Assembly (NCBI GenBank): GCA_903825445.1
Contig: CAIKAS010000364.1
Coordinates: 26,298 to 90,297 of the forward strand
Source: an uncultured Acidobacteriia bacterium
GTDB lineage: Bacteria; Acidobacteriota; Terriglobia; Bryobacterales; Bryobacteraceae
Length of the DNA stretch: 64,000 bases
Direction: 5' to 3'
Shown: positions 1 to 64,000 of the stretch, piece after piece
Numbering within the stretch: position 1 is the first letter of the stretch
Layout of the letters: every line of letters starts with the position of its first letter
Position numbers and translations under genes: made by a program
The notes under the pieces: model-generated
What the model was told of the DNA's origin: nothing
Database searches by the model: none
Seen by the model: only the letters and a program-made list of their open reading frames with translations

Positions 1-680
1 ACCTCCGCCAGTGCGGCACTGAAGCTGTGCGTGCTGCCAGTGTCGTTGCCATCGGAGAGAATCAACAGCGCTTTGTTGGCAGCGGGCCCGCTTAGTTTGA
101 GGTGAGCGGAGGCATAGACGGCATTCCACAATGCGGTGCCGCCACAGGCAGGGCGTCTCCGCCCGTGCTCACCCGGGAGTGTCCCACAGGGCACACCCAG
201 CGGTTCTCCGCCCGGCGTGGCCAGCAACCTGTAACTGAGTCCATAGGGGCCGTCACTGACGTCCGATTTGAGAATGACATTGTCATTTACCGCCACCACA
301 AAAGCCCGATTGTGCCCGTGGACGACCCGCTGCAGCAATTGCGTGACGACGCGATCCTTTTCAGAAGCTCGATCCCGCTGGCTGTCGCTTACGTCATTGA
401 TCACTCCGAGGAGCAGGGGAAGATCCACCTCCGACCAGAGGTTGTCGATTCGGGTGGGCATTCCGTTGACATACAGCTTAAAGTCATCCGCCTTAAGGTC
501 GTTAATCGTGCGACCGCGTTCATCCGTGACCACGCAGGGAACGGTCACGAGTGTGGTCGTTTCACGAAACACGGGCACATCCTGCGGCAGCATTGCAGGC
601 GTCACCAGCAAGGCAGATATCACGAGGAAGGCCCAGTCGCGCCAGGAGCGCCCTAAGGGAGCGAGCTCACGCGTTTCCAC
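1..680 (-). CDS. VWA domain-containing protein, acidobacterial TIGR03436-like (partial; C-terminal part lies outside the window)
   Basis: Absent from the ORF track because it leaves the window. My minus-strand translation from GTG 680 (alternatives GTG 710, ATG 593) has no stops. It reads METRELAPLGRSWRDWAFLVISALLVTPAMLPQDVPVFRETTTLVTVPCVVTDERGR...NKALLILSDGNDTGSTHSF. It shows an N-terminal anchor, the FRxxxxLVxVPxVVTD module and an LILSDGxDxxS vWA motif. The listed + ORFs 102..656 and 268..720 are antisense artefacts. Confidence 0.6.
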   Translation of the reverse strand, partial: METRELAPLGRSWRDWAFLVISALLVTPAMLPQDVPVFRETTTLVTVPCVVTDERGRTINDLKADDFKLYVNGMPTRIDNLWSEVDLPLLLGVINDVSDSQRDRASEKDRVVTQLLQRVVHGHNRAFVVAVNDNVILKSDVSDGPYGLSYRLLATPGGEPLGVPCGTLPGEHGRRRPACGGTALWNAVYASAHLKLSGPAANKALLILSDGNDTGSTHSFSAALAE

Positions 681-797
681 AGCGGGAAATCCTCCCCGCG
701 CTGGGCACACTAATCGGTAAGCCGGCAATCAGCAGGCTTGAGCGCATGAAAACAGCATAACGCGAATTGTTTCCAGCTATCCGGCCAGGGTGACGAT

Positions 798-1778
798 TCA
801 GTTATTGCGGTAAGCCGCCGATTTGCCGTCCCAGGGTCCCACATAAACCACAGCACCGGGTTTCACTGCACGAAATTTCGCCGCGCCCTGCTCCGTGACG
901 CCCGTTCCCTGCAGATCCACTTCATGGAGCGCTGGCATCGTAATCAGCGTCTTCACCGTTTCATCGTCGATACGATTGCACCCCTGCGCTTTCAGTCGCT
1001 CGAGCTTCGTCAGCCCCTTCAGCTCTTCGATCCACTTCGGCGTTACGATCAACGGACTCATCTCGCCCAGCTTCGTGCCTTCGATTCCCACGCCAATCGA
1101 CACGCAGGAGAACCGCAGTTCGCGCAAATCCTTCAGTGTTAAAACCGCGGCAAGACCTGTTTCGGACATCGCGATCGTCCACACATTTTTATCCGTACCC
1201 TGCCGTCCGCTCAAATCCAGGTACGTAAGACCTGGCATTTGACGTAGCGCCTGCAGACCCGCATCGCCCAGTTCATTGCCGCCCATAGTTAGCTCCTTCA
1301 AATTGACCAGCGTAGTCAGGCGCTCCAGACCGACATCCGTCATCAGCGTGTTCCCTACGTTGAGCGACTCCAAAGTCGTGATCCCCGCGATATGCTCCAG
1401 ACCGTTATCGCTCACCTTGGTGCCGTGCAGATTCAGCCGCTTCAGCTTCTTCCAATCTTTAATGGCCGCAATCCCTTCGTCCGTCACGTACTCGGCAAAA
1501 TAGAGATTCAGATCGACAATACCCGGCAGCCCCTTGATTTCCGTCATCCCCTGATCGGTGATGTGGGTCAGAGAAAGATCGAGAGAATTCAGATTCGGCA
1601 GTTCCGTAAGATGCCGGAGATCGGCGTCACCGACCCACGTACCGCGAAGACTAACGCCCGTGACACGTCCCTGTGTGTCGCGAGTCACGTGTCCGCCGAT
1701 ATCGTCAATCCATTGAGTATTGGCCGCAAGCGCCGCCGCGGCGAATATTGTCAGAAACAAAAAACTGATCCGCATCAT
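798..1778 (-). CDS. secreted leucine-rich repeat (LRR) protein
   Basis: 326-aa ORF with signal peptide [18 protein letters not shown]. About 24-residue LxxLxxLxLxxTxVTDxGL repeats run throughout ([35 protein letters not shown], etc.). Confidence 0.8.
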
Positions 1779-3754
1779 TTCGCCCTCCGGTTCGGCAGCG
1801 CAGAGTCGCGGTCAAATACGAACTCACATCCGGGCAGCGCCGCTTTCAGCGCCTGCAGGCCGCGCTCCGTGACCAGCGTGTGATACAGGTTGAGCGACTT
1901 CAGGCTGGTCATCGTCTGCAATATCGCAGCTCCTTTGTCAGACACATTCGTCGCATCCAGACTCAGTTCGCGAAGCTGCAAGAGCGCCTTCAGAGATTCG
2001 ATTCCCTTGTCGTCAATCGATGTGTAGTCCAGCTTCACGATTTTGAGATTCTTCAAATCGGCCAGCGCCACAAGTCCCGCGTTGGTAGTCCGGCTGCGCA
2101 CCAGTTCGATTCGCTCCAGCTTTTGAAGGGGCTGCAACGACACGAGTCCGGCGTCCGTAAACCGTCCATGGCTCAGATATAGTTCGCGCAAACCCGTGAG
2201 CGCGGCTATTTGCTTCAGACCTTTATCGGTCACATCCGTGCTTGTCAGATCGAGCTTTTCGAGACCAGTCAGCGTCGTAAGGTTCGCGAGGCCCGTGTCG
2301 CTGATGTCGTCATAATCGAGGCGCAGACTTGTGAGACCGGTGAGTGACGCCACACTGACCAAACCTGCGTCATCCAAGTGCGAACCCGCAAGGTCCAGTT
2401 CGCGGAGATTCGCCAGTCCCTTCAAACTCGCGAGCCCCGTACCCTGCACAAATGTCCCGGCGAGGCGAAGCGTGCGCAATTGAGTGAGGGCCGCCAGCTT
2501 GATCAGACCTGAGTCGGACACCGTAGTGTTGCTCAGCGTTAGCTCCTTCAGGTTGGTCATTCGTTGCACGGATGACAGGCCCAGATCCGAAATCTGGGTA
2601 ACGCCGAGGTCCAGACTGTCGAGGGCAGACAGCTTTTCCAGGCTTGCCAGTTGCGCGTCGCTCACCTGCGTGGAAACCAGGCTGATCGCAACGATGCGCC
2701 CTCCCGCCAGTTCCGATTTCCCGCCCAGCGCCTTCACCCACGCTGAGACGCCTGCGTCACCAGGGGCCTCGGGCTGTGCGGCAACCGGCGACTTTGCGGC
2801 AGGCGCCGAAGATCCCACGAATCGCACCCGCACAGATGGCAGCGCCGCTTTCAGCGCATCAATCCCGTTGGGCGTTACTCGCGTGTAGCGCACATCCACG
2901 TCGGTGAGGCTCTTCAGCGATTGTAGTTTCGCCAAACCCGAATTCGTGATACGTGTGCGGTAGAGGTTCAGCACTTCCAGATGCTGCATCCCCGCCAACA
3001 CATCCATCGATTCGTCCGTCACCTGCGCGCCCAGCAGATTCAATCTCCGCATGGATTTCAGATTGGTCAGATACTCGGCGCCTTTATCTGTAATTCGCGC
3101 ACCAGAAAGATCGAGTTCTTCCAGCTTCGTCAGGTCTCGCAGCGATTTAAGTCCCTCATCAGTCACCAGCGTGTCACGCAGCATCAGCCGCCGCAGGTTC
3201 TTCATTCCGGCGAGTCCGGTCATGCCTTCGTCCGTGAACGGATTGAAGGTCAGATCCAGATTTTGCAATTCCGGAAAAATCGACAGGCTGAGTTTGGAAA
3301 GGCTGCATTGCGTACAACGCAGTTCTTTCAGACCTTTCCACGCCGTCAGCGCCCCAATCTCTCTATCGCCCACTTCGATGTTGGAGTTGTACTGCCAGCC
3401 AAACGCCAGACGCTCCACATTCGTCAGCGTATTCAACGCCTGAAAAACCCCGGTTCTGTCCTCGTTTCCGCCACCGGGATTCCACACCGGACCTGGCAGA
3501 TAGAGTTCGCGGACATGCGTCAGACCTTCCAGCTTCTTCAGTTCGAGCGGATGCATCACACCACCGGTCAACTCCGCGGCGGCGATATGAAATTCCCCGG
3601 TCGGCAGTTCGGAGACATTACGCAGGGGGATACTTGAACCGTCAAGCAGCACCGTGCCTTCCCAGCGCAGCACCCACTCGGCGATCTCGCGTTCGCTCGC
3701 AGCGTGCGCTGCCATCGATATCAGAAAAAAACCCGCCAGGACCCGACGCATCAT
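1775..3754 (-). CDS. secreted leucine-rich repeat (LRR) protein, large paralogue
   Basis: 659-aa ORF with a signal peptide and two blocks of the same LRR type separated by a Pro/Ala linker. Its stop overlaps the start of the downstream LRR gene by 4 nt (ATGA). Confidence 0.8.
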
Positions 3755-3781
3755 GCGTTATTCTACAGCGTAGTCCGCAAA

Positions 3782-5755
3782 ATGCGCACAGCACTTACCA
3801 TCGCCACCACCATCGCGCTTACAGCCGGCGCGATTTCCGCCCAATCCCCCAGTTTCCAGACCGGCCTCTATCCGGTGATGGAGCGCGCGAACTGCCGCTC
3901 CTGCCACAATCCCGAAGGAGTCGCTTCTGCCACGCGCATCCACTTCCCCGCGCCGGACGCGCCCGCGGACAAGATCGAAGCTTTCGGAAATTCACTGGTC
4001 GCCGTCATCAACCGCGACAACCCTAATCAATCTCTGCTGTTGCAAAAGCCGACCGCCCGCATCGCACACACAGGTGGCGAGCGGATAAAGCCCGGCAGCC
4101 CCGAAGAAGCCCTGCTGAAAGCCTGGATCGACCACCTCACCAAACTTTCCGATATCGAACTCAACGTTGCGATGCGTTACAGAGAGTTTGAAGACGAAGG
4201 CTCCGGCGAAAAAGCGCAAGACGCCGAACTTCGCCGCCTGACCCACAGCCAGTACAACCACACAGTCCGCGATCTTCTGGGCGACCAGACCGACCCCGCC
4301 AGCCAGTTCCCTCCCGAAGATTTCGTCAACGGTTTTCGTAATCAGTCGCGTGGTCAGAGTCTTTCGCCGTTGCTGATCGAAGGCTACAGCGCCGCTGCCG
4401 AGCGACTCGCAAAGTCTGCCTTCCGCGGCGGCGATACGCACGGACTTATTCCCTGCAAGCCTTCTGTCGCCTGCCGCGCACGCTTCATTAAAGAATTCGG
4501 ACTCAAGACGTTCCGCCGCCCGCTCGATCCCGCAGAGCAGGCCCGCTATGAAAAGCTCATGGCAACTGATGCGAATAACGCGAACGCCGCAGATTTCCTG
4601 AAAGGCGCTCAACTCGTAGTCGAGGCTATGCTGCAGTCGCCGAATTTCCTGTTTCGCCTCGACGCCACGTCAGACCCAAAGCTGAAACCTTTCGCCACCG
4701 CCAATCGCCTCGCCTATTCGCTTTGGGACACCATGCCCGACGCTGAACTATTTGCTGCCGCCCAGCGTGGCGAACTTTCCACGCGCGCAGGCGTTGAAAA
4801 ACAGACACGCCGACTTCTCGCCGATCCGAAAGCGCACGAAGCGCTGGACGAGTTCGTCAGCCAGTGGCTGCGGTTCGACCGCCTGACTACTTCTAGCAAA
4901 GACCGCCGTAAGTTTCCGCTTTACACGCGCGAGACCGCCAACTCCATGACACAGGAAGCGACCACCTTCGTCTCCGATCTGGTCTGGAACAATGGCAACT
5001 TCATGACCCTGTTCACTGCCGATTACGGCCACGTGAACAGCGAGCTTGCCCGCATTTACGGCGTCACCGCACCGGCCAAAGATTTCGACCGCGTGCCGTT
5101 TCCCTCCGGTTCCGAGCGCGCCGGACTCTTGGGCGAAGGCCTGTTCCTGGCGATGACGTCGAAGCCGGAGGAGTCGTCGCCTACCGCGCGCGGCCTGTTC
5201 GTGCGCGAACAATTTCTCTGCCAACACGTGCCTGACCCTCCTCCCGGTGTCAACACCAACCTGCCGGCCGTGACCGAAGCGAAGCCCCAGACCAATCGTG
5301 ACCGCATGGTGGAACACGCCACGAACCCCACCTGCGCCACCTGCCACAAGCTAATGGATTCGGTCGGCTTCGGTCTGGAGAAGTTTGACGCCGTCGGCGC
5401 GCGCCGCGACCAGCTGACTCTGGAGTTCGGCAGCGGCAAGAATAAACACACTGTCAATCTCAACCTGGATACGTCCGGTGTTGTGGCCGGCATTCCTGAA
5501 TCGCAGTTCTCTTCGCCCGCCGAATTAGGCAAGGTGCTTGCGAACAGCACACAATGCCAGGAGTGCATGGTGAAGCAGTATTTCCGTTACACAGCAGGTC
5601 GCATGGATACCTTGGCGGATCGATCACTGATCCACCAGGTGTCCGAAGACTTCCGGAAATCGCAGTTCCGTTTCCAGGAGATGATAGTTTCGCTTACACT
5701 AATGAGAGAGTTCCCTGAAGCTAAAGGACTGTCCAATGTCGCAGGTAATCACTAA
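3782..5755 (+). CDS. DUF1592/DUF1588/DUF1585-type protein with CxxCH motifs (partner of DUF1552)
   Basis: ORF 3704..5755. I moved the start to ATG 3782, which gives a signal peptide [21 protein letters not shown]. It has two CxxCH motifs (CRSCH, CATCH). The family call comes from the overall architecture and the obligatory DUF1552 neighbour. Confidence 0.65.
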
Positions 5756-7085
5756 CCGCCTCCGCACTTCGCGCCGCTCTCTGCTGAAAGGCATGACGGC
5801 TGCTGGCGCGAGAATCGCTGTCGGCCTGCCGCCACTGGTATCGATGTTCAACTCGATTGGCACCGCTTACGCCGCGACACCCGACGCGGCCACTGGTAAG
5901 CCTGGTGCGGAAAAGGCCATCGAGACCCGCTTCGTCCTTTGGTTCAATGGCAACGGTATTCCGGAACGCTACTGGATTCCCGCCGAGGGAGGCCCGGATT
6001 ACGAACTCACCCCTTGTCTGGCGCCCCTCGCGGCCTGGCGCAAAGACGTTCACGTACTGAGCGGCGTCGATAACGCGGCCGCATCCGGCAAAGGCAACGG
6101 CCACACAAATTCCATGAGCGGCCTGATGACCGGCACCGATTTCACCGGTCGCGGCCCCAGCGGTCCCTCCATCGACCAAATCATTGCGGCCAAAATCGGC
6201 GGCGATTCCCGTTTTCGTTCATTGCAGATCGGCGTCGCGCAGGAATCCTTCGGCGAAAGCATGCAGCGCAACATGAGCTGGGCCGGTTATGAACGCGCGC
6301 TGCCGCCCGAAATGATTCCGCACCGCCTTTTCGACCGTCTGTTCGGCGCGCAGGAAGAAGGTTGGGTCAACCGCAAGCGCAGCATCCTCGATACGGTGCT
6401 GGCAGACGCCAGCGAACTGCAAAAGAAACTGCCCACTGAGGACAAAGCGCGGGTCGATGAGCATCTCTCCGGTATCCGCGATTTGGAACGCTCCATCGCC
6501 GGCCTGCCCCCCGGATATGAAAAGGTGGCGCCACCGGATTTCGATGGCGACATGAAAGACTGGCCGCGCATCGCCAAGTTGCAGAGCGATCTTCTCGTCC
6601 AGGCGTTCGCCACAGGTCAGACCCGTGTTGCATCGTACATGCTGACCAAGTGTCAGAGCATCACGCGATTCCCGTGGCTTGGCTACACCTCCGCCCGGCA
6701 TCACGATTACACCCACGCCGAAGGCAAGATCTCCGGCGCCGATGGTACGGAAGGGCAGCGCGTGATGCGCGACATCTGCCGCTGGCATGTGGAAGAGTTC
6801 GCCTATCTGGTTTCGAAGCTGGAATCAGTGAAGGAGGGCGACGGCAATCTTTTCGACCACACCAGCCTGATCTTCGCTCACGAGCACGCGGAAGCCAATC
6901 CGCACAAAAACTACGGTCTCGCGATGATCGTCGCAGGCGGCAGTCCGAAACTGGCCCGTGGCAGTCACACGAAAGTGACCGGCACGGTGGGCGATGTTTA
7001 CGTCACAGTCGCCGACGAAGTAGTTGGCGCGGGAATCGGCAAATTCCCTACTGCTACGAAGAAACTCGGCGCGATACTGACGTAA
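5736..7085 (+). CDS. DUF1552 domain-containing protein (Tat signal)
   Basis: 449-aa ORF overlapping the upstream gene by 20 nt. Twin-arginine signal [14 protein letters not shown]. The motifs [28 protein letters not shown] and AHEHAE fit the DUF1552 family as I remember it. Confidence 0.65.
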
Positions 7086-7118
7086 ATTTCCCAGAGAATT
7101 AATCGGCGAATTCGCACT

Positions 7119-7156
7119 CCGCTGTAGGACAAGCTTCAGTGCATGTCCTACAGCGG
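7119..7156. terminator. 12-bp perfect hairpin between convergent genes (possible bidirectional terminator)
   Basis: CCGCTGTAGGAC (7119..7130), a 14-nt loop, then GTCCTACAGCGG (7145..7156). The right arm overlaps the last codons and stop (7148..7150) of the minus-strand gene. There is no clear U-tract. Confidence 0.4.
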
Positions 7157-8266
7157 TCCCTCATGCCCCCGCGCTGTCACACGCTCCACACTACCCACCT
7201 CTCCGCCAACAACGAACGCCGCCGCATCGAAGTTATTCACAGTTGGGCAAACATGCCTCGGAATCAAATAGAGCTGACTCCCAATGGCTGGCGCCTGCCC
7301 CCCGGCTTCCACCTCAATAGGCAAATGCTCCTCACTCGGTTTCATCGGCCGGAACTCAGGATGCCCCACCACTCTGCACGTCGGCACACCTGCATCCGCC
7401 GAAACGCTCTTATGCCCCGCATCGCACGTAAACACGTTCGGCGCCGGATGACTGATCACCGTCGTCAGCACAACCACGGCGGCAGCATATCCGCGCCCGG
7501 GCAACTGCCCCAAACTCGACATATCGTTATAAACCACCGTCCCCGGCGAGATCCGATGCTTGAATGGACCCGCACTTAACCCCGCATGATTGATTGCGTA
7601 CGGCGCCGCTGGCGTACCGGACGTAATCACTTCACCCGGTGCGCAGCCTGCAACAGAAAGCTCCCGCACAATTTCCATCAATCTGTCATATCCAGCATGA
7701 GCGGCCCGTTCGCGCTCGCCTGCATCGGGCGCCGATACATGTCCATCGTAGTAATGCAACCCCCGAAACGCGTCGCCGATCCGACGCGCCAACGCGAGAA
7801 TATCCGCCCCCCGCTCCTGGCTGATTCCCGTTCGGTTCATGCCGGTGTTTACATCGATAAATACCCCGACGCTGCTCCCCCGCCACACTTCCGCCTGCTC
7901 CGCCGATTCCACCAGCGCAGAAACCCGCACCACTGGAAACTGGCGTGCAATTTCCGCTGTGCGGCGTGCATTGGCGCCCGTCACGGGAAATGCCAGGAGC
8001 ACGTCGTCGGCCCCCGCCTCGCACGCGGTTAACAATTCCAGCGTAGTAGCGCATTTAAGATTCCGAACTCCATGCCCGATCATCTGCCGCACTACCGCGC
8101 CGATTTTCGCCGTTTTGATGTGCGGCCGCCAGCGGTTCGGGTCGTTCCCTGCCAGCCGGATGGTCGCCCGGATGTTCGCGTCCACCAATTCGGGATAAAC
8201 CAGCAGCGCTGGAGTCAGTATTTTGCCAGCGTCGCGAAGAGCGTACGCGCGTATTTCGTCGTCCAT
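7148..8266 (-). CDS. D-threonine aldolase / D-serine dehydratase-like PLP enzyme (alanine racemase N-terminal fold)
   Basis: 372-aa ORF. It has a PLP-lysine context RPHIKTAKIG, a TIM-barrel-like N-terminal domain and a C-terminal HVCPTVN motif typical of the DSD1/D-TA family. Confidence 0.6.
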   Translation of the reverse strand: MDDEIRAYALRDAGKILTPALLVYPELVDANIRATIRLAGNDPNRWRPHIKTAKIGAVVRQMIGHGVRNLKCATTLELLTACEAGADDVLLAFPVTGANARRTAEIARQFPVVRVSALVESAEQAEVWRGSSVGVFIDVNTGMNRTGISQERGADILALARRIGDAFRGLHYYDGHVSAPDAGERERAAHAGYDRLMEIVRELSVAGCAPGEVITSGTPAAPYAINHAGLSAGPFKHRISPGTVVYNDMSSLGQLPGRGYAAAVVVLTTVISHPAPNVFTCDAGHKSVSADAGVPTCRVVGHPEFRPMKPSEEHLPIEVEAGGQAPAIGSQLYLIPRHVCPTVNNFDAAAFVVGGEVGSVERVTARGHEGPL

Positions 8267-8307
8267 GGGTTTCCTTTCAAGATATCCCGCGCTGCATAAT
8301 GTAATCC

Positions 8308-8847
8308 ATGGCCTCGGCGGACACCAGATCGGCGGAACAGGATCACTTCGACCTGCTGCCGTTTATCGCCATCATGATGTGTCTGCTGGGAACGCTGCTC
8401 CTGGTCACCATGAGCATGGCCGCTATCAATGTAGGTGCGGGAGCGGGTGAAGGTTGGGTGCCCGCCCAGGACGCTGGCGCCAAAACCCCCGTGCTGATCG
8501 AATGGGACGGCCGCTACGCTCTCTGGCACAGCGACCGCGGCACTCAGAGCATAGAAGAGGACTTCACCCAGTACGTCAACACCGCCAGCGGCTGGATTCG
8601 CATCTTGCCCATCGGGACCGCCATGAAAGTCTCCGGCCCGCGCCCCAGTCCCTTCGATCCGCTAATCGATTACCTGGACGCACACCGGAAAACTCACTAC
8701 GCCCTGATCGCCGTGCGACCTTCCGGCTTCCATAACTTTCGCCGTTTTGCCTCGCGTTTTGAGAATCGGCAGATCGACCTTGGCTCGGAACCTGTCGATC
8801 AGGGAAAGCCGGTACATCTGATGCTGCCGCCAGGAACGCCCCAATGA
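8308..8847 (+). CDS. ExbD/TolR-like single-pass membrane protein (TM Asp replaced by Ala)
   Basis: 179-aa ORF. The N-terminal FDLLPFIAIMMCLLGTLLLV resembles the ExbD motif (N/L)xTPFIDVMLVLLIIF, but has Ala at the Asp position. A ~130-aa extracytoplasmic domain follows. Confidence 0.5.
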   Translation: MASADTRSAEQDHFDLLPFIAIMMCLLGTLLLVTMSMAAINVGAGAGEGWVPAQDAGAKTPVLIEWDGRYALWHSDRGTQSIEEDFTQYVNTASGWIRILPIGTAMKVSGPRPSPFDPLIDYLDAHRKTHYALIAVRPSGFHNFRRFASRFENRQIDLGSEPVDQGKPVHLMLPPGTPQ

Positions 8848-8854
8848 AATCACA

Positions 8855-9499
8855 ATGAAACGCCGCCGCACTGAACAGTTCGAACAGCCGTCGCTCGTCC
8901 CCATGGCGGACATGGTCACCAACACCGTTGGCATCATGCTGTTCATCCTGATCTTCGTTTCGCTGTCTGCAGGCGGCGTTGTTGTGGCGCGGCACGTCCC
9001 GCGGGAAAAACACACCGAAGCCCGCGCCGTCTGGATCTACTGCTCCGGTGGACGCATCGCGTATTTCGACGCCGAGGGCCTGGGAAAGCAAATGGCAGAC
9101 CGTAGTGGCGATCCTTCCGCGACGAATGCCGGCCTGTGGGCAATGCGCTACTCCAATCAAAGGATTCAGACTGACGTCGTGGAAGCCGCGGGCGACGCAT
9201 TCCTGGAGTCTGGCGGTCACCTGTCGAAATCGGTGCTGATTCGCCGCAGATCCAATCGCGGAGAAGACGAGGCAGCCATAAAGAATCCGGACTCTGCATT
9301 TCAAAAACTGCTCGCCGAAAAGAGCAGGTCCGCAAACTTCTTTTACTTTTTCGTTGACCCCAACAGCATCCACGTTTTCTTAGCCGCCAGAGAGCAGGCA
9401 ACGCAGGCCGGGTTCAACGCGGGCTGGACGCCGCTCGACGTCGACGCGCCAGCCCGCATTTCGCTTTCCGGCGGCGGCCGCGAGGCCAATATCCAGTAG
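8855..9499 (+). CDS. ExbD/TolR-like single-pass membrane protein (TM Asp retained)
   Basis: 214-aa ORF starting 7 nt after the previous gene. SLVPMADMVTNTVGIMLFILIFV matches the ExbD N-terminal motif and keeps the acidic residue. The ~165-aa periplasmic domain has no motif I recognise. Confidence 0.5.
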   Translation: MKRRRTEQFEQPSLVPMADMVTNTVGIMLFILIFVSLSAGGVVVARHVPREKHTEARAVWIYCSGGRIAYFDAEGLGKQMADRSGDPSATNAGLWAMRYSNQRIQTDVVEAAGDAFLESGGHLSKSVLIRRRSNRGEDEAAIKNPDSAFQKLLAEKSRSANFFYFFVDPNSIHVFLAAREQATQAGFNAGWTPLDVDAPARISLSGGGREANIQ

Positions 9500-9510
9500 C
9501 GCAGCGGGGC

Positions 9511-9570
9511 ATTGATCAGCGCAACAATCGGTTGCGCGACATTGAGCAGCGCAACAATCGGTTGCGCGAC
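9511..9570 (+). repeat. two tandem 30-bp repeats, each containing a 7-bp-stem hairpin
   Basis: ATTGA(T/G)CAGCGCAACAATCGGTTGCGCGAC occurs twice (9511..9540, 9541..9570) with one mismatch. Each unit has GCGCAAC-AATCG-GTTGCGC (9519..9537, 9549..9567). The repeats lie between stop 9499 and the RBS/ATG at 9581. Confidence 0.85.
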
Positions 9571-9580
9571 AGAGGAAACC

Positions 9581-11134
9581 ATGACGCAGATCGACGTAGT
9601 CTACACACCAACCGGCGACATACCCAGCGCACCCGGCGTCGCACTCCTCTCCCACCTCCGCGCCATTGTGAGCGAAGAACTCGCTGTGGGCTGGGCCATT
9701 GTTTCCTCCGAACCGATTCCCGACACCGTCGGCTCCTGGCTCGTCACCCTCCAGAGCCAGACCGCCGATTCCGCCCTGGACATCAAGGAAAGCCTCCTCG
9801 CCGCCGCCGACCCGCAGCTCCGCCTCTTCCTCGACATCCCGAATCTCTCAGCGAACGCCGGCACCTCAATTCCAGCCGACCCCGAGGCGCCGTCCATTCG
9901 CCCCTTCACGCTGCCACTACCGCCCACAATTCCAGCTGTCCTGCTTGGTTCTGAAGCTAAACAACGCAGCCGCGCGGCCCTGCAGGGCGTTCTCACAGGT
10001 TTCCTCTTGTCCCTGGCTCTCGGCCTGTTCACACCACCTGCCAGCACCGTCCGCCGCATGTTTGACCCCCGTACGCCATCCGCCGCTGTGCCAATCGCGA
10101 TTCTCTGCCTGTTCTTCTGGGGCATTCTTTACGGCCTGAATCGACGCCGTCGTCTCCTGGCAACAGAAACCCTAAATGGCGCCGATCTCCTTCCCGCAGT
10201 CATTAACGGTCTTCACACTCACGGCGTCGAACTCCTGGAGCAGGCTCTGCGGGGGCAGGATGACGATTACAAAGTCGTCCAGTACAGTCCCCTGCTCCGC
10301 CGCGTCTGGGTAACACTCGAACAATGGCTGATCCGCCCCAGCTTGCAGAACGCCCACCTGGTAATCGAGCAGCAAGTCATTTCCGACCGCGAATCCACCC
10401 AGCGCGCTTACAACCTGCTGCGCATCTTCGTTTGGGCCACACCAGTTCTCGGCCTGATTGGCACCGTGGTCGGCATCTCGATTGCCGTCGGCGGCTTCGC
10501 CAGTTTCCTCTCCACTAATGTCGACGACGTTTCAAAGATCAAAGCGGGACTGGTCGGCGTCACTGGCGGTCTGTCTTTCGCGTTCCTCATTACCCTGGAA
10601 GGCTTGCTATCGTCGCTGATCCTTATGCTCTTCACTTCAAACATCCAGACGCAGGAAGAGCGGCTTTACGCGGAGATCGAGCGCAGCGTCACGGAGAAAT
10701 TCCTGCCCGAACTGCAGCGTGCATCCCCCGAGCGCGAGCCGGGTGCCATCCACCACGCGCCGGCAGCCTGGGCGCACGCCATGTCAGACGCCTCACGCAA
10801 GGTCATCAGGGCCGTGGAAATCGCAGGCAAGCGCATCCTCACCCGCTGGGAGGAAAGCCATGACACTTACATCGCGGATCTCACCGAGACGCGCGATTCC
10901 GCCGACCGCTCTTCGCAGCTTTTCGCCGCCGCACTCGAAAAGGCAGCAACAAATATCGCTGCCCTCGGTCAGGTTTCCGCGCAGGTTCTTGAATCCCATG
11001 CCGCTCTCAGAACGGCTATGACGCAAACACCCGATGCGGGCCTCACCCAGGTGCTCGCGAACCTCGACACATCCCTACAGGATCTGAAACCGCTGCTGGA
11101 CGAATTGCGCCATCAGCGTGGAACTCCCAAATAG
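9581..11134 (+). CDS. MotA/TolQ/ExbB proton-channel family protein with long N- and C-terminal extensions
   Basis: ORF 9512..11134. I moved the start to ATG 9581 (RBS AGAGGAA) because the upstream codons merely translate the tandem repeat. Channel motifs are LRIFVWATPVLGLIGTVVGI and GLVGVTGGLSFAFLITLEGLLSSLIL. I predict four TM segments, a ~150-aa N-terminal domain and a ~150-aa helical C-terminal tail. Confidence 0.7.
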   Translation: MTQIDVVYTPTGDIPSAPGVALLSHLRAIVSEELAVGWAIVSSEPIPDTVGSWLVTLQSQTADSALDIKESLLAAADPQLRLFLDIPNLSANAGTSIPADPEAPSIRPFTLPLPPTIPAVLLGSEAKQRSRAALQGVLTGFLLSLALGLFTPPASTVRRMFDPRTPSAAVPIAILCLFFWGILYGLNRRRRLLATETLNGADLLPAVINGLHTHGVELLEQALRGQDDDYKVVQYSPLLRRVWVTLEQWLIRPSLQNAHLVIEQQVISDRESTQRAYNLLRIFVWATPVLGLIGTVVGISIAVGGFASFLSTNVDDVSKIKAGLVGVTGGLSFAFLITLEGLLSSLILMLFTSNIQTQEERLYAEIERSVTEKFLPELQRASPEREPGAIHHAPAAWAHAMSDASRKVIRAVEIAGKRILTRWEESHDTYIADLTETRDSADRSSQLFAAALEKAATNIAALGQVSAQVLESHAALRTAMTQTPDAGLTQVLANLDTSLQDLKPLLDELRHQRGTPK

Positions 11135-11250
11135 CCCACTGACGGTTTACAAATTCTTACACACCCCTTGCTTTCCGGTGGATTTGGGAGTAATGTAAAC
11201 AACTGTAAAGGAACTCTCCGCTGATGCACCAGCGAAGAATGGGGTGACTA

Positions 11251-12072
11251 ATGAGATTTTTCACAGGTGTAGTTCTTTCTTTGTCATTGACGACATTGGC
11301 TTTAGCGGCCACCCAGCCATCCACCTCGGATCAGGCTGGTATGAACGCCTTCCGAACCAAGGACTACGCAACGGCCTTCAGACTCTGGAACCAGCAAGCT
11401 TCCAAGGGCGATGCCAACGCTGAAGTCAATCTCGGCATGATGTATCTCCGGGGTTTGGGAGTCACCCGAAATCCTGAAGAGGCCATGAAGCTCTTCCAGG
11501 CATCCGCCCTCCAGGGCAACGGCCAGGCGGAATTCCAGTTGGGCCTGATGTATGCCAAAGGCGTGGGAGTCCAGCAGAACTACGGGGAGGCGATGCACTA
11601 CTACGAACTGGCGGCCGAACAGGGAGACGCCGATGCCAATTACGGAATTGGCCGGCTGTTCGAAGAGGGGTTCGGCGTCACGCAGAACGACAAGGCTGCG
11701 GCGACCTGGTATCGAAAGGCTGCGGAGCACGGCGTGGCCCCGGCTCAGTACAATCTGTCCCTTATGATCCTCAAGGGCAAAGGTGGCGAGAAGAGAGATG
11801 AAACTGCCGCATTCGCCCTGTGCAAGAAAGCGGCAGAGCAGGGCTTCGGCCCCGCGGAGGCTCAACTCGCGACTATGTTTGAACATGGCCAGGGCGTGAC
11901 AGCCAACACGGAACAAGCGCTTTTCTGGTCTACACTGGCGGCGAAGCAGCAGGAGAAATTTGCGGAAAGGCAGCGCGCCGCACTCGCTGCCCGTCTGTCT
12001 CCTGAGGCCGTCACACGCGCTCAGCAATCGGCGAGCGAATGGAAACCCGTTCTGACAACATCATCCAGATAG
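11251..12072 (+). CDS. Sel1-like repeat (SLR/TPR-family) protein, secreted
   Basis: 273-aa ORF with a signal peptide. Repeated ~36-aa units contain GDAxAxxxLGxMYxxGxGVxxNxxEAxxWYxKAAEQG. Confidence 0.85.
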   Translation: MRFFTGVVLSLSLTTLALAATQPSTSDQAGMNAFRTKDYATAFRLWNQQASKGDANAEVNLGMMYLRGLGVTRNPEEAMKLFQASALQGNGQAEFQLGLMYAKGVGVQQNYGEAMHYYELAAEQGDADANYGIGRLFEEGFGVTQNDKAAATWYRKAAEHGVAPAQYNLSLMILKGKGGEKRDETAAFALCKKAAEQGFGPAEAQLATMFEHGQGVTANTEQALFWSTLAAKQQEKFAERQRAALAARLSPEAVTRAQQSASEWKPVLTTSSR

Positions 12073-12091
12073 GCTTTCGTGCAGACCAATT

Positions 12092-12136
12092 CGACCGGCG
12101 GATCACCTGGAGGGGAGGATCCGCCGGTCGCGTTTT
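12092..12136 (+). terminator. rho-independent terminator after the Sel1-repeat gene
   Basis: 13-bp perfect stem CGACCGGCGGATC (12092..12104) / GATCCGCCGGTCG (12118..12130) with a 13-nt loop, followed by CGTTTTG. It sits between convergent genes. Confidence 0.7.
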
Positions 12137-12152
12137 GTGCAGGCAGGGAATT

Positions 12153-13259
12153 CTACTTCGCGCTGAACCGAAACTCGGTTGTAGTGTCGAACTTCTGCCC
12201 AGGCCGCAACAGAGCCGACGGAAACGTCGGGTGATTCGGAGAATCCGGATAATGCTGGGTCTCAAAGCAGAATGCCCCGCGCAGGTTGTAAACCTTGCCT
12301 CCCTTGCCCTTTTCGGTGCCATCGAGAAAATTCCCCGTGTAAAACTGCACGCCGGGCTGATTCGTATAAACCTCCATCACGCGACCGCTGGAGGGTTCCT
12401 CGACGCGCGCCGCCAGGCTTAAGGCACCCGCTGCGACACCGGTCCGGTTCAAAACCCAGTTGTGATCGTAGCCCTTACCCAGCTTCAATTGTTCGTCGGT
12501 CTGTCCGATCCTTTCACCCGGCGTGCGCGGCTTCCGGAAGTCAAACGGCGTACCCTGCACGTCCCGAAGTTCGCCGGTCGGGATCAGGCCCGCATCCACC
12601 GGCGTATAGCGATCCGCATTCAGCGTGACCAGATGGCCGAGAATATCGCCATCGCCCTTCAGGTTGAAATAGGAGTGGTTGGTCAGATTCAACACCGTCG
12701 GCTTATCGGTCGTAGCGGCATAGTGGATGCGCAGACGGTTATCGTCGGTGAGCGTATACGTTACAGTCGCCATCAGCGTTCCAGGGTAACCCTCTTCGCC
12801 GTCCTTGCTGATATACGTGAGCTCCAGCGCGCCGCCAGGCAGCTGTCGCGCGCTCCACACGTGCTTATCGAAACCACGAATGCCTCCATGCAGGGCGTTC
12901 ACCCCATCGTTGACCGGTACCTGAAAGGTCTTGTCGTCAATCGTAAACTGGCCCTTCGCCAAACGATTTGCGTAGCGTCCCACAAGGGCACCGAAAAACG
13001 CCTTGCCGCCCATATAGCCGGCAAGATTGTCGTAGCCCAGCACAACGTCACCCATCGCGCCCTTGCGATCCGGCGTCTTCAGCGACACGATAGCGCCGCC
13101 GTACGTTATGATTCTGGCCTCCATTCCCTTGCTGTTGGTGAGCGTATAGAGGGAGACGGCCGTCCCGTCCGGTGTCTTTCCGAAATCGGATTTCTGAATT
13201 GTCGCTGCATGCATGGCGAAGGTCATTAAAGAGAGTATCGGCAAAAATCTGAGCTTCAT
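12153..13259 (-). CDS. galM: aldose 1-epimerase (galactose mutarotase), secreted
   Basis: ORF 12153..13556. I moved the start to ATG 13259, giving signal peptide MKLRFLPILSLMTFAMHA. Motifs: LHGGIRGFDKHVW, TNHSYFNL, LIPTGE, GYDHNWVL, QFYTGNF, FCFETQHYPDSPN. Confidence 0.85.
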   Translation of the reverse strand: MKLRFLPILSLMTFAMHAATIQKSDFGKTPDGTAVSLYTLTNSKGMEARIITYGGAIVSLKTPDRKGAMGDVVLGYDNLAGYMGGKAFFGALVGRYANRLAKGQFTIDDKTFQVPVNDGVNALHGGIRGFDKHVWSARQLPGGALELTYISKDGEEGYPGTLMATVTYTLTDDNRLRIHYAATTDKPTVLNLTNHSYFNLKGDGDILGHLVTLNADRYTPVDAGLIPTGELRDVQGTPFDFRKPRTPGERIGQTDEQLKLGKGYDHNWVLNRTGVAAGALSLAARVEEPSSGRVMEVYTNQPGVQFYTGNFLDGTEKGKGGKVYNLRGAFCFETQHYPDSPNHPTFPSALLRPGQKFDTTTEFRFSAK

Positions 13260-13326
13260 AGTTTGTCCTGGCTGATTCTGGTTTGCGCGGCACGGCGCGG
13301 TTCGCGATAAGCTCAACATAACAGGT

Positions 13327-13803
13327 ATGCAACCTATTTCGCTGGACTGGCATTTCCTCTGGCTCTGTTTCGAGAAGATCGGCGTCGCGTGGCTTCTCGT
13401 CGTGCCCACGGGCTGGTTGAGCGAGAAACAGGGGAACTCGGTTGGTGTCCGCACCTTCCCTCTGGTCGCAATGGCCAGTTGTGGCTTTCTGATGATTCTG
13501 CCCGGCCTCGATAACGGCGATAGCTCCCGCGTATTGCAGGGGCTTGTCACCGGCATCGGCTTCGTCGGCGGAGGCGCAATTGTCCGCGATGGCGTCAGCG
13601 TTCATGGGACAGCAACAGCGGCCAGCATATGGGCTGCAGGCGCGATCGGTGCCGCAGTGGCCCTGGGCCACATCGAAATCGCCATCGTGCTTGCCGTCAT
13701 GGACGTATTCACTCTCCGGGCTCTGATCCCGATCAAGCAGTATCTCGAGAACCAGCGGGGGGACTCAGGTGAACGTTCGAATCGCTCTGCCAACACCGAG
13801 TGA
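13327..13803 (+). CDS. MgtC/SapB family membrane protein
   Basis: 158-aa ORF with GVRTFPLVAMASCGF, GIGFVGGGAIV and TATAASIWAAGAIGAAVALG, typical of the MgtC family. Confidence 0.8.
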   Translation: MQPISLDWHFLWLCFEKIGVAWLLVVPTGWLSEKQGNSVGVRTFPLVAMASCGFLMILPGLDNGDSSRVLQGLVTGIGFVGGGAIVRDGVSVHGTATAASIWAAGAIGAAVALGHIEIAIVLAVMDVFTLRALIPIKQYLENQRGDSGERSNRSANTE

Positions 13804-14422
13804 CACCAGAGCCGAGCCGTACCGAAAGGCGCTGGAACAAGCTGGTCTTGAACCGATCGCATTCGGGCCGGATTCCGGCAAGTCTCTCGATACCGTCGCC
13901 GGTCTCGTCCTGATCGGCGGTACGGATGTGGACCCCGCCCTTTACCGCGCGGCACCGCTCCCGGAGACGGACGTGCCCGATCGCCAACGCGACGATTACG
14001 AGTCCGCTCTGCTGCGCGCCGCGCTTGCCCGTAATCTGCCTGTTCTGGCCATCTGCCGCGGACAACAGTTGTTCAACGTCGTTTGCGGCGGCACGCTGAT
14101 TCAACACCTGCCCAACACTCACAAACACAGGCTGCCCACGGGTGGTGGGCGAGTACACGACGTCATTCCCGAAGACAAGCTGGCGGAGATCTTCGGCAAG
14201 ACGAACCTGCCTGTCAACTCAAGGCATCACCAGGCGGTGGACCGCGTAGGCGAAGGCCTCACCGTCGCCGCCCGCGATCCGGAAGACGGGGTTATCGAGG
14301 CGCTTGTGTTCCCCGCCGCGCGATACGCCGTCTGCGTCCAGTGGCATCCTGAGGACATGGTGGACGACGAACGGCAAGCCCGGCTGTTCAGGTCCTTTGC
14401 CGCCGCTGTCAGCTTGAGATGA
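13769..14422 (+). CDS. gamma-glutamyl-GABA hydrolase-like class I glutamine amidotransferase (peptidase C26)
   Basis: 217-aa ORF with a GTG start, overlapping the mgtC-like gene by 35 nt. It has the catalytic Cys context LAICRGQQL, SRHHQAV and a C-terminal VQWHPE. Confidence 0.75.
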   Translation: MNVRIALPTPSDTRAEPYRKALEQAGLEPIAFGPDSGKSLDTVAGLVLIGGTDVDPALYRAAPLPETDVPDRQRDDYESALLRAALARNLPVLAICRGQQLFNVVCGGTLIQHLPNTHKHRLPTGGGRVHDVIPEDKLAEIFGKTNLPVNSRHHQAVDRVGEGLTVAARDPEDGVIEALVFPAARYAVCVQWHPEDMVDDERQARLFRSFAAAVSLR

Positions 14423-14430
14423 TGTAAATC

Positions 14431-15219
14431 GTGGCCATTGATCGCTCCGCCATCCTCGCGCACACCGCGCGAGTCCACCCTGATGCAGTCATCGGTCCGC
14501 GCACGCGAATCGGCGAATTCTGCATCGTAGAACAGGATGTCACCATCGGCGCCGATTGCGCGTTTGAGCCGTATTGCTTCGTCAAACGCTGGACCACTCT
14601 GGGTGATGGCAACGAAATCTCCGCCGGCACCGTCCTGGGCACAGACCCGCTCGACAAGAACTTCACCGGCGAACGCAGTTACCTTCGCATCGGGCACCGG
14701 AACAAGATCCGCGAACACTACACGGTGTCGAGAGGTACGAAGCCGGAATCGATCACGACGATCGGTGACGACAACTACATCATGACAAGCGGGCATATCG
14801 CTCACAACTGCACGGTCGGCAGCAATGTCGTGATTGCCAGTACTTCGCTCGTCGCCGGCTACGTCGAAGTAGAGGACCAGGTTTTCATCTCAGGCGGCGT
14901 GGTCATCCACCAGTTTTCAAAGATCGGCCGTCTGGCGATGGTGGCGGGAAATACCCGGGTCAACCTGGATCTTCCGCCGTTTTTCATGTACGCCGGGTAC
15001 TCCGCCGAAGCTAAAGGCCTGAACATCGTGGGCATGAAGCGCGCCGGATTCACCGTGGCACAAGTGGCAAAGATCAAGCAGGCGTATAAGATTCTCTACC
15101 GCTCCGGTCTCAAGCTGGAAGAAGCTCTCACGAAGATAGAGAGTGAACTCGCCGACGAGAACACGCTCCATCTGGTGCGCTTCGCGCGCGCGAGCCAACG
15201 CGGCATCTGCCGCGAATAA
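14431..15219 (+). CDS. lpxA: acyl-ACP--UDP-N-acetylglucosamine O-acyltransferase
   Basis: 262-aa ORF with a GTG start. Hexapeptide repeats make up the N-terminal two thirds. The C-terminal helical domain has GLNIVGMKRAGF and IKQAYKILYRSGL, characteristic of LpxA. Confidence 0.85.
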   Translation: MAIDRSAILAHTARVHPDAVIGPRTRIGEFCIVEQDVTIGADCAFEPYCFVKRWTTLGDGNEISAGTVLGTDPLDKNFTGERSYLRIGHRNKIREHYTVSRGTKPESITTIGDDNYIMTSGHIAHNCTVGSNVVIASTSLVAGYVEVEDQVFISGGVVIHQFSKIGRLAMVAGNTRVNLDLPPFFMYAGYSAEAKGLNIVGMKRAGFTVAQVAKIKQAYKILYRSGLKLEEALTKIESELADENTLHLVRFARASQRGICRE

Positions 15220-15234
15220 GCCCGAATTTGTTAA

Positions 15235-15801
15235 TTAGAACTGAACCTTAGGCGCTGTACGTGCCGCCGGATCGGTCTTGAAGTAAACGTCTTCCCGCTG
15301 GAATCCCGCCATCGACGCGATAATATTGGCCGGGAAGACTACCAAGTCCGTGTTGTACTGCTGGACGGCCTCGTTATAGACGCGGCGCGATTGCGAGATT
15401 CTGTTCTCTGTGCCCGCAATCTCATACATCAGCTGCTTGAAATTCTCGTTTGCCTTCAGGTTCGGATAATTCTCCACCACTAACATCAGGCGGCTCAGAG
15501 CGCTCGTAACCTGGTTGTTGGCGGCATCCTTCTCCGCCGGGCCCTTCGCGCCCATCATCGCAGCACGCGCATTGGCCAGCGATTCCATGACGCCCGTCTC
15601 CTCTTTGGCATAGCCCTTAACGGTTTCCACCAGGTTCGGGATCAGGTCGGCGCGGCGTTGCAGGTCGGTATCCAACTGGCCGAACTGCGCGGAGATCGCT
15701 TCTTTCTCGGTGGCAAGCTTATTGCGCGTCTGCACGAACTGGCATCCGCCTAACACTACGGCGAAGCCGACCGCCAGCAGAACAATCATTCCGGTTTTCA
15801 T
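15235..15801 (-). CDS. lemA: LemA family protein
   Basis: 188-aa ORF with an N-terminal anchor/lipobox (LGGC). It also has DLQRRADLIPNLVETVKGYA, ENYPNLKANENF and RVYNEAVQQYN, typical of LemA. Confidence 0.85.
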   Translation of the reverse strand: MKTGMIVLLAVGFAVVLGGCQFVQTRNKLATEKEAISAQFGQLDTDLQRRADLIPNLVETVKGYAKEETGVMESLANARAAMMGAKGPAEKDAANNQVTSALSRLMLVVENYPNLKANENFKQLMYEIAGTENRISQSRRVYNEAVQQYNTDLVVFPANIIASMAGFQREDVYFKTDPAARTAPKVQF

Positions 15802-15813
15802 GAGAAGTTTCTC

Positions 15814-16524
15814 CTATTTGGCGAGGACGTCAACGGCGTCGATCACCTTTTCAATCTGAATAATATAACGGGCAAACAAGGGTTCCGGTTCAACGTCCTT
15901 CGGCTTCACCTTCTGCTCACGCTGATCCAGCAGGCTGAGGAAGGGCGCGGCTTCAATGCCGAAATGACGCCCGGCACTTTCGATAATCTCGCGCTTGCGG
16001 ACAGGCCCGGCCACTCCATCGAGAAGAAGCGCATGTCGAAACAGAACGCAAAACGTGGAAACGGAATCGGCCAGCAATCGGCTGAGGGCGTCTCGATCCG
16101 AAAGAATGCCCCCTGCTTTCTGGCGCAGGTGCAACAACTTCGTACGCAGCTGGTATTCCACCTGCGCGCGATAGAACGAGCGGTCGATCTCGAGCGAATC
16201 CACCAGATTGGGACCGTAGAGAATCCGGTGATGTTCCCGGATATCGTGAAACTCGATGGCGAAACAGTCGGTGGAAGTCTTGAGTTCATGTTCCGTCAGC
16301 AACAGCGGCGACGGATTGCCCTGCTCGCGCCACCAGCGGAATACCGGCTCAGCCGCGCGCAACTCCGCGGGCGTAATCTGCGTGAGCAGGCAGAGAACAT
16401 TGTAATCGGAAAACTTTTCGTTATGGTCGCCCGTAGCGGCAGAGCCATAGAGCACGACCGAGACCAGGCGCGTGTCGAGCGCCTTGCGAAGTCTGTCCAC
16501 GATCTGGTCGAGATTATTTGCCAT
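15814..16524 (-). CDS. nucleotidyltransferase domain-containing protein
   Basis: 236-aa ORF with the N-terminal minimal NTase motif VVLYGSAATGDHNEKFSDYNVLCL and a helical C-terminal half. Confidence 0.65.
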   Translation of the reverse strand: MANNLDQIVDRLRKALDTRLVSVVLYGSAATGDHNEKFSDYNVLCLLTQITPAELRAAEPVFRWWREQGNPSPLLLTEHELKTSTDCFAIEFHDIREHHRILYGPNLVDSLEIDRSFYRAQVEYQLRTKLLHLRQKAGGILSDRDALSRLLADSVSTFCVLFRHALLLDGVAGPVRKREIIESAGRHFGIEAAPFLSLLDQREQKVKPKDVEPEPLFARYIIQIEKVIDAVDVLAK

Positions 16525-16560
16525 TCGCTTCCCTCATTATCGTAATCGCAGACCAACAAG

Positions 16561-17361
16561 CTACCATCCCGACGACGCCCCGCCGCCGCCCGAACCGCCA
16601 CCGCCAAAGCCGCCGAATCCGCCGCCACCACCACCGCCGCCGAATCCGCCAAAGCCGCCGTCTCGTCCCCTGCCTCCGCCACCACCGCCCAGCAACTGGC
16701 CAAGTATCATGCCGGTCAGGAAACCACCACCACCGCCGCCACCATACCCACCACCGCCCCGACGCAGCAACGAAAGCAAAATAAAGATGCCAAAGATAAT
16801 GAGCGGCCACGGAATGGAGTCGGACGTGACCCGGCGCGGACGGCGATAGGATTGTGGCGGCGGTATCTGCACGCCCTGATCCTTTGCAATGGCATCCCCG
16901 AGCCGTACCGCCGCCTGGATCATTGCCGCGCCGTACTGTTGGGCCTGCAGCGCCGGACGCATATCATCGAGCAGCAGCCCTGACATGCCGTCCGTAATCG
17001 CGCCGCCGATCCCGTGCCCTGTTTCGAGCTTGTCTTTGCGATCCGCAATAGACAGCAGCAGCATCACGCCGTTGTCTTTCTTCTTCTGGCCAACTCCCCA
17101 CGCATTGAAGAGATCGTGTGTAACATCTTCAATCGACTGACCTTCAAGAGAGTTGACAGTAACAAAGGCGAGTTGCGCCGTGGTCGCCTCTTCCACCCGC
17201 GCGGCATAGTCTTCCAGTTCCGCGCGGCTCTGGGCATCAATCACCCCGGCGAAGTCGGAAACGTATCCGCCCTGCGGCTTTAGAGACCTGAAGTCCGTCG
17301 CCGCCATTACCGGCGCGAGACAAAGCAGAAGGCTCGCAGCGAGACGGGGCAGACGTGACAT
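16561..17361 (-). CDS. TPM domain-containing protein (YgcG-like) with Gly-rich C-terminal tail
   Basis: ORF 16561..17493. I moved the start to ATG 17361, giving signal peptide MSRLPRLAASLLLCLAPVMA. It has the TPM motif YVSDFAGVIDA...LAFVTV, a TM segment, then a GGGGYGGGGGGG...GGFGGFGGGG tail. The + poly-Pro ORFs 16472..16849 and 16518..16784 are its antisense. Confidence 0.8.
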   Translation of the reverse strand: MSRLPRLAASLLLCLAPVMAATDFRSLKPQGGYVSDFAGVIDAQSRAELEDYAARVEEATTAQLAFVTVNSLEGQSIEDVTHDLFNAWGVGQKKKDNGVMLLLSIADRKDKLETGHGIGGAITDGMSGLLLDDMRPALQAQQYGAAMIQAAVRLGDAIAKDQGVQIPPPQSYRRPRRVTSDSIPWPLIIFGIFILLSLLRRGGGGYGGGGGGGFLTGMILGQLLGGGGGGRGRDGGFGGFGGGGGGGGFGGFGGGGSGGGGASSGW

Positions 17362-17477
17362 GGACACTACATAGTGTAACGGGCGCGAACGTCTGTTTGT
17401 TCGATTTCCGAAAAAAATGAACCCATTTCCCGGCGGATGCGCAACTGCCTTGTCGCTCCCGACGTTATTCTCAGAAC

Positions 17478-19046
17478 ATGGGCGCATCAACAAGGCCTAA
17501 CCGCCGGTGGCTCCGAATTGCCCTTTATAGCGCAGCCGGACTCCTTCTCGCCTTAGCAGCGATCGGCTTGGCGCTCGCACTCCGTTTCCAGCCAGTCGCG
17601 CGCGAATACTTCATCTCCACACTTCAAAAGCGCTACAAGAGCGACGTGGAACTGGGCGACCTCCATATCTCCCTGTTCCCCACCGTGCATGCGACAGGCG
17701 ATAACCTGGTGCTTTGGTTCAACGGCAGGCACGATGCACCGCCGATGGTACAGATACGCCAATTCACCTTTGACTCATCATTCATCAGCTTCTTCCGCAC
17801 TCCGAAACACATCGGGCGCCTTCGCCTGGAAGGTTTGCAGATCCATTTGCCCCCGCGCACCGCGAACACAGGCTCCGCGTCGATCCCCAGGGCGCCCGCC
17901 TCTTCCACGTCGACCGCCCCTTTCATCCTCGACGAAGTGATCGCCGATGGAACTAGTGTCGAAATCACGCCCAAAGATCCTGCGAAACAGCCACTGGTGT
18001 TTGACGTCCGGCAACTCACCCTGCGCACCGTCGGCGCGGGTCTGCCAATGGCATTTCAGGCCCAACTGACCAATCCGAGGCCACCCGGTCTCATACAATG
18101 CGAGGGAACGTTCGGCCCCTGGGATGCCAGTCATCCCGTCGACACGCCGATTTCAGGCAAGTATGTCTTCCATGACGCCGATCTCTCAGTGTTTAAAGGG
18201 ATAGCCGGTATGCTTGATTCAACCGGAACTTTCACAGGCCAGCTCGACACTATGGAAGTGCACGGAACAACCGACACTCCAAACTTTTCCCTGCACCTGG
18301 CTGATCACCCCGTCGCGCTGCATACGGAATTTCAGGCTACGGTGGACGGCACTAACGGCAATACCATTCTTCACCCGGTGCATGCTCGCCTGGGGCACTC
18401 GAAGTTCGACATCACCGGTGCCATCGAGCGCGGAGCGCTGGAGACGCGCAAGACGATTCTGCTGGATGCGAAGACGCCGAAAGCGCAGCTGGAAGATTTC
18501 CTGCGGCTCGCAGTCAAGGGGGCCCAACCGCCAATGACCGGCGGTATCCGTTTCGACACAAAGATCAAGGTGCCCCCCGGCGATACACCCGTGATCGACC
18601 GCCTGCAACTGGATGGCACGTTTGGATTGAGCGCTATAACGTTCACCAACAACGATGTCCAGCAGAAGATTGCCAGCCTCAGCCACCATGCGCAAGGCAA
18701 TCCAACCGATCACGATTCCCCCGTGACCGCCGACTTTCAGGGCGGGTTTCACCTGCTGGCAGGCAAGCTGAGCCTGCCCGATCTCACCTTCAAGGTCCCC
18801 GGCGCGAATGTCAGCATGCAGGGCAGTTACGGACTGCGAACCGGCGCGCTCGATTTCCGCGGCAACGCGAAACTGGATGCCACCGTTTCGCAAATGACGA
18901 CCGGGTTCAAGAGCAAGCTGCTGAGACCATTAGATCCCTTCTTCCGGCGCGACGGCGCAGTCACTGTTATACCGATCGTCATTAGCGGCACGCGCGGCGA
19001 CCCGTCGTTCAAACTGGATATGGGTCAAATACTGAAACGCAACTGA
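17478..19046 (+). CDS. AsmA-like / DUF748-like envelope protein
   Basis: 522-aa ORF with an N-terminal anchor RIALYSAAGLLLALAAIGLALAL followed by a long beta-rich extracytoplasmic region. The family assignment is by general resemblance only. Confidence 0.45.
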   Translation: MGASTRPNRRWLRIALYSAAGLLLALAAIGLALALRFQPVAREYFISTLQKRYKSDVELGDLHISLFPTVHATGDNLVLWFNGRHDAPPMVQIRQFTFDSSFISFFRTPKHIGRLRLEGLQIHLPPRTANTGSASIPRAPASSTSTAPFILDEVIADGTSVEITPKDPAKQPLVFDVRQLTLRTVGAGLPMAFQAQLTNPRPPGLIQCEGTFGPWDASHPVDTPISGKYVFHDADLSVFKGIAGMLDSTGTFTGQLDTMEVHGTTDTPNFSLHLADHPVALHTEFQATVDGTNGNTILHPVHARLGHSKFDITGAIERGALETRKTILLDAKTPKAQLEDFLRLAVKGAQPPMTGGIRFDTKIKVPPGDTPVIDRLQLDGTFGLSAITFTNNDVQQKIASLSHHAQGNPTDHDSPVTADFQGGFHLLAGKLSLPDLTFKVPGANVSMQGSYGLRTGALDFRGNAKLDATVSQMTTGFKSKLLRPLDPFFRRDGAVTVIPIVISGTRGDPSFKLDMGQILKRN

Positions 19047-19222
19047 CAGCAATCGCTAACGGCTTCATTTTACGCAGTTAGTGCGTGCTGTAGCGTAGGA
19101 AACGCACCCAATAGTTATTCGCATCACATATCCCCACTCTGATTACAGACCCTTACGCTCCGCACAGTAACGGCCCACGATTTGCAGCGTCCCGTTAACT
19201 GTAAGGAGTTCTCTGCAAAATT

Positions 19223-19549
19223 ATGAATAAAAAGAATGTTCTCATTTTTGGCGCATTAGTTCTTGCCTCTGTGGGCGTTGCGAGTGCGAAGTCGTATTCG
19301 ATTACGCTGACTGCCCCCACGAAAGTTGGTGCGACGACATTAAAGGCCGGAACCTATGAGGTCGAAGTGAAGGGGGCCGATGCAGTTTTCACGAACGCGG
19401 ACGGTAAGTCCGTCAAGGCCGCTGTCAAAGTTGAGCAGAGCGACAAGAAGTTCGGTAATACTGTGGTCGACACGGGCACGAATGCTGGTGCCGATTCCAT
19501 AAAGGAGATCGATCTGGGCGGTTCGACTACTAAGCTGGAATTTCAGTAG
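19223..19549 (+). CDS. small secreted hypothetical protein
   Basis: 108-aa ORF with RBS AAGGAG upstream, signal peptide MNKKNVLIFGALVLASVGVASA and a beta-strand-like alternating sequence. The local region looks AT-richer than its surroundings. Confidence 0.6.
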   Translation: MNKKNVLIFGALVLASVGVASAKSYSITLTAPTKVGATTLKAGTYEVEVKGADAVFTNADGKSVKAAVKVEQSDKKFGNTVVDTGTNAGADSIKEIDLGGSTTKLEFQ

Positions 19550-19560
19550 GAGAACTCTTC

Positions 19561-19602
19561 TTGGGCGGGTAAAGACGTCAAAGTTCGCGCTTACCCGCCC
19601 AA
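19561..19602. terminator. 12-bp perfect hairpin between convergent genes
   Basis: TTGGGCGGGTAA (19561..19572), an 18-nt loop, then TTACCCGCCCAA (19591..19602). The right arm and loop overlap the last codons and stop (19578..19580) of the minus-strand gene. Confidence 0.45.
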
Positions 19603-20387
19603 ACCATATCGTCAAGGAAGAACGATTGGTCCAGTTCCAGCCGACCCATCTTCGCGTTGAACTCCACGCGGTGATCGTCCTTCGTGATCTCATTCGAAGT
19701 CGAGAATTCGTAGACCACGACAGGGCCTTCGGGTTTGTCGATCACCCGTACGCTCGAAGGCTTGATATCCTTCTTGCCGTCGCGTCGCAGGGTGGCTTCC
19801 TTCTTTAATTCAGATTCCAGCTTTTTCTCTTCGCCGATCAGATACCGCCCGGACACGCCGTAAACAGCAATCGCGTAATGCTTGTCGTCGATGACCGGAG
19901 AGTTGTTATCGTGAGCGATCAGCTCCGCCGTGCGAATCGGCATGGCGCTTTCCCAGCGAAGAGTCACCCTGGGTAAATCGTTCGACGAGTCGCCGCCGGG
20001 GTAGCCGCCCTGAGGATAGCCGCCACCCTGCGGGTAGCCTCCGCCCATGCGACGGCCTCCCATGCCCGGCATGCCGATCCCAATCCCGCCAATCCCGATT
20101 CCACCCATGCCCACGCGCGGACGTCCGGAGGATTGACTCCCGCTCGCCGCTCCGAGCGTCGGAGTGAAAGTCTTCACCCACGGAGAATCCGCGATGAACT
20201 GTTTAGCATCCTCCTCTTTCCACTCGGAGATCTGTTTCGATTTCCACGTCGGCTCGGCAGGCGGCGGAGGCGTGGCCAGCGTGGGCCGGTTGGCAGGCGA
20301 GGAACTCTGCGCCAGCACTGCCAGCGCGCATAACGCCACGCCCCAGATTCCGTACATGATTCGTTTCGTCCCGGTCCGGATGATCAT
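19578..20387 (-). CDS. secreted hypothetical protein with Gly/Pro-rich central segment
   Basis: 269-aa ORF (alternative start ATG 20357). It has a signal peptide and a central GMGGIGIGGIGIGMPGMGGRRMGGGYPQGGGYPQGGYPGG segment. I recognise no catalytic motif. Confidence 0.55.
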   Translation of the reverse strand: MIIRTGTKRIMYGIWGVALCALAVLAQSSSPANRPTLATPPPPAEPTWKSKQISEWKEEDAKQFIADSPWVKTFTPTLGAASGSQSSGRPRVGMGGIGIGGIGIGMPGMGGRRMGGGYPQGGGYPQGGYPGGDSSNDLPRVTLRWESAMPIRTAELIAHDNNSPVIDDKHYAIAVYGVSGRYLIGEEKKLESELKKEATLRRDGKKDIKPSSVRVIDKPEGPVVVYEFSTSNEITKDDHRVEFNAKMGRLELDQSFFLDDMVWAGKREL

Positions 20388-20520
20388 TCGTTCCCTCTAC
20401 TCGCCATGTTACTGGACGCCGGGAGCGAAAATTCAGTTTCCGGAAAGGATGCAAGACGCCGCCACCGCCGCCAGCGTACCCGGTCTGGCACGCTGGAAAC
20501 ACTGAAAGGCCCGAGGGCGA

Positions 20521-21897
20521 TTACCCCAGGAAGCCCAAATTGGCATTCGGGAAGTTGCCGATGTACGGAACAACCGTGGACAGACTCGAGGCTGGCACGC
20601 CAAACCACGTCGCCAGCGTTGCCGCATACTGTTCCACCGACGTTGTCGGAATCAGTATTCCCCGATAGTTCGCGTCGTTCGCACCGCCCAGGGTGAGCGA
20701 CGGAAACTGGCCGCAGAACTGGCCACCCAGCAGCGATCCGCCCGAACTCTTCCCCGTCCCGACGACGATGTGATGATTCCCCCAGGCATGGTCTGTGCCT
20801 GCGTTGCCGTTCGGCTGCAGTGTGCGCCCGAATTCGGAAGCCGTGAACGTCACCACGTCTTTATCCGCCCCCAGTTCCTGCGAAAGGCACGTGTACAATG
20901 CCCCGACTGACTGGCTCAGGTCCCCCAGCAACGGATCCTGATTCCCGATCTGCATGCCATGGGTATCAAACCCACCCAGCTGACAGAAGAAAACCTGGCG
21001 ATTAATCCCGAGCGCGGATTGAATGCTGATGATCTTCGCCACCGTCAGGAGCTGCTGTCCGAGCACGGAGACCGGAAAGGCCGTATTGATGTGCGCGGCG
21101 GCGATGGCCGCATTCAGCGCCTTCGAGAATCCGACGCCCCGGCCAGTGATGGTATTCGCGGCCTGCACCAGCTTCAATCCGTTATCGAATGCCAGCATAT
21201 TCTGGAATGCGTTAATGCGGTTGCTGTCCGTAGCGCCAATCAGATTCGACGCCCCGCCCACCGGCACCGTCGATGCATACGTGTTCTGCCCCGTGCAAAA
21301 TAAGCCGCAGCCGGAGGTGGAGGTAATGGGCGAGAACGCCGCGCCCGCATTCTGCGCCGCAAGCGCGTCTTCGGCCAAACCGCCCCAGCCCGTGTACGCC
21401 CCACCGTTCGGAACCGTCGTCTGCCACTGGTTGACCTGATCGGCGTGGGAATACAGCGCAGAGGGAAAGTCGGCCGGATTGTTCGCCTGCAATGTGGTCT
21501 TGTCGATCGGCTTCACCAGCGTGCCGACGTTGGGAATGATCGCTGCATTGCCGGCGTTGTAGAGCGCCGCAATTTCAGGCATCAGCGGGTGCAGCCCGTA
21601 TGTATCGCCGCCGTTCTGAATCACCTGCAAACCCGCCTGCGGCAGCGCCAGCGTCTGGCGTGCCTGAAAGTAATCGCTGTAACCCTCCTGCAGGGACGGC
21701 ACGGAGATCGGGATCACCGTGTTGTGGCCATCGTTGCCACCGGCGAGGAAGATGCAAATCAGCGCCTGGTAGCCGGCACTCACGCCGGAAGCCAGCGCGT
21801 TCATCTCGCCGAATTTCGCAAGGCCGCCGTAGGCGCCCAGTGCCGCCACCGAACGCAGCGTCGTTTTCATGAAGTCTCGTCTGGATCGAATAAGCAT
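20521..21897 (-). CDS. DUF1501 domain-containing protein (sulfatase-like fold, Tat signal)
   Basis: 458-aa ORF with the twin-arginine signal SRRDFMKTTLRSVAALGA. The motifs GGNDGHNTVIP, GGFDTH and GTDHAWGNHH are typical of DUF1501. It lies 40 nt downstream of a DUF1800 gene. Confidence 0.75.
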   Translation of the reverse strand: MLIRSRRDFMKTTLRSVAALGAYGGLAKFGEMNALASGVSAGYQALICIFLAGGNDGHNTVIPISVPSLQEGYSDYFQARQTLALPQAGLQVIQNGGDTYGLHPLMPEIAALYNAGNAAIIPNVGTLVKPIDKTTLQANNPADFPSALYSHADQVNQWQTTVPNGGAYTGWGGLAEDALAAQNAGAAFSPITSTSGCGLFCTGQNTYASTVPVGGASNLIGATDSNRINAFQNMLAFDNGLKLVQAANTITGRGVGFSKALNAAIAAAHINTAFPVSVLGQQLLTVAKIISIQSALGINRQVFFCQLGGFDTHGMQIGNQDPLLGDLSQSVGALYTCLSQELGADKDVVTFTASEFGRTLQPNGNAGTDHAWGNHHIVVGTGKSSGGSLLGGQFCGQFPSLTLGGANDANYRGILIPTTSVEQYAATLATWFGVPASSLSTVVPYIGNFPNANLGFLG

Positions 21898-21937
21898 TTC
21901 GTTTTCTCCTCTTTTTGATCGATTTTTGGGCTGCGGT

Positions 21938-24900
21938 TTAATGCCAGACGTTGTAATAGTTCGAAACGAGCGTCAGGTAGACGGCTGTCTCCACCCGATG
22001 CAGCGCTCCGTTCTGGTCTCCGTTCACTGCGTTGGTGATAATTGTCTGAAGCCCCTGCGGCATTGTGCCTTCAGTCAGCGTCATATTCACCGCGCTCACC
22101 AGCGTTGCCGGAGTACCGGCCAGAGCGAGGAACGGCGTCAGATCCACCGTCGTCCCCTGCCCGTTCGAAAGCATCGGATTGGAGTACGAATTGGTCAGAT
22201 TCGCGACGAAGTTCTCGCGCAGAATCGATGCGTTCGGGTTATCCAGCTGGAACTCCGGTCCCAGCAGCCCGCCGGTGCCACCCACCACAAAACTCGGCGA
22301 GTCGTAGTTAAATACGCTGGCCGGATTGAAGATGTCCTGTCCCATGCTGGCCATCACGGAGCTGTACCAGTTCTGGTCCGTCATCTGTCCCCCGAACGCA
22401 CGGACCACACCGGCTATCAAAAGTGCCGGTTCCTGCAGGTGACCGTCCGTCGGCAGATCGTTGCCGCCTTCATCGTTGGCGCGCGCTTCGGGATCGAGTA
22501 GGATTGCCGTAATCACCGTCGGCATGTCGCCCTTGCTTTGGGTGAACGCCGCCGCCACCCGCTGCACATATTGAGGCGTAGGGTTGCTCTTCACCATACG
22601 CTCGATGAGTTGCTTTGAAATGAAAGGCGCCGTGTTCGGATGGGCCGCCAGATAACCCAGAACACCGTTCAGATCATCCTGCGGGGAGAGACCTGCCGGC
22701 GCGCTATAACTCATCACTGTCTTGGCTCCCGTGTCGTGTTCGGATCCGAACGGCACCATCGGCGCACTCGGATTGATATATGCGCCGAAGATCGGTGGCT
22801 GGCTCGCGCTGCCTGCCGCGTACGTCCAGCCAGTGAAAATACGCGCCATGTTTTGGATGTCCGGCTCGCCGTACAAAGCGATGGGCAGGCCATTCACGTC
22901 GAGCGGCCACGTTCCATCCTGGTTTAGGACCTTCGTGCCGATGCTCATGAGTTGCATGACTTCGCGCGCGTAGTTCTCGTTCGCGGACGTACCAAGCACG
23001 GGATCGGCCTTCTCGTTGTTGGCCATGTCGAGGTAGTAACCCATGCAAGGGCTGAGCGTGACGTCGGTCAGGATCTGCGTGTAATTCGTGAACGCGTCGT
23101 TCAGCAGCATTTCCTGATACGGAATCATCACGTCGTTCCAGAGGACCTTTGTAAGCGAAGTCACAAAAATCTGACTCAGCGCAAACGCCACCTTTTGCCG
23201 CAACTGATCGGGGTTCGTCACCGCGTTGGCAAGGAACGACGCTGGCATTCCACCCTGGGATTGCCCTGCCACATCCTGGTAGTTGGAAACCGGTGTCATG
23301 GCAAACTGCTCGTTGAGCCACGCCTGAAAGCCGATCGCCTGTACGTGCGCGGCATCCGCGGGTGTCGGTCCAAAGCCGGCTTGCTGCAGGAATCGCCGGG
23401 CCGCCGCGACAGAGACCAGCGCATTGGGAACACCCACCTGCACCGTGAACGGCTGCGACGATATCGAAGCATTTGTGACCACCAGATTGGCCTGCCCGGA
23501 TTGACCGTAGAAGCCCGTGATGTTGATCGATCCGCCGGCAAACGTTGCTGTGAGCGGCGTCCCGCCCAGAGTGACGGTCGATTGTGCCGTGAAGCCCGTG
23601 CCCGCTACAGTGGCGGCGAAAACGCCGAGCGGCAACTGATTATTCGTTCCCACTGCCGAAACCACTGGTGTCGGCGGCGTAATCGTGATCGCCGCGGTCG
23701 CGGTGCCGTTTGGTCCCGTAACCGTGACCGTGTCGGTACCCGATGCCGGCCAAACCGCAGGCGCGGTATAGAAACCGGCCGATGTGATCGTCCCGTTCAG
23801 CGCTGTCCAGTTGGTCGCGCCGGCCGATAAGAACTGCTGCGTCCCACCTACATTCAGCGTCAGTGCAGCCGGCGCAATCAGTTGCGGATTCGGATTGATG
23901 AGCGTTACGGTGGCTGTCGCATTGCCGCCCGGCCCCGTAGCCGTGATCGTGACCGTGGCCGAGGCAGGCATCACAGCGGGCGCGGTATAAAAGCCGCCGG
24001 ATGTGATAGTGCCTGCCGTGGCCGTGAATGCAGTGGCGCCCGCGGAGTTGAACTGCTGCGTCGCCCCAAGGTTCAGCGACGCCGTCGTCGGCGCGATAGC
24101 CTGCGGCGGCGGTGGTCCTGTGTTGACGTTCACCGTGATGGAATTACTGCACGCCGACCCGGGGTTCTTCACGCAAAATGTACTCGTGGGAGCCGATCCC
24201 TGATAGATCGTCGCCAGCACCGTGCCCGCCGTGACTGAATCGGCGGGGTACTGAATCATGCTCTGGTTGCCGAAGCTGTCATAGACCAGCGCGCCACTGA
24301 GGAATCCGGAACCGAGAATGGTGACTTGTACTGTACCCACAGAGAGCGGACTCGGCCCCACCGACGTCAGCACTGGTGCGGCACCCGAGCCACCGGAACT
24401 CGGCATGGACGAAGAAGAACCCACCGAAACCGTGATCGAGTTACTGCACGCTGTGCCTGGATTCTTCACGCAGAAGGTCGCGGTGGTTGCCGTGCCCTGA
24501 TAAATCGTCGCCAGCACTGCGCCCGCGGAGACTTGGTCCGCGGCGTATTGAATCATGCTCTGGCTGCCGTAACTCTGGTAAACCAGAGCGCCCGCTTGAA
24601 ACCCGGAGCCGGAGAGCGTGATCTGTTCCGTGCCAACCGGAAGCGGACTGGGTCCGACCATGGTGAGCACAGGAACGCCCGATGAACCACTCCCGCCGGA
24701 TGAGCCGTTGCCCGAAGAACTGCCACTCCCGCCCGAAGAGCTTCCACCCGATGAACCACCCGCACTTCCAACTGCCACCGTGATTGAGTTGCTGCACGCT
24801 GTCCCCGCGTTCTTTACGCAGAACGTGCTGCTGGTCGCGGCCCCCTGATAAATGCTGACTGTGATGCTTCCCGGCGAAACCGAGATCGGGGCATACTGGA

Positions 24901-25381
24901 TCATGCTCTGGCCCCCAAAGCTGTCGTACACCATCGCGTTAGCCTGAAACCCCGAGCCAAGGATCGTGACAGTATCGGTACCGACCGGAAGGGGACCGGG
25001 TGATACCGACGTAATGACGGGAGGCGGAGGCATAACCGTGACGCTGCCGCTCGCCGAATATTTGTTCCCGTTCGTATCTGTCACAACAAGCAGAATCGGT
25101 TCTGAATTCTGCGGTACGCTCGCGGGAGCTGTATACAAGCCCCCTGTTAGCCCGGTCGTAATGGTTCCCGTGGAGGCGCTTCCACCCTGCACATTCGCCA
25201 CTTCCCACTTCATGGCCGCGATCGTAAAGCCACTGGCTGTCGCGGTGAATTGAACCGTTCCGCCGACCCCCACCGTGACATATCCGGTTGGCGCGAGCGT
25301 CAGGCTCTGCGCCTCAACGCCCCCCGCGAAAAGTAAAGCGAAGCCCGCCAGCATGGCGGCCCTGCATGATGTAGCAAACAT
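21938..25381 (-). CDS. DUF1800 domain-containing protein with ~650-aa N-terminal Ig-like repeat extension
   Basis: 1147-aa ORF with a signal peptide. The C-terminal ~490 aa resembles DUF1800 (RRFLQQAGFGPTP..., ENYAREVMQLMSIG). The N-terminus holds Big_2-like (TQQFxSAGAT...GxYTAPA) and IPT/TIG-like modules. Confidence 0.7.
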   Translation of the reverse strand: MFATSCRAAMLAGFALLFAGGVEAQSLTLAPTGYVTVGVGGTVQFTATASGFTIAAMKWEVANVQGGSASTGTITTGLTGGLYTAPASVPQNSEPILLVVTDTNGNKYSASGSVTVMPPPPVITSVSPGPLPVGTDTVTILGSGFQANAMVYDSFGGQSMIQYAPISVSPGSITVSIYQGAATSSTFCVKNAGTACSNSITVAVGSAGGSSGGSSSGGSGSSSGNGSSGGSGSSGVPVLTMVGPSPLPVGTEQITLSGSGFQAGALVYQSYGSQSMIQYAADQVSAGAVLATIYQGTATTATFCVKNPGTACSNSITVSVGSSSSMPSSGGSGAAPVLTSVGPSPLSVGTVQVTILGSGFLSGALVYDSFGNQSMIQYPADSVTAGTVLATIYQGSAPTSTFCVKNPGSACSNSITVNVNTGPPPPQAIAPTTASLNLGATQQFNSAGATAFTATAGTITSGGFYTAPAVMPASATVTITATGPGGNATATVTLINPNPQLIAPAALTLNVGGTQQFLSAGATNWTALNGTITSAGFYTAPAVWPASGTDTVTVTGPNGTATAAITITPPTPVVSAVGTNNQLPLGVFAATVAGTGFTAQSTVTLGGTPLTATFAGGSINITGFYGQSGQANLVVTNASISSQPFTVQVGVPNALVSVAAARRFLQQAGFGPTPADAAHVQAIGFQAWLNEQFAMTPVSNYQDVAGQSQGGMPASFLANAVTNPDQLRQKVAFALSQIFVTSLTKVLWNDVMIPYQEMLLNDAFTNYTQILTDVTLSPCMGYYLDMANNEKADPVLGTSANENYAREVMQLMSIGTKVLNQDGTWPLDVNGLPIALYGEPDIQNMARIFTGWTYAAGSASQPPIFGAYINPSAPMVPFGSEHDTGAKTVMSYSAPAGLSPQDDLNGVLGYLAAHPNTAPFISKQLIERMVKSNPTPQYVQRVAAAFTQSKGDMPTVITAILLDPEARANDEGGNDLPTDGHLQEPALLIAGVVRAFGGQMTDQNWYSSVMASMGQDIFNPASVFNYDSPSFVVGGTGGLLGPEFQLDNPNASILRENFVANLTNSYSNPMLSNGQGTTVDLTPFLALAGTPATLVSAVNMTLTEGTMPQGLQTIITNAVNGDQNGALHRVETAVYLTLVSNYYNVWH
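24122..25030 (-). repeat. three tandem ~90-100-codon IPT/TIG-like repeats separated by Ser/Gly linkers (inside the DUF1800 gene)
   Basis: Protein aa ~118-206, 236-322 and 335-420 share P(V/I)(L/I)TSVxPxPLxVGTxxxTILGSGFxxxAxVYDSFGxQSMIQY...TFCVKNxGxACSNSITV. The DNA shows a recurring CTGCACGC...TTCTTCACGCA block at ~24150, ~24450 and ~24800. Confidence 0.85.
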
Positions 25382-26074
25382 TTATTTGGACCCTCCTGTG
25401 ATTGCATTTGTACTTTTGACCCGTTTGAAAAAGAGCACTGCCAGTGGCAGCGAAAAAAGAAGAAACGTACCCGGCTCCGGTGTCATCGTGTACGCATTCC
25501 CAAACGCAAAGCTGTTGTCGTTGTCGGTGGAAAGTGTTACTGATGCGATATCGATACTGTCGTCCAGAATTCCGACGAATTGCGTCGGCGAATCAATAGT
25601 GACGGAGCCGATCAGGACGTCCGCCGCGTTGTATGCGGCGAGCGTAGCCGAACCGATCGGAGTGAAGCCGTAAAGGTTAATACCGAAGCCGTCGACGTTC
25701 CCTTGCGTAAAGGTGAACGTAATTGGATTCTGCGGTAGCTCTTCAAACAGGACATAGTCGTAATCCACGTCGCCGGTGAGGCCAAGCGTGAAAGTGTCCG
25801 AAGAGTAGAACTCGCCACCGAGAGGATCGGTCGCGGTCATCGAAAACGGGGTCACCGGGTAGTCGAGACCAGTTGCCTGCAGGACTCCCGTGGCATCGGC
25901 GGTAACAACATTGCTGAGCGCAAAGTCGCCCCATGCCCCCGGAAATTCGTCCGCAAACCAGGTGGCCCAGCTCACACTTTCACCGCTTGTGAACGCCGCC
26001 TGGTCGGTCGTGCTCGTAAGTGTGTCGGCGTGAGTGGCGGCCGCCACCGCGCCCAGAAAAGCGATGTACAGCAT
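25382..26074 (-). CDS. PEP-CTERM sorting domain-containing protein
   Basis: ORF 25382..26275. I moved the start to ATG 26074, giving signal peptide MLYIAFLGAVAAATHA. The C-terminus PEPGTFLLFSLPLAVLFFKRVK matches PEP-CTERM (PEP motif, TM segment, basic tail). Its stop abuts the start codon of the DUF1800 gene with no gap. Confidence 0.75.
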   Translation of the reverse strand: MLYIAFLGAVAAATHADTLTSTTDQAAFTSGESVSWATWFADEFPGAWGDFALSNVVTADATGVLQATGLDYPVTPFSMTATDPLGGEFYSSDTFTLGLTGDVDYDYVLFEELPQNPITFTFTQGNVDGFGINLYGFTPIGSATLAAYNAADVLIGSVTIDSPTQFVGILDDSIDIASVTLSTDNDNSFAFGNAYTMTPEPGTFLLFSLPLAVLFFKRVKSTNAITGGSK

Positions 26075-26367
26075 CGTTCTCCCACAGGCGTTCAAATATT
26101 TCCTCGCGATCCTGACAGCCCCGGTGAGACTTGATGGGGCGCCACGGGGGTGCAACGTTAGGCAGCTGGTGATTGGGACAAACGGAGGTGGGGATACCAA
26201 TCCGTCGTGAGACAGTCGCATGTTCGATTCCTCCTGTTGGCAAGGAAGGTCGGGCGACCAGTGGTCCGCATCCACCTCCGCTTTTGCCTGCCACCAGCGC
26301 GATCATCTGCCAGTGGCTTACACCCCTGTAATGGGTGAGGAAAAAACGATATTGGAAATGGCCGAAA

Positions 26368-29064
26368 TTATTTTAGGCTGGCAGCGTCGCCAATTGCGAT
26401 GAACCCCGCCCAGTAGAACGGATGCAGGCGTCCTGGTGTCCGCATAATGTCGAGCGAAGCCTGCCGCAGGGCCTCATCCACGTTTCCGCTCGTCTTGCGC
26501 GCTGCCGCACTCGCCCCCGTCAATCGACGATGGAAATCAATCATGAGATCACCCGTAGCAGCGGAATCAACCTTCCACTGGCTCATCACGGAAACGCGGG
26601 CGCCGGCAGCCAGCACCGCCCAGCCCAGACCCATGACGCCATCACCCTGGCCAATCTTGCCCCGCGCGGTTTCACACGCGGAAAGCACTACCAGATTCGC
26701 CCGTAGCCGCATCCCCAGCAAATCTCGCGCCGTGAGCGCGCCATCGCTTGCTACTGACTTACCCGACGCTTTCGGTTTATTTTGCGAGAAAACCAAAAAA
26801 GACTCGAGTGGATGGTTGGTCTCTGTCTCCGCATGAGAAGTGATATGGATGACATCCGCACCTGCTGCGTTCTCACGAAACAACCCGACATTCGCCTGAT
26901 CGCCCGTCAGCAGCATTGATGCCGTGGATCCGTACAGCGTGGCCAGTGCCTTCGCTTCGCGATCCGCATCGGGGATAGGCGCCATTCCCTCCACCACCGG
27001 GTTTGCCACGGCCAGCAGCTTGGTCCGCGGCGGTTCCTTCACCGCCGGACGTTCCTGCAGTTGTCTCAGTACCGAGAACGACGGCGCATAACTGAGAGAG
27101 CGCGTTTCCAAAACATGTTTGCCCTGCGGGTCCATCAATGCCTGGAAAGGAACGTCCCATAGCGCCCCGTCCGGCGAAATCACCCAGCGAGTCGTGCCGC
27201 GCAAAGCAACCGAGGCCGGCGCAATCAGGGCATCGTACAACGCTCTCGCCGAAACGCGATAGTCCAGATCGCGGGCCCCGATCTGCGCGCGGAAGGAGCG
27301 AATCAAGGCGTCCAGTTTGCCGATCTCGGCCATGCGGAACATCCGAACTTCGGGCGTGCCTGTCCGGTCGTTCCCCCCCCTGCGCACCACGAAAAGCTCC
27401 ACCGAGTCCGGCAGCACGAAATAGCTGAGCAGTGCAGTCTGGTCGCCCGGCGCCAGTGCCGTCAGATCTTCCGCGCGAATCTCGCGCGGCGATGCGCGCT
27501 GCAATACGAGTTCCGGATGCCTCGAGAACAGGCGGACGTGGACGTCCTCTTCCGTTCGAAGCGCGTTTTCGAGCGCCGCCTTCGTGCCGGCGCTCGGCTT
27601 CGTAATGGCCGCCAGACGAGCGCGCGCAACCCCTTCGCGGACTTGCTGTTCTTCGGCCCGCTCACCCGGATCGGCCAGAGTGTCAAGCCCGGGCTGGCCA
27701 CCGTCAAGCATGTCGAGCAGAACACGCCCCTTCGCCCGGTCCGCCAGCTGCAACGCGGCCATTGCTTTTCCGGCATGAATCGCGTGGCTGACGGCGTATT
27801 GGTACGCGGGCATCCACTCATCCAGTTCCCCCTGCAATCCCGCAGCCGAGGCCGGCGCATCTTCCCGCCGGTTCTCGATGATCGAAAGCGCTTCGCCATA
27901 CGTCCGTTCGGCGTCTCCATCGCGCCCCGCTGCCTCGAACGCGCGCGCCTCCGCTGTCAGGCCATTGACGATCAGGTCGGGGCTTTCCGATTCCCTTGCC
28001 ATCCGCAGCGATTCCGCGCCCTCTTTCATAGCTTCAGCGCTGTCGCCTTCGTCCGCCGCAATCTCCGAAATTTGCGCCAGTGCGGAACTTGCTTCGCCAA
28101 GATCGTGCTGCGTAAGCGATACGCTCAGCGCCTGCTCCGCGGAGGTCCGTGCCTCGGGAAGTTTTCCCATACGGTGCTGAAGAACGGCAAGATTGACAAA
28201 TATTCCAGCGCGAATTCGCCAGAGATTTGGAGCGGTGGATGCCGCAATGCCGGCAAGATAGGCAGTCTCCGCATCGGCATAGTGACGCAGGCGCTCCTCG
28301 CAAATACCGATAGAATTCATCTCGTACGCGGTGGGAGATTTCAGCGTGCGCAGCATCCGCAGCGCAGTCTCGTAATCGCCAAGCTCCCCGTATACCGCAG
28401 CCAGATTTCCAAGGGCGCGGGTATAATCGTCACCAACTCCCGATACACGGCTGATCTCATAGGCTCTCTCGTTGAGAGGCAACTCCTCTCGGAGTCGCCC
28501 GAGTTCACCCAGGATCTGCGCCTGAGTCGTCAACGCATGAAGCACCGGGAGGGGCTTGCCTGACTTCTCAGCCAGGTCGAGTTCCCTCGCGCTGATGGGC
28601 AGCGCCTCCTGAAATCGGCCAATGCGCTGAAGACTATTAGCCACTCCGTGAAGGTTTTCCACCAGGAACTCGGCGTCCCCCGTTTTTTCGGCGGCTACCA
28701 CGCCCTCGCGATAAGAAGACAGTGCGGCATCGCTTTGTCCCAGATACGAGTGGCACAACCCGATCCGCCTGAAATACATCGGCATCGGCGCATCGTTGCC
28801 GATTTCCCGCGCAAGAACGCTCGCCGTCTCATAAGCGTTCAGCGCGGCCGCATAATCTTTCGCATCGAAGCCGGTGGCCGCAACTGTTTCAATCTGTCCA
28901 AGTGCAGCTCCAAGGTCGGTTCGGGCCTGTCCGTGCAAGAGCTGTCCTCGCTCTTCTGCTGTTTTGGCCGCGAGCAGGCGAGACACCAGATCCGTGTCCG
29001 CGGCGGGACTCAGGGCGGCGCACAACCCGAATACAGCGATGAGAAGAAGCACCCGGACCCGCAT
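26368..29064 (-). CDS. secreted TPR-repeat + CHAT domain protein (caspase-like protease fold)
   Basis: 898-aa ORF with signal peptide MRVRVLLLIAVFGLCAALSPA. The N-terminal ~450 aa consists of TPR-like repeats. The C-terminal CHAT region has HITSHAE (His) and NLVVLSACETARG (Cys). Confidence 0.8.
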   Translation of the reverse strand: MRVRVLLLIAVFGLCAALSPAADTDLVSRLLAAKTAEERGQLLHGQARTDLGAALGQIETVAATGFDAKDYAAALNAYETASVLAREIGNDAPMPMYFRRIGLCHSYLGQSDAALSSYREGVVAAEKTGDAEFLVENLHGVANSLQRIGRFQEALPISARELDLAEKSGKPLPVLHALTTQAQILGELGRLREELPLNERAYEISRVSGVGDDYTRALGNLAAVYGELGDYETALRMLRTLKSPTAYEMNSIGICEERLRHYADAETAYLAGIAASTAPNLWRIRAGIFVNLAVLQHRMGKLPEARTSAEQALSVSLTQHDLGEASSALAQISEIAADEGDSAEAMKEGAESLRMARESESPDLIVNGLTAEARAFEAAGRDGDAERTYGEALSIIENRREDAPASAAGLQGELDEWMPAYQYAVSHAIHAGKAMAALQLADRAKGRVLLDMLDGGQPGLDTLADPGERAEEQQVREGVARARLAAITKPSAGTKAALENALRTEEDVHVRLFSRHPELVLQRASPREIRAEDLTALAPGDQTALLSYFVLPDSVELFVVRRGGNDRTGTPEVRMFRMAEIGKLDALIRSFRAQIGARDLDYRVSARALYDALIAPASVALRGTTRWVISPDGALWDVPFQALMDPQGKHVLETRSLSYAPSFSVLRQLQERPAVKEPPRTKLLAVANPVVEGMAPIPDADREAKALATLYGSTASMLLTGDQANVGLFRENAAGADVIHITSHAETETNHPLESFLVFSQNKPKASGKSVASDGALTARDLLGMRLRANLVVLSACETARGKIGQGDGVMGLGWAVLAAGARVSVMSQWKVDSAATGDLMIDFHRRLTGASAAARKTSGNVDEALRQASLDIMRTPGRLHPFYWAGFIAIGDAASLK

Positions 29065-29103
29065 GGGTTTTATTATAATGATCCTTCGAACTTAAGAAAT
29101 ATT

Positions 29104-30132
29104 GTGTCGAGCCAGATACTTTTCGAGCGTTATCTCGCCGCCACGATCCCCGACGAAGATCCGGAAACGATCCTCGAAACCCTCCTCATCGACTATGCCC
29201 CGCCGATATTGAGCCGCGTCGTGCGCAACCGGCTTGGTTTCCTTTACACCCCTGCTGACGCCGCCGAACTCTCTGGTGAGGCCATGCTGGAGCTGTTGCG
29301 GAGGCTCCGTTCCCTTCGCGAAAGGCACGAGCCCACTGAACTTCCGTTCGATGGTCTGGTGGGCGGCGTCGCTGCTAACACGGTTCACCGTTTCTTCGCT
29401 CGCCGTTACCCGGAGCGCAATCGTTTGCGCAAACGCCTGCGGTATATCGTTGAATCCAGCGACCGCTTTCAACTGTGGCGCGGCCCTGAAGGGACCAACA
29501 TCTGCGGCCTCGCCGGGAATCACAGGATTACGGAGGAGCCGCCGGCTCAGACTTCCGAGATCGAGCGTTGTCTCGAAAGCATGCGGAAACGGCCGGTGCA
29601 GACTCATCCCCTCGCCGCCCTGGTCTACGAAATTCTGCGTGGCCTCGGTCGTCCAATCGACCTTTCGCGACTCACTGCCATGGCTGCGGAGCTTTTGGGG
29701 ATTCGCGAGCCATCCTTCTCTTCCTCCGAGCATGCCGACGGAGAAACCCGCGTCTTCCCCACCGATCCGGCAATGTCCGCGCCATTGCGAATCGAGTTGC
29801 GGCAAAGACTGGAGAGCCTCTGGCGTGAAGTGTTGCTGCTCCCTCCGCAACACCGCACCGCCCTGCTGCTCAACGCCCGGGCCTCGACTGGGGCGGCGGT
29901 TTGCCTGATAGTGGATCTGGGCGTGGCCACCTTCAGGGAGGTCGCCACCTCACTCGCGATGACCGTTGACGAACTTGCAGAATTGTGGAACAGATTGCCG
30001 GTAGATGATAACGAAATTGGGGCCCGTCTGGGATTGCAACGACAGCAGGTTATTAATCTTCGATGCACCGCGCGGACCCGTCTCGCGCGCCGGGAGAGCG
30101 ACTCGATATTCCCGGGCAAAGGTAATAAGTGA
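29104..30132 (+). CDS. sigma-70 family (ECF-like) RNA polymerase sigma factor with extended sigma2-sigma4 linker
   Basis: ORF 28648..30132 overlaps the CHAT gene on the other strand. I chose the first in-frame start beyond it, GTG 29104. The sigma2-like part is LIDYAPPILSRVVRNRL...NTVHRFFARRYPERNRL. The sigma4 HTH is LPPQHRTALLL...IGARLGLQRQQVINLRCTARTRLAR. The start is uncertain. Confidence 0.6.
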   Translation: MSSQILFERYLAATIPDEDPETILETLLIDYAPPILSRVVRNRLGFLYTPADAAELSGEAMLELLRRLRSLRERHEPTELPFDGLVGGVAANTVHRFFARRYPERNRLRKRLRYIVESSDRFQLWRGPEGTNICGLAGNHRITEEPPAQTSEIERCLESMRKRPVQTHPLAALVYEILRGLGRPIDLSRLTAMAAELLGIREPSFSSSEHADGETRVFPTDPAMSAPLRIELRQRLESLWREVLLLPPQHRTALLLNARASTGAAVCLIVDLGVATFREVATSLAMTVDELAELWNRLPVDDNEIGARLGLQRQQVINLRCTARTRLARRESDSIFPGKGNK

Positions 30133-30164
30133 GGAAATCGGATCATGATAGACAGTAGAGGACA

Positions 30165-31310
30165 ATGGCGCATCTAACCTCCGCCCAGATGGCCCAATAC
30201 CTCGCCCGCACTTTGTCGCCCGCGGACGTTGCGGCCTTGCACTGTCATCTGGAAACATGCCTGGATTGCCGCCTCGCCCTCGAGGATGCCACTTTCGCGG
30301 GGATGCAGCCGGTCACGGCGCCCTTGCTCGTGCCCGGGGAGCTGAATGAAGTAACGGAGTCGCCACATCTTACAGAGGACGAGATGGTCGCGTATGTCTT
30401 GGGGAGCATGCAGGAATCCAGACGCGCCGATTCCTCGCGGCACGTCGCGAAATGTGAAATTTGCGGCGAGTCAGTTCGGGCTATGGAATCGCAACGGGAC
30501 TTCGTATCTGTTACGATGCCGAGAAAGAAAACATCCCGCTGGTTTCCGGTTGCCGCCTTGATCGCCGCAGCGTTGCTGATAGCCGCGGCGATCCGGTTTT
30601 CCTCCCCGCCCTCGGCCACCGCTCCGTCGCAGGCCGTGCTGGCGTCTCTGCGTGACGGAGGACAATCGATCGAACTGGATTCAGCCGGGAACCTGCGCGG
30701 ATTGGCCGATGCGTCTCCTGCGCAGAGAGATCTGGTCCGCGATATTCTGCGACAGAAGTCCCTTCCATCCGGCCCAAAGATGCAGCCTGAAGCACCGGGC
30801 GTCTTGCTCGCACCCGGCCCCGCGGCCAAAGCGGCTTTCTTACTGATCGGGCCGATCAATACACGCGTCCTCTCGGATCATCCCCTCTTCTCGTGGAGTT
30901 CGGCTCCGGGTGCCATCGGCTATCAGGTGATCGTCACCAGCGAGGCGCTGGATCCTCTGGCCCGCAGCGCCCGCATAACCAGCACGATGTGGCAATCCGA
31001 CGTGCAACTGCCGCGTGGCGCGCCTCTTCTCTGGCAGGTTCGCGCCTGGCTCGACGCCAAACATGGTGGCGAGATGATTAGCGTGCCCGCGCCTCCCGCC
31101 CCCGCAGCCAGATTTGAGATTGTAAACGCAGACGTAGCGGCCCAATTGGAGCAACTGCGCAGCGCGCCGAATGGCTCCCATCTGCTGGCTGCCGCCCTCT
31201 GCGCCCGGCAAGGCCTGCGCGACGAAGCTTCACGAGAACTTCAGCTTCTGGCCAACGAAAACCCCGGGTCACCTTTGGTCGGAAGCCTCCTGTCCACTCT
31301 GCCGCGCTAA
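30165..31310 (+). CDS. anti-sigma factor (zf-HC2 N-terminus, single TM, periplasmic C-terminal domain)
   Basis: 381-aa ORF 32 nt after the sigma gene. It has the HxxxCxxC motif LHCHLETCLDC, a TM segment WFPVAALIAAALLIAAAI and a ~240-aa extracytoplasmic domain. Confidence 0.7.
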   Translation: MAHLTSAQMAQYLARTLSPADVAALHCHLETCLDCRLALEDATFAGMQPVTAPLLVPGELNEVTESPHLTEDEMVAYVLGSMQESRRADSSRHVAKCEICGESVRAMESQRDFVSVTMPRKKTSRWFPVAALIAAALLIAAAIRFSSPPSATAPSQAVLASLRDGGQSIELDSAGNLRGLADASPAQRDLVRDILRQKSLPSGPKMQPEAPGVLLAPGPAAKAAFLLIGPINTRVLSDHPLFSWSSAPGAIGYQVIVTSEALDPLARSARITSTMWQSDVQLPRGAPLLWQVRAWLDAKHGGEMISVPAPPAPAARFEIVNADVAAQLEQLRSAPNGSHLLAAALCARQGLRDEASRELQLLANENPGSPLVGSLLSTLPR

Positions 31311-31341
31311 CCCGCAACGCCACGAATTCTCTCCGTGAGGG

Positions 31342-31370
31342 TTGACATCGCCTCCAATATACCCTATACT
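31342..31370 (+). promoter_or_regulatory. sigma70-type promoter candidate (TTGACA-17-TATACT)
   Basis: TTGACA at 31342..31347, a 17-bp spacer, then TATACT at 31365..31370. It would drive a ~245-nt leader before the ORF at 31622. Confidence 0.5.
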
Positions 31371-31621
31371 CGATCATGTTAGTAGACTTTAAGGCCAGTG
31401 TCACTTTGGGCACCTTGCGTTTGCCCGCTGGCCAGACCTCACGGGTTGCGGTCGAAATCAGTCTTGGGAGCCGTTATGTTCAAAGATGGAATTCACAACC
31501 CGCTCAGCAAAACCCCTTCCCCTCTGCACCGTTGTTGTCGCTAAACCCGCGTTGATGTTCGGCTTAGCGCGTCCGGCGAAAGCCAGTCGTCGTTTTTCGT
31601 TCTAAAAAAAGGGAAATAGTT

Positions 31622-32053
31622 ATGGCATGGGGAATGGAAAGAGATCTTATACCTGTAATTACGCGCCTCTCAAATCAGGCGAAGAGCATTGATGAGGCCG
31701 TGGAACTGCTCCAGGCGGTTCTTGCCGGAGAAATAGGCGGTGCCTTGGTTCTGCTCGAGCCTTTCGACGCAGGGTCGCCCCGGGTGGCAAAGGCCACTTC
31801 GGACTTCATGGAGTCGCGCCGGTTTCCGTTTCGCGGACTCTACACGGCGCCACTGGTAGTAGGCAAAGTCCAGGTCGGTAAGCTGATCGCATGCTTCGGA
31901 TCGTTCGGCGTGCCCGGAAAAGAACTCCCCACACTGACCACACACGTGGCAGAACAGCTGAGCGCCGTTCTCGCCCGGACGTGCCGTAATCGCTATACAG
32001 CTGCCGTCTCCTTCGCCACCCCACTGGCGGTGTTGCAACCGGAGGCAGCGTGA
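31622..32053 (+). CDS. small GAF-like domain protein (hypothetical)
   Basis: 143-aa ORF with an A-rich RBS region upstream. Its pattern (ALVLLEP...LYTAPLVVGKVQVGKLIACF...HVAEQLSAVLAR) resembles a GAF fold. Its stop overlaps the next start (GTGATG). Confidence 0.45.
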   Translation: MAWGMERDLIPVITRLSNQAKSIDEAVELLQAVLAGEIGGALVLLEPFDAGSPRVAKATSDFMESRRFPFRGLYTAPLVVGKVQVGKLIACFGSFGVPGKELPTLTTHVAEQLSAVLARTCRNRYTAAVSFATPLAVLQPEAA

Positions 32054-33066
32054 TGAGTGTCCAGGCCAAAAAAGGAATTTCTGTTTTCCCGCGCCTTCGG
32101 CACCGGCACGGCGGAGAGCGCGACCGCACAGTTCGGACTATTGCTGCGAATGCCGCGCTGTGGCCCGACGCCACCGCATTCGCTCTGCCTGACGACTCTC
32201 CGTCGCCCCATGATTCGAAACCGGCTGAGAATTCGCCCATCAAAGTTCTGCTTGTCAATGCACACCCGGACGACGAATCCGAGAGCGCCGGTGTTGTCTA
32301 CCGCATCTCGCACGAATTGGGAGGCACCGTCGATCAGGTCGTCATCACCAACGGCGAAGGCGGCTACCAGTACTCCGCGCCCGCCGAAGCATTTTACCGG
32401 CTCCCCTTGACCAATCCAACCGACGGCCGCCAGCTTCTCAGCCAGATTCGGCGCGAGGAGCTCATGCGCTCCAGCCGCATCCTTGGCATTCGCGATAACT
32501 ATTTTCTTGACCAGACCGATACAGGCGCCACTCTGCGTGCGGAAGACGCGTTCGACGTCTGGGATGTCGCACGGATCCGTCAGGAACTCCGCACTCTGCT
32601 GGAGTTCGGCGGCTACAACGTCATACTGCTGCTGCTTCCCACTGCGAAGACCCACGGGCACCATCAGACCGTGGCCGCAATTACCCTCGACGTCCTGAAT
32701 GACATGGCCCCGGAAGATCGCCCCGCTGCGGTCGGCGTGCAAACGACTTCTCCCGCCGAAGGTTTTTCTGAACTGGGCGGCTACGCTCTGACGCGCACCA
32801 CCAGCTCAACTCCCGCATGGCAGTTCGATCGCCGGACGCCTCTTGCCTGCCATCCAACTCTGGACTACAGCATCGTCGTGAACTGGGCCATCGCCGAGCA
32901 CAAAACGCAGGGGCTGTTCCAGTTGGAGAATGCTCGGCGAACTCACGAGCATTTCTGGCTGTTCAGTGCTTCCGGCGAAACAGGCGCCGCGAAGTGGAGC
33001 GAGTTCCTGAAGCTCCTGGAGCTCGGCACATCGGAAGTGCGCCTCGCGCAGGAATCCGTGGCCTAA
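32050..33066 (+). CDS. PIG-L family deacetylase (LmbE/MshB/BshB-like)
   Basis: 338-aa ORF with VLLVNAHPDDESESAG and VVITNGEGG, the PIG-L zinc-deacetylase signature, and a later HGHHQ. Confidence 0.8.
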   Translation: MMSVQAKKGISVFPRLRHRHGGERDRTVRTIAANAALWPDATAFALPDDSPSPHDSKPAENSPIKVLLVNAHPDDESESAGVVYRISHELGGTVDQVVITNGEGGYQYSAPAEAFYRLPLTNPTDGRQLLSQIRREELMRSSRILGIRDNYFLDQTDTGATLRAEDAFDVWDVARIRQELRTLLEFGGYNVILLLLPTAKTHGHHQTVAAITLDVLNDMAPEDRPAAVGVQTTSPAEGFSELGGYALTRTTSSTPAWQFDRRTPLACHPTLDYSIVVNWAIAEHKTQGLFQLENARRTHEHFWLFSASGETGAAKWSEFLKLLELGTSEVRLAQESVA

Positions 33067-33077
33067 CGGAAAATAAT

Positions 33078-33797
33078 ATGGAAGACCGAAAGATAAAACC
33101 GAAGCCGTTTCGGAACAGTTTGTCGACACTCGCGCAACTCGCATTGCAGGAAGCGGGCGCTATTGGCTATGCAATTTTCAAAAGGCTTCCGAATTCAACT
33201 GACATTCTCCGCCAGGATGCGTCTGGTGTGGCTATAGACGAGGCAGCTGTCCGGCAAGGTGCTGCAGGAGTGCTTCTGTGGCCGCTGGGGGCCGATGGAA
33301 TTCTGGCGTTCGTTTTTTCGGACGAGAGTAATGCCAGGCGCGCCCAACCGCAACTGGACCGCATTGCCAAAGCCATCGATTCAGTGTGGTCTGCCGCCCA
33401 CGCTGCAGCCCGTTATTCTGACCTCGCCAATCAGGTTGCCGACCTCGAAGCGAGCCTGATGGATTCCAGAATCGCCGATCGCGCACGCGGCTTCATCGGA
33501 AATCGCGAACATGCCGACGCACTCGATGCCATCGCCCGACATGTGGAAACCGTTCTGCGCCCCGCCTCAACAGCTCAGGTGCTGGAACAACGGTCGCGGG
33601 ATCTGGAAGAAGAAGTCGAAGAACGCCGCCTAACCAAACGGGCGAAAACCATTCTTCAGAATGTCCATGGAATGTCCGAAGAACAAGCGCACGCTCATCT
33701 GCGCCAAATCAGCCGTAAGACAAGACGAAAACTGAAAGACGTCGCTGTTGATCTTATTGCAGGAAATAAAACAAATTCATTGACTCACGCAGATTAA
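33078..33797 (+). CDS. GAF-like + ANTAR domain RNA-binding regulator
   Basis: ORF 32817..33797. I moved the start to ATG 33078, 11 nt after the PIG-L stop. The C-terminus RLTKRAKTILQNVHGMSEEQAHAHLRQISRKTRRKLKDVAVDLI is an ANTAR domain. The N-terminal half is GAF-like. Confidence 0.75.
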   Translation: MEDRKIKPKPFRNSLSTLAQLALQEAGAIGYAIFKRLPNSTDILRQDASGVAIDEAAVRQGAAGVLLWPLGADGILAFVFSDESNARRAQPQLDRIAKAIDSVWSAAHAAARYSDLANQVADLEASLMDSRIADRARGFIGNREHADALDAIARHVETVLRPASTAQVLEQRSRDLEEEVEERRLTKRAKTILQNVHGMSEEQAHAHLRQISRKTRRKLKDVAVDLIAGNKTNSLTHAD

Positions 33798-33982
33798 TCA
33801 TAGTAATCTAGATCAAAATACTAGAGTACGCCTCAACGGCATCTCTGTATATTTTCTAACTAGCCTCTCCTGTCCGCAGCCTGCGTTGACCCGAGAGGTT
33901 CCCATGACCGGAAGGCTCTCAGCGCAGCCTTAGTTTCGCCGCGACGCACCGAATCGAAATTCAGTGACATCGAGGGAAACCC

Positions 33983-36900
33983 ATGAAGTTTTTCATTACG
34001 GCAGTTCTATTCGCAAGCCTGGCTTTCGGACAAACATTCCAGGGAAGTCTGCGCGGCAGAATTCTCGACCAAAGCGGCAGTACCGAGCCATCCGCCAAAG
34101 TCACCATCACCGACGAAGCCACCCAGGTGAGCCGTTCCACTGTGACGAACGAGCAGGGAGAGTACGTGTTCAACTCCGTCATCCCTGCCACCTACTCGCT
34201 TGCCGTGGAAGCCCCTGGCTTCAAGAAATCCGAGCGAAAAGGGGTCGAGGTCGGCACCCATGAAGCTGTCGGTGTGGACGTCACCCTTCAACTCGGCCAG
34301 GTCACGGAATCCGTCAACGTGGTAGACGACGCTCCGCCACTCGAAACCGAGTCCGCTTCCACCGGTCAACAAATCACAACCCAGCAAATCGAAGATCTCC
34401 CCTCACTCGGGCGGAATTCGTTCTTCTTCGCCAAGCTCGCACAGTCGGTCGTCTTCGCCAACAATCCGGTGATGGGTCGCATGCAGGATCAAAACGCCAA
34501 CTCTCAGGTTTCGATCGCTGGCGGGCCCATCCGCACGAACAACGCGCTGGTCGATGGCATCTCCATCACCGATTCGAACAATCGCGCTGTATTCATTCCC
34601 TCGCCTGAAGCCGTGCAGGAAGTGAAACTGCAAGCCAACACCTACGATGCCGATGCGGGCCGCACCGGCGGCGGCACCTTCAACTCAACACTGAAATCCG
34701 GCACCAACGATCTGCATGGCAGCGCCGTAGGCCACATTCGCTTCACGGATCTGCTGGCCAACAATTATTTCTCCAACGCATCTGGCCAGGCAAGACCGAA
34801 CCAGCCCTTCAAAGACTGGGCCGCATCACTCGGCGGCCCTGTCGTCATCCCCAAAGTCTTCAACGGCCGTAACAAGCTCTTCTTCTTTGTTGCCACGGAG
34901 GCCTACCGCGAACTCGATCCCTCCAACACTTACAACCAGGTGCCCACTCTCGCCGAGCGCAACGGGGACTTCTCCCAGAGCCTTTATAGCAAGGGTGGCC
35001 AGCAGGTCATCTACGATCCGTTCAACACCAATGCCGCGGGAGCGCGCATCCCCTTCGCCGGAAACATCATTCCCTCCAGCCGTCTCAGTCCCATCGGTCT
35101 TGCACTCGCTTCCTACTACCCGAAGCCGAACACAGCCGTCCCGTACTATGGCTCGAACGACTATATCTACACAGGCGCATATCCGAACCGCGGCGATCAA
35201 TACACGAATAAGGCTGACGATCAGCTGACAAACTGGCTGCGCCTCTCCGGCTCCTACATTCACCAGAAGACCGGCGAAACTGACAACCCGTCTACGTTCG
35301 GCAACATCGCCTCACCCGGCCAGACGCTGCTCTTCCGCCGCATTGATGCCACTGCGGCCAATGCGACCGCAACCCTGAATCCCACCACCGTCCTCACGGT
35401 TCGCTGGGGCTTCAATCGCTTCTATTCCGCGACCTTCCCGACTGCCAGCGCGGGTTTCGATCTCACGACTCTGGGCTTCCCCTCGTCGCTTCAGGCGATC
35501 ACACCCGATACCGCTTTCCCCGCCATCACTACAAGCGACCTGACCAGCTACGGAGGCGGCTCCACAAACAGCGACATCTATTATTCCCGCACCTCCAGCG
35601 TGACTCTCGCCAAGTTCCTCGGCAAGCATAGTCTCAAAGCCGGCTTCGACTTCCGAACACTGCACGATTACGGCATCCCTGCCACCGGTCCCACGAGCCT
35701 GAGCTTCTCCCCAGTCTTCACACAGGCCAACGGAACCACCGCCACTCCCGGAACCGGCGCCAGCCTCGCCACCATGCTGCTGGGTTATCCCACTGGCGGC
35801 AGCATGACCGTAATCTCGCCCTTCGACGATTACCTTCGCTACTACGGCGGCTATGTTCAGGACGACTATCGCGTCACCTCGAAGCTCACCGTGAACTTCG
35901 GCCTTCGCCTCGAACACGAGTCCGGCATTCAGGAAGAGAACAACCACCTGATCAGTTCCTTCAGCCCCACCGCCGTGAATCCAGCCACAGCACTGGCAGG
36001 CATCGCCGTGAACGGAGCAGTTCAGTATGCGGGCGTCAATGGCAATCCAACACAAACCGGCAGTCCCTTGGCAGTCAAGTTCTCTCCGCGCGCTGGCTTT
36101 GCTTATTCGCTCGACAACAAGACGGTGGTCCGGGGCGGCTACGGCATCTACTGGGCGCCTTCGTTCTTCAGTTTTCAGAACACCGTCGGCTACTCACAGA
36201 CCACGTCCATCATCACCTCCACCAATGGCAACGTAACGCCCGCAGGGTCGCTCTCAAATCCCTACCCCAACGGGCTGCTCCAGCCGACGGGCAATACTCT
36301 CGGAGCCCTCTCCGGCATCGGTCAGGCCCTCACCGTATTCTCGCCAACTTCTGGTTCCGCCGGTTACGTGCAGGAATATTCCGTTGAACTGCAAAGACAA
36401 GCTCCCGCCGGAGTCGTACTCACCACGGGCTTCATCGGCTCTCATTCGCTGCATCTCAACGACAGCGGCCAGAATATCGATCAGCTCAACCCGTCGAACT
36501 TCTCACTCGGCAGCGCGGCATTGACGAAGGCCGTCACCAATCCGTTCTACGGAATTCCCAATGTGGGCGTCGGCTCTCTGGCCAACAAAACCGTCAGCGC
36601 GGAACAGCTGTTGCTGCCCTTCCCGCAATACACCTCGGTCGCGCTGAATAACAACGACGCGGGCCGCGCCATCTACTACTCCGTCTACATTCGCGGCCAG
36701 CGCAAGCTCGCCAAAGGCCTCACCCTGCTTGCCTCATACACCTGGTCACGCAATGAGACAGATGTCCTCGGCGTCAGCACCGCCGGCGCCTCCGGCATAA
36801 CGGGAATTTCCGGCGCGCAGAATGCCTACAACCTCGCCGCCGAGTGGAGCCTCGCAACGCAGGATGTACCCAACCGGTTTACATCGGCCATCACTTACCA

Positions 36901-37432
36901 GCTGCCGTTCGGACACGGCCAGCAATTCCTCGCCAATAGCCGCGCACTGGACGAAGTCGTCGGCGGCTGGCAGCTCAACGTCACCAGCATCATCCAGTCT
37001 GGCTTTCCGCTCGATGTCACACAAACCAACGCCAACAGCGTGATTGGCGCCAGCTACCAGCTCCCCAACGCCACCGGCATTGCGCCCGCCACCAGCGGTT
37101 CGACTGATTCCCGTCTTGGCGGCGCCAACGGCAGCACCGGCTGGCTCAATCCGGCGGCATTCTCGCAAGCTCCCGTACTGACGTTCGGCGATATCAGCCG
37201 CTTCCTCAACGTGCGCGGACCAGGGTTGTACAACTGGGACGCCTCGCTGTTCAAAACGTTCTCCGTCAAGGAAAAAGTGAAGGCCCAGTTCCGCGCCGAA
37301 GCGCTGAACTTGACCAACACTCCGCAGTTCGGCAATCCGAGTACTTCGATCAACAGCGCAACGTTTGGACAGATCACCACCGAAATCAATCACCCGAGAA
37401 TTGTGCAACTCGGCGTTCGAATCACTTTCTAA
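33983..37432 (+). CDS. TonB-dependent receptor with N-terminal carboxypeptidase-regulatory-like domain
   Basis: 1149-aa ORF with a signal peptide. The CarboxypepD_reg part is GSLRGRILDQSGSTEPSAKVTITDEATQVSRSTVTNEQGEYVFNSVIPATYSL. It also has a plug region and a long beta-barrel ending in the aromatic residue ...GVRITF. Confidence 0.85.
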   Translation: MKFFITAVLFASLAFGQTFQGSLRGRILDQSGSTEPSAKVTITDEATQVSRSTVTNEQGEYVFNSVIPATYSLAVEAPGFKKSERKGVEVGTHEAVGVDVTLQLGQVTESVNVVDDAPPLETESASTGQQITTQQIEDLPSLGRNSFFFAKLAQSVVFANNPVMGRMQDQNANSQVSIAGGPIRTNNALVDGISITDSNNRAVFIPSPEAVQEVKLQANTYDADAGRTGGGTFNSTLKSGTNDLHGSAVGHIRFTDLLANNYFSNASGQARPNQPFKDWAASLGGPVVIPKVFNGRNKLFFFVATEAYRELDPSNTYNQVPTLAERNGDFSQSLYSKGGQQVIYDPFNTNAAGARIPFAGNIIPSSRLSPIGLALASYYPKPNTAVPYYGSNDYIYTGAYPNRGDQYTNKADDQLTNWLRLSGSYIHQKTGETDNPSTFGNIASPGQTLLFRRIDATAANATATLNPTTVLTVRWGFNRFYSATFPTASAGFDLTTLGFPSSLQAITPDTAFPAITTSDLTSYGGGSTNSDIYYSRTSSVTLAKFLGKHSLKAGFDFRTLHDYGIPATGPTSLSFSPVFTQANGTTATPGTGASLATMLLGYPTGGSMTVISPFDDYLRYYGGYVQDDYRVTSKLTVNFGLRLEHESGIQEENNHLISSFSPTAVNPATALAGIAVNGAVQYAGVNGNPTQTGSPLAVKFSPRAGFAYSLDNKTVVRGGYGIYWAPSFFSFQNTVGYSQTTSIITSTNGNVTPAGSLSNPYPNGLLQPTGNTLGALSGIGQALTVFSPTSGSAGYVQEYSVELQRQAPAGVVLTTGFIGSHSLHLNDSGQNIDQLNPSNFSLGSAALTKAVTNPFYGIPNVGVGSLANKTVSAEQLLLPFPQYTSVALNNNDAGRAIYYSVYIRGQRKLAKGLTLLASYTWSRNETDVLGVSTAGASGITGISGAQNAYNLAAEWSLATQDVPNRFTSAITYQLPFGHGQQFLANSRALDEVVGGWQLNVTSIIQSGFPLDVTQTNANSVIGASYQLPNATGIAPATSGSTDSRLGGANGSTGWLNPAAFSQAPVLTFGDISRFLNVRGPGLYNWDASLFKTFSVKEKVKAQFRAEALNLTNTPQFGNPSTSINSATFGQITTEINHPRIVQLGVRITF

Positions 37433-37437
37433 GGACG

Positions 37438-38829
37438 GTGCAGACCGATATGAGAAATCACTCGTTGTTCTCGCTGAAAATCACGATCGCCGCCGGCATG
37501 GCCGCCCTGCTCTGGTCAGTCTTGCCCGCGCACGGCCAGATCGCCGTGCAGAAGCAGGGCTACATCCCGTTCACCGACGAGCCCATTAACTATCGCTCGA
37601 ACGACCTGAACGATCCCGTCGCCAAACTCGAGAAGCACCTCGAAAAAGGCGAGGTCGCCCTGCAGTACGAACCGAAGAACGGCTACCTGCGTTCCGTCCT
37701 GCAGTTGCTCGACATTCCCGTCAGTTCCCAAACGTTGGTCTTCTCAAAAACCAGCTTTCAATACAAGAAAATCACTCCTGAAACCCCGCGAGCTCTCTTC
37801 TTCAACGACGACGTTTACGTTGGCCAGGTGCACGACGGCAAAGCCCTGGAATTCGTATCCTTCGACCCGATGCAGGGCGCCATCTTCTACCTGCTGGACG
37901 AGCAGAAGTCCGAGCATCCGGTGCTTCAACGCGCCGAGCTCGATTGCACGCAATGCCACATCGCCGCCTCCACGCATAACGTCCCCGGCGTCTTCCTGCG
38001 CTCGGTCTTCACACAGCCCGGCGGGACGCTCGTAGCCAAAACCCCGCAGTACATCACCGGCCAGCAGAGTCCGCTCAGCGAGCGGTGGGGCGGCTGGTAC
38101 GTCACTGGCACTTCCGAGCCGCACATCGGAAATGTCACAGTGCCAGACACGGATCATGCCAACCAACTCGACAAGACGACCGGAAGCAACGTCACCGATC
38201 TGTCGAAGTTCTTCGATACGTCCGCCTATCTCTCCGTCCACAGCGACATCGTCGCGCACTTAGTGCTGGCCCACCAGACCCAGATGCACAACCTGATCAC
38301 GCAGACGAACTACCAGGCGCGCATCGCCGCATACAACGAAGCCGCGAAAAACAAACTTGCAGGCCTTCCAGAGAACTCTCCGCTCTCCGACGCGGCTCGC
38401 AGAAAATATGAAGCTCCCGCCGAAGAACTCGTTCGCTATCTGCTCTTCGCCAACGAGGCTCCTCTCAAGGCGCCTGTCAAAGGCGATTCCGGTTTCACCG
38501 AAGAATTCGCCGCACGTGGTATTCGCGATCCCCAGGGACGCTCCCTCCGCGACTTCGATTTACAGACCCGGATTTTCAGATATCCCTGCAGCTATCTGAT
38601 TTACTCCGAGGCTTTCGATTCTTTGCCCAGGCCCGCCAAAGACTACGTGTACCGCCGGTTACTGGACGTTCTCACCGGCGCCGACCAGAGTCCGGACTTT
38701 GCCCGCTTGACGGCAAAGGACCGGAAGGCTGTGCTCGAAATCCTCCTCGCCACGAAGCCTGCGATGCACGACGCATGGAAGGAATTCAACGCCCAGCAGG
38801 ATAAGCAATACAGAACCCAGAACAACTGA
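37438..38829 (+). CDS. secreted hypothetical protein with one CxxCH haem-c motif
   Basis: 463-aa ORF 5 nt after the receptor gene (alternative start ATG 37450). It has a signal peptide and a single CTQCH motif. I recognise no other family. Confidence 0.55.
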   Translation: MQTDMRNHSLFSLKITIAAGMAALLWSVLPAHGQIAVQKQGYIPFTDEPINYRSNDLNDPVAKLEKHLEKGEVALQYEPKNGYLRSVLQLLDIPVSSQTLVFSKTSFQYKKITPETPRALFFNDDVYVGQVHDGKALEFVSFDPMQGAIFYLLDEQKSEHPVLQRAELDCTQCHIAASTHNVPGVFLRSVFTQPGGTLVAKTPQYITGQQSPLSERWGGWYVTGTSEPHIGNVTVPDTDHANQLDKTTGSNVTDLSKFFDTSAYLSVHSDIVAHLVLAHQTQMHNLITQTNYQARIAAYNEAAKNKLAGLPENSPLSDAARRKYEAPAEELVRYLLFANEAPLKAPVKGDSGFTEEFAARGIRDPQGRSLRDFDLQTRIFRYPCSYLIYSEAFDSLPRPAKDYVYRRLLDVLTGADQSPDFARLTAKDRKAVLEILLATKPAMHDAWKEFNAQQDKQYRTQNN

Positions 38830-38866
38830 AGCAAAAACGCACCCGTTTGAAAGGAACCAAAACCGC

Positions 38867-40168
38867 ATGAACACCTTTACCAAAACCAGCGCCGCCCTCG
38901 CGGTCGGCATTCTGTCCACCTTCGCAACCGCTGCCAGCGCCCAGAGTCTCGAAGGCCGCTGGGACGCCAGCCTCGTCCAGCGCAATACCGTAATCCCCTT
39001 CCGGCTCGATATCTCCGGCTCGGGACCAACCCTCAAAGCCACCTTCTACGACGGCTGGAAGGCAAACGAAACCACCACGGCGGCAAAGTTTGAGAACGGC
39101 GTCTTGACGCTCGAACTCGGCCACTATCTCACCACCATTACCGCGAATTACAAAGACGGGCAACTTACCGGTTCACTCGGCTCCACCTCGCGCCAGGGTA
39201 GCGCCAGCTACGGTTTTCAGGCGAAGCCGTACGTCGCTCCCACCAACCTCGCGACAGACTATCCCAACATCGCCGGCACATGGGAGATCCCGCTCGAGAA
39301 GCCGACCGCCAAGGGTGAAAAGACTCAGCGCTTCGTCGTCCAGCAGGATGGCCCGAACATCGCCGCCACCACCTTACGCGTGGATGGTGACAGTGGCTCG
39401 CATGTCGGAACTTACAAAGACGGCAACTGGGTGATCAGCCATTTCGATGGCTCACGCCCCGGCTTGCTCGAAGTAAAACTGAACGCCGATGGAACGCTGG
39501 AAATTAGCCAGGGCGGCGGTCGACGCCCAGCCGCCGCAACTGACGAAGCCGCACCCGGCAAGTTGATCGCATATCGCCCCGAAGTAGCCCGCGCCAAAGG
39601 TTTCCCGGAGCCGGAGAACTATCTCACTCACACCACCGTCCGCGATCCCAATGAGAAGTTCGCGTTCAGCTTCCCCGATGCCAACGGCAAGCTGCGCTCA
39701 AACACCGATCCCGAATTCACCGGCAAAGTCGTCCTCGCCGTCGTGACCGGCACCTGGTGCCCCAACTGCCACGATGAAGCGCAGTATCTGGTCCAGCTCT
39801 ACAAGAAGTATCACGCACAAGGCCTGGAAATAGTAGCGTTGGATTTTGAAGAAGCCGAGCAGCAGGGTTCCCTCGAACGTGTCCACGCCTTCGTGAAACA
39901 GTACCAGGTGCCGTACCCGTATCTCATCGCGGGCGCGCCGGTGGAGATGTGGGAAAAAGTCCCACAGGCGGTGAATCTGAACACCTGGCCGGCGACAATC
40001 TTCGTCGGTCGCGACGGTCTCGTGAAAAGCGTTCATTCGGGCTTCGCGTCTCCCGCAGCCGGAGTGTTCAACGACCAGCTGAAGGCCGAGTTCACCTCGA
40101 CTGTCGAAAAACTGCTCTCGGACAAGCCGGTGAGCAGTTCGCCGGTGGCGTCGAAGGCCGGTTTCTAA
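38867..40168 (+). CDS. TlpA/ResA-like thiol-disulfide oxidoreductase with ~270-aa unknown N-terminal domain
   Basis: 433-aa ORF with a signal peptide. The thioredoxin fold carries the WCPNC active site (VVLAVVTGTWCPNCHDEAQYL) and GLEIVALDFEEAEQ. It is a full-length paralogue of 46179..47411. Confidence 0.8.
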   Translation: MNTFTKTSAALAVGILSTFATAASAQSLEGRWDASLVQRNTVIPFRLDISGSGPTLKATFYDGWKANETTTAAKFENGVLTLELGHYLTTITANYKDGQLTGSLGSTSRQGSASYGFQAKPYVAPTNLATDYPNIAGTWEIPLEKPTAKGEKTQRFVVQQDGPNIAATTLRVDGDSGSHVGTYKDGNWVISHFDGSRPGLLEVKLNADGTLEISQGGGRRPAAATDEAAPGKLIAYRPEVARAKGFPEPENYLTHTTVRDPNEKFAFSFPDANGKLRSNTDPEFTGKVVLAVVTGTWCPNCHDEAQYLVQLYKKYHAQGLEIVALDFEEAEQQGSLERVHAFVKQYQVPYPYLIAGAPVEMWEKVPQAVNLNTWPATIFVGRDGLVKSVHSGFASPAAGVFNDQLKAEFTSTVEKLLSDKPVSSSPVASKAGF

Positions 40169-40183
40169 ACAGATCGGAGGAGA

Positions 40184-40219
40184 TTCCCCGCCAGTCGTAT
40201 CAACACGGCTGGCGGGGAA
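40184..40219 (+). other. intercistronic 11-bp perfect hairpin
   Basis: TTCCCCGCCAG (40184..40194), a 14-nt loop, then CTGGCGGGGAA (40209..40219). No U-tract follows. It lies between the tlpA-like and dsbD-alpha-like genes. Confidence 0.5.
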
Positions 40220-40235
40220 CAAAACTGTAAACCCT

Positions 40236-40709
40236 ATGAAAATGACCGCAGGAAAATGCCCGCTCGTTCTCGTCGTCGCCGCACTTGCCTTTGCGCAAGG
40301 CAGCCCGATTGTTTTGACGTTCGCCCCACCTGCCAGCCTCACCGCGAAGCCTGGCTCAACCGCGAATACTACTCTCTCCGTCACCGTCGCCCCCGGCTAT
40401 CACGCCAACAGCAATAAGCCTGTGGACCCATACCTAATTCCGCTCCAGCTAAGTTGGAATCCGGGCCCGCTGACAGCAGCCGGTGTCATTTTCCCGAAGC
40501 CCGAAACACAGAAACTCGGATTCTCCGCGAAGCCAGTATCCGTATTCACCGGCAATTTCAATATTGAAACGAAATTCAAAGTAGCCAGCAACGCAACTCC
40601 GGGCACAACGACTGTGACCGGAAAGCTGCACTACCAGGCCTGCGACGACCGTTCCTGCCTTCCCCCAAGAACGATTGAAGTGACGCTGCCCGTAACGATT
40701 GCGAAGTAG
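40236..40709 (+). CDS. DsbD N-terminal (alpha) domain-like protein (DsbC-corrector family)
   Basis: 157-aa ORF with a signal peptide. GKLHYQACDDRSCLPPRTIEV carries the Cys pair and CLPP context typical of the DsbD-alpha/ScsB N-terminal domain. Confidence 0.65.
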   Translation: MKMTAGKCPLVLVVAALAFAQGSPIVLTFAPPASLTAKPGSTANTTLSVTVAPGYHANSNKPVDPYLIPLQLSWNPGPLTAAGVIFPKPETQKLGFSAKPVSVFTGNFNIETKFKVASNATPGTTTVTGKLHYQACDDRSCLPPRTIEVTLPVTIAK

Positions 40710-40723
40710 AGGAGATCTCTGAA

Positions 40724-41686
40724 ATGAAGATTCTTGAGCTTAATAGAAACGCTTACAAAACGCTGCTGGCCGCCGCCGCATCCGGCCTCATCCTTACCCT
40801 CGCCGCAGTGCAAGTCTGCGCGCAATCGTTGGGCGGATCGCCTGCAACAGGTTCGCCTTCCCCCAACGCTGCGCCTGGAGCCGTCGCTGCCAGCGGCGCC
40901 CGTTCCGGCAGAGGCGGTCGTGGCGGCCCCATCCCCACCGGCCCCACTCCGCGCACCGCCGATGGACATCCCGATCTCACAGGCTCCTGGAGAGACGATG
41001 GCAACGCGAAGCCGCACGGTAACCTGGGCAAGGATCTGCCCGGCTTCAAGCTTCCCTTTACCCCGGCCGGCGTCGCGGCCCACGAGTATAACGTCAATCG
41101 CACCATCGATCCCGAAAGCCTCTGCCTTCCCGGCGGACTTCCCAGAGAAGACATCGGCGACGGCGGTTTCCAGCTGCTACAATCCGGCCCCGACGCGGTC
41201 TTCCTCTACATGTATGGAACCTTCCGCGACGTTCCCATCGATGGCCGCAAACATACGGAAGATCCGGACCCAACATTCTTCGGTGAAGACGTCGGCAGCT
41301 GGGATGGCGATACGCTCGTCATCGACTCCATCGCGTTCAAAGACCAAAAGACGTGGGCCGACGAAAACGCCGATCCCCACAGCGATCAGCTTCACACCAT
41401 CGAACGCTGGACCCGTTCCGATGCCGGTCACCTGCACCTCGACCTCATCGTCGACGATCCGAAGTTCTACTCACAGCCCATTCACTACCAGCGCAACTGG
41501 ATAGCTTCGGTCGGCCAGCACACCAGAGAACAGGCCTGCTCAGAGAACAATTTCGATGTGGCTGGCGGACACCTCGGCTTCGGCCCCGGTCCCATCCGCG
41601 CCGACGGAACTCGTGGCTACGACAATCCCGCGCCGTTGCCACCGCCTCCTTCAAAGACGAATCCGCCGAAGACAACCTTGCAGTAA
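40724..41686 (+). CDS. secreted hypothetical protein
   Basis: 320-aa ORF 14 nt after the previous gene. It has a signal peptide, a Gly/Pro/Ala-rich linker, then a globular region (ADGHPDLTGSWRDD...WDGDTLVIDSIAF...LHTIERWTR). I recognise no family. Confidence 0.55.
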   Translation: MKILELNRNAYKTLLAAAASGLILTLAAVQVCAQSLGGSPATGSPSPNAAPGAVAASGARSGRGGRGGPIPTGPTPRTADGHPDLTGSWRDDGNAKPHGNLGKDLPGFKLPFTPAGVAAHEYNVNRTIDPESLCLPGGLPREDIGDGGFQLLQSGPDAVFLYMYGTFRDVPIDGRKHTEDPDPTFFGEDVGSWDGDTLVIDSIAFKDQKTWADENADPHSDQLHTIERWTRSDAGHLHLDLIVDDPKFYSQPIHYQRNWIASVGQHTREQACSENNFDVAGGHLGFGPGPIRADGTRGYDNPAPLPPPPSKTNPPKTTLQ

Positions 41687-41711
41687 CCACGCTAACTAAG
41701 GAGCAAAGAAC

Positions 41712-42128
41712 ATGAGACACATTCTGGGATTACTTACCGTCATGGCCATCGGGCTGGCCACATTTGTCGCACCCGTCAGCGCCCACCATTCGTTTGCCGC
41801 CGAGTTTGATGGCAGCAAGGCCATCCGCCTCGTTGGGAAACTGACGAAGGTCGACTGGTCGAACCCCCACACCTACTTCTTTCTGGATATCCAGGACGAT
41901 AAAGGCAAGGTCACGAATTGGGCCTGTGAAGGCGGCGGCCCGGGCGCGCTGTCTCGACGCGGCCTCAACAAGGGTGATCTAAAACTCGGCGACACCATCG
42001 TCGTTGACGGTTATCGCGCCAAAGATGGATCCAACCTGATCGACGCGCGGCGCGTCACGCTGCCGGACGGTCGCAGCATTTACGGTGGCACCCCGGGTGA
42101 CGGTGGCCCAGGCGACAACGGCCAGTAG
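41712..42128 (+). CDS. small periplasmic protein, DUF6152-like; predicted mature N-terminus HHSF
   Basis: 138-aa ORF with RBS AAGGAG upstream. The signal peptide ends ...APVSA followed by HHSFAAEFD. The motif KVDWSNPHTYFFLD is present. The DUF6152 assignment is from memory. Confidence 0.55.
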   Translation: MRHILGLLTVMAIGLATFVAPVSAHHSFAAEFDGSKAIRLVGKLTKVDWSNPHTYFFLDIQDDKGKVTNWACEGGGPGALSRRGLNKGDLKLGDTIVVDGYRAKDGSNLIDARRVTLPDGRSIYGGTPGDGGPGDNGQ

Positions 42129-42626
42129 ATGTCCGCTTCCCTGCTGCAATTCTGTCAATGGCTGAACGATACCGGCCCTGCCACCGCGCTGCGTGAATCG
42201 AAGTATATGTTTCCGATCGTCGAATCGGTTCACACGCTCGCCATCACGCTGGTGGTGGGGACCGTGGCCATATTGGATCTTCGCCTTCTTGGTCTGATCC
42301 TCAAAAAAGAACCCGTGTCCAAAGTGGCCAACCAGATTTTACCGGTCACATGGAAAGGCTTCGTTGTGATGGCAATCAGCGGCCTGGCGCTTTTCGCGGC
42401 GGAAGCTGCGAAGTCGTATCACAATCCCGCGTTTCGGTTCAAATTAATCCTGCTCGCGCTGGTCGGTCTCAATCCTCTGATCTTTCATTTCACGATTTAC
42501 AAAACGGTCGACCAGTGGGGCGGAGCACCCCGCGCTCCCGGTCGCGCTCGCCTCGCTGCCGTTCTGTCCCTAAGTCTCTGGAGTGCGATTGTCATCGCCG
42601 GCCGCGCTATCGCCTATTTCAACTAA
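42129..42626 (+). CDS. polytopic membrane protein, paralogue 1 of 4 (DUF6644-like)
   Basis: 165-aa ORF starting directly after the previous stop. Shared motifs are ESVHTLA, DLRLLG, YHNPAFRFK, AAVLSLSLW and GRAIAYF. Confidence 0.6.
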   Translation: MSASLLQFCQWLNDTGPATALRESKYMFPIVESVHTLAITLVVGTVAILDLRLLGLILKKEPVSKVANQILPVTWKGFVVMAISGLALFAAEAAKSYHNPAFRFKLILLALVGLNPLIFHFTIYKTVDQWGGAPRAPGRARLAAVLSLSLWSAIVIAGRAIAYFN

Positions 42627-42633
42627 AACTGAT

Positions 42634-43110
42634 ATGTCCATTCTCTCTCTGTTTCAGTGGTATGACCACACGGGCCTCGCCGACTGGATGCATCGCTCCG
42701 CATGGGGATTCGCCGTAGTCGAAATGTTCCACCTGATCGCGCTCGCATTGTTCGGCGGCGCGGTTCTGATGCTGAACCTCCGGCTGCTTGGCATCTTCCT
42801 TCCTGGACGGCCCGCCGGTCAAATCGCGCGCGATCTTGCCCCGTTGATCTTCGGCACGCTCGTCGTCCTGGCGATCACAGGCGTCCTGATGATTTCGGAA
42901 GAAGCGATGAAGTGTTATCACAACACCGCATTCCGCTGGAAGATGCTGCTATTTCTACCTGCGTTGCTTCTCAGCGTGGGAATGCATCGCAGGCTCGCAA
43001 CTTCGCCGGGGTCATTCGCCTCTGAGAGTACCGCCAGATTCGCCGCGGTGCTCTCTCTGACGCTTTGGTTCAGCGTGGGCGTGGCAGGCAGAGCAGTCGG
43101 CTATCTCTAA
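42634..43110 (+). CDS. polytopic membrane protein, paralogue 2 of 4 (DUF6644-like)
   Basis: ORF 42583..43110, start moved to ATG 42634 by alignment with the paralogues. Motifs: EMFHLIA, NLRLLG, YHNTAFRWK, AAVLSLTLW, GRAVGYL. Confidence 0.6.
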   Translation: MSILSLFQWYDHTGLADWMHRSAWGFAVVEMFHLIALALFGGAVLMLNLRLLGIFLPGRPAGQIARDLAPLIFGTLVVLAITGVLMISEEAMKCYHNTAFRWKMLLFLPALLLSVGMHRRLATSPGSFASESTARFAAVLSLTLWFSVGVAGRAVGYL

Positions 43111-43130
43111 ACGCTAACCCACAAGCAACC

Positions 43131-43574
43131 ATGCTCATCTACGATCTCGCCGCCAATCCGCTCAACAGTAACGAGTGGTCCTTCCCTCTCACGGAATGCT
43201 TCCACGTCGCGTCCATGGCGCTTTGCATCGGCACCATTGCGGTCGTCGACCTGCGACTCCTCGGTGCAGGCATCACGAACCGAACCGCAGGGCAACTCGT
43301 TCGCCTCACCGACCCCTGGAGCATCGCCGGATTCAGCATCGTCATCACCTCCGGCCTGCTGATCTTCTCGTCCGATCCGCTCAAGTATCTCCACAGCGCA
43401 CCGTTCCAGCTCAAGATGGGACTTCTCCTGCTCGGCATTCTCTACAACTACACGCTCCATCGCAAAGCCGCGCGGTCCGATCCGCCGCCTGGCATTCGAT
43501 TCCTCGCCGCCGCCTTCTCCCTCGCACTGTGGACGACGCTCGTGTTCTCGTCAATTTTTGTGGCCTTTTGGTAA
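43131..43574 (+). CDS. polytopic membrane protein, paralogue 3 of 4 (DUF6644-like)
   Basis: ORF 43065..43574, start moved to ATG 43131. Motifs: ECFHVAS, DLRLLG, YLHSAPFQLK, AAAFSLALW. Confidence 0.6.
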   Translation: MLIYDLAANPLNSNEWSFPLTECFHVASMALCIGTIAVVDLRLLGAGITNRTAGQLVRLTDPWSIAGFSIVITSGLLIFSSDPLKYLHSAPFQLKMGLLLLGILYNYTLHRKAARSDPPPGIRFLAAAFSLALWTTLVFSSIFVAFW

Positions 43575-43589
43575 AGGAATCCAACAATC

Positions 43590-44141
43590 ATGTCTATCGC
43601 GCAGATTTTCCATTGGACGCAGAACACCGCCTGGGCCACAGCTCTCCGCGAGTCGGACGTGGTCTACCCCGTCGTTCTCTCGCTTCATCTGTCCGCCATC
43701 GCGCTTTTCGGCGGCACCATCCTGCTCACCAATCTGCGTTTGCTCGGCCTCGCGCTTCGTCAAATTCCTGTCGCTGAGGTCGTCAAACAACTCCGTCCGT
43801 ATAAGTGGGCTGGCTTGGTCCTGATCCTCACGTGCGGCGTGCTGCTGGCCTCCGCCAAGGCGGACACCTATTACCCCAATCCGTATTTCCGAATCAAAAT
43901 CCTGCTGATCTCACTCGTGGGTGTCCACGCACTCATCTTCCGGCGAGGCGTTTACAACAAGGATGCGGGCGTCGCGCCTCCCAAAGCCAAACTTGCCGCC
44001 TGCCTGTCTCTGGCTCTGTGGCTGGGCATCCTGTCGATGGGCCGCTGGATCGCCTATTATGAAAAACCGAAGTCTGTACGGGCGTCTCCGAGCGCCTCAA
44101 ATTCTTCCACTGCGCTGATCGCGGCGGAGATTGCCCGATAA
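43590..44141 (+). CDS. polytopic membrane protein, paralogue 4 of 4 (DUF6644-like) with C-terminal tail
   Basis: 183-aa ORF. Motifs: LSLHLSA, NLRLLG, YYPNPYFRIK, AACLSLALW, GRWIAYY. It carries an extra ~25-aa Ser/Ala-rich tail. Confidence 0.6.
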   Translation: MSIAQIFHWTQNTAWATALRESDVVYPVVLSLHLSAIALFGGTILLTNLRLLGLALRQIPVAEVVKQLRPYKWAGLVLILTCGVLLASAKADTYYPNPYFRIKILLISLVGVHALIFRRGVYNKDAGVAPPKAKLAACLSLALWLGILSMGRWIAYYEKPKSVRASPSASNSSTALIAAEIAR

Positions 44142-44165
44142 GTGACAGCGGCCTGTAAAGCCTCG

Positions 44166-44786
44166 CTAACCTTCGTCAGGTGCTTCGCCTCGCCGCGGAA
44201 TTCCCTTCCCCGCAGCCTCGGCTCCCGGTGGTTCACGGAACGGTTCCACCTCGATGCGCCCGTAGCGCACTTCGAGCACGGTCAGATAGTCTGTACCGCC
44301 CGGCGCCTGGAGAACCACGTTGTCGCCCTCTGCCGACTTCATCAACGCCCGCCCAAGCGGCGACACCCAACTGACGTGGTTGCGGTTGAGATCCACCTCG
44401 TCGGCGCCCACAATGCTCACCACCCGCTCCGCTCCCGCGGCATTGGCATAGCGCACAGTTGCTCCGAAGAATGCCCTCGCCGCCGCCGGTCCGCGTCTCG
44501 GAGTTTCCGGGTCAACCACCTCCGCGGCCTCGATTCGTTTCGTGAGAAACCGAATCCGCCCATCGATCTGCCGCAGCCGCCGCTTGCCGTACTGATAGTC
44601 GGCGTTTTCACTGCGATCGCCATTGCTCGCCGCCCACGACACCACCGCCGTCACCGCCGGGCGTTCCCTCGTGAGTAAGAACCGGTGCTCGTCTTTGAGG
44701 CGCTCCAGCCCGCCTGGCGTGATGTAATTCTTGCCAGGTGTCGCGGGCTCGTCCCGCTTCGGTTCTCTCGTAAACCCTTTCCGCAT
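44166..44786 (-). CDS. greB: transcription elongation factor GreB
   Basis: 206-aa ORF. ITPGGLERLKDE...WAASNGDRSENADYQYGKRRLRQIDGRIRFL closely matches the GreB coiled-coil signature (WAASxGDRSENADYQY). The C-terminal FKBP-like domain has SWVSPLGRALM. Confidence 0.85.
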   Translation of the reverse strand: MRKGFTREPKRDEPATPGKNYITPGGLERLKDEHRFLLTRERPAVTAVVSWAASNGDRSENADYQYGKRRLRQIDGRIRFLTKRIEAAEVVDPETPRRGPAAARAFFGATVRYANAAGAERVVSIVGADEVDLNRNHVSWVSPLGRALMKSAEGDNVVLQAPGGTDYLTVLEVRYGRIEVEPFREPPGAEAAGKGIPRRGEAPDEG

Positions 44787-44955
44787 GACTAGTCCTTACA
44801 GCGCGAATCCCGTGACTGCCACAGAGCTCTTACTGATCCTATCCATCATCTCGAACAAGTGCCGGCGAAAGTCATAACGAGTGCGGAATCCTCGCGCAAG
44901 TCGCCAGGAAGCGGTCAACCAGGTTGTGCTGCACCAGTCGATCGCCACTTCGCCG

Positions 44956-45957
44956 TCAGGCCTTGGCTATGGGCAGTTCAACGTCGACGCAGCCGAGTGT
45001 AAAAGCGAACGGAAATGGTCCAGGATCGGTTGTGCGGTACGACCCGTCAAAGAAGACCAGCGCGCGGCCACCCATATTCTCGTCGAATTGAAAGGTGGGC
45101 TTCCACGGCCCGGAGTGCCATCCTTTATCCTCAGCGGTCATAATCTGCACGGGCTGACTCCAGGCGGACAAATGACTCCAGGGCTTGCTGCCTCGGCACC
45201 ACCATAAGCCTGTCTCGGGGGGAGGAGTGTCGGCCCCGACCCAGACCCGCGCGAATATCGCATCAAATCCAGCACCGCGCGGACGAACGCAGAAGTCGAA
45301 CATCCTTAGTTCTGGCCCCGCAAAGACGTGTCGCTGACTCCAATCGCCAATGCCGCTTTCGCTTTCCGCATAGCAATGGACAAGATAGTTCTCCTGATTG
45401 GAACCAGCGACATACCACATTTTCCATTTGCCATCGTGATAGATAAGGTTCGGTTCGTAAACGCTCCCGTTTTCCCACTCCTCATTTGCCCTGAAGGCAG
45501 GTTGTTGGCAATCTTCCCAAGCGCTCCCGTTCCATTCCAGAAAGCCGATTGAGTAAGGGCCCCAGAGATTTTCGACGGAGCCGGCATAGTAAATGCGTTC
45601 CACCCACGCACCTTTGGCTGGGTCCCATCCCTTCACATAAGATGGGCAGTGCCGTCCGCCGCCGCTATCCCATCCCCGGCTCAGTTCAGATCCTGCCAGC
45701 GGGGATGGCGCGCCCGTTTCATCGCGATCCACTTTCCAGCCGGTAGCTGTCAGGGGCGCTCCCGTGGGCAGTGAGGCGCTATAGAGATTCGTTGCTCCGT
45801 GCCCGCCCACTTGACCTGCAAGGCACATCCACCAGTGGTCACCGCGCCACACTACGCTTGCATCAACAAGCTCAGAGCCACCCGTTCCGGTAGCGGGATC
45901 GCGAGGATCGAAAACCTTGACTTCAGTTCCTGTTTGGGGCCTCGTGGACTGGAACAC
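44956..45957 (-). CDS. hypothetical protein, beta-propeller glycoside-hydrolase-like (GH43/GH130-type resemblance)
   Basis: 333-aa ORF with a Trp/Gly-rich repeated blade-like pattern (WWMCLAG, ERIYYAGS, GKWKMWYVAGS, ALVFFDGS). The function is uncertain. Confidence 0.35.
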   Translation of the reverse strand: MFQSTRPQTGTEVKVFDPRDPATGTGGSELVDASVVWRGDHWWMCLAGQVGGHGATNLYSASLPTGAPLTATGWKVDRDETGAPSPLAGSELSRGWDSGGGRHCPSYVKGWDPAKGAWVERIYYAGSVENLWGPYSIGFLEWNGSAWEDCQQPAFRANEEWENGSVYEPNLIYHDGKWKMWYVAGSNQENYLVHCYAESESGIGDWSQRHVFAGPELRMFDFCVRPRGAGFDAIFARVWVGADTPPPETGLWWCRGSKPWSHLSAWSQPVQIMTAEDKGWHSGPWKPTFQFDENMGGRALVFFDGSYRTTDPGPFPFAFTLGCVDVELPIAKA

Positions 45958-46113
45958 GATTTCTATTATCGTAGAGAATCCTGTGGAAAGCGGGATAGAC
46001 CGCGCATACTACGGTCAGCCATGAGAAGGCAACGTGGTTTGCGCTTCATGATCACTGTGAGTTGAGCCGGCAAACAACCGCTGCCGCGCCTTCAGCGAAG
46101 TCCTCACTAACCC

Positions 46114-46156
46114 AAAAGAGGCGAACACCGGCCTCCGCACCGATGTCCGCCTCTTT
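46114..46156 (-). terminator. candidate terminator of the minus-strand tlpA-like gene
   Basis: On the minus strand: AAAGAGGCG, a 24-nt loop, CGCCTCTTT, then TGGG. The plus-strand arms are at 46115..46123 and 46148..46156. It lies 23 nt downstream of stop 46179. Confidence 0.4.
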
Positions 46157-46178
46157 CCCCCCGCAGAATGCGTCCGTC

Positions 46179-47411
46179 TTACTTCCTCGCAGTCTGTGAA
46201 TTCTCCGCCAGCAGTTTCTCCACTCGCTCCACGAATTCCTTCTTCTCCTTCTCGTAGAGAACTCCGCTCCCTGAACTTGGGAAGCCCGCATGCACGCCCT
46301 TCACCAGCCCGTCGCGACCCACAAAGAACGTCGTCGGCCACGCATTCCAGTTCTGCGCCTGCGTCAGTTTTTCCTTCGCGCTGCCCGTTTCGCCGGCTAA
46401 CAGCACCGTGTACTTAATGCCGTTCTGCTTGATAAACGCCCGCAGGCGCGTCGGGTTCGCCACCTGCTCCGCCTCTTCAAACGACAGCGCGATAATCTCC
46501 AGTCCCTTGCTGTGGTACTTGTTGTAAACCTCTGCCAGGAACGGCGCTTCGTCATGGCAATTCGGGCACCAGCTGCCCGTGATGTTAATCAGCACCACCT
46601 TGCCCTGAAATCGGGCATCGGTGTTCGATACGGTCTTCCCGTCCAGATCCGGAAAACTGAATGGAAACGGCTGCGTCGCGTCCTTCACCGTCGTGAAGGA
46701 ATTAGCGTCAGTCGGCTCCGCCAGGCCCTTCGCCTTGACCTCTTCCGGCCGGATCGCGACGACCGTTCCGCCCCCGCGCCCGCTCCCCTGATCTACCGAC
46801 AACGTACCGTTTTCCTGCGGCGTGATCGTCCAAATTGCCGGACGTGACCCATCGAAGTGGCTGACCACAAACTTGCCGTCCTGCCAGCCGCCCGTCAGTG
46901 CGCCAGTGTCGCCATCTACCCGAAGAATCGACGCCGTGACGTCGTTGCCTTTCTGTGTCACCACCAGATTCCACGCCTTCTCGCCCTTGCTGCTCTTAAC
47001 GTCTTCAATCACCCACACACCCGCCACATTCGGTGCCGGCGTCTTCGGAGCCGCCTGCGGGCGGTTGGGGACCGCGTGGATCGGTGAGGGCGCACCCGAC
47101 CTTCCACCCCGCGAAGTCGACCAATCGCCGTCCAGGGAGCCGTCTTTAAGGGTCAGCTTCAGAACCCCCAGATAACTATCGAAATTCAGAACCAGCGAGC
47201 CATTCTCATATGTGCCGCCGCTGGATATCAGCTTGCCGTCCCCGTTAAAGAACCAACCCTTTACGTCGGAGCCCGATCCCGAAAAGCCAATCTTGAACGG
47301 AATCTCCGTTGTGCCTTGCTTTAAAGTCGCGTCCCAGAGTCCGTCAATGGTCTGTGCCTGCATTCCGGCTACAACAGACAAGAACAGGATGCTAATTCGT
47401 CTGATCTTCAT
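46179..47411 (-). CDS. TlpA/ResA-like thiol-disulfide oxidoreductase, second paralogue
   Basis: 410-aa ORF with a signal peptide. It has the WCPNC active site (VVLINITGSWCPNCHDEAPFL) and GLEIIALSFEEAEQ. It is collinear over its full length with 38867..40168, including the unknown N-terminal domain (GxWDAxLxQ..TxIPF, LRVDGDxG, SHFDGSRP). Confidence 0.8.
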   Translation of the reverse strand: MKIRRISILFLSVVAGMQAQTIDGLWDATLKQGTTEIPFKIGFSGSGSDVKGWFFNGDGKLISSGGTYENGSLVLNFDSYLGVLKLTLKDGSLDGDWSTSRGGRSGAPSPIHAVPNRPQAAPKTPAPNVAGVWVIEDVKSSKGEKAWNLVVTQKGNDVTASILRVDGDTGALTGGWQDGKFVVSHFDGSRPAIWTITPQENGTLSVDQGSGRGGGTVVAIRPEEVKAKGLAEPTDANSFTTVKDATQPFPFSFPDLDGKTVSNTDARFQGKVVLINITGSWCPNCHDEAPFLAEVYNKYHSKGLEIIALSFEEAEQVANPTRLRAFIKQNGIKYTVLLAGETGSAKEKLTQAQNWNAWPTTFFVGRDGLVKGVHAGFPSSGSGVLYEKEKKEFVERVEKLLAENSQTARK

Positions 47412-47560
47412 AAATACTCCTTACTCGATAGACTATAGGGTGTTTTGTCTCCTGTCAATAGGCATCGCGGATTATTGTGCTAGACATGCCCTTGGTAATA
47501 ATATTATTTATCAATCAGTTACATAACTCTTACTACATACTGCCGATACTACATCGAAAT

Positions 47561-47569
47561 TGGTATGAT
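47561..47569 (+). promoter_or_regulatory. extended -10-like element (TGgTATGAT) in the divergent encapsulin/tlpA control region
   Basis: TG at 47561..47562 and TATGAT at 47564..47569. It lies ~200 nt upstream of the encapsulin ATG and there is no good -35. This is a pattern match only. Confidence 0.25.
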
Positions 47570-47769
47570 TGCAGCCGAAGTGGGTGTGCCGTGCCTCTCT
47601 GCAGCCAGTTTCGCCGCCAGCACCATGCTCGCTCAGGTCCGGTCACAAATAAATCCGCCCTACATCTACCCATTGTCGATGGACTTTAGTATGATGTGGA
47701 GTATGCGCTGGCGGCTCCCAGGCGTGAGTTGCTGGCATATTTACCATTAACTATTGGAGATTCAATTAG

Positions 47770-48693
47770 ATGGCCATCGAACCAGAACGGCAAACGGCAC
47801 TCGGCGACGTAGCGGCCCGCCAACTTGCCAACGCGACCAAGACCGCTCCCCAAATGTCGCGCATCACCCCGAGGTGGCTCACGCACTTGCTGCAGTGGAC
47901 CCCGGTGGAAGCGGGTATTTACCGGCTAAACCGGGTGAAAGATGAGGCTAAGGTCACCGTCGATTGCTCCGACCGCGACGAACGCGACCTGCCTCAGACC
48001 TACGTTGACTATGAAGAGAATGCACGCGAGTACATGTTGAGCGCCGTCAACACGGTGGTAGACGTTCACACCCGGGTTTCGGATCTCTACAGCGTCCCGT
48101 ACAACCAGATCACCGAGCAATTGCGCCTCACCATCGAGATTGTCAAGGAACGCCAGGAAAGCGAACTGATCAACAATCACGAGTACGGTTTGCTGCATAG
48201 CGTTGCTCCGAAACAGAGGATCAAGACGCATTCAGGTGTTCCAACACCCGACGATCTGGACGATCTGATCGCAAAAGTCTGGAAAGAGCCCGGCTTCTTC
48301 CTCGCCCATCCGCTGGCCATCGCCGCATTCGGGCGTGAATGCACCCGCCGTGGCGTACCACCGCCTACAGTTTCTCTCTTCGGCTCGCAGTTCCTCACAT
48401 GGCGCGGCATCCCGCTGATTCCTTCTGACAAGATCGGCGTCGAGAAACATAAGACAAGCATCCTCCTGGTCCGTACCGGCGAGCGCAGACAGGGCGTCGT
48501 CGGACTCTACCAACCCAATCTTCCGGGTCAGCAAAGCCCCGGTCTCTCGGTCCGTTTCATGGGCATCAACCGCAAGGCGATCGCGTCGTACCTGGTCTCC
48601 CTCTATTGCTCGCTCGCGGTTCTGACCGAAGACGCTCTCGGCGTCCTCGAAGGCGTGGAAACGGATAAATATCATGAGTACAAACGCGTTTGA
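47770..48693 (+). CDS. family 2A encapsulin nanocompartment shell protein
   Basis: 307-aa ORF with GGAG 11 nt upstream. The motifs are collinear with SrpI/Rv1762c-type shell proteins as I remember them: ARQLANATKT, ITPRWLTHLLQWTPVEAGIYRLNRV, LPQTYVDYEE, HTRVSDLYS, QLRLTIEIVKERQESELIN, PTPDDLDDLIAKVWKEPGFFLAHPLAIAAFGRECTRRGVPPP, TWRGIPLIPSDK, GLSVRFMGIN. There is no cNMP-binding insertion. Confidence 0.85.
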   Translation: MAIEPERQTALGDVAARQLANATKTAPQMSRITPRWLTHLLQWTPVEAGIYRLNRVKDEAKVTVDCSDRDERDLPQTYVDYEENAREYMLSAVNTVVDVHTRVSDLYSVPYNQITEQLRLTIEIVKERQESELINNHEYGLLHSVAPKQRIKTHSGVPTPDDLDDLIAKVWKEPGFFLAHPLAIAAFGRECTRRGVPPPTVSLFGSQFLTWRGIPLIPSDKIGVEKHKTSILLVRTGERRQGVVGLYQPNLPGQQSPGLSVRFMGINRKAIASYLVSLYCSLAVLTEDALGVLEGVETDKYHEYKRV

Positions 48694-50317
48694 TCCCGGC
48701 CTTCCGGATGAACTGCCTGAAGGTTGGCCCGAAATAGAAACACTCGCACGCCTCGCAAATGAGTTCTTCTCTGCGAAGCCCGGAGAAACTGTGCCGGATG
48801 CTCACACGCCCGCGTCGCCGGAACCCGCGAATTTCGATTTGAACGGCGACGTTCCACTCGGCCGCTCAGCGCCGTCGCCTGTCGCGCTTCCCGGCGCGTC
48901 AGAATTGCAGGCGCTCATCGACGCGATTCCGTTCTCTCCCTTCGCGCCACCAGCGGCGGCGCCAGGTACCCCGGCGTCAACTGGCCCCAGTTTCTACTTT
49001 ATGGAGCAAGCTGGTCCAGGCCCGGTGACTCCGCCGCCCGGAGCCGCCACGCCACAAGCCTCTTTGCACGGCTTCAGCGGACCCTTCGACGTAGCCTCAA
49101 TCCGGCGCGACTTTCCCATCCTCGAAGAGCGCGTCAACGGCCGTCAGCTCGTTTGGCTCGATAACGCGGCCACCACCCAGAAACCGCGTCTCGTCATCGA
49201 TCGCCTGAAGTATTTCTACGAGCACGAAAACTCCAACATTCATCGAGCCGCGCATGAACTGGCGGCACGGGCTACCGACGCCTACGAATCGGCGCGCGAC
49301 AAAGTACGCGGCTTCCTGAACGCCGGTTCTTCGAAAGAAATCGTCTTCGTCCGCGGCGCCACCGAAGCCATTAACCTGGTCGCCCAAAGCTGGGGGCGTC
49401 AGCACGTCGGTAAAGATGACGAGATTATTGTCTCCACGCTGGAACATCACGCCAACATCGTGCCCTGGCAGCAATTGGCAACGGAGAAGGGCGCTAAACT
49501 GCGCGTCATCCCGGTCGACGATAGCGGCCAGCTCCTTCTGGACGAGTACGGCAAGCTTCTTAACTCAAAAACGAAGCTCGTAGCCTTCACCCAGGTTTCG
49601 AACGCCCTCGGCACCATCACGCCAGCGAAGCAGATCATCGAAGCGGCGCATTCCGCCGGCGCGAAGGTTCTCCTCGATGGCGCGCAATCCGTATCCCATA
49701 TGGCCGTCAACGTTCAGGATCTGAATCCGGATTGGTTCGTCTTCTCCGGCCACAAGGTCTTTGGGCCTACCGGCATCGGCGTGCTCTACGGCAAGGAAGC
49801 GCTGCTCAGCGAAACGCAGCCGTGGCAGGGCGGCGGCAACATGATTCAGGACGTCACCTTCGAGCGCACCATCTATCAACCGGCGCCAAATAAGTTCGAA
49901 GCCGGCACCGGCAATATCGCGGATGCCGTCGGCCTTGGTGCCGCCATCGACTACGTTCAGTCCATCGGGCTGGACCGTATTTCGGAATACGAGCACCAGC
50001 TCCTGCTCTACGCCACCCGCTTCCTGCAGGAGATTCCCGGCCTGCGGCTGATCGGCACGGCGAAAGAGAAAGCGGGCGTCCTTTCCTTCGTTGTGGATGG
50101 CTACCGAACCGAGGATATCGGTTCTGCCCTCAATCGCGAAGGCATCGCCGTCCGCTCCGGACACCACTGCGCCCAGCCCATTCTGCGGCGCTTCGGAGTG
50201 GAAAGCAGCGTCCGCCCGTCGCTGGCGCTCTACAACACCTGCGCCGATATCGACGCCCTGATCTCAGCTCTGCTGCGAATCACAAGTCAACGAGCTTTTG
50301 CCACTCAGCGTACCTAA
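48674..50317 (+). CDS. cysteine desulfurase (SufS/CsdA-like, class V aminotransferase) with N-terminal encapsulin cargo-loading domain
   Basis: 547-aa ORF overlapping the shell gene by 20 nt. The catalytic core begins near IRRDFPILEERVNGRQLVWLDNAATTQKP. It has the PLP lysine in FSGHKVFGPTGIGVLYG and the active-site Cys in RSGHHCAQP. Aa 1-140 are Pro/Ala-rich and contain LARLANEFFS. Confidence 0.9.
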   Translation: MSTNAFDPGLPDELPEGWPEIETLARLANEFFSAKPGETVPDAHTPASPEPANFDLNGDVPLGRSAPSPVALPGASELQALIDAIPFSPFAPPAAAPGTPASTGPSFYFMEQAGPGPVTPPPGAATPQASLHGFSGPFDVASIRRDFPILEERVNGRQLVWLDNAATTQKPRLVIDRLKYFYEHENSNIHRAAHELAARATDAYESARDKVRGFLNAGSSKEIVFVRGATEAINLVAQSWGRQHVGKDDEIIVSTLEHHANIVPWQQLATEKGAKLRVIPVDDSGQLLLDEYGKLLNSKTKLVAFTQVSNALGTITPAKQIIEAAHSAGAKVLLDGAQSVSHMAVNVQDLNPDWFVFSGHKVFGPTGIGVLYGKEALLSETQPWQGGGNMIQDVTFERTIYQPAPNKFEAGTGNIADAVGLGAAIDYVQSIGLDRISEYEHQLLLYATRFLQEIPGLRLIGTAKEKAGVLSFVVDGYRTEDIGSALNREGIAVRSGHHCAQPILRRFGVESSVRPSLALYNTCADIDALISALLRITSQRAFATQRT

Positions 50318-50903
50318 GCCGCGCGAGCTCAAATCGATCCGTCGTGCGGCAGTAGACCGAAGGTGAGCCAAGCCGTCCGATCGGCGCGAAATCTTTGATG
50401 TGCATGCGCGGGCCCACCAGTTGGTCCGCCACGTGAAACATAACCACTTCGCCGATGATCAGCGTGTTCGCGCCGAGCGCCTGCGAACTGAAAAGCCTGC
50501 ATTCCAGGCTGACCTGCGCCTCGGCAACTCTTGGTGTCCTTACCTGGACGGAAGGCGCGGTGTGCAGGTGAGCGGCTTCCAGTTCGCTTTGATCCGGCGG
50601 AAAATCTGCTGCGGAAATATTCATAGCCGCAAGCAATTCCTCCGTCACAAAGTTCACCACGAACTCGCCGCTGGTTTGAATATTGCGTGCCGTGTCCTTA
50701 GGTGCCCCACTGTCACGGTTTCCAATGCCAACCACCACATACGGCGGAGCGCTGCCGACTGCATTGAAGAAGCTAAACGGAGCCAGGTTGACAACACCGC
50801 TGTCACCTGCGCTGGTGATCCACGCAATCGGCCGGGGAACCACTAAATCTGTCAGCAACTTGTAGTTTTCCGCGTTCGCGTGAAGAGAGGGATCGATTTG
50901 CAT
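50280..50903 (-). CDS. flavin reductase family protein (FMN-binding split barrel)
   Basis: 207-aa ORF with VPRPIAWITSAGDSGVVNLAPFSFFNAV, typical of the flavin reductase-like domain. Its 3' end overlaps the desulfurase 3' end by 38 nt (convergent). Confidence 0.75.
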   Translation of the reverse strand: MQIDPSLHANAENYKLLTDLVVPRPIAWITSAGDSGVVNLAPFSFFNAVGSAPPYVVVGIGNRDSGAPKDTARNIQTSGEFVVNFVTEELLAAMNISAADFPPDQSELEAAHLHTAPSVQVRTPRVAEAQVSLECRLFSSQALGANTLIIGEVVMFHVADQLVGPRMHIKDFAPIGRLGSPSVYCRTTDRFELARLRYAEWQKLVDL

Positions 50904-51154
50904 ACTGGGCGCTTGCCGCTCATTGACTACCGCTCAACTACCGCATTTTTACCGTGCGCTACTGGCTGCATGGAGGCAGCGGTTCGCAGGAGCCGAAACA
51001 ACACTAGCAGCCCGTGGTAATAACCGCTGCTTGACCGTCTCCGCTCTGCAACGCGTTGAATTTACTGAGCCGCGCACGCCAGTAAGCGGTGCTCTGAGAC
51101 TTCTGCCAAGGGCTGCTGGCCCAATTATAGAAGGCGCCCCGGCAGGAGTCCCAG

Positions 51155-52405
51155 CTACCTTCCGTGCACTTCCATTGGGACCGTAAACGTGAATCGTGTC
51201 CCCTGCCCAGGCTCGCTTTCGAGAGAAATCGACCCGCCGTGTTGCTCCACCAGGGCTTTCGTGATCGCCAGACCAAGGCCGGTTCCCTCACGAGTCCCGT
51301 TCGTCGTGGTGCCTATCTGGTGAAACCTGTCGAAGACTGCGTCGTGCGCCTCTTTGGCTATACCAATACCCGTATCTGAAACGGAAAATGTCAAATACTC
51401 GGGATGTGTCGTTGCTTCGATTCTCACTTTGCCCCCTTCGGGAGTAAATTTCAACGCGTTGCTGAGCAGATTCAGAAAAATCTGCCTCAGGTGCAAACGG
51501 TCTGCTGTCAAAACCGGGAGGGCGTCGAAGTGTTTTTCAACCCGAATCGACTTGGCTTCAGCACTCAGCCGCATCGACGATACAACCTCTTCGATCACAA
51601 TGGCGGGCTCGAAGCTCTCAGGCCGAATCTCCAGCCGTCCCGATTCGACTTTGCTGAAGTCGAGTAATTTGTTGATCAGTCCCAATAAGTGCTGGGCGTC
51701 GGTATGGATGTAGCGAACAAACCGTTCCTGTTCTTCGTTCAGCGGTCCCTGAGCCTCATTGCGAAGCAGTTCTGAGAAACCAAGAATGGTTTGCAGGGGC
51801 GAACGCATCTCGTGGCTGATGTGTGAAAGAAACTCGTCTTTGCGTTGGTTGGCTTCGTTGAGCTCAATATTCTTCTGCAGCAAGTCCCTCGCACGGAGGA
51901 AAAGTTCGGCCTCCATCCGCACGGCATGGCCGCGAAGTTCCTGTGCGATTTCTTCTTGCATCTCGCCTTGCCGCCGGAGGCGGACAAATGCCGTCACGTC
52001 CTCCACGCGGTGGATGATGTAACGGACATTCTTCCGTGAATCGAAGACCGGAGAGTTAATCGGACTCCAGTATCGCTCCTCAAACCCTCCACCCTCCGCG
52101 GCTGGTCGGCGAATGTCGTACTTCTGCACTGGCATCGTATCAACAGTGCCGTTTTGGAGTACTCGTCCCAGGGACGCCCGCAGATTATGTACGCCGGTAG
52201 CCGTCGCATCCCCCGGATCGTCGGGAAAGACGTCAAAAATACCGCGTCCCAGAATTTCCTCGCGCTTGGTCATCGTGGCTCGGAGGTACGCCTCGTTCAC
52301 GGCGACGATCGCGAGGTCCGGTTTCAGAACCAGATAGAGCCCAGGCGCAGATTCAAATAGGGCCTGATAATCGAGGTCGGGGTGCCTGCTGCCGGAAGAT
52401 CGCAT
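51155..52405 (-). CDS. PAS-domain sensor histidine kinase (cytoplasmic, orphan)
   Basis: 416-aa ORF with an N-terminal PAS domain. It has the H-box [17 protein letters not shown]-box [13 protein letters not shown] and G-boxes SDTGIGI and GTGLGLAI. There is no TM segment and no adjacent response regulator. Confidence 0.85.
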
Positions 52406-53073
52406 CGTATCTACACGTCAATCTCGTCCTGGAATAAGTGCAATTTCTGACTGCTTTACCCCTCATTCAATGAGATTTATCGGACAATATATCGTCATTG
52501 AACAGAAAATGAAGTTACTTTGATTTTACCGCAGGTCGGACTCCTCGTGGCTACCACAGTCGCTGGTTACGAGTCTATCTGGTCCTCTTTCGAACAGTTG
52601 CAGGCCCGCCGTTGCCCATGGCCAGTCACAGGGACCCGTAATACTCGTATCCGGCACATAAGAAATCACTTCCCATCGTTCCCCCTTCTCTGCAAGGCTG
52701 ATTTCCCGCCTCTCTGCCATATAGTCAGATTGGACTATGCTTTCACAAGTCAATCTCGCGAACTTTTGCCAACAGGACTTAGTGCGCGTGCCGCCGACCC
52801 GCGTTACAGAAACGCCGGGACAACTAAAAAAACAAGATGTTCCAGCAAATCCGGCCTATCTATCAGAAAACAATAGCAACCCGCCGCACGGGAAACCCAT
52901 TTATAAGCCATTCTCAAGCCATTTCCGGTGTGTTTTAGCCCATTTTCCGGCCGGGAAAAGCCAACTCAACCCATCCAGGGACACCAAGACCCATTCCCGG
53001 ATAGACTCGCGGAAGACTTTGGTCCGGCCCCTGACATTTCAGCGGAAGCCTGCCTTCTGCCGCTGTCTTATGT

Positions 53074-53102
53074 TTGACATTCGTGTCCAGTCTCGCTATT
53101 GT
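53074..53102 (+). promoter_or_regulatory. sigma70-type promoter candidate for the ACIII-like operon (TTGACA-17-TATTGT)
   Basis: TTGACA at 53074..53079, a 17-bp spacer, then TATTGT at 53097..53102. It lies ~130 nt upstream of the actA ATG at 53232. Confidence 0.45.
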
Positions 53103-53231
53103 CATGAGTTGCCCTCTGTCCCGGGTTTTGGTCCGAAACGGGGTTCAGCGTGGGCTTCGCCGTACTCAATTTTCGTGTCCGATCCAGGTTTGTACAGCCG
53201 CTTCTCCGGTCCCCATTTGCGGCCTGCCGCC

Positions 53232-53717
53232 ATGATTGCGTCAGTGCTGCGCGGGCTTGCGCTTGCCGCCCTCTGCGCGGTCGGAATAACTGCGCTCCAG
53301 GCCCAGCAGCAGCCCATCGCCTATTCCCATAAAAAGCACATTGCATTAGGTTTAGCGTGCCTCGATTGCCACAGCATGGCGGATATTGGTCCAGCCGCTA
53401 CCATCCCTTCGGTGAGGAAGTGCATGCTGTGCCACTCAACCCTTGCGACCGACAAGCCTGAAGTCAAGAAGATAGCCGACTACGCCGCCAAAGGCCGCGA
53501 AATCCCCTGGCAACGGGTCTATGGATTTGAAACTCAGGCGCTGGTGAAGTTCAATCACGCGCCGCATATCCGGGCCAAAGTGGAGTGCGCCACCTGCCAC
53601 GGTGACATGACTCAGGCCGATACCGCGCAAAAACTGGTGAACCACAACATGGGCACCTGCATCACCTGCCACCGGCAGAAGGGGGCCTCGCAGGATTGCG
53701 CAACATGTCATTACTAG
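53232..53717 (+). CDS. actA: pentahaem c-type cytochrome (ACIII ActA-like)
   Basis: ORF 52737..53717. I moved the start to ATG 53232, giving signal/anchor MIASVLRGLALAALCAVGITALQA. It has five CxxCH motifs (CLDCH, CMLCH, CATCH, CITCH, CATCH) in 161 aa. Confidence 0.8.
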   Translation: MIASVLRGLALAALCAVGITALQAQQQPIAYSHKKHIALGLACLDCHSMADIGPAATIPSVRKCMLCHSTLATDKPEVKKIADYAAKGREIPWQRVYGFETQALVKFNHAPHIRAKVECATCHGDMTQADTAQKLVNHNMGTCITCHRQKGASQDCATCHY

Positions 53718-53731
53718 GCCCTAAACCTAAT

Positions 53732-55867
53732 ATGGAGCGCCGTGACTTCTTCAAGATCCTGGGAGCCGGCACCGCAGGCGCGGCTGCGACCAGTTGCGGC
53801 AGCAAGACCGATGCCCTGATTCCCCTTCTGGTCCCCGAACACGACATTCCGATCGGTGAAGAGCGCTGGCACCCCGCTGTCTGCACGGAATGCGCGGCCG
53901 GTTGTGGAACTCTGGTGCGCGTGATGGGCGCCGAACGGGTCATAGAAATAAAGGGTGAGCAGGTTCGCCAGCGCGTTGCCGCCGTGAAGAAGATCGAAGG
54001 CAACCCGCTTGATCCGATCAGCGGTGGCCGTCTTTGTGCCCGCGGTCAGGCAGTAGTCCAGGCGCTCTATCATCCCGACCGTCTGCGTGGCGCGATGAAG
54101 CGCACGGGTGATCGTGGCAAAGCATCATTCGCGGCTGTTTCCTGGGATGATGCCGTCGCCGGTGTCGCGCAGAAGATTCACGCAGCCGACCCCTCGCGCA
54201 TCGTGTTCCTGACCGGACCGAATGCGGGCAGCCGCTCCGCCGCAATTCAGGGATTCCTGAAGGCCATCAAGGCCCCGTCCGCCACTGTGTGCTCGCTGGC
54301 GGATTTCGCGATCGAGCGTAAGGCAGCTGAAGAAGCGCTGGGCTGGAAAGGCCTGCCGGTTTACGATGTCGCGAACGCCACACACGTCCTCGGCGTAGGC
54401 GCGGACTTTTTGGGCGGATGGGAATCACCGGTTTACTACGCGCGCCAGTTCGGACATTTCCGACAAGGCAGAGTGGGCATCCGCGGCACATTGTTCCAGG
54501 CGGAATCGCGCTTCTCCACAAGCGCGACGGCGGCTGATCGCTGGCTTCCCATCGCGCCTGGCTCGGAGCCTCAGTTCATCGCGGCAGTGGCCAGAATTCT
54601 GATCGACGCAAAGCTCGCCCCAAATGTAGCTGCCTTGCCGGCATCGGTGGCGCAGGCATTCCGTTCAGCCGATGTGGCTGCCCTGCTGAAGGCTTGCGGA
54701 CTCGAAGAGAAACGCACGCTGCCGATCATCCTCGAATTCGGCGCGTCGCGAGCGCCGCTGGTGTTAGCCGGCGCTTCGGCGGTTCACACGAATTCGCTGG
54801 ACGCCGTGATCGCATCGCATTATCTGAATCTGATGCTGGGCAACGTAGGCAAGCCCGGTGGCATGACGGCCCCGGCGACAAGCGCGATTGGCGTGGAAAC
54901 CAGCGAGTTGGCCAGCAGGCTCGCGAATGCCCAAGTCATTCTGATCGACGGCGCCAATCCGGCGTACCTGTTGCCGAAGTCATCCGGCATTCTGGATGCA
55001 CTGGGCCATGCGGATACCGTCGTCAGCTTCGCACCGCTGGTAGACGATTCCGCCGCCTACGCCGATTTCATTTTGCCGGATCATCATGCGCTCGAATCGA
55101 CCGTCGTGGTGGCGCCGGCGATGTCGGACCGTACCGCCATGGCGCTCGCCGAGCCCTTTGTCGAGCCGCTCTATGAAACGCAGGCGGTAGAGAAGACGCT
55201 GGGCGATATTGCAGGCAAGCTCAACGCCACCTACACGGCGATAACTCCCGCCGATCTGGTGAAACCGCTTTTGAAAGGCGACGCCACTTACGCCGAAACT
55301 GCCCGTGAAGGTGGCGTGTGGCTGGCACCCGATGCGAAACCGACGCCAGCGAAACCTGGCAAGGACGTAACATTGAGCGCGGCAACATTCGCCGGCGATG
55401 CCGCGCAGTTCCCGCTCTTCTTTCAGCCGTATCTTTCGCTGCAGTTCCACGATGGCAGCAGTTCACACCTGCCGTGGATGCAGGAACTTCCCGACCCCGC
55501 ATCGAGCGCCATTTGGGGGTTGCCCGTCGAGATCGATGGTAAAACCGCCCAGGGCCTGGGAATTGCGGAGGGCGATCTGGTCCGCATCGAATCGCCACAC
55601 GGCGCGATTCAGGCAGCGGCGTTTGTCCATCCGGCTGCGATCCCCGGCGTCATCAGCATGGGGATCGGTGGCGGCCACACTCACTTTGGCCGCTATGGTT
55701 CGGATCGCGGTGCGAATCCGCTTTCGATACTGGCCCCGTCAACCGAGAAGACAACGGGCGCCATTGCCACCGGGGCAACCCGCGTAAAGCTCAGCCGCGT
55801 GAGCGAAGAAGGCAGACTCATTCAGTTCTCCACGCAGAAGAGTGAGAACAGGGGCGCGCACAGGTAA
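53732..55867 (+). CDS. actB1: molybdopterin-oxidoreductase-family subunit (ACIII ActB1-like), Tat signal
   Basis: ORF 53696..55867. Possible starts are 53696, 53705 and 53732; I chose 53732 for the compact Tat signal MERRDFFKILGAGTAGAAATSCG. It has the MopB N-terminal Cys motif CTECAAGCG...GGRLCARGQ. Total length is ~710 aa. Confidence 0.75.
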   Translation: MERRDFFKILGAGTAGAAATSCGSKTDALIPLLVPEHDIPIGEERWHPAVCTECAAGCGTLVRVMGAERVIEIKGEQVRQRVAAVKKIEGNPLDPISGGRLCARGQAVVQALYHPDRLRGAMKRTGDRGKASFAAVSWDDAVAGVAQKIHAADPSRIVFLTGPNAGSRSAAIQGFLKAIKAPSATVCSLADFAIERKAAEEALGWKGLPVYDVANATHVLGVGADFLGGWESPVYYARQFGHFRQGRVGIRGTLFQAESRFSTSATAADRWLPIAPGSEPQFIAAVARILIDAKLAPNVAALPASVAQAFRSADVAALLKACGLEEKRTLPIILEFGASRAPLVLAGASAVHTNSLDAVIASHYLNLMLGNVGKPGGMTAPATSAIGVETSELASRLANAQVILIDGANPAYLLPKSSGILDALGHADTVVSFAPLVDDSAAYADFILPDHHALESTVVVAPAMSDRTAMALAEPFVEPLYETQAVEKTLGDIAGKLNATYTAITPADLVKPLLKGDATYAETAREGGVWLAPDAKPTPAKPGKDVTLSAATFAGDAAQFPLFFQPYLSLQFHDGSSSHLPWMQELPDPASSAIWGLPVEIDGKTAQGLGIAEGDLVRIESPHGAIQAAAFVHPAAIPGVISMGIGGGHTHFGRYGSDRGANPLSILAPSTEKTTGAIATGATRVKLSRVSEEGRLIQFSTQKSENRGAHR

Positions 55868-55872
55868 ACGCT

Positions 55873-56559
55873 ATGGCACACCGCTGGGGAATGGCTATCG
55901 ATCTCGACCGTTGCACAGGCTGCGAAGCCTGTGTTGCGGCCTGCCATGCCGAAAACAATATTCCGATTTCCACGCCAGAGCAAGCCGCATCCGGCCGCAC
56001 CACGCACTGGATCCGCGTCGACCGTTATTACGAAGGCGCCTTCCCCGACGTGAAGGTGAAGTACATGCCGGTGCTGTGCCAGCAGTGCGATGAAGCGCCC
56101 TGCGAGCCGGTTTGCCCGACGTACGCGACGTATCACAATCCCGAAGGCCTCAACGTTCAGGTTTACAACCGCTGCGTCGGGACTTTCTACTGCGCAAACA
56201 ACTGCCCGTACACGGTTCGCTATTTCAACTGGTTCGATCCCGTCTGGCCGGAGCCAATGCAACTGCAGCACAACCCCGACGTGGCGGTCCGCATGGCCGG
56301 CGTGATGGAGAAGTGCACGTTCTGCATTCAGCGGATCAAGCGCGGCAAGGATGAAGCGGAAACCGCGGGACAACCCGTGGCCGATGGCGATATTCAGCCA
56401 GCATGTGTACAAGGCTGCCCGTCGGAAGCAATGGTGTTCGGCGATCTTAACGATCCCGAGAGCAAGGTTTCGCGCATGGCTGAAAGCAGCCGCGCGACTC
56501 GTTTGCTCGAAGAACTCGGGACGAAACCGAAAGTGTTCTATCTGGAGCGTGGCCGCTGA
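55873..56559 (+). CDS. actB2: 4Fe-4S ferredoxin-type subunit (ACIII ActB2 / PsrB/NrfC-like)
   Basis: 228-aa ORF with WGMAIDLDRCTGCEACVAACHAEN, CQQCDEAPCEPVCP, CVGTFYCANNCPY and CTFC...ACVQGCP. These are the four Cys clusters typical of this family. Confidence 0.85.
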   Translation: MAHRWGMAIDLDRCTGCEACVAACHAENNIPISTPEQAASGRTTHWIRVDRYYEGAFPDVKVKYMPVLCQQCDEAPCEPVCPTYATYHNPEGLNVQVYNRCVGTFYCANNCPYTVRYFNWFDPVWPEPMQLQHNPDVAVRMAGVMEKCTFCIQRIKRGKDEAETAGQPVADGDIQPACVQGCPSEAMVFGDLNDPESKVSRMAESSRATRLLEELGTKPKVFYLERGR

Positions 56560-57890
56560 TGTATAGCCACATCAAACAGCCGGAGCTTCTGCCATATGGC
56601 AAGATTCGCGAGGATTTGTTCCGCCCGCTTTCCGGACTGACGAAGAAATACTTCCTCGCGATTCTGATTCCGCTGCTGGTGATTCTGTTTGGTGCATACG
56701 CATGGTCCGTGCAGCTTCGTTACGGCATGGGCGTCACTGGCCTGCAGCGACCGGTCTTCTGGGGCTTCTACATTGTCGATTTCGTTTTCTGGATTGGTAT
56801 CTCACACGCCGGCACTCTAATCTCCGCGATCCTTCGCCTCACCGACGCTGGCTGGCGTAAGCCCATCACACGAGCCGCGGAAGCGATTACGGTGTTCGCT
56901 CTGATGATCGGCGGTCTGTTCCCGATCATCCACCTTGGCCGTGCGTGGCGTTTCTACTGGCTGATGCCGTATCCGAATTCTCGCCTGTTGTGGCCGAATT
57001 TCCGGTCGCCGCTGCTTTGGGATCTGACAGCCATCTGCGCTTATGTCACGGGCAGCGTAATCTTCCTTTACCTGCCGCTCATTCCCGATATGGCGCAGCT
57101 GGCGGAGCACAACACGCCGTGGCGGCGAAAGCTCTATAGCGCACTTTCACTCGGATGGACCGGCAGCGATAAGGAATGGCACGCGCTCGAACGCGCCATG
57201 AAACTGATGGCCGGGATCATTTTGGCCGTGGCGGTTTCGGTGCACACCATCGTCGCGTGGGATTTCGCGATGGCAATTGCGCCCATGTGGCACAGCACGA
57301 TTTTTGGCCCTTACTTTGTGGTGGGCGCAATCTTCAGCGGTCTCGCCGGACTGATGATCGTGATGGCGCTGATTCGCAAGCTGATGGGCCTGGAGTTGTA
57401 CCTGACCCGCCATCACTTCGATAATCTCGCCAAGCTCTTGCTCATGATGAGCGTCCTCTGGCTCTACTTCACGCTGGCCGAACATATCACCGCGTGGTAC
57501 GGGAACGACCCGAGCGAGATGGTGGTCTTCGGCGCGCGCACGCGAACTCGTTTCGCCTACCTGTTCTGGCTGATGGTGTTCGTGAACTTCGTGGTGCCGT
57601 TCATACTACTGGGAATCCGCAAGCTGCGCAGTATCACAACCGGGGTTATCGCATCGTTCGGGATCTTGCTGGGCATGTTCCTGGAGCGGTACATCATCGT
57701 AGTGCCAACGCTAAGCAACACTAGGCTGCCGGCGGCGACTTCGGGTTTCTACGCGCCCAGTTGGGTAGAACTTGCCATCACGGCTGCTACGTTCGCTGGG
57801 ATGATCGTTCTGTATCTGATCTTCTCGAAACTGTTCCCAATCATTGCAGTTTGGGAATTCAAGCCGCACGCGCAGGAGGATGAGGGCTAG
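56559..57890 (+). CDS. actC: NrfD/PsrC-like polytopic quinone-interacting membrane subunit (ACIII ActC-like)
   Basis: 443-aa ORF whose start overlaps the previous stop. I predict about 10 TM helices. The motifs FWGFYIVDFVFWIGISHAGTLISA and WHSTIFGPYFVVGAIFSG are typical of NrfD-family proteins. Confidence 0.8.
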   Translation: MYSHIKQPELLPYGKIREDLFRPLSGLTKKYFLAILIPLLVILFGAYAWSVQLRYGMGVTGLQRPVFWGFYIVDFVFWIGISHAGTLISAILRLTDAGWRKPITRAAEAITVFALMIGGLFPIIHLGRAWRFYWLMPYPNSRLLWPNFRSPLLWDLTAICAYVTGSVIFLYLPLIPDMAQLAEHNTPWRRKLYSALSLGWTGSDKEWHALERAMKLMAGIILAVAVSVHTIVAWDFAMAIAPMWHSTIFGPYFVVGAIFSGLAGLMIVMALIRKLMGLELYLTRHHFDNLAKLLLMMSVLWLYFTLAEHITAWYGNDPSEMVVFGARTRTRFAYLFWLMVFVNFVVPFILLGIRKLRSITTGVIASFGILLGMFLERYIIVVPTLSNTRLPAATSGFYAPSWVELAITAATFAGMIVLYLIFSKLFPIIAVWEFKPHAQEDEG

Positions 57891-57891
57891 T

Positions 57892-58407
57892 ATGGCATCC
57901 ATCACCTATCTCCTGAGCGAATTCCGGGACAAGGACGCGGTAGCCACGGCTATTCTGTCTTTGCGCGGCGCCGGTGTAAGCACGAACGATATCGATCTGT
58001 TTTCGGAAGAGCCCGTGGAACTGAAGCGCGGCGTGCTGGATCGGCCGAGTCATAGTTCGCTGGTGGCTGTTTGCGGTGCGATCGTCATGGGCGTTGTGGC
58101 GACGGCGTTTGTCTGGTGGGCGCAGTATAACTATGAGCTCATCACGGGCGGCATGCCGACCTTCTCGTTCTGGGGCACCGGCGTCATCACGTATGAGATG
58201 ACGATGCTGGGCGCGGTACTCGCGACGTTCGCATATTTCCTGTGGGAGAGCGGCCTGCTCCGCAAGCGCGACAGGACAGCGCCTGTGCCCGTGGTTCCGG
58301 CGGAATGCATCTGCATCCGCGTGCGCGTGGCAGGAGAAACCGCCAAGCCAATGACGTTGCTGCAACAGGCGGGCGCGATCTCCGTGGAAAAGAAGGCTCC
58401 GCTATGA
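57892..58407 (+). CDS. actD: DUF3341 membrane protein (ACIII ActD-like)
   Basis: ORF 57844..58407. I moved the start to ATG 57892, directly after the actC stop. It has an N-terminal soluble domain (LLSEFRDKDAVATAILSLRGAGV) followed by two TM helices, as in ActD. Confidence 0.65.
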   Translation: MASITYLLSEFRDKDAVATAILSLRGAGVSTNDIDLFSEEPVELKRGVLDRPSHSSLVAVCGAIVMGVVATAFVWWAQYNYELITGGMPTFSFWGTGVITYEMTMLGAVLATFAYFLWESGLLRKRDRTAPVPVVPAECICIRVRVAGETAKPMTLLQQAGAISVEKKAPL

Positions 58408-58748
58408 GACGACTTTCCATCTCATTGTTGATGGCGGCGTCGCTTTTCGCTGCCGATCAGAAGCCATTGCCCTGGGAAAAGAACCGTTTGCAGAGCGGCC
58501 AGGCACTGTTCCGTGCCAACTGCGTGGTCTGCCACGATGTCGACAAGACACAGGCGGAGACGAAGAAGTTCGGCCCGAGTTTTTATCAGCTTTTCCGTGG
58601 GGACAAGCTGCCGATGTCCGGCGACAAGCTGACGCGTGCTGCCGTAAAAGACAAAATCAAGTCCGGAAGCATCATCATGCCGGCCTTCGACAAAGTACTG
58701 AACGATTCCGAAATCGATTTGTTAATCGACTACCTTCAGTCGAAATAG
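58404..58748 (+). CDS. actE: monohaem cytochrome c (ACIII ActE-like)
   Basis: ORF 58242..58748. I moved the start to ATG 58404, an ATGA overlap with actD. It has a signal peptide, a single CVVCH motif and a downstream Met (IIMPAF). Confidence 0.7.
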   Translation: MRRLSISLLMAASLFAADQKPLPWEKNRLQSGQALFRANCVVCHDVDKTQAETKKFGPSFYQLFRGDKLPMSGDKLTRAAVKDKIKSGSIIMPAFDKVLNDSEIDLLIDYLQSK

Positions 58749-58763
58749 GGAGGGTCTAAGTCC

Positions 58764-59594
58764 GTGCGCCGAGCTGTTGTTCTTGCGTGCCTGGTTGGTC
58801 TGAGCCTTAGCGCACAGTCACCCCCGAAAATCGAATTCGATGTTGTCTCCGTGAAACTGGTCGACCCGGGTACCGGCGGGGTCGGCGACAGGTTTCCGCA
58901 GCGCGGCACGTGGAACTGGACTGGAATACGGCTGTCCGGTTTGATTACCTATGCCTACGGCGTATCGCAGGTTGAGATCGCCAACATTCCAGCCAAGTTC
59001 CAGAGCCGCGACGTGGCGTTCGGGATCACGGCAAAGATGCCGGTGGACGTCACTCACGACCAGTTCCGGGCGATGCTCGAATCGATGCTGGCCGACCGGT
59101 TCGCGTTCGCGATGCACCGCGAAATGCGCGAGGTTCCCGTGGTGACAATTGACGTGGCGAAGGGCGGCTCTAAGCTGAAGCCCGCCAGCGGCGACTGCGT
59201 GCACCTGCCGCCGTCGGCGGCATTGCCAGCGGGCCAACGTCGGTGTGGCGAAGTCACCCGCAGCCTCCAGATACAGGACGGTATCCTACGCTGGCAATAT
59301 TCAGGGCGATCGATTTCGATGGCTGATCTGGCCACGTTTCTTTCGGACGACGGGCCGGTGGTTGACAACACCGGAATTAAAGGCTTGTACGATCTGGATG
59401 TGACGGTTGAAGCGCCGACCGCCGCTCCACCGACTACCTCAGATGAGGCGGCCAACAACCAGTTCGAGTTTAACCACACGTTCAACGCGGCGTTTGAGAA
59501 GCAGGCCGGGTTGAGCATCGATAAGAACAAGCTCAGCAAGCGTCCCATATCGGTGATTGTCGTCGATCACGTGGACCTGCCAACTCCGAACTAG
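58764..59594 (+). CDS. TIGR03435 family protein (soil/Acidobacteria-associated, unknown function)
   Basis: 276-aa ORF with a GTG start and a signal peptide. EFDVVSVKLVDPG near the N-terminus and the overall length match the TIGR03435 family as I remember it. Confidence 0.6.
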   Translation: MRRAVVLACLVGLSLSAQSPPKIEFDVVSVKLVDPGTGGVGDRFPQRGTWNWTGIRLSGLITYAYGVSQVEIANIPAKFQSRDVAFGITAKMPVDVTHDQFRAMLESMLADRFAFAMHREMREVPVVTIDVAKGGSKLKPASGDCVHLPPSAALPAGQRRCGEVTRSLQIQDGILRWQYSGRSISMADLATFLSDDGPVVDNTGIKGLYDLDVTVEAPTAAPPTTSDEAANNQFEFNHTFNAAFEKQAGLSIDKNKLSKRPISVIVVDHVDLPTPN

Positions 59595-60949
59595 GGCTTC
59601 GCGATACCGCCCCACGAGGGGCCGAGGCGTAGCCAGCGCTGGCGATCGGACCAGATCGCCGGCCATTCCGGAACGTAGAGCAGGCCGTGTCCACGGTCGC
59701 ACATGAACTCCGTACCGTGCCACTCCAGCAGGATCCGCGACGATTCTCCGATGCGGACAGGATGGGCCAGCAGTCGCAAGCAGACAGGGCAGCGATCGCG
59801 CTGATCGACAAGTGTCCAGCGCGCAGCGAGAAAGATTCCGAGCATAGTCAGATTTAGAATCAATGGTGTCATCGAGCCGGAGAGTGCCGTCAGATCGAGC
59901 GGGCCGAAGGCAACAATCGGAAGGAGCAACACTGCCTTCGCCAACAGGAAGAGACTCCGCCGCAATCCGGGTGTTCCCGCTGAACCGGCCAACATCATTC
60001 CCCAGAGAAGGAATGAAAACACGAACACCGGCAGCATGCCGAGACACAATTCTAACCAACGGTCGGCGATCCGGATGTAGTGGAACCGGCTGTTCTGTAG
60101 CGTTCCATACCGCAAACTACCTACGGCAAGCCCCTCGGTCGTCGCGGGCAGAGTGGCAAGGGTGGAATCGTCTGCGACTAACCATCCGTCCACGTGTCCG
60201 GGAAGGTTCCACGCCAGGTCGGGAAGAATAGTGACTCGCGGATCGTCGTTGAAGTATTGGCGCCGGGCGTCGCTCGTCAGTATCAGGGTTGGCGTGCCGC
60301 CGTGTACCTGGCCGATGGGAATGTTGAGAATCCGAAAGAGGCTCGCGGTGGTTTTCGCGACGTAGAGCGTCCGGTTTCCGCGCGGCGTCTCAACGTCGAG
60401 TTTCGTGAGCGAATAAAATGCGAGGTCCGTGAACTGCCCGCCATCCAGCGCTTTGAGCGATTCAAACTGGCCGCGCGAAACCGAGGGATACGGGCGGGAA
60501 AAGTTCGCCGCAAATACGTCGTCTATTGGTCGGGGAGTGAGCAGAACCAGATTCCGGGGATAGAGTGCAGAGAGCAACACACTTCGCACATCAGGCAGGA
60601 GGAGCCCGACGACGAGGCACAGCGCGCCCAGCGTCGCCAGCCAGCCCAGGCACCGAACCGGGGATGACAGCGCGGCCACACCCTGGTCCGGGAAGCTCTC
60701 TATGCCTTCCGGTGTAGGTGGAGCATCCAGTTGAAGAAGACTGCCGGACCCGATTGGCACGTTGCGACGCAGCCAGTATGCATCGCGGAAAGCTCCCATG
60801 CAAAAGGCGCCTACATTGGTTCCGTGAGAGTCGCGCCGAATATGCCAGAGTTCGGATCGCCACTCGGCGAGCCAATCGGTGCGCTGTTCCGCCGGCACAA
60901 GCGCGGCGGCACAACGGAGGATGGCGAAGTGGAAAGTGGCCGGACTCAT
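59591..60949 (-). CDS. PadR-linked polytopic membrane protein with C-terminal Cys/His zinc-ribbon-like motif
   Basis: 452-aa ORF with a 4-nt overlap with padR. The N-terminus LVPAEQRTDWLAEWRSELWHI resembles the leader of acidobacterial PadR-associated (ADOP-type) permeases. There are several TM helices. The C-terminus has CPVC...(24 aa)...CDRGH. Confidence 0.6.
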   Translation of the reverse strand: MSPATFHFAILRCAAALVPAEQRTDWLAEWRSELWHIRRDSHGTNVGAFCMGAFRDAYWLRRNVPIGSGSLLQLDAPPTPEGIESFPDQGVAALSSPVRCLGWLATLGALCLVVGLLLPDVRSVLLSALYPRNLVLLTPRPIDDVFAANFSRPYPSVSRGQFESLKALDGGQFTDLAFYSLTKLDVETPRGNRTLYVAKTTASLFRILNIPIGQVHGGTPTLILTSDARRQYFNDDPRVTILPDLAWNLPGHVDGWLVADDSTLATLPATTEGLAVGSLRYGTLQNSRFHYIRIADRWLELCLGMLPVFVFSFLLWGMMLAGSAGTPGLRRSLFLLAKAVLLLPIVAFGPLDLTALSGSMTPLILNLTMLGIFLAARWTLVDQRDRCPVCLRLLAHPVRIGESSRILLEWHGTEFMCDRGHGLLYVPEWPAIWSDRQRWLRLGPSWGGIAKP

Positions 60950-61263
60950 GCGCCTTCTCCCATTGCCGCGGGAATCAGATTTGCGAGCAGCGGATAACGC
61001 TTTTCCGATGCCTCCAGCGTGGCCCTCCCCGATGGCGTCAGCGTGTAGTATTTTCGGGGCGGGCGCTGCTCAGCGTCGGCAATCGATTGCCTTTCCCAGC
61101 GCGAGCGGATGAGGCCGTCGCGTTCGAGCCTGCGCATCGCGGGATAGACGGTACCGCTGGGCAGGCCGGTCACTTCCATCACGCCGAAGCCGTAAACATG
61201 GCCGGCATCAATGGCCTTGAGGATCATCGCCGCCGTGTGGGATAGTTTCAGTTCCGTCGCCAT
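60946..61263 (-). CDS. padR: PadR family transcriptional regulator
   Basis: ORF 60946..61299 (TTG). I prefer ATG 61263 because the longer form would run into the 18-bp palindrome. The winged HTH reads ILKAIDAGHVYGFGVMEVTGLPSGTVYPAMRRLERDGLIRSRWE...RKYYTLTPSG. Confidence 0.85.
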   Translation of the reverse strand: MATELKLSHTAAMILKAIDAGHVYGFGVMEVTGLPSGTVYPAMRRLERDGLIRSRWERQSIADAEQRPPRKYYTLTPSGRATLEASEKRYPLLANLIPAAMGEGA

Positions 61264-61275
61264 TCCCGGATTATA

Positions 61276-61323
61276 CCTATGTAGCATTCTACTTGACAAG
61301 GAGAAAGTAGAATGCTACATAGG
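61276..61323. promoter_or_regulatory. 18-bp perfect inverted repeat: candidate double PadR operator overlapping a TTGACA-17-TACATA promoter
   Basis: CCTATGTAGCATTCTACT (61276..61293), spacer TGACAAGGAGAA, then AGTAGAATGCTACATAGG (61306..61323). Each arm is itself ATGT-N8-AC(T)T, close to the PadR consensus ATGT-N8-ACAT. TTGACA lies at 61293..61298 and TACATA at 61316..61321. Confidence 0.65.
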
Positions 61324-61345
61324 GTACGGAGGTTTCTCGTCCCAC

Positions 61346-61699
61346 ATGAAAAACGTCACCGGCTGGATCGTCGCAGTTCTTCTCGCTGTCCTCTTCGCGC
61401 TTGTCGGCGGTCTCAAACTGATTGGCGTACCCGCCGCTGTGAAGGAGTTCGAACAGATCGGATTCGGGCAGTGGTTTCGCTACATCACTGGAGTATTGGA
61501 AGTCACGGGCGCCGTGGGGATGCTGATTCCGAAATACCGATTTTGGGCGGCACTACAGATCGCTACTATTATGCTCGGGGCTACGATGATCAACCTTTGG
61601 GTGTTGCATCTACCGCCGCTTGCCCGGGTGACCGCCGTTCTCATGGCGCTGGCACTGGTGCTTGCATGGCTTCGTCGTCCGCAAAAGGAGAAGGTTTAG
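61346..61699 (+). CDS. DoxX family membrane protein
   Basis: ORF 61211..61699. I moved the start to ATG 61346 (RBS GGAGG at 61327..61331). It has four TM helices and FALVGGLKLIG...FRYITGVLEVTGAVGMLIP, typical of DoxX. Confidence 0.7.
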   Translation: MKNVTGWIVAVLLAVLFALVGGLKLIGVPAAVKEFEQIGFGQWFRYITGVLEVTGAVGMLIPKYRFWAALQIATIMLGATMINLWVLHLPPLARVTAVLMALALVLAWLRRPQKEKV

Positions 61700-61700
61700 G

Positions 61701-62465
61701 ATGCTGGAACTTCGGGAAGTTTCAAAGAGATTCGTTGGAACTCTAGCGGTAGATCGGGTGTCTTTCTGCGCCCGCGCGGGGGAGGTGACCGGCTATCTTG
61801 GCCCCAACGGGTCCGGCAAATCGACCACGATGAAGATGATCACGGGCCTGCTGGAGCCGACTTCGGGGCAGATTCTTTTTGGCGGAGTTCCCATCCAGCA
61901 GGACCTGATCGCGTGGAAGCAGCGCATGGGCTACGTGCCCGAGGAGCCGCATTTATACGGTCATCTTACGGGCCTGGAATATCTGGTGATGGTGGGGCAA
62001 CTGCGAGGACTGCCAGACAAGCCGACTGCCGAGAAGATCGATGGCCTGTTGAAATTGTTCGCATTGCACGGTGACAGGCACGTGCCCGTTTCGTCGTATT
62101 CGAAAGGAATGCGGCAGAAGGTGTTGCTTTCGGCTGCGCTGCTGCATAATCCCGAACTGATCCTGCTGGATGAACCGTTTTCAGGGCTTGACGTAGGGAC
62201 CGGGCTCGTCCTGCGGAGCCTGATCCAGGAACTGGCGTCGCGCGGGAAGGTGATTCTATTCAGTTCACATGAGCTGGAAACCGTGGAACGGGTGTCGTCG
62301 CGGGTCGTGATTCTGCATCGCGGCAAGCTGGTAGCGGACGACTCGATTGAGAACCTGCGAAGCCTGATGGCGCTGCCAACACTCGAGAAGATTTTTTCGC
62401 AGTTGGCCGTGGAGCAGGATACGGGCGCGCTGTCGCGCGAGATTGCCGATCTGATTCAGGGATAG
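61701..62465 (+). CDS. ABC transporter ATP-binding protein
   Basis: ORF 61662..62465. I moved the start to ATG 61701, one nt after the doxX stop. It has Walker A GPNGSGKST, signature YSKGMRQKV, Walker B LILLDEPFSGLD and the H-loop SSHEL. Confidence 0.9.
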   Translation: MLELREVSKRFVGTLAVDRVSFCARAGEVTGYLGPNGSGKSTTMKMITGLLEPTSGQILFGGVPIQQDLIAWKQRMGYVPEEPHLYGHLTGLEYLVMVGQLRGLPDKPTAEKIDGLLKLFALHGDRHVPVSSYSKGMRQKVLLSAALLHNPELILLDEPFSGLDVGTGLVLRSLIQELASRGKVILFSSHELETVERVSSRVVILHRGKLVADDSIENLRSLMALPTLEKIFSQLAVEQDTGALSREIADLIQG

Positions 62466-62471
62466 GTCGCC

Positions 62472-64000
62472 ATGAAAGAAACTCAGTTTCGAGTCTTGTA
62501 TCGGCAATTCTTTTTCCGCATGGTAGATCTCGATATCCTCTCCGCCGACGCGAAAGGCGACATGGGGAAGTTGTTCGGCCAGATTGCGGCGTTATTGATC
62601 TTTCTGAGCATCTTCCTCGCCGTGATTGGAGCAGGCGTCGGGGGAGCGGGTCTGATTGCCGAATGGAGTGGCGTGCACTTCATGATTGCCACCACGATGC
62701 TGGTGGTCGAATTGGTCGCGATTCTCAGTTGGGACTCGACATTTCCGGACCGTCGCGACGTGATGGTGCTGGCGCCGCTGCCTATTCGGACACGAACGAT
62801 CTTCTTCGCCAAAGTGGCTGCGGTAGCGACGGCGCTGGGGATGACGGTTGGTATCCTGCACGTACTGGCTGGCATCGTCTGGCCTTTCTCGCTGAACCAC
62901 TACCACCGGGCCGAACCAGCCCCCGCCATTACGTTCGATTCGACAATGGCTCCGTTGGATGCTGTCAGTCTCCAGAACGTGCTCAACCATGATCTTGAAC
63001 AGGCAGTAAAGACAGGGCCGTTCGCACCAGGCACTGGCGGCGGTGCAGTAATCGGCGTTTCAAAACACGGTGTGCAGCGCGTTTTCGCTTACGGCGCGGC
63101 GAAGCCGGATTCCATCTTCGAAGTCGGATCTATCAGCAAGACGTTTACCGGCCTCATCCTGGCGCAAATGGCGGCACAGGCGAAGGTCACGCTCGACGAG
63201 CCGCTGCGCGAACTGCTGCCGCCGGATACAGTGGTCCCGCCGACGGGAGTGGAGATCACGCTGCGCGACATGGTCACGCACAAATCCGGATTGCCACGCC
63301 TGCCGAACAATGTTCATCCGGCGGGCGCGATGAATCCTAACGCTGGATACACGACGGATGATGCCTACGCTTTCATGAAGTATTGGGGAGTTACGAAGGC
63401 GCCAATCGCGCCTTTTGGATACAGCCACTATGGCATGGGCCTTTTAGGTCAGGCGCTGGCGAACCGCGCCGGCCGGAGTTACGCGGAGCTGGTGCGTGAG
63501 CAGATCACGGAACCGCTGGGAATGCGGGATACAGTTCTGCATCTCTCCGAGAGGCAGGAGGGCAGAGTGATCCTGGGATATGCCGCGCCTGGGCGGATCG
63601 CCGATGCAATAGACGCCGATGGCATGCCGGGAGCGATGGGGATTCGCTCGACAGCCGGGGATCTTCTCCGATACCTGGTGGCGAATTTGCATCCGGAGAC
63701 AATCAGGGACGCAGGCACTCTGCCGACCGCGTTGACGGCTTCGCACAAGTTGCAGACGGACGTGATGCCCGGCTGGCGCATGGCTATGGCCTGGTTCTAC
63801 GATTCCGATACAGAGACGTATTTTCATGGCGGCGCGACGGCTGGCTTTACGAGCTACAGCTTCTTCCGGCCCAAGGACGACAGTGCCGCCGTCATTCTGA
63901 TCAATGGGAGCCCGGACACGTTCGCGCTTTACAACGTGCTGGCCGAACATGTGCGGGCGCGACTGGCGGGCGAACCGGCGATTTCGCTGGACGTGGTCAT
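62472..64000 (+). CDS. membrane-anchored serine hydrolase (class C beta-lactamase/esterase family), partial at window end
   Basis: Absent from the ORF track because there is no stop inside the window. My translation from ATG 62472 is open to 64000. The N-terminal ~140 aa has 3-4 TM segments. It then has SxxK (GSISKTF), YSHYG and HGGATAGF motifs of the beta-lactamase-fold serine hydrolases. Confidence 0.7.
   Translation, partial: MKETQFRVLYRQFFFRMVDLDILSADAKGDMGKLFGQIAALLIFLSIFLAVIGAGVGGAGLIAEWSGVHFMIATTMLVVELVAILSWDSTFPDRRDVMVLAPLPIRTRTIFFAKVAAVATALGMTVGILHVLAGIVWPFSLNHYHRAEPAPAITFDSTMAPLDAVSLQNVLNHDLEQAVKTGPFAPGTGGGAVIGVSKHGVQRVFAYGAAKPDSIFEVGSISKTFTGLILAQMAAQAKVTLDEPLRELLPPDTVVPPTGVEITLRDMVTHKSGLPRLPNNVHPAGAMNPNAGYTTDDAYAFMKYWGVTKAPIAPFGYSHYGMGLLGQALANRAGRSYAELVREQITEPLGMRDTVLHLSERQEGRVILGYAAPGRIADAIDADGMPGAMGIRSTAGDLLRYLVANLHPETIRDAGTLPTALTASHKLQTDVMPGWRMAMAWFYDSDTETYFHGGATAGFTSYSFFRPKDDSAAVILINGSPDTFALYNVLAEHVRARLAGEPAISLDVV

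Follow-up and report, generated by a model that had tools for sequence, protein, structure and literature searches.

A probable N-terminal cargo-loading domain on the cysteine desulfurase of a Family 2A encapsulin locus in a Bryobacterales-like acidobacterium

The shell and desulfurase genes

The 64-kb stretch of DNA that was analysed as a whole, hereafter the window, comes from an uncultured Bryobacterales-like acidobacterium and carries, on its forward strand, an encapsulin shell gene directly followed by a gene for a cysteine desulfurase with a long N-terminal extension. The features of this locus, with the evidence used for each assignment, are the following:

47770..48693, +, Family 2A encapsulin shell gene (SrpI/Mmp1-type, 307 aa, without cNMP-binding domain), assigned from sequence; PF19307, NF041162, PDB 8t6r/6x8m
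48674..48693, +, 20-nt overlap of the shell 3′ end and the cargo 5′ end; the cargo ATG lies within the shell His-Glu codons (taT CAT GAG TAC)
48674..50317, +, cargo cysteine desulfurase (547 aa), probable cargo-loading domain plus SufS-type catalytic domain; NF041166, PDB 8kg1_A
48674..49093, +, probable N-terminal cargo-loading domain, residues 1-140, mostly disordered; composition, AlphaFold pLDDT
48725..48784, +, motif 1 block, residues 18-37, WPEIETLARLANEFFSAKPG; column counts over 73 loci, k-mer excess, predicted helix
48839..48859, +, clade-level motif LxGxxPL, residues 56-62 (LNGDVPL); consensus of 48 mostly acidobacterial homologues
48887..48922, +, motif 3 (LPGxxELxxLL type), residues 72-83, LPGASELQALID; alignment A1, predicted short helix 75-83
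48983..49009, +, motif 2 of Nichols et al. ('AASPYYFLDG' type), residues 104-112, GPSFYFMEQ; conservation, PMC8049743
49082..49093, +, junction motif PFDV, residues 137-140, directly N-terminal to the SufS domain; alignment A1, locus counts
49094..50317, +, SufS-type (class II) PLP-dependent cysteine desulfurase domain; Aminotran_5, TIGR01979

Judged by its sequence, the first of the two genes encodes the shell protein of a Family 2A encapsulin. Its product scores 357.9 bits against the SrpI-like Pfam family PF19307 and 535 bits against the NCBIfam model NF041162 (encap_f2a, cut-off 380), the latter alignment running end to end (shell residues 11-304 to profile positions 1-295 of 295), and the 2B encapsulin model matches the window's shell only in the C-terminal half. 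The best-matching solved shell is that of the Acinetobacter baumannii 118362 desulfurase encapsulin (PDB 8t6r_A, E=1.6e-153; Benisch et al., 2024, PMC10836720). SrpI of Synechococcus elongatus (6x8m_A, E=3.4e-153) aligns without gaps over 298 residues, and the Mycobacterium smegmatis shell is less similar (E about 1e-136). In the gap-free alignment to 6x8m_A, F263 and Y274 of the window's shell correspond to F262 and Y273 of SrpI, residues that adjoin cargo density; in the two cryo-EM studies the cargo appears too weakly for a motif to be assigned, and no published structure places any of the motifs on a shell site.

The catalytic part of the downstream product is likewise readily recognised. 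It matches Pfam Aminotran_5 (E=1.5e-144) from residue 160, TIGR01979 (sufS; 561 bits, cut-off 475) from residue 142 and, over residues 138-537, the M. smegmatis enzyme 8kg1_A (E=3.9e-180), which was crystallised without its N-terminal domain. All 48 homologues share K361, which lies in SGHK, and C499, which lies in GHHCAQP; by analogy with SufS enzymes we assign them as the PLP lysine and the catalytic cysteine. The whole protein scores 876 bits against NCBIfam NF041166 (f2_encap_cargo1, cut-off 800), but this match spans residues 100-536 only, so that membership by this model rests on the catalytic domain and motif 2, and not on motif 1. Close relatives carry the NCBI name 'family 2A encapsulin nanocompartment cargo protein cysteine desulfurase'.

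The arrangement is widely kept. At 77 of 80 related shell loci the shell gene is followed by one for a desulfurase that is extended at its N-terminus by about 72-430 residues, the remaining three loci being cut by contig ends, and in nearly all of these 77 loci, drawn from several phyla, the embedded cargo ATG produces an overlap of 14, 17 or 20 nt. From the overlap we infer translational coupling of shell and cargo; a cargo start codon embedded in the shell YHEY codons may enforce such coupling and help to set the cargo-to-shell ratio. An Rfam scan of positions 47300-50500 gave no match to a sulfur-responsive leader RNA, and a promoter and terminator scan returned a number of sites not above that in shuffled sequences.

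Composition and conserved islands of residues 1-140

The region that precedes the catalytic domain differs from it in composition. The initial annotation had described 48674-49093(+) as a Pro/Ala/Gly-rich, low-complexity segment of 140 residues placed before the point where SufS homologues normally begin, with LARLANEFFS at residues 24-33 (nt 48743-48772) and a second hydrophobic island, GPSFYFMEQ. These coordinates translate to the 140 residues quoted, the decamer lies exactly where it was placed, and the boundary agrees with the solved SufS/CsdA structures, whose alignments to the cargo begin at residues 135-144, none covering the N-terminal domain. Residues 1-140 contain 19.3% proline (3.2% in the catalytic domain), 15.0% alanine, 9.3% glycine and 7.9% serine (together 51.5%). 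AlphaFold assigns pLDDT values below 50 to residues 1-6, 41-68 and 86-134, and predicts two short helices, at residues 21-33 and 75-83, with moderate confidence only (block means ~71-74). The Uversky charge-hydropathy plot does not separate this domain from the folded one, because it is rich in Ala, Pro and Phe rather than in polar residues; the disorder call is thus based on AlphaFold confidence and composition. The same composition bears on the reading of the region as an export or membrane-targeting signal, for which only the old name of the shell family in PDB entries, 'major membrane protein I', speaks. With a net charge of -13, just three Lys/Arg and a top 9-residue hydropathy window of 1.5, the domain has neither a hydrophobic core nor a basic N-region, and the shell is a soluble HK97-fold capsid; an export signal is effectively excluded by composition.

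When the domain alone was used as a query, a search of the PDB returned a single chance low-complexity match (E=5.8), so that no solved chain of at least 20 residues contains it, and a search of a 5.8-billion-protein database recovered only two homologues, because the linkers are too divergent. Since domain-only searching was too sparse, the comparison was based on loci reached via the shell gene, which gave a set of 77 encapsulin-linked desulfurases from several phyla. When the window's domain is compared with the 68 loci that lie outside Bryobacterales, conservation is confined to residues 23-38 and 103-113.

The first of these segments contains LARLANEFFS, described in the initial annotation as the most conserved motif of the targeting domain. 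Nichols et al. (2021, eLife, PMC8049743) do name it, together with AASPYYFLDG, as a motif that most desulfurases associated with SrpI carry in their N-terminal domains. A strict L..LAN..F pattern occurs in 57 of the 77 N-terminal extensions (0.04 expected by residue shuffling) and a looser one in 73 of 77 (1.45 in shuffles), while the k-mer conservation excess over shuffles reaches 8-18 at residues 23-31. Column counts over 73 loci yield the consensus [LVIW]P[DE]xxxLxxLANx[FLY]FxAxPG, from which motif 1 would really be a block of ~20 residues, wider than the published decamer. Of 122 homologues only 3 carry the exact decamer LARLANEFFS, and one of these 3 is identical to the window protein; the decamer is also present at locus L001. 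IERLANQFFQ, LTRLANQFFS and similar variants are commoner, and on these counts the exact decamer is one common variant among others and not special. The 20-residue block starts at a near-constant distance from the N-terminus (residue 12-42), and the predicted helix 21-33 that it forms is amphipathic, its hydrophobic moment of 2.00 exceeding the 0.82 +/- 0.40 of shuffled sequences (0.2% of shuffles reach 2.00). In six-frame translation motif 1 occurs once in the window, and no second motif-bearing cargo was found in the window or in 904 kb of related loci, where the extra matches were two chance-like hits and a desulfurase truncated at the end of its contig.

The 'second hydrophobic island', residues 104-112, proved to be the second published motif. 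Only two of ten residues of TGPSFYFMEQ are identical to the published consensus AASPYYFLDG, which is also the form found in S. elongatus, but TGPSFYFMEQ retains the core [FY][YF]F[LM][DE]; [FY][YF]F is present in 64 of 71 loci (2.9 in shuffles), and the k-mer excess at residues 103-107 is 9-13. The other islands are conserved to differing degrees. In motif 3, E77 is invariant and P73 and L78 are conserved in at least 90% of sequences (alignment A1), and the pattern, found in 25 of 71 loci (1.1 in shuffles), is partly conserved. LxGxxPL has P61 in at least 90% of the 48 mostly acidobacterial homologues and is not kept in distant loci. In PFDV, D139 is invariant (alignment A1), and the motif occurs in 50 of 71 loci (4.9 in shuffles); as alignments of PDB SufS structures begin at this motif, it may belong to the N-terminal edge of the catalytic domain. 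Comparison of the 77 encapsulin-linked desulfurases bears out the conservation of both published motifs, and the independent support that they had been said to lend to the encapsulin call stands at the level of motifs.

These data also bear on whether the extension is translated at all. If it were an annotation artefact, translation would begin downstream, for example at the ATG of codon 110 or the GTG of codon 118. In-frame start-type codons do occur at codons 40, 56, 78, 110, 118 and 131, and GC3 is lower in the N-terminal region (0.61) than in the catalytic domain (0.74), whereas GC2 is high (0.59), as fits Pro, Ala and Gly codons. The ATG at 48674 is the earliest start-type codon past the in-frame stop and the sole one upstream of LARLANEFFS. 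Peptide motifs are kept across phyla, whereas the linkers between them diverge and vary in length. The shell YHEY codons that contain the cargo ATG, and the cargo's MST[NS] N-terminus, are kept in nearly all loci. A count of the N-terminal pattern 'M0' (71/71) is circular, the pattern itself having been used to choose start codons, and is not evidence. Homologous domains, moreover, are translated and functional (PMC8049743, PMC11659603). We consider an artefact very improbable.

Cargo loading in related encapsulins

Residues 1-140 very probably act as a cargo-loading domain of the kind that Family 2A (SrpI/Mmp1-type) desulfurase encapsulins use, and none of the results speaks against this reading. 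Experiments on the homologues in S. elongatus and M. smegmatis, and on these only, have established that encapsulation requires the domain and that the domain alone is enough for it. The pair SrpI and CyD (Synpcc7942_B2661) of S. elongatus PCC 7942 (PDB 6x8m/6x8t) resembles that of the window in its shell-then-desulfurase order and in a disordered N-terminal domain that bears both published motifs and precedes a SufS-type domain. In contrast, the S. elongatus domain is longer (~225 residues compared with 140), its genes lie on a cyanobacterial plasmid and not in an acidobacterium, and regulation by sulfur starvation is a feature of that system. In Mmp1 and Enc-CD of M. smegmatis (Tang et al., 2024, PMC11659603; PDB 8wol, 8won, 8kg1) the targeting region is a disordered segment of 155 residues, similar in length to the 140 of the window, of which residues 1-50 or 51-155 each suffice, single motifs being insufficient.

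The A. baumannii cargo-loading domain contains five partly conserved motifs and binds discontiguously to nonpolar patches (PMC10836720). Compared as a model, its scheme of short motifs, flexible linkers and nonpolar luminal patches fits the five islands of the window's domain, although the A. baumannii domain has ~225 residues and is Pro/Gly/Ser-rich, whereas the window's domain has shorter linkers and is richer in Ala at the expense of Ser. Family 1 encapsulins (for example those of Thermotoga maritima and Myxococcus xanthus) also bind their cargo at the inner side of an HK97-fold shell through conserved, partly hydrophobic peptides, but they use one short C-terminal peptide in place of a long N-terminal domain with several dispersed motifs. 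The CsoS2 protein of alpha-carboxysomes, an analogy drawn by Benisch et al. (PMC10836720), is disordered and binds the shell interior by repeated short motifs; unlike the window's domain, it is a separate scaffold protein of unrelated sequence, and not part of a cargo enzyme.

Alternatively, loading might be incidental to another main task, the domain acting as an intramolecular regulator, as a docking site for a sulfur acceptor (SufE or SufU, for instance), or as a factor that promotes the assembly of the shell or the formation of condensates. Long acidic disordered regions frequently have several partners, and no sufE or sufU adjoins the shell-desulfurase operon within the window. Yet in two systems the enzyme keeps its kcat when the domain is removed, the N-terminal domain alone brings GFP into shells (PMC8049743, PMC11659603), and in the sampled loci the conserved motifs are confined to desulfurases that adjoin Family 2A shells; such a main task therefore seems improbable.

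The region is acidic, Pro/Ala/Gly/Ser-rich and mostly disordered, and as a cargo-loading domain it would serve as a tether. Its short conserved islands are the LARLANEFFS block near the N-terminus, the predicted LPGxxELxxLL helix and, ~30 residues ahead of the catalytic domain, FYF[LM][DE]. As the shell assembles, each island would bind separately to nonpolar patches on the shell's luminal side, close to the A-domain and the threefold axis, and binding would trap the dimeric SufS-type enzyme within a T=1 shell, where it would convert cysteine to alanine and the sulfur would be stored. That the window's desulfurase is loaded as its homologues are, and which motif meets which patch, we infer by analogy with these systems. 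Motif 1 may fold on binding into an amphipathic helix that docks on the F263/Y274 patch near the threefold axis.

Meaning for the family and for the host

Work published between 2021 and 2024 already describes the domain, with its motif, what it does and how it can be employed as a portable tag, and the locus is a textbook example rather than a discovery. The suggestion in the initial annotation that a portable targeting tag is newly defined here does not hold, as heterologous loading by such domains was reported in 2021 for S. elongatus (PMC8049743) and in 2024 for M. smegmatis (PMC11659603). A fragment of residues 20-40 is moreover unlikely to load cargo by itself, given that single motifs were insufficient in M. 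smegmatis and that the AASPYYFLDG piece alone failed to load in S. elongatus (PMC8049743). With its 140 residues, the acidobacterial domain may represent a compact natural form of the tag, and its first ~50 residues would then be a minimal portable tag. Three small proposals would go beyond the published accounts consulted: a 20-residue helix-docking module at motif 1, a compact acidobacterial tag and a start codon embedded for coupling. This wider reading is less likely than not, though by no means far-fetched.

No new question is opened by the locus, and the NCBI pipeline already assigns close relatives to the Family 2A cargo desulfurase family. For engineering, it offers a fairly short natural cargo-loading domain, of 140 residues compared with ~225 in the best-studied systems. 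As regards the organism, a Bryobacterales-like acidobacterium, both genes of a desulfurase encapsulin, a compartment for the storage of sulfur, are present and complete within the window.

Encapsulin operon and desulfurase extension

The encapsulin system in the window is a two-gene operon, in which the Family 2A (SrpI/Mmp1-type) shell gene overlaps the cysteine desulfurase cargo gene by 20 nt:

47770-48693, + strand: Family 2A encapsulin shell, immediately 5′ of the cargo ORF
48674-50317, + strand: cargo desulfurase ORF, 547 residues
48743-48772, + strand: LARLANEFFS, cargo residues 24-33 (translation)
Cargo residues 104-112, + strand: GPSFYFMEQ (translation)

The shell protein scores 358 bits against Pfam SrpI-like and 535 bits against NCBIfam encap_f2a (cut-off 380), and matches PDB entries 8t6r (A. 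baumannii) and 6x8m (S. elongatus SrpI) with E values of about 1e-153. The cargo reaches 876 bits, against a cut-off of 800, for NF041166, 'family 2A encapsulin nanocompartment cargo protein cysteine desulfurase'; NCBI names its close relatives as the same cargo family, and an identical protein is already present in ENA metagenome data.

Translation of 48674-49093 recovered every string quoted in the initial annotation, which had described an N-terminal extension bearing LARLANEFFS. Residues 1-140 are a real extension, because PDB SufS/CsdA structures align to the cargo only from residue 135-144 onward, while the TIGR01979 and Pfam Aminotran_5 matches start at residues 142 and 160. No start-type codon lies between the in-frame stop and ATG 48674, and no other one precedes the LARLANEFFS block (motif 1). 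A mis-called start is excluded by the conservation of both peptide motifs and start codon across phyla. The extension is rich in Pro (19.3%), Ala (15.0%), Gly (9.3%) and Ser (7.9%), with only three Lys/Arg residues and a net charge of -13, a composition that excludes an export signal.

The genes flanking the pair lie on the opposite strand and are non-sulfur (TlpA-like redoxin, flavin reductase, histidine kinase). The 3′ end of the cargo gene overlaps that of the convergent flavin-reductase-like gene (50280-50903, - strand) by 38 nt (50280-50317), and no terminator-like site was found between them. Divergently, 5′ of the shell gene, a 410-residue protein (46179-47411, - strand) combines a signal-peptide-like N-terminus with a C-terminal TlpA/AhpC-type redoxin domain; its homologues (45-86% identity) are found at most 6 kb from the shell gene in 6/8 Bryobacterales-type loci, in differing positions and orientations, and may represent a lineage-specific tie to thiol/sulfur chemistry or mere synteny. 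A Trp/Gly-rich 333-residue ORF (44956-45957, - strand), which has neither a Pfam match nor a homologue among the 80 related loci, carries repeated WxxxYYAGS/WKMWYVAGS-like strings that might form a beta-propeller-type fold. Further downstream (52737-55867, + strand), a multihaem cytochrome c (c7/c3-type domains) and an overlapping molybdopterin-oxidoreductase-family protein with an Fe4S4 domain resemble the opening genes of a module akin to alternative complex III or to a polysulfide/tetrathionate reductase.

Motif conservation in related loci

Scanning the shell protein against one genome per species yielded 80 loci from Acidobacteriota, Burkholderiales, Bacteroidota and other groups, the closest being Bryobacterales MAGs (L001, shell 93% identical). 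A same-strand desulfurase lies 3′ of the shell gene in 77 of them; contig ends interrupt the other three, one of which still displays motif 1. From the conserved ATG, the extensions measure about 72-430 residues (median 183). Across phyla the shells are 78-93% identical to that of the window, yet the cargo-loading linkers are unalignable.

Motif occurrence in the cargo extensions, with the number expected from shuffles
Strict L..LAN..F: 57/77; expected 0.04
Motif 1, looser form: 73/77; expected 1.45
Motif 2 core, [FY][YF]F: 64/71; expected 2.9
Motif 3, LPGxxELxxLL type: 25/71; expected 1.1

Motif 1 is thus conserved in other encapsulin-linked desulfurases, as had been anticipated. By column counts the block reads [LVIW]-P-[DE]-x3-L-x2-L-A-N-x-[FLY]-F-x-A-x-P-G (window residues 18-37) and is longer than the published decamer. 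The exact decamer occurs in 3 of 122 homologues, plus L001; it is merely one variant, and its exactness carries no added meaning. In an alignment-free k-mer scan of the window domain against 68 loci outside Bryobacterales, with shuffled controls, only residues 23-38 and 103-113 exceeded the shuffles, the PFDV junction giving a weak signal; the acidobacterial clade adds two islands, LxGxxPL (residues 56-62) and LPGxxELxxLL (residues 72-83). In every locus motif 1 begins between residues 12 and 42, and motif 2 follows after 66 to 182 residues, consistent with fixed binding islands on free linkers.

In nearly all 77 loci, from several phyla, the cargo ATG is embedded in the codons for the conserved C-terminal Tyr-His-Glu-Tyr of the shell (taC CAT GAG TAc), CAT GAG in the shell frame being ATG AG. 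in the cargo frame (window 48674-48693; L001-L080). The resulting overlap is 14, 17 or 20 nt, and the cargo begins with a conserved MST[NS]. The arrangement strengthens the case for the called start and suggests that translation of the two genes is coupled. It was not found on reading Nichols et al. (2021), Benisch et al. (2024) or Tang et al. (2024).

L005 (JBEKVI010000141.1), labelled a Burkholderiaceae MAG, has a shell (86% identical) and cargo that cluster with Bryobacterales sequences and an N-terminal domain resembling that of L007, a hint of misbinning or of horizontal transfer; L009 (NZ_JAQGLV010000391.1) is listed beside it.

Predicted structure and probable cargo loading

The architecture and motifs are read directly from the window system, as is the order and disorder predicted by AlphaFold2 (48-sequence alignment). 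Confidence is high over most of the catalytic domain, and pLDDT falls below 50 at residues 1-6, 41-68 and 86-134. The model also places one short helix over motif 1 (residues 21-33) and another over motif 3 (residues 75-83). The first is predicted to be strongly amphipathic (hydrophobic moment 2.00 versus 0.82 +/- 0.40 in shuffles, 0.2% of which reach it). Its conserved L24, L27, A28, F31 and F32 (i, i+3, i+4, i+7, i+8) are spaced so as to fall on a single helix face, in agreement with the nonpolar patches lining the shell lumen (threefold pore and A-domain) to which Benisch et al. (2024, PMC10836720) proposed discontiguous binding of the 'cargo-loading domain', their term for a region with five partly conserved motifs. 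SrpI F262 and Y273, nearest the cargo density, are conserved as F263 and Y274 in the window shell.

The string LARLANEFFS was found in one paper, in preprint and published versions (Nichols et al., 2021, PMC8049743), according to which most SrpI-associated desulfurase N-terminal domains contain 'LARLANEFFS' and 'AASPYYFLDG'. There, the first 100 residues also loaded cargo, the AASPYYFLDG fragment by itself did not, and catalysis was unaffected by the domain. In M. smegmatis the targeting region spans 155 residues, of which 1-50 or 51-155 each suffice and single motifs do not (Tang et al., 2024, PMC11659603). The published fusion and deletion data make it unlikely that the domain serves mainly another purpose, for example docking of an acceptor or control of assembly. 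The adjacent Family 2A shell, the NF041166 score, the published motif and its conservation across loci bear out the cargo-loading reading. One correction concerns the fragment proposed as a tag: the published truncations suggest that residues 1-50 should be sufficient for loading, and that residues 20-40 alone should not load.

Most likely, islands of the disordered domain would bind the inner shell surface during assembly, trapping the dimeric desulfurase within the T=1 shell, where it would desulfurate cysteine and accumulate sulfur. Loading, activity and sulfur storage would here follow the homologues, the sole place where they have been shown. The cargo-loading domain has been described before and is seen here in a new host; it would receive automatic annotation.
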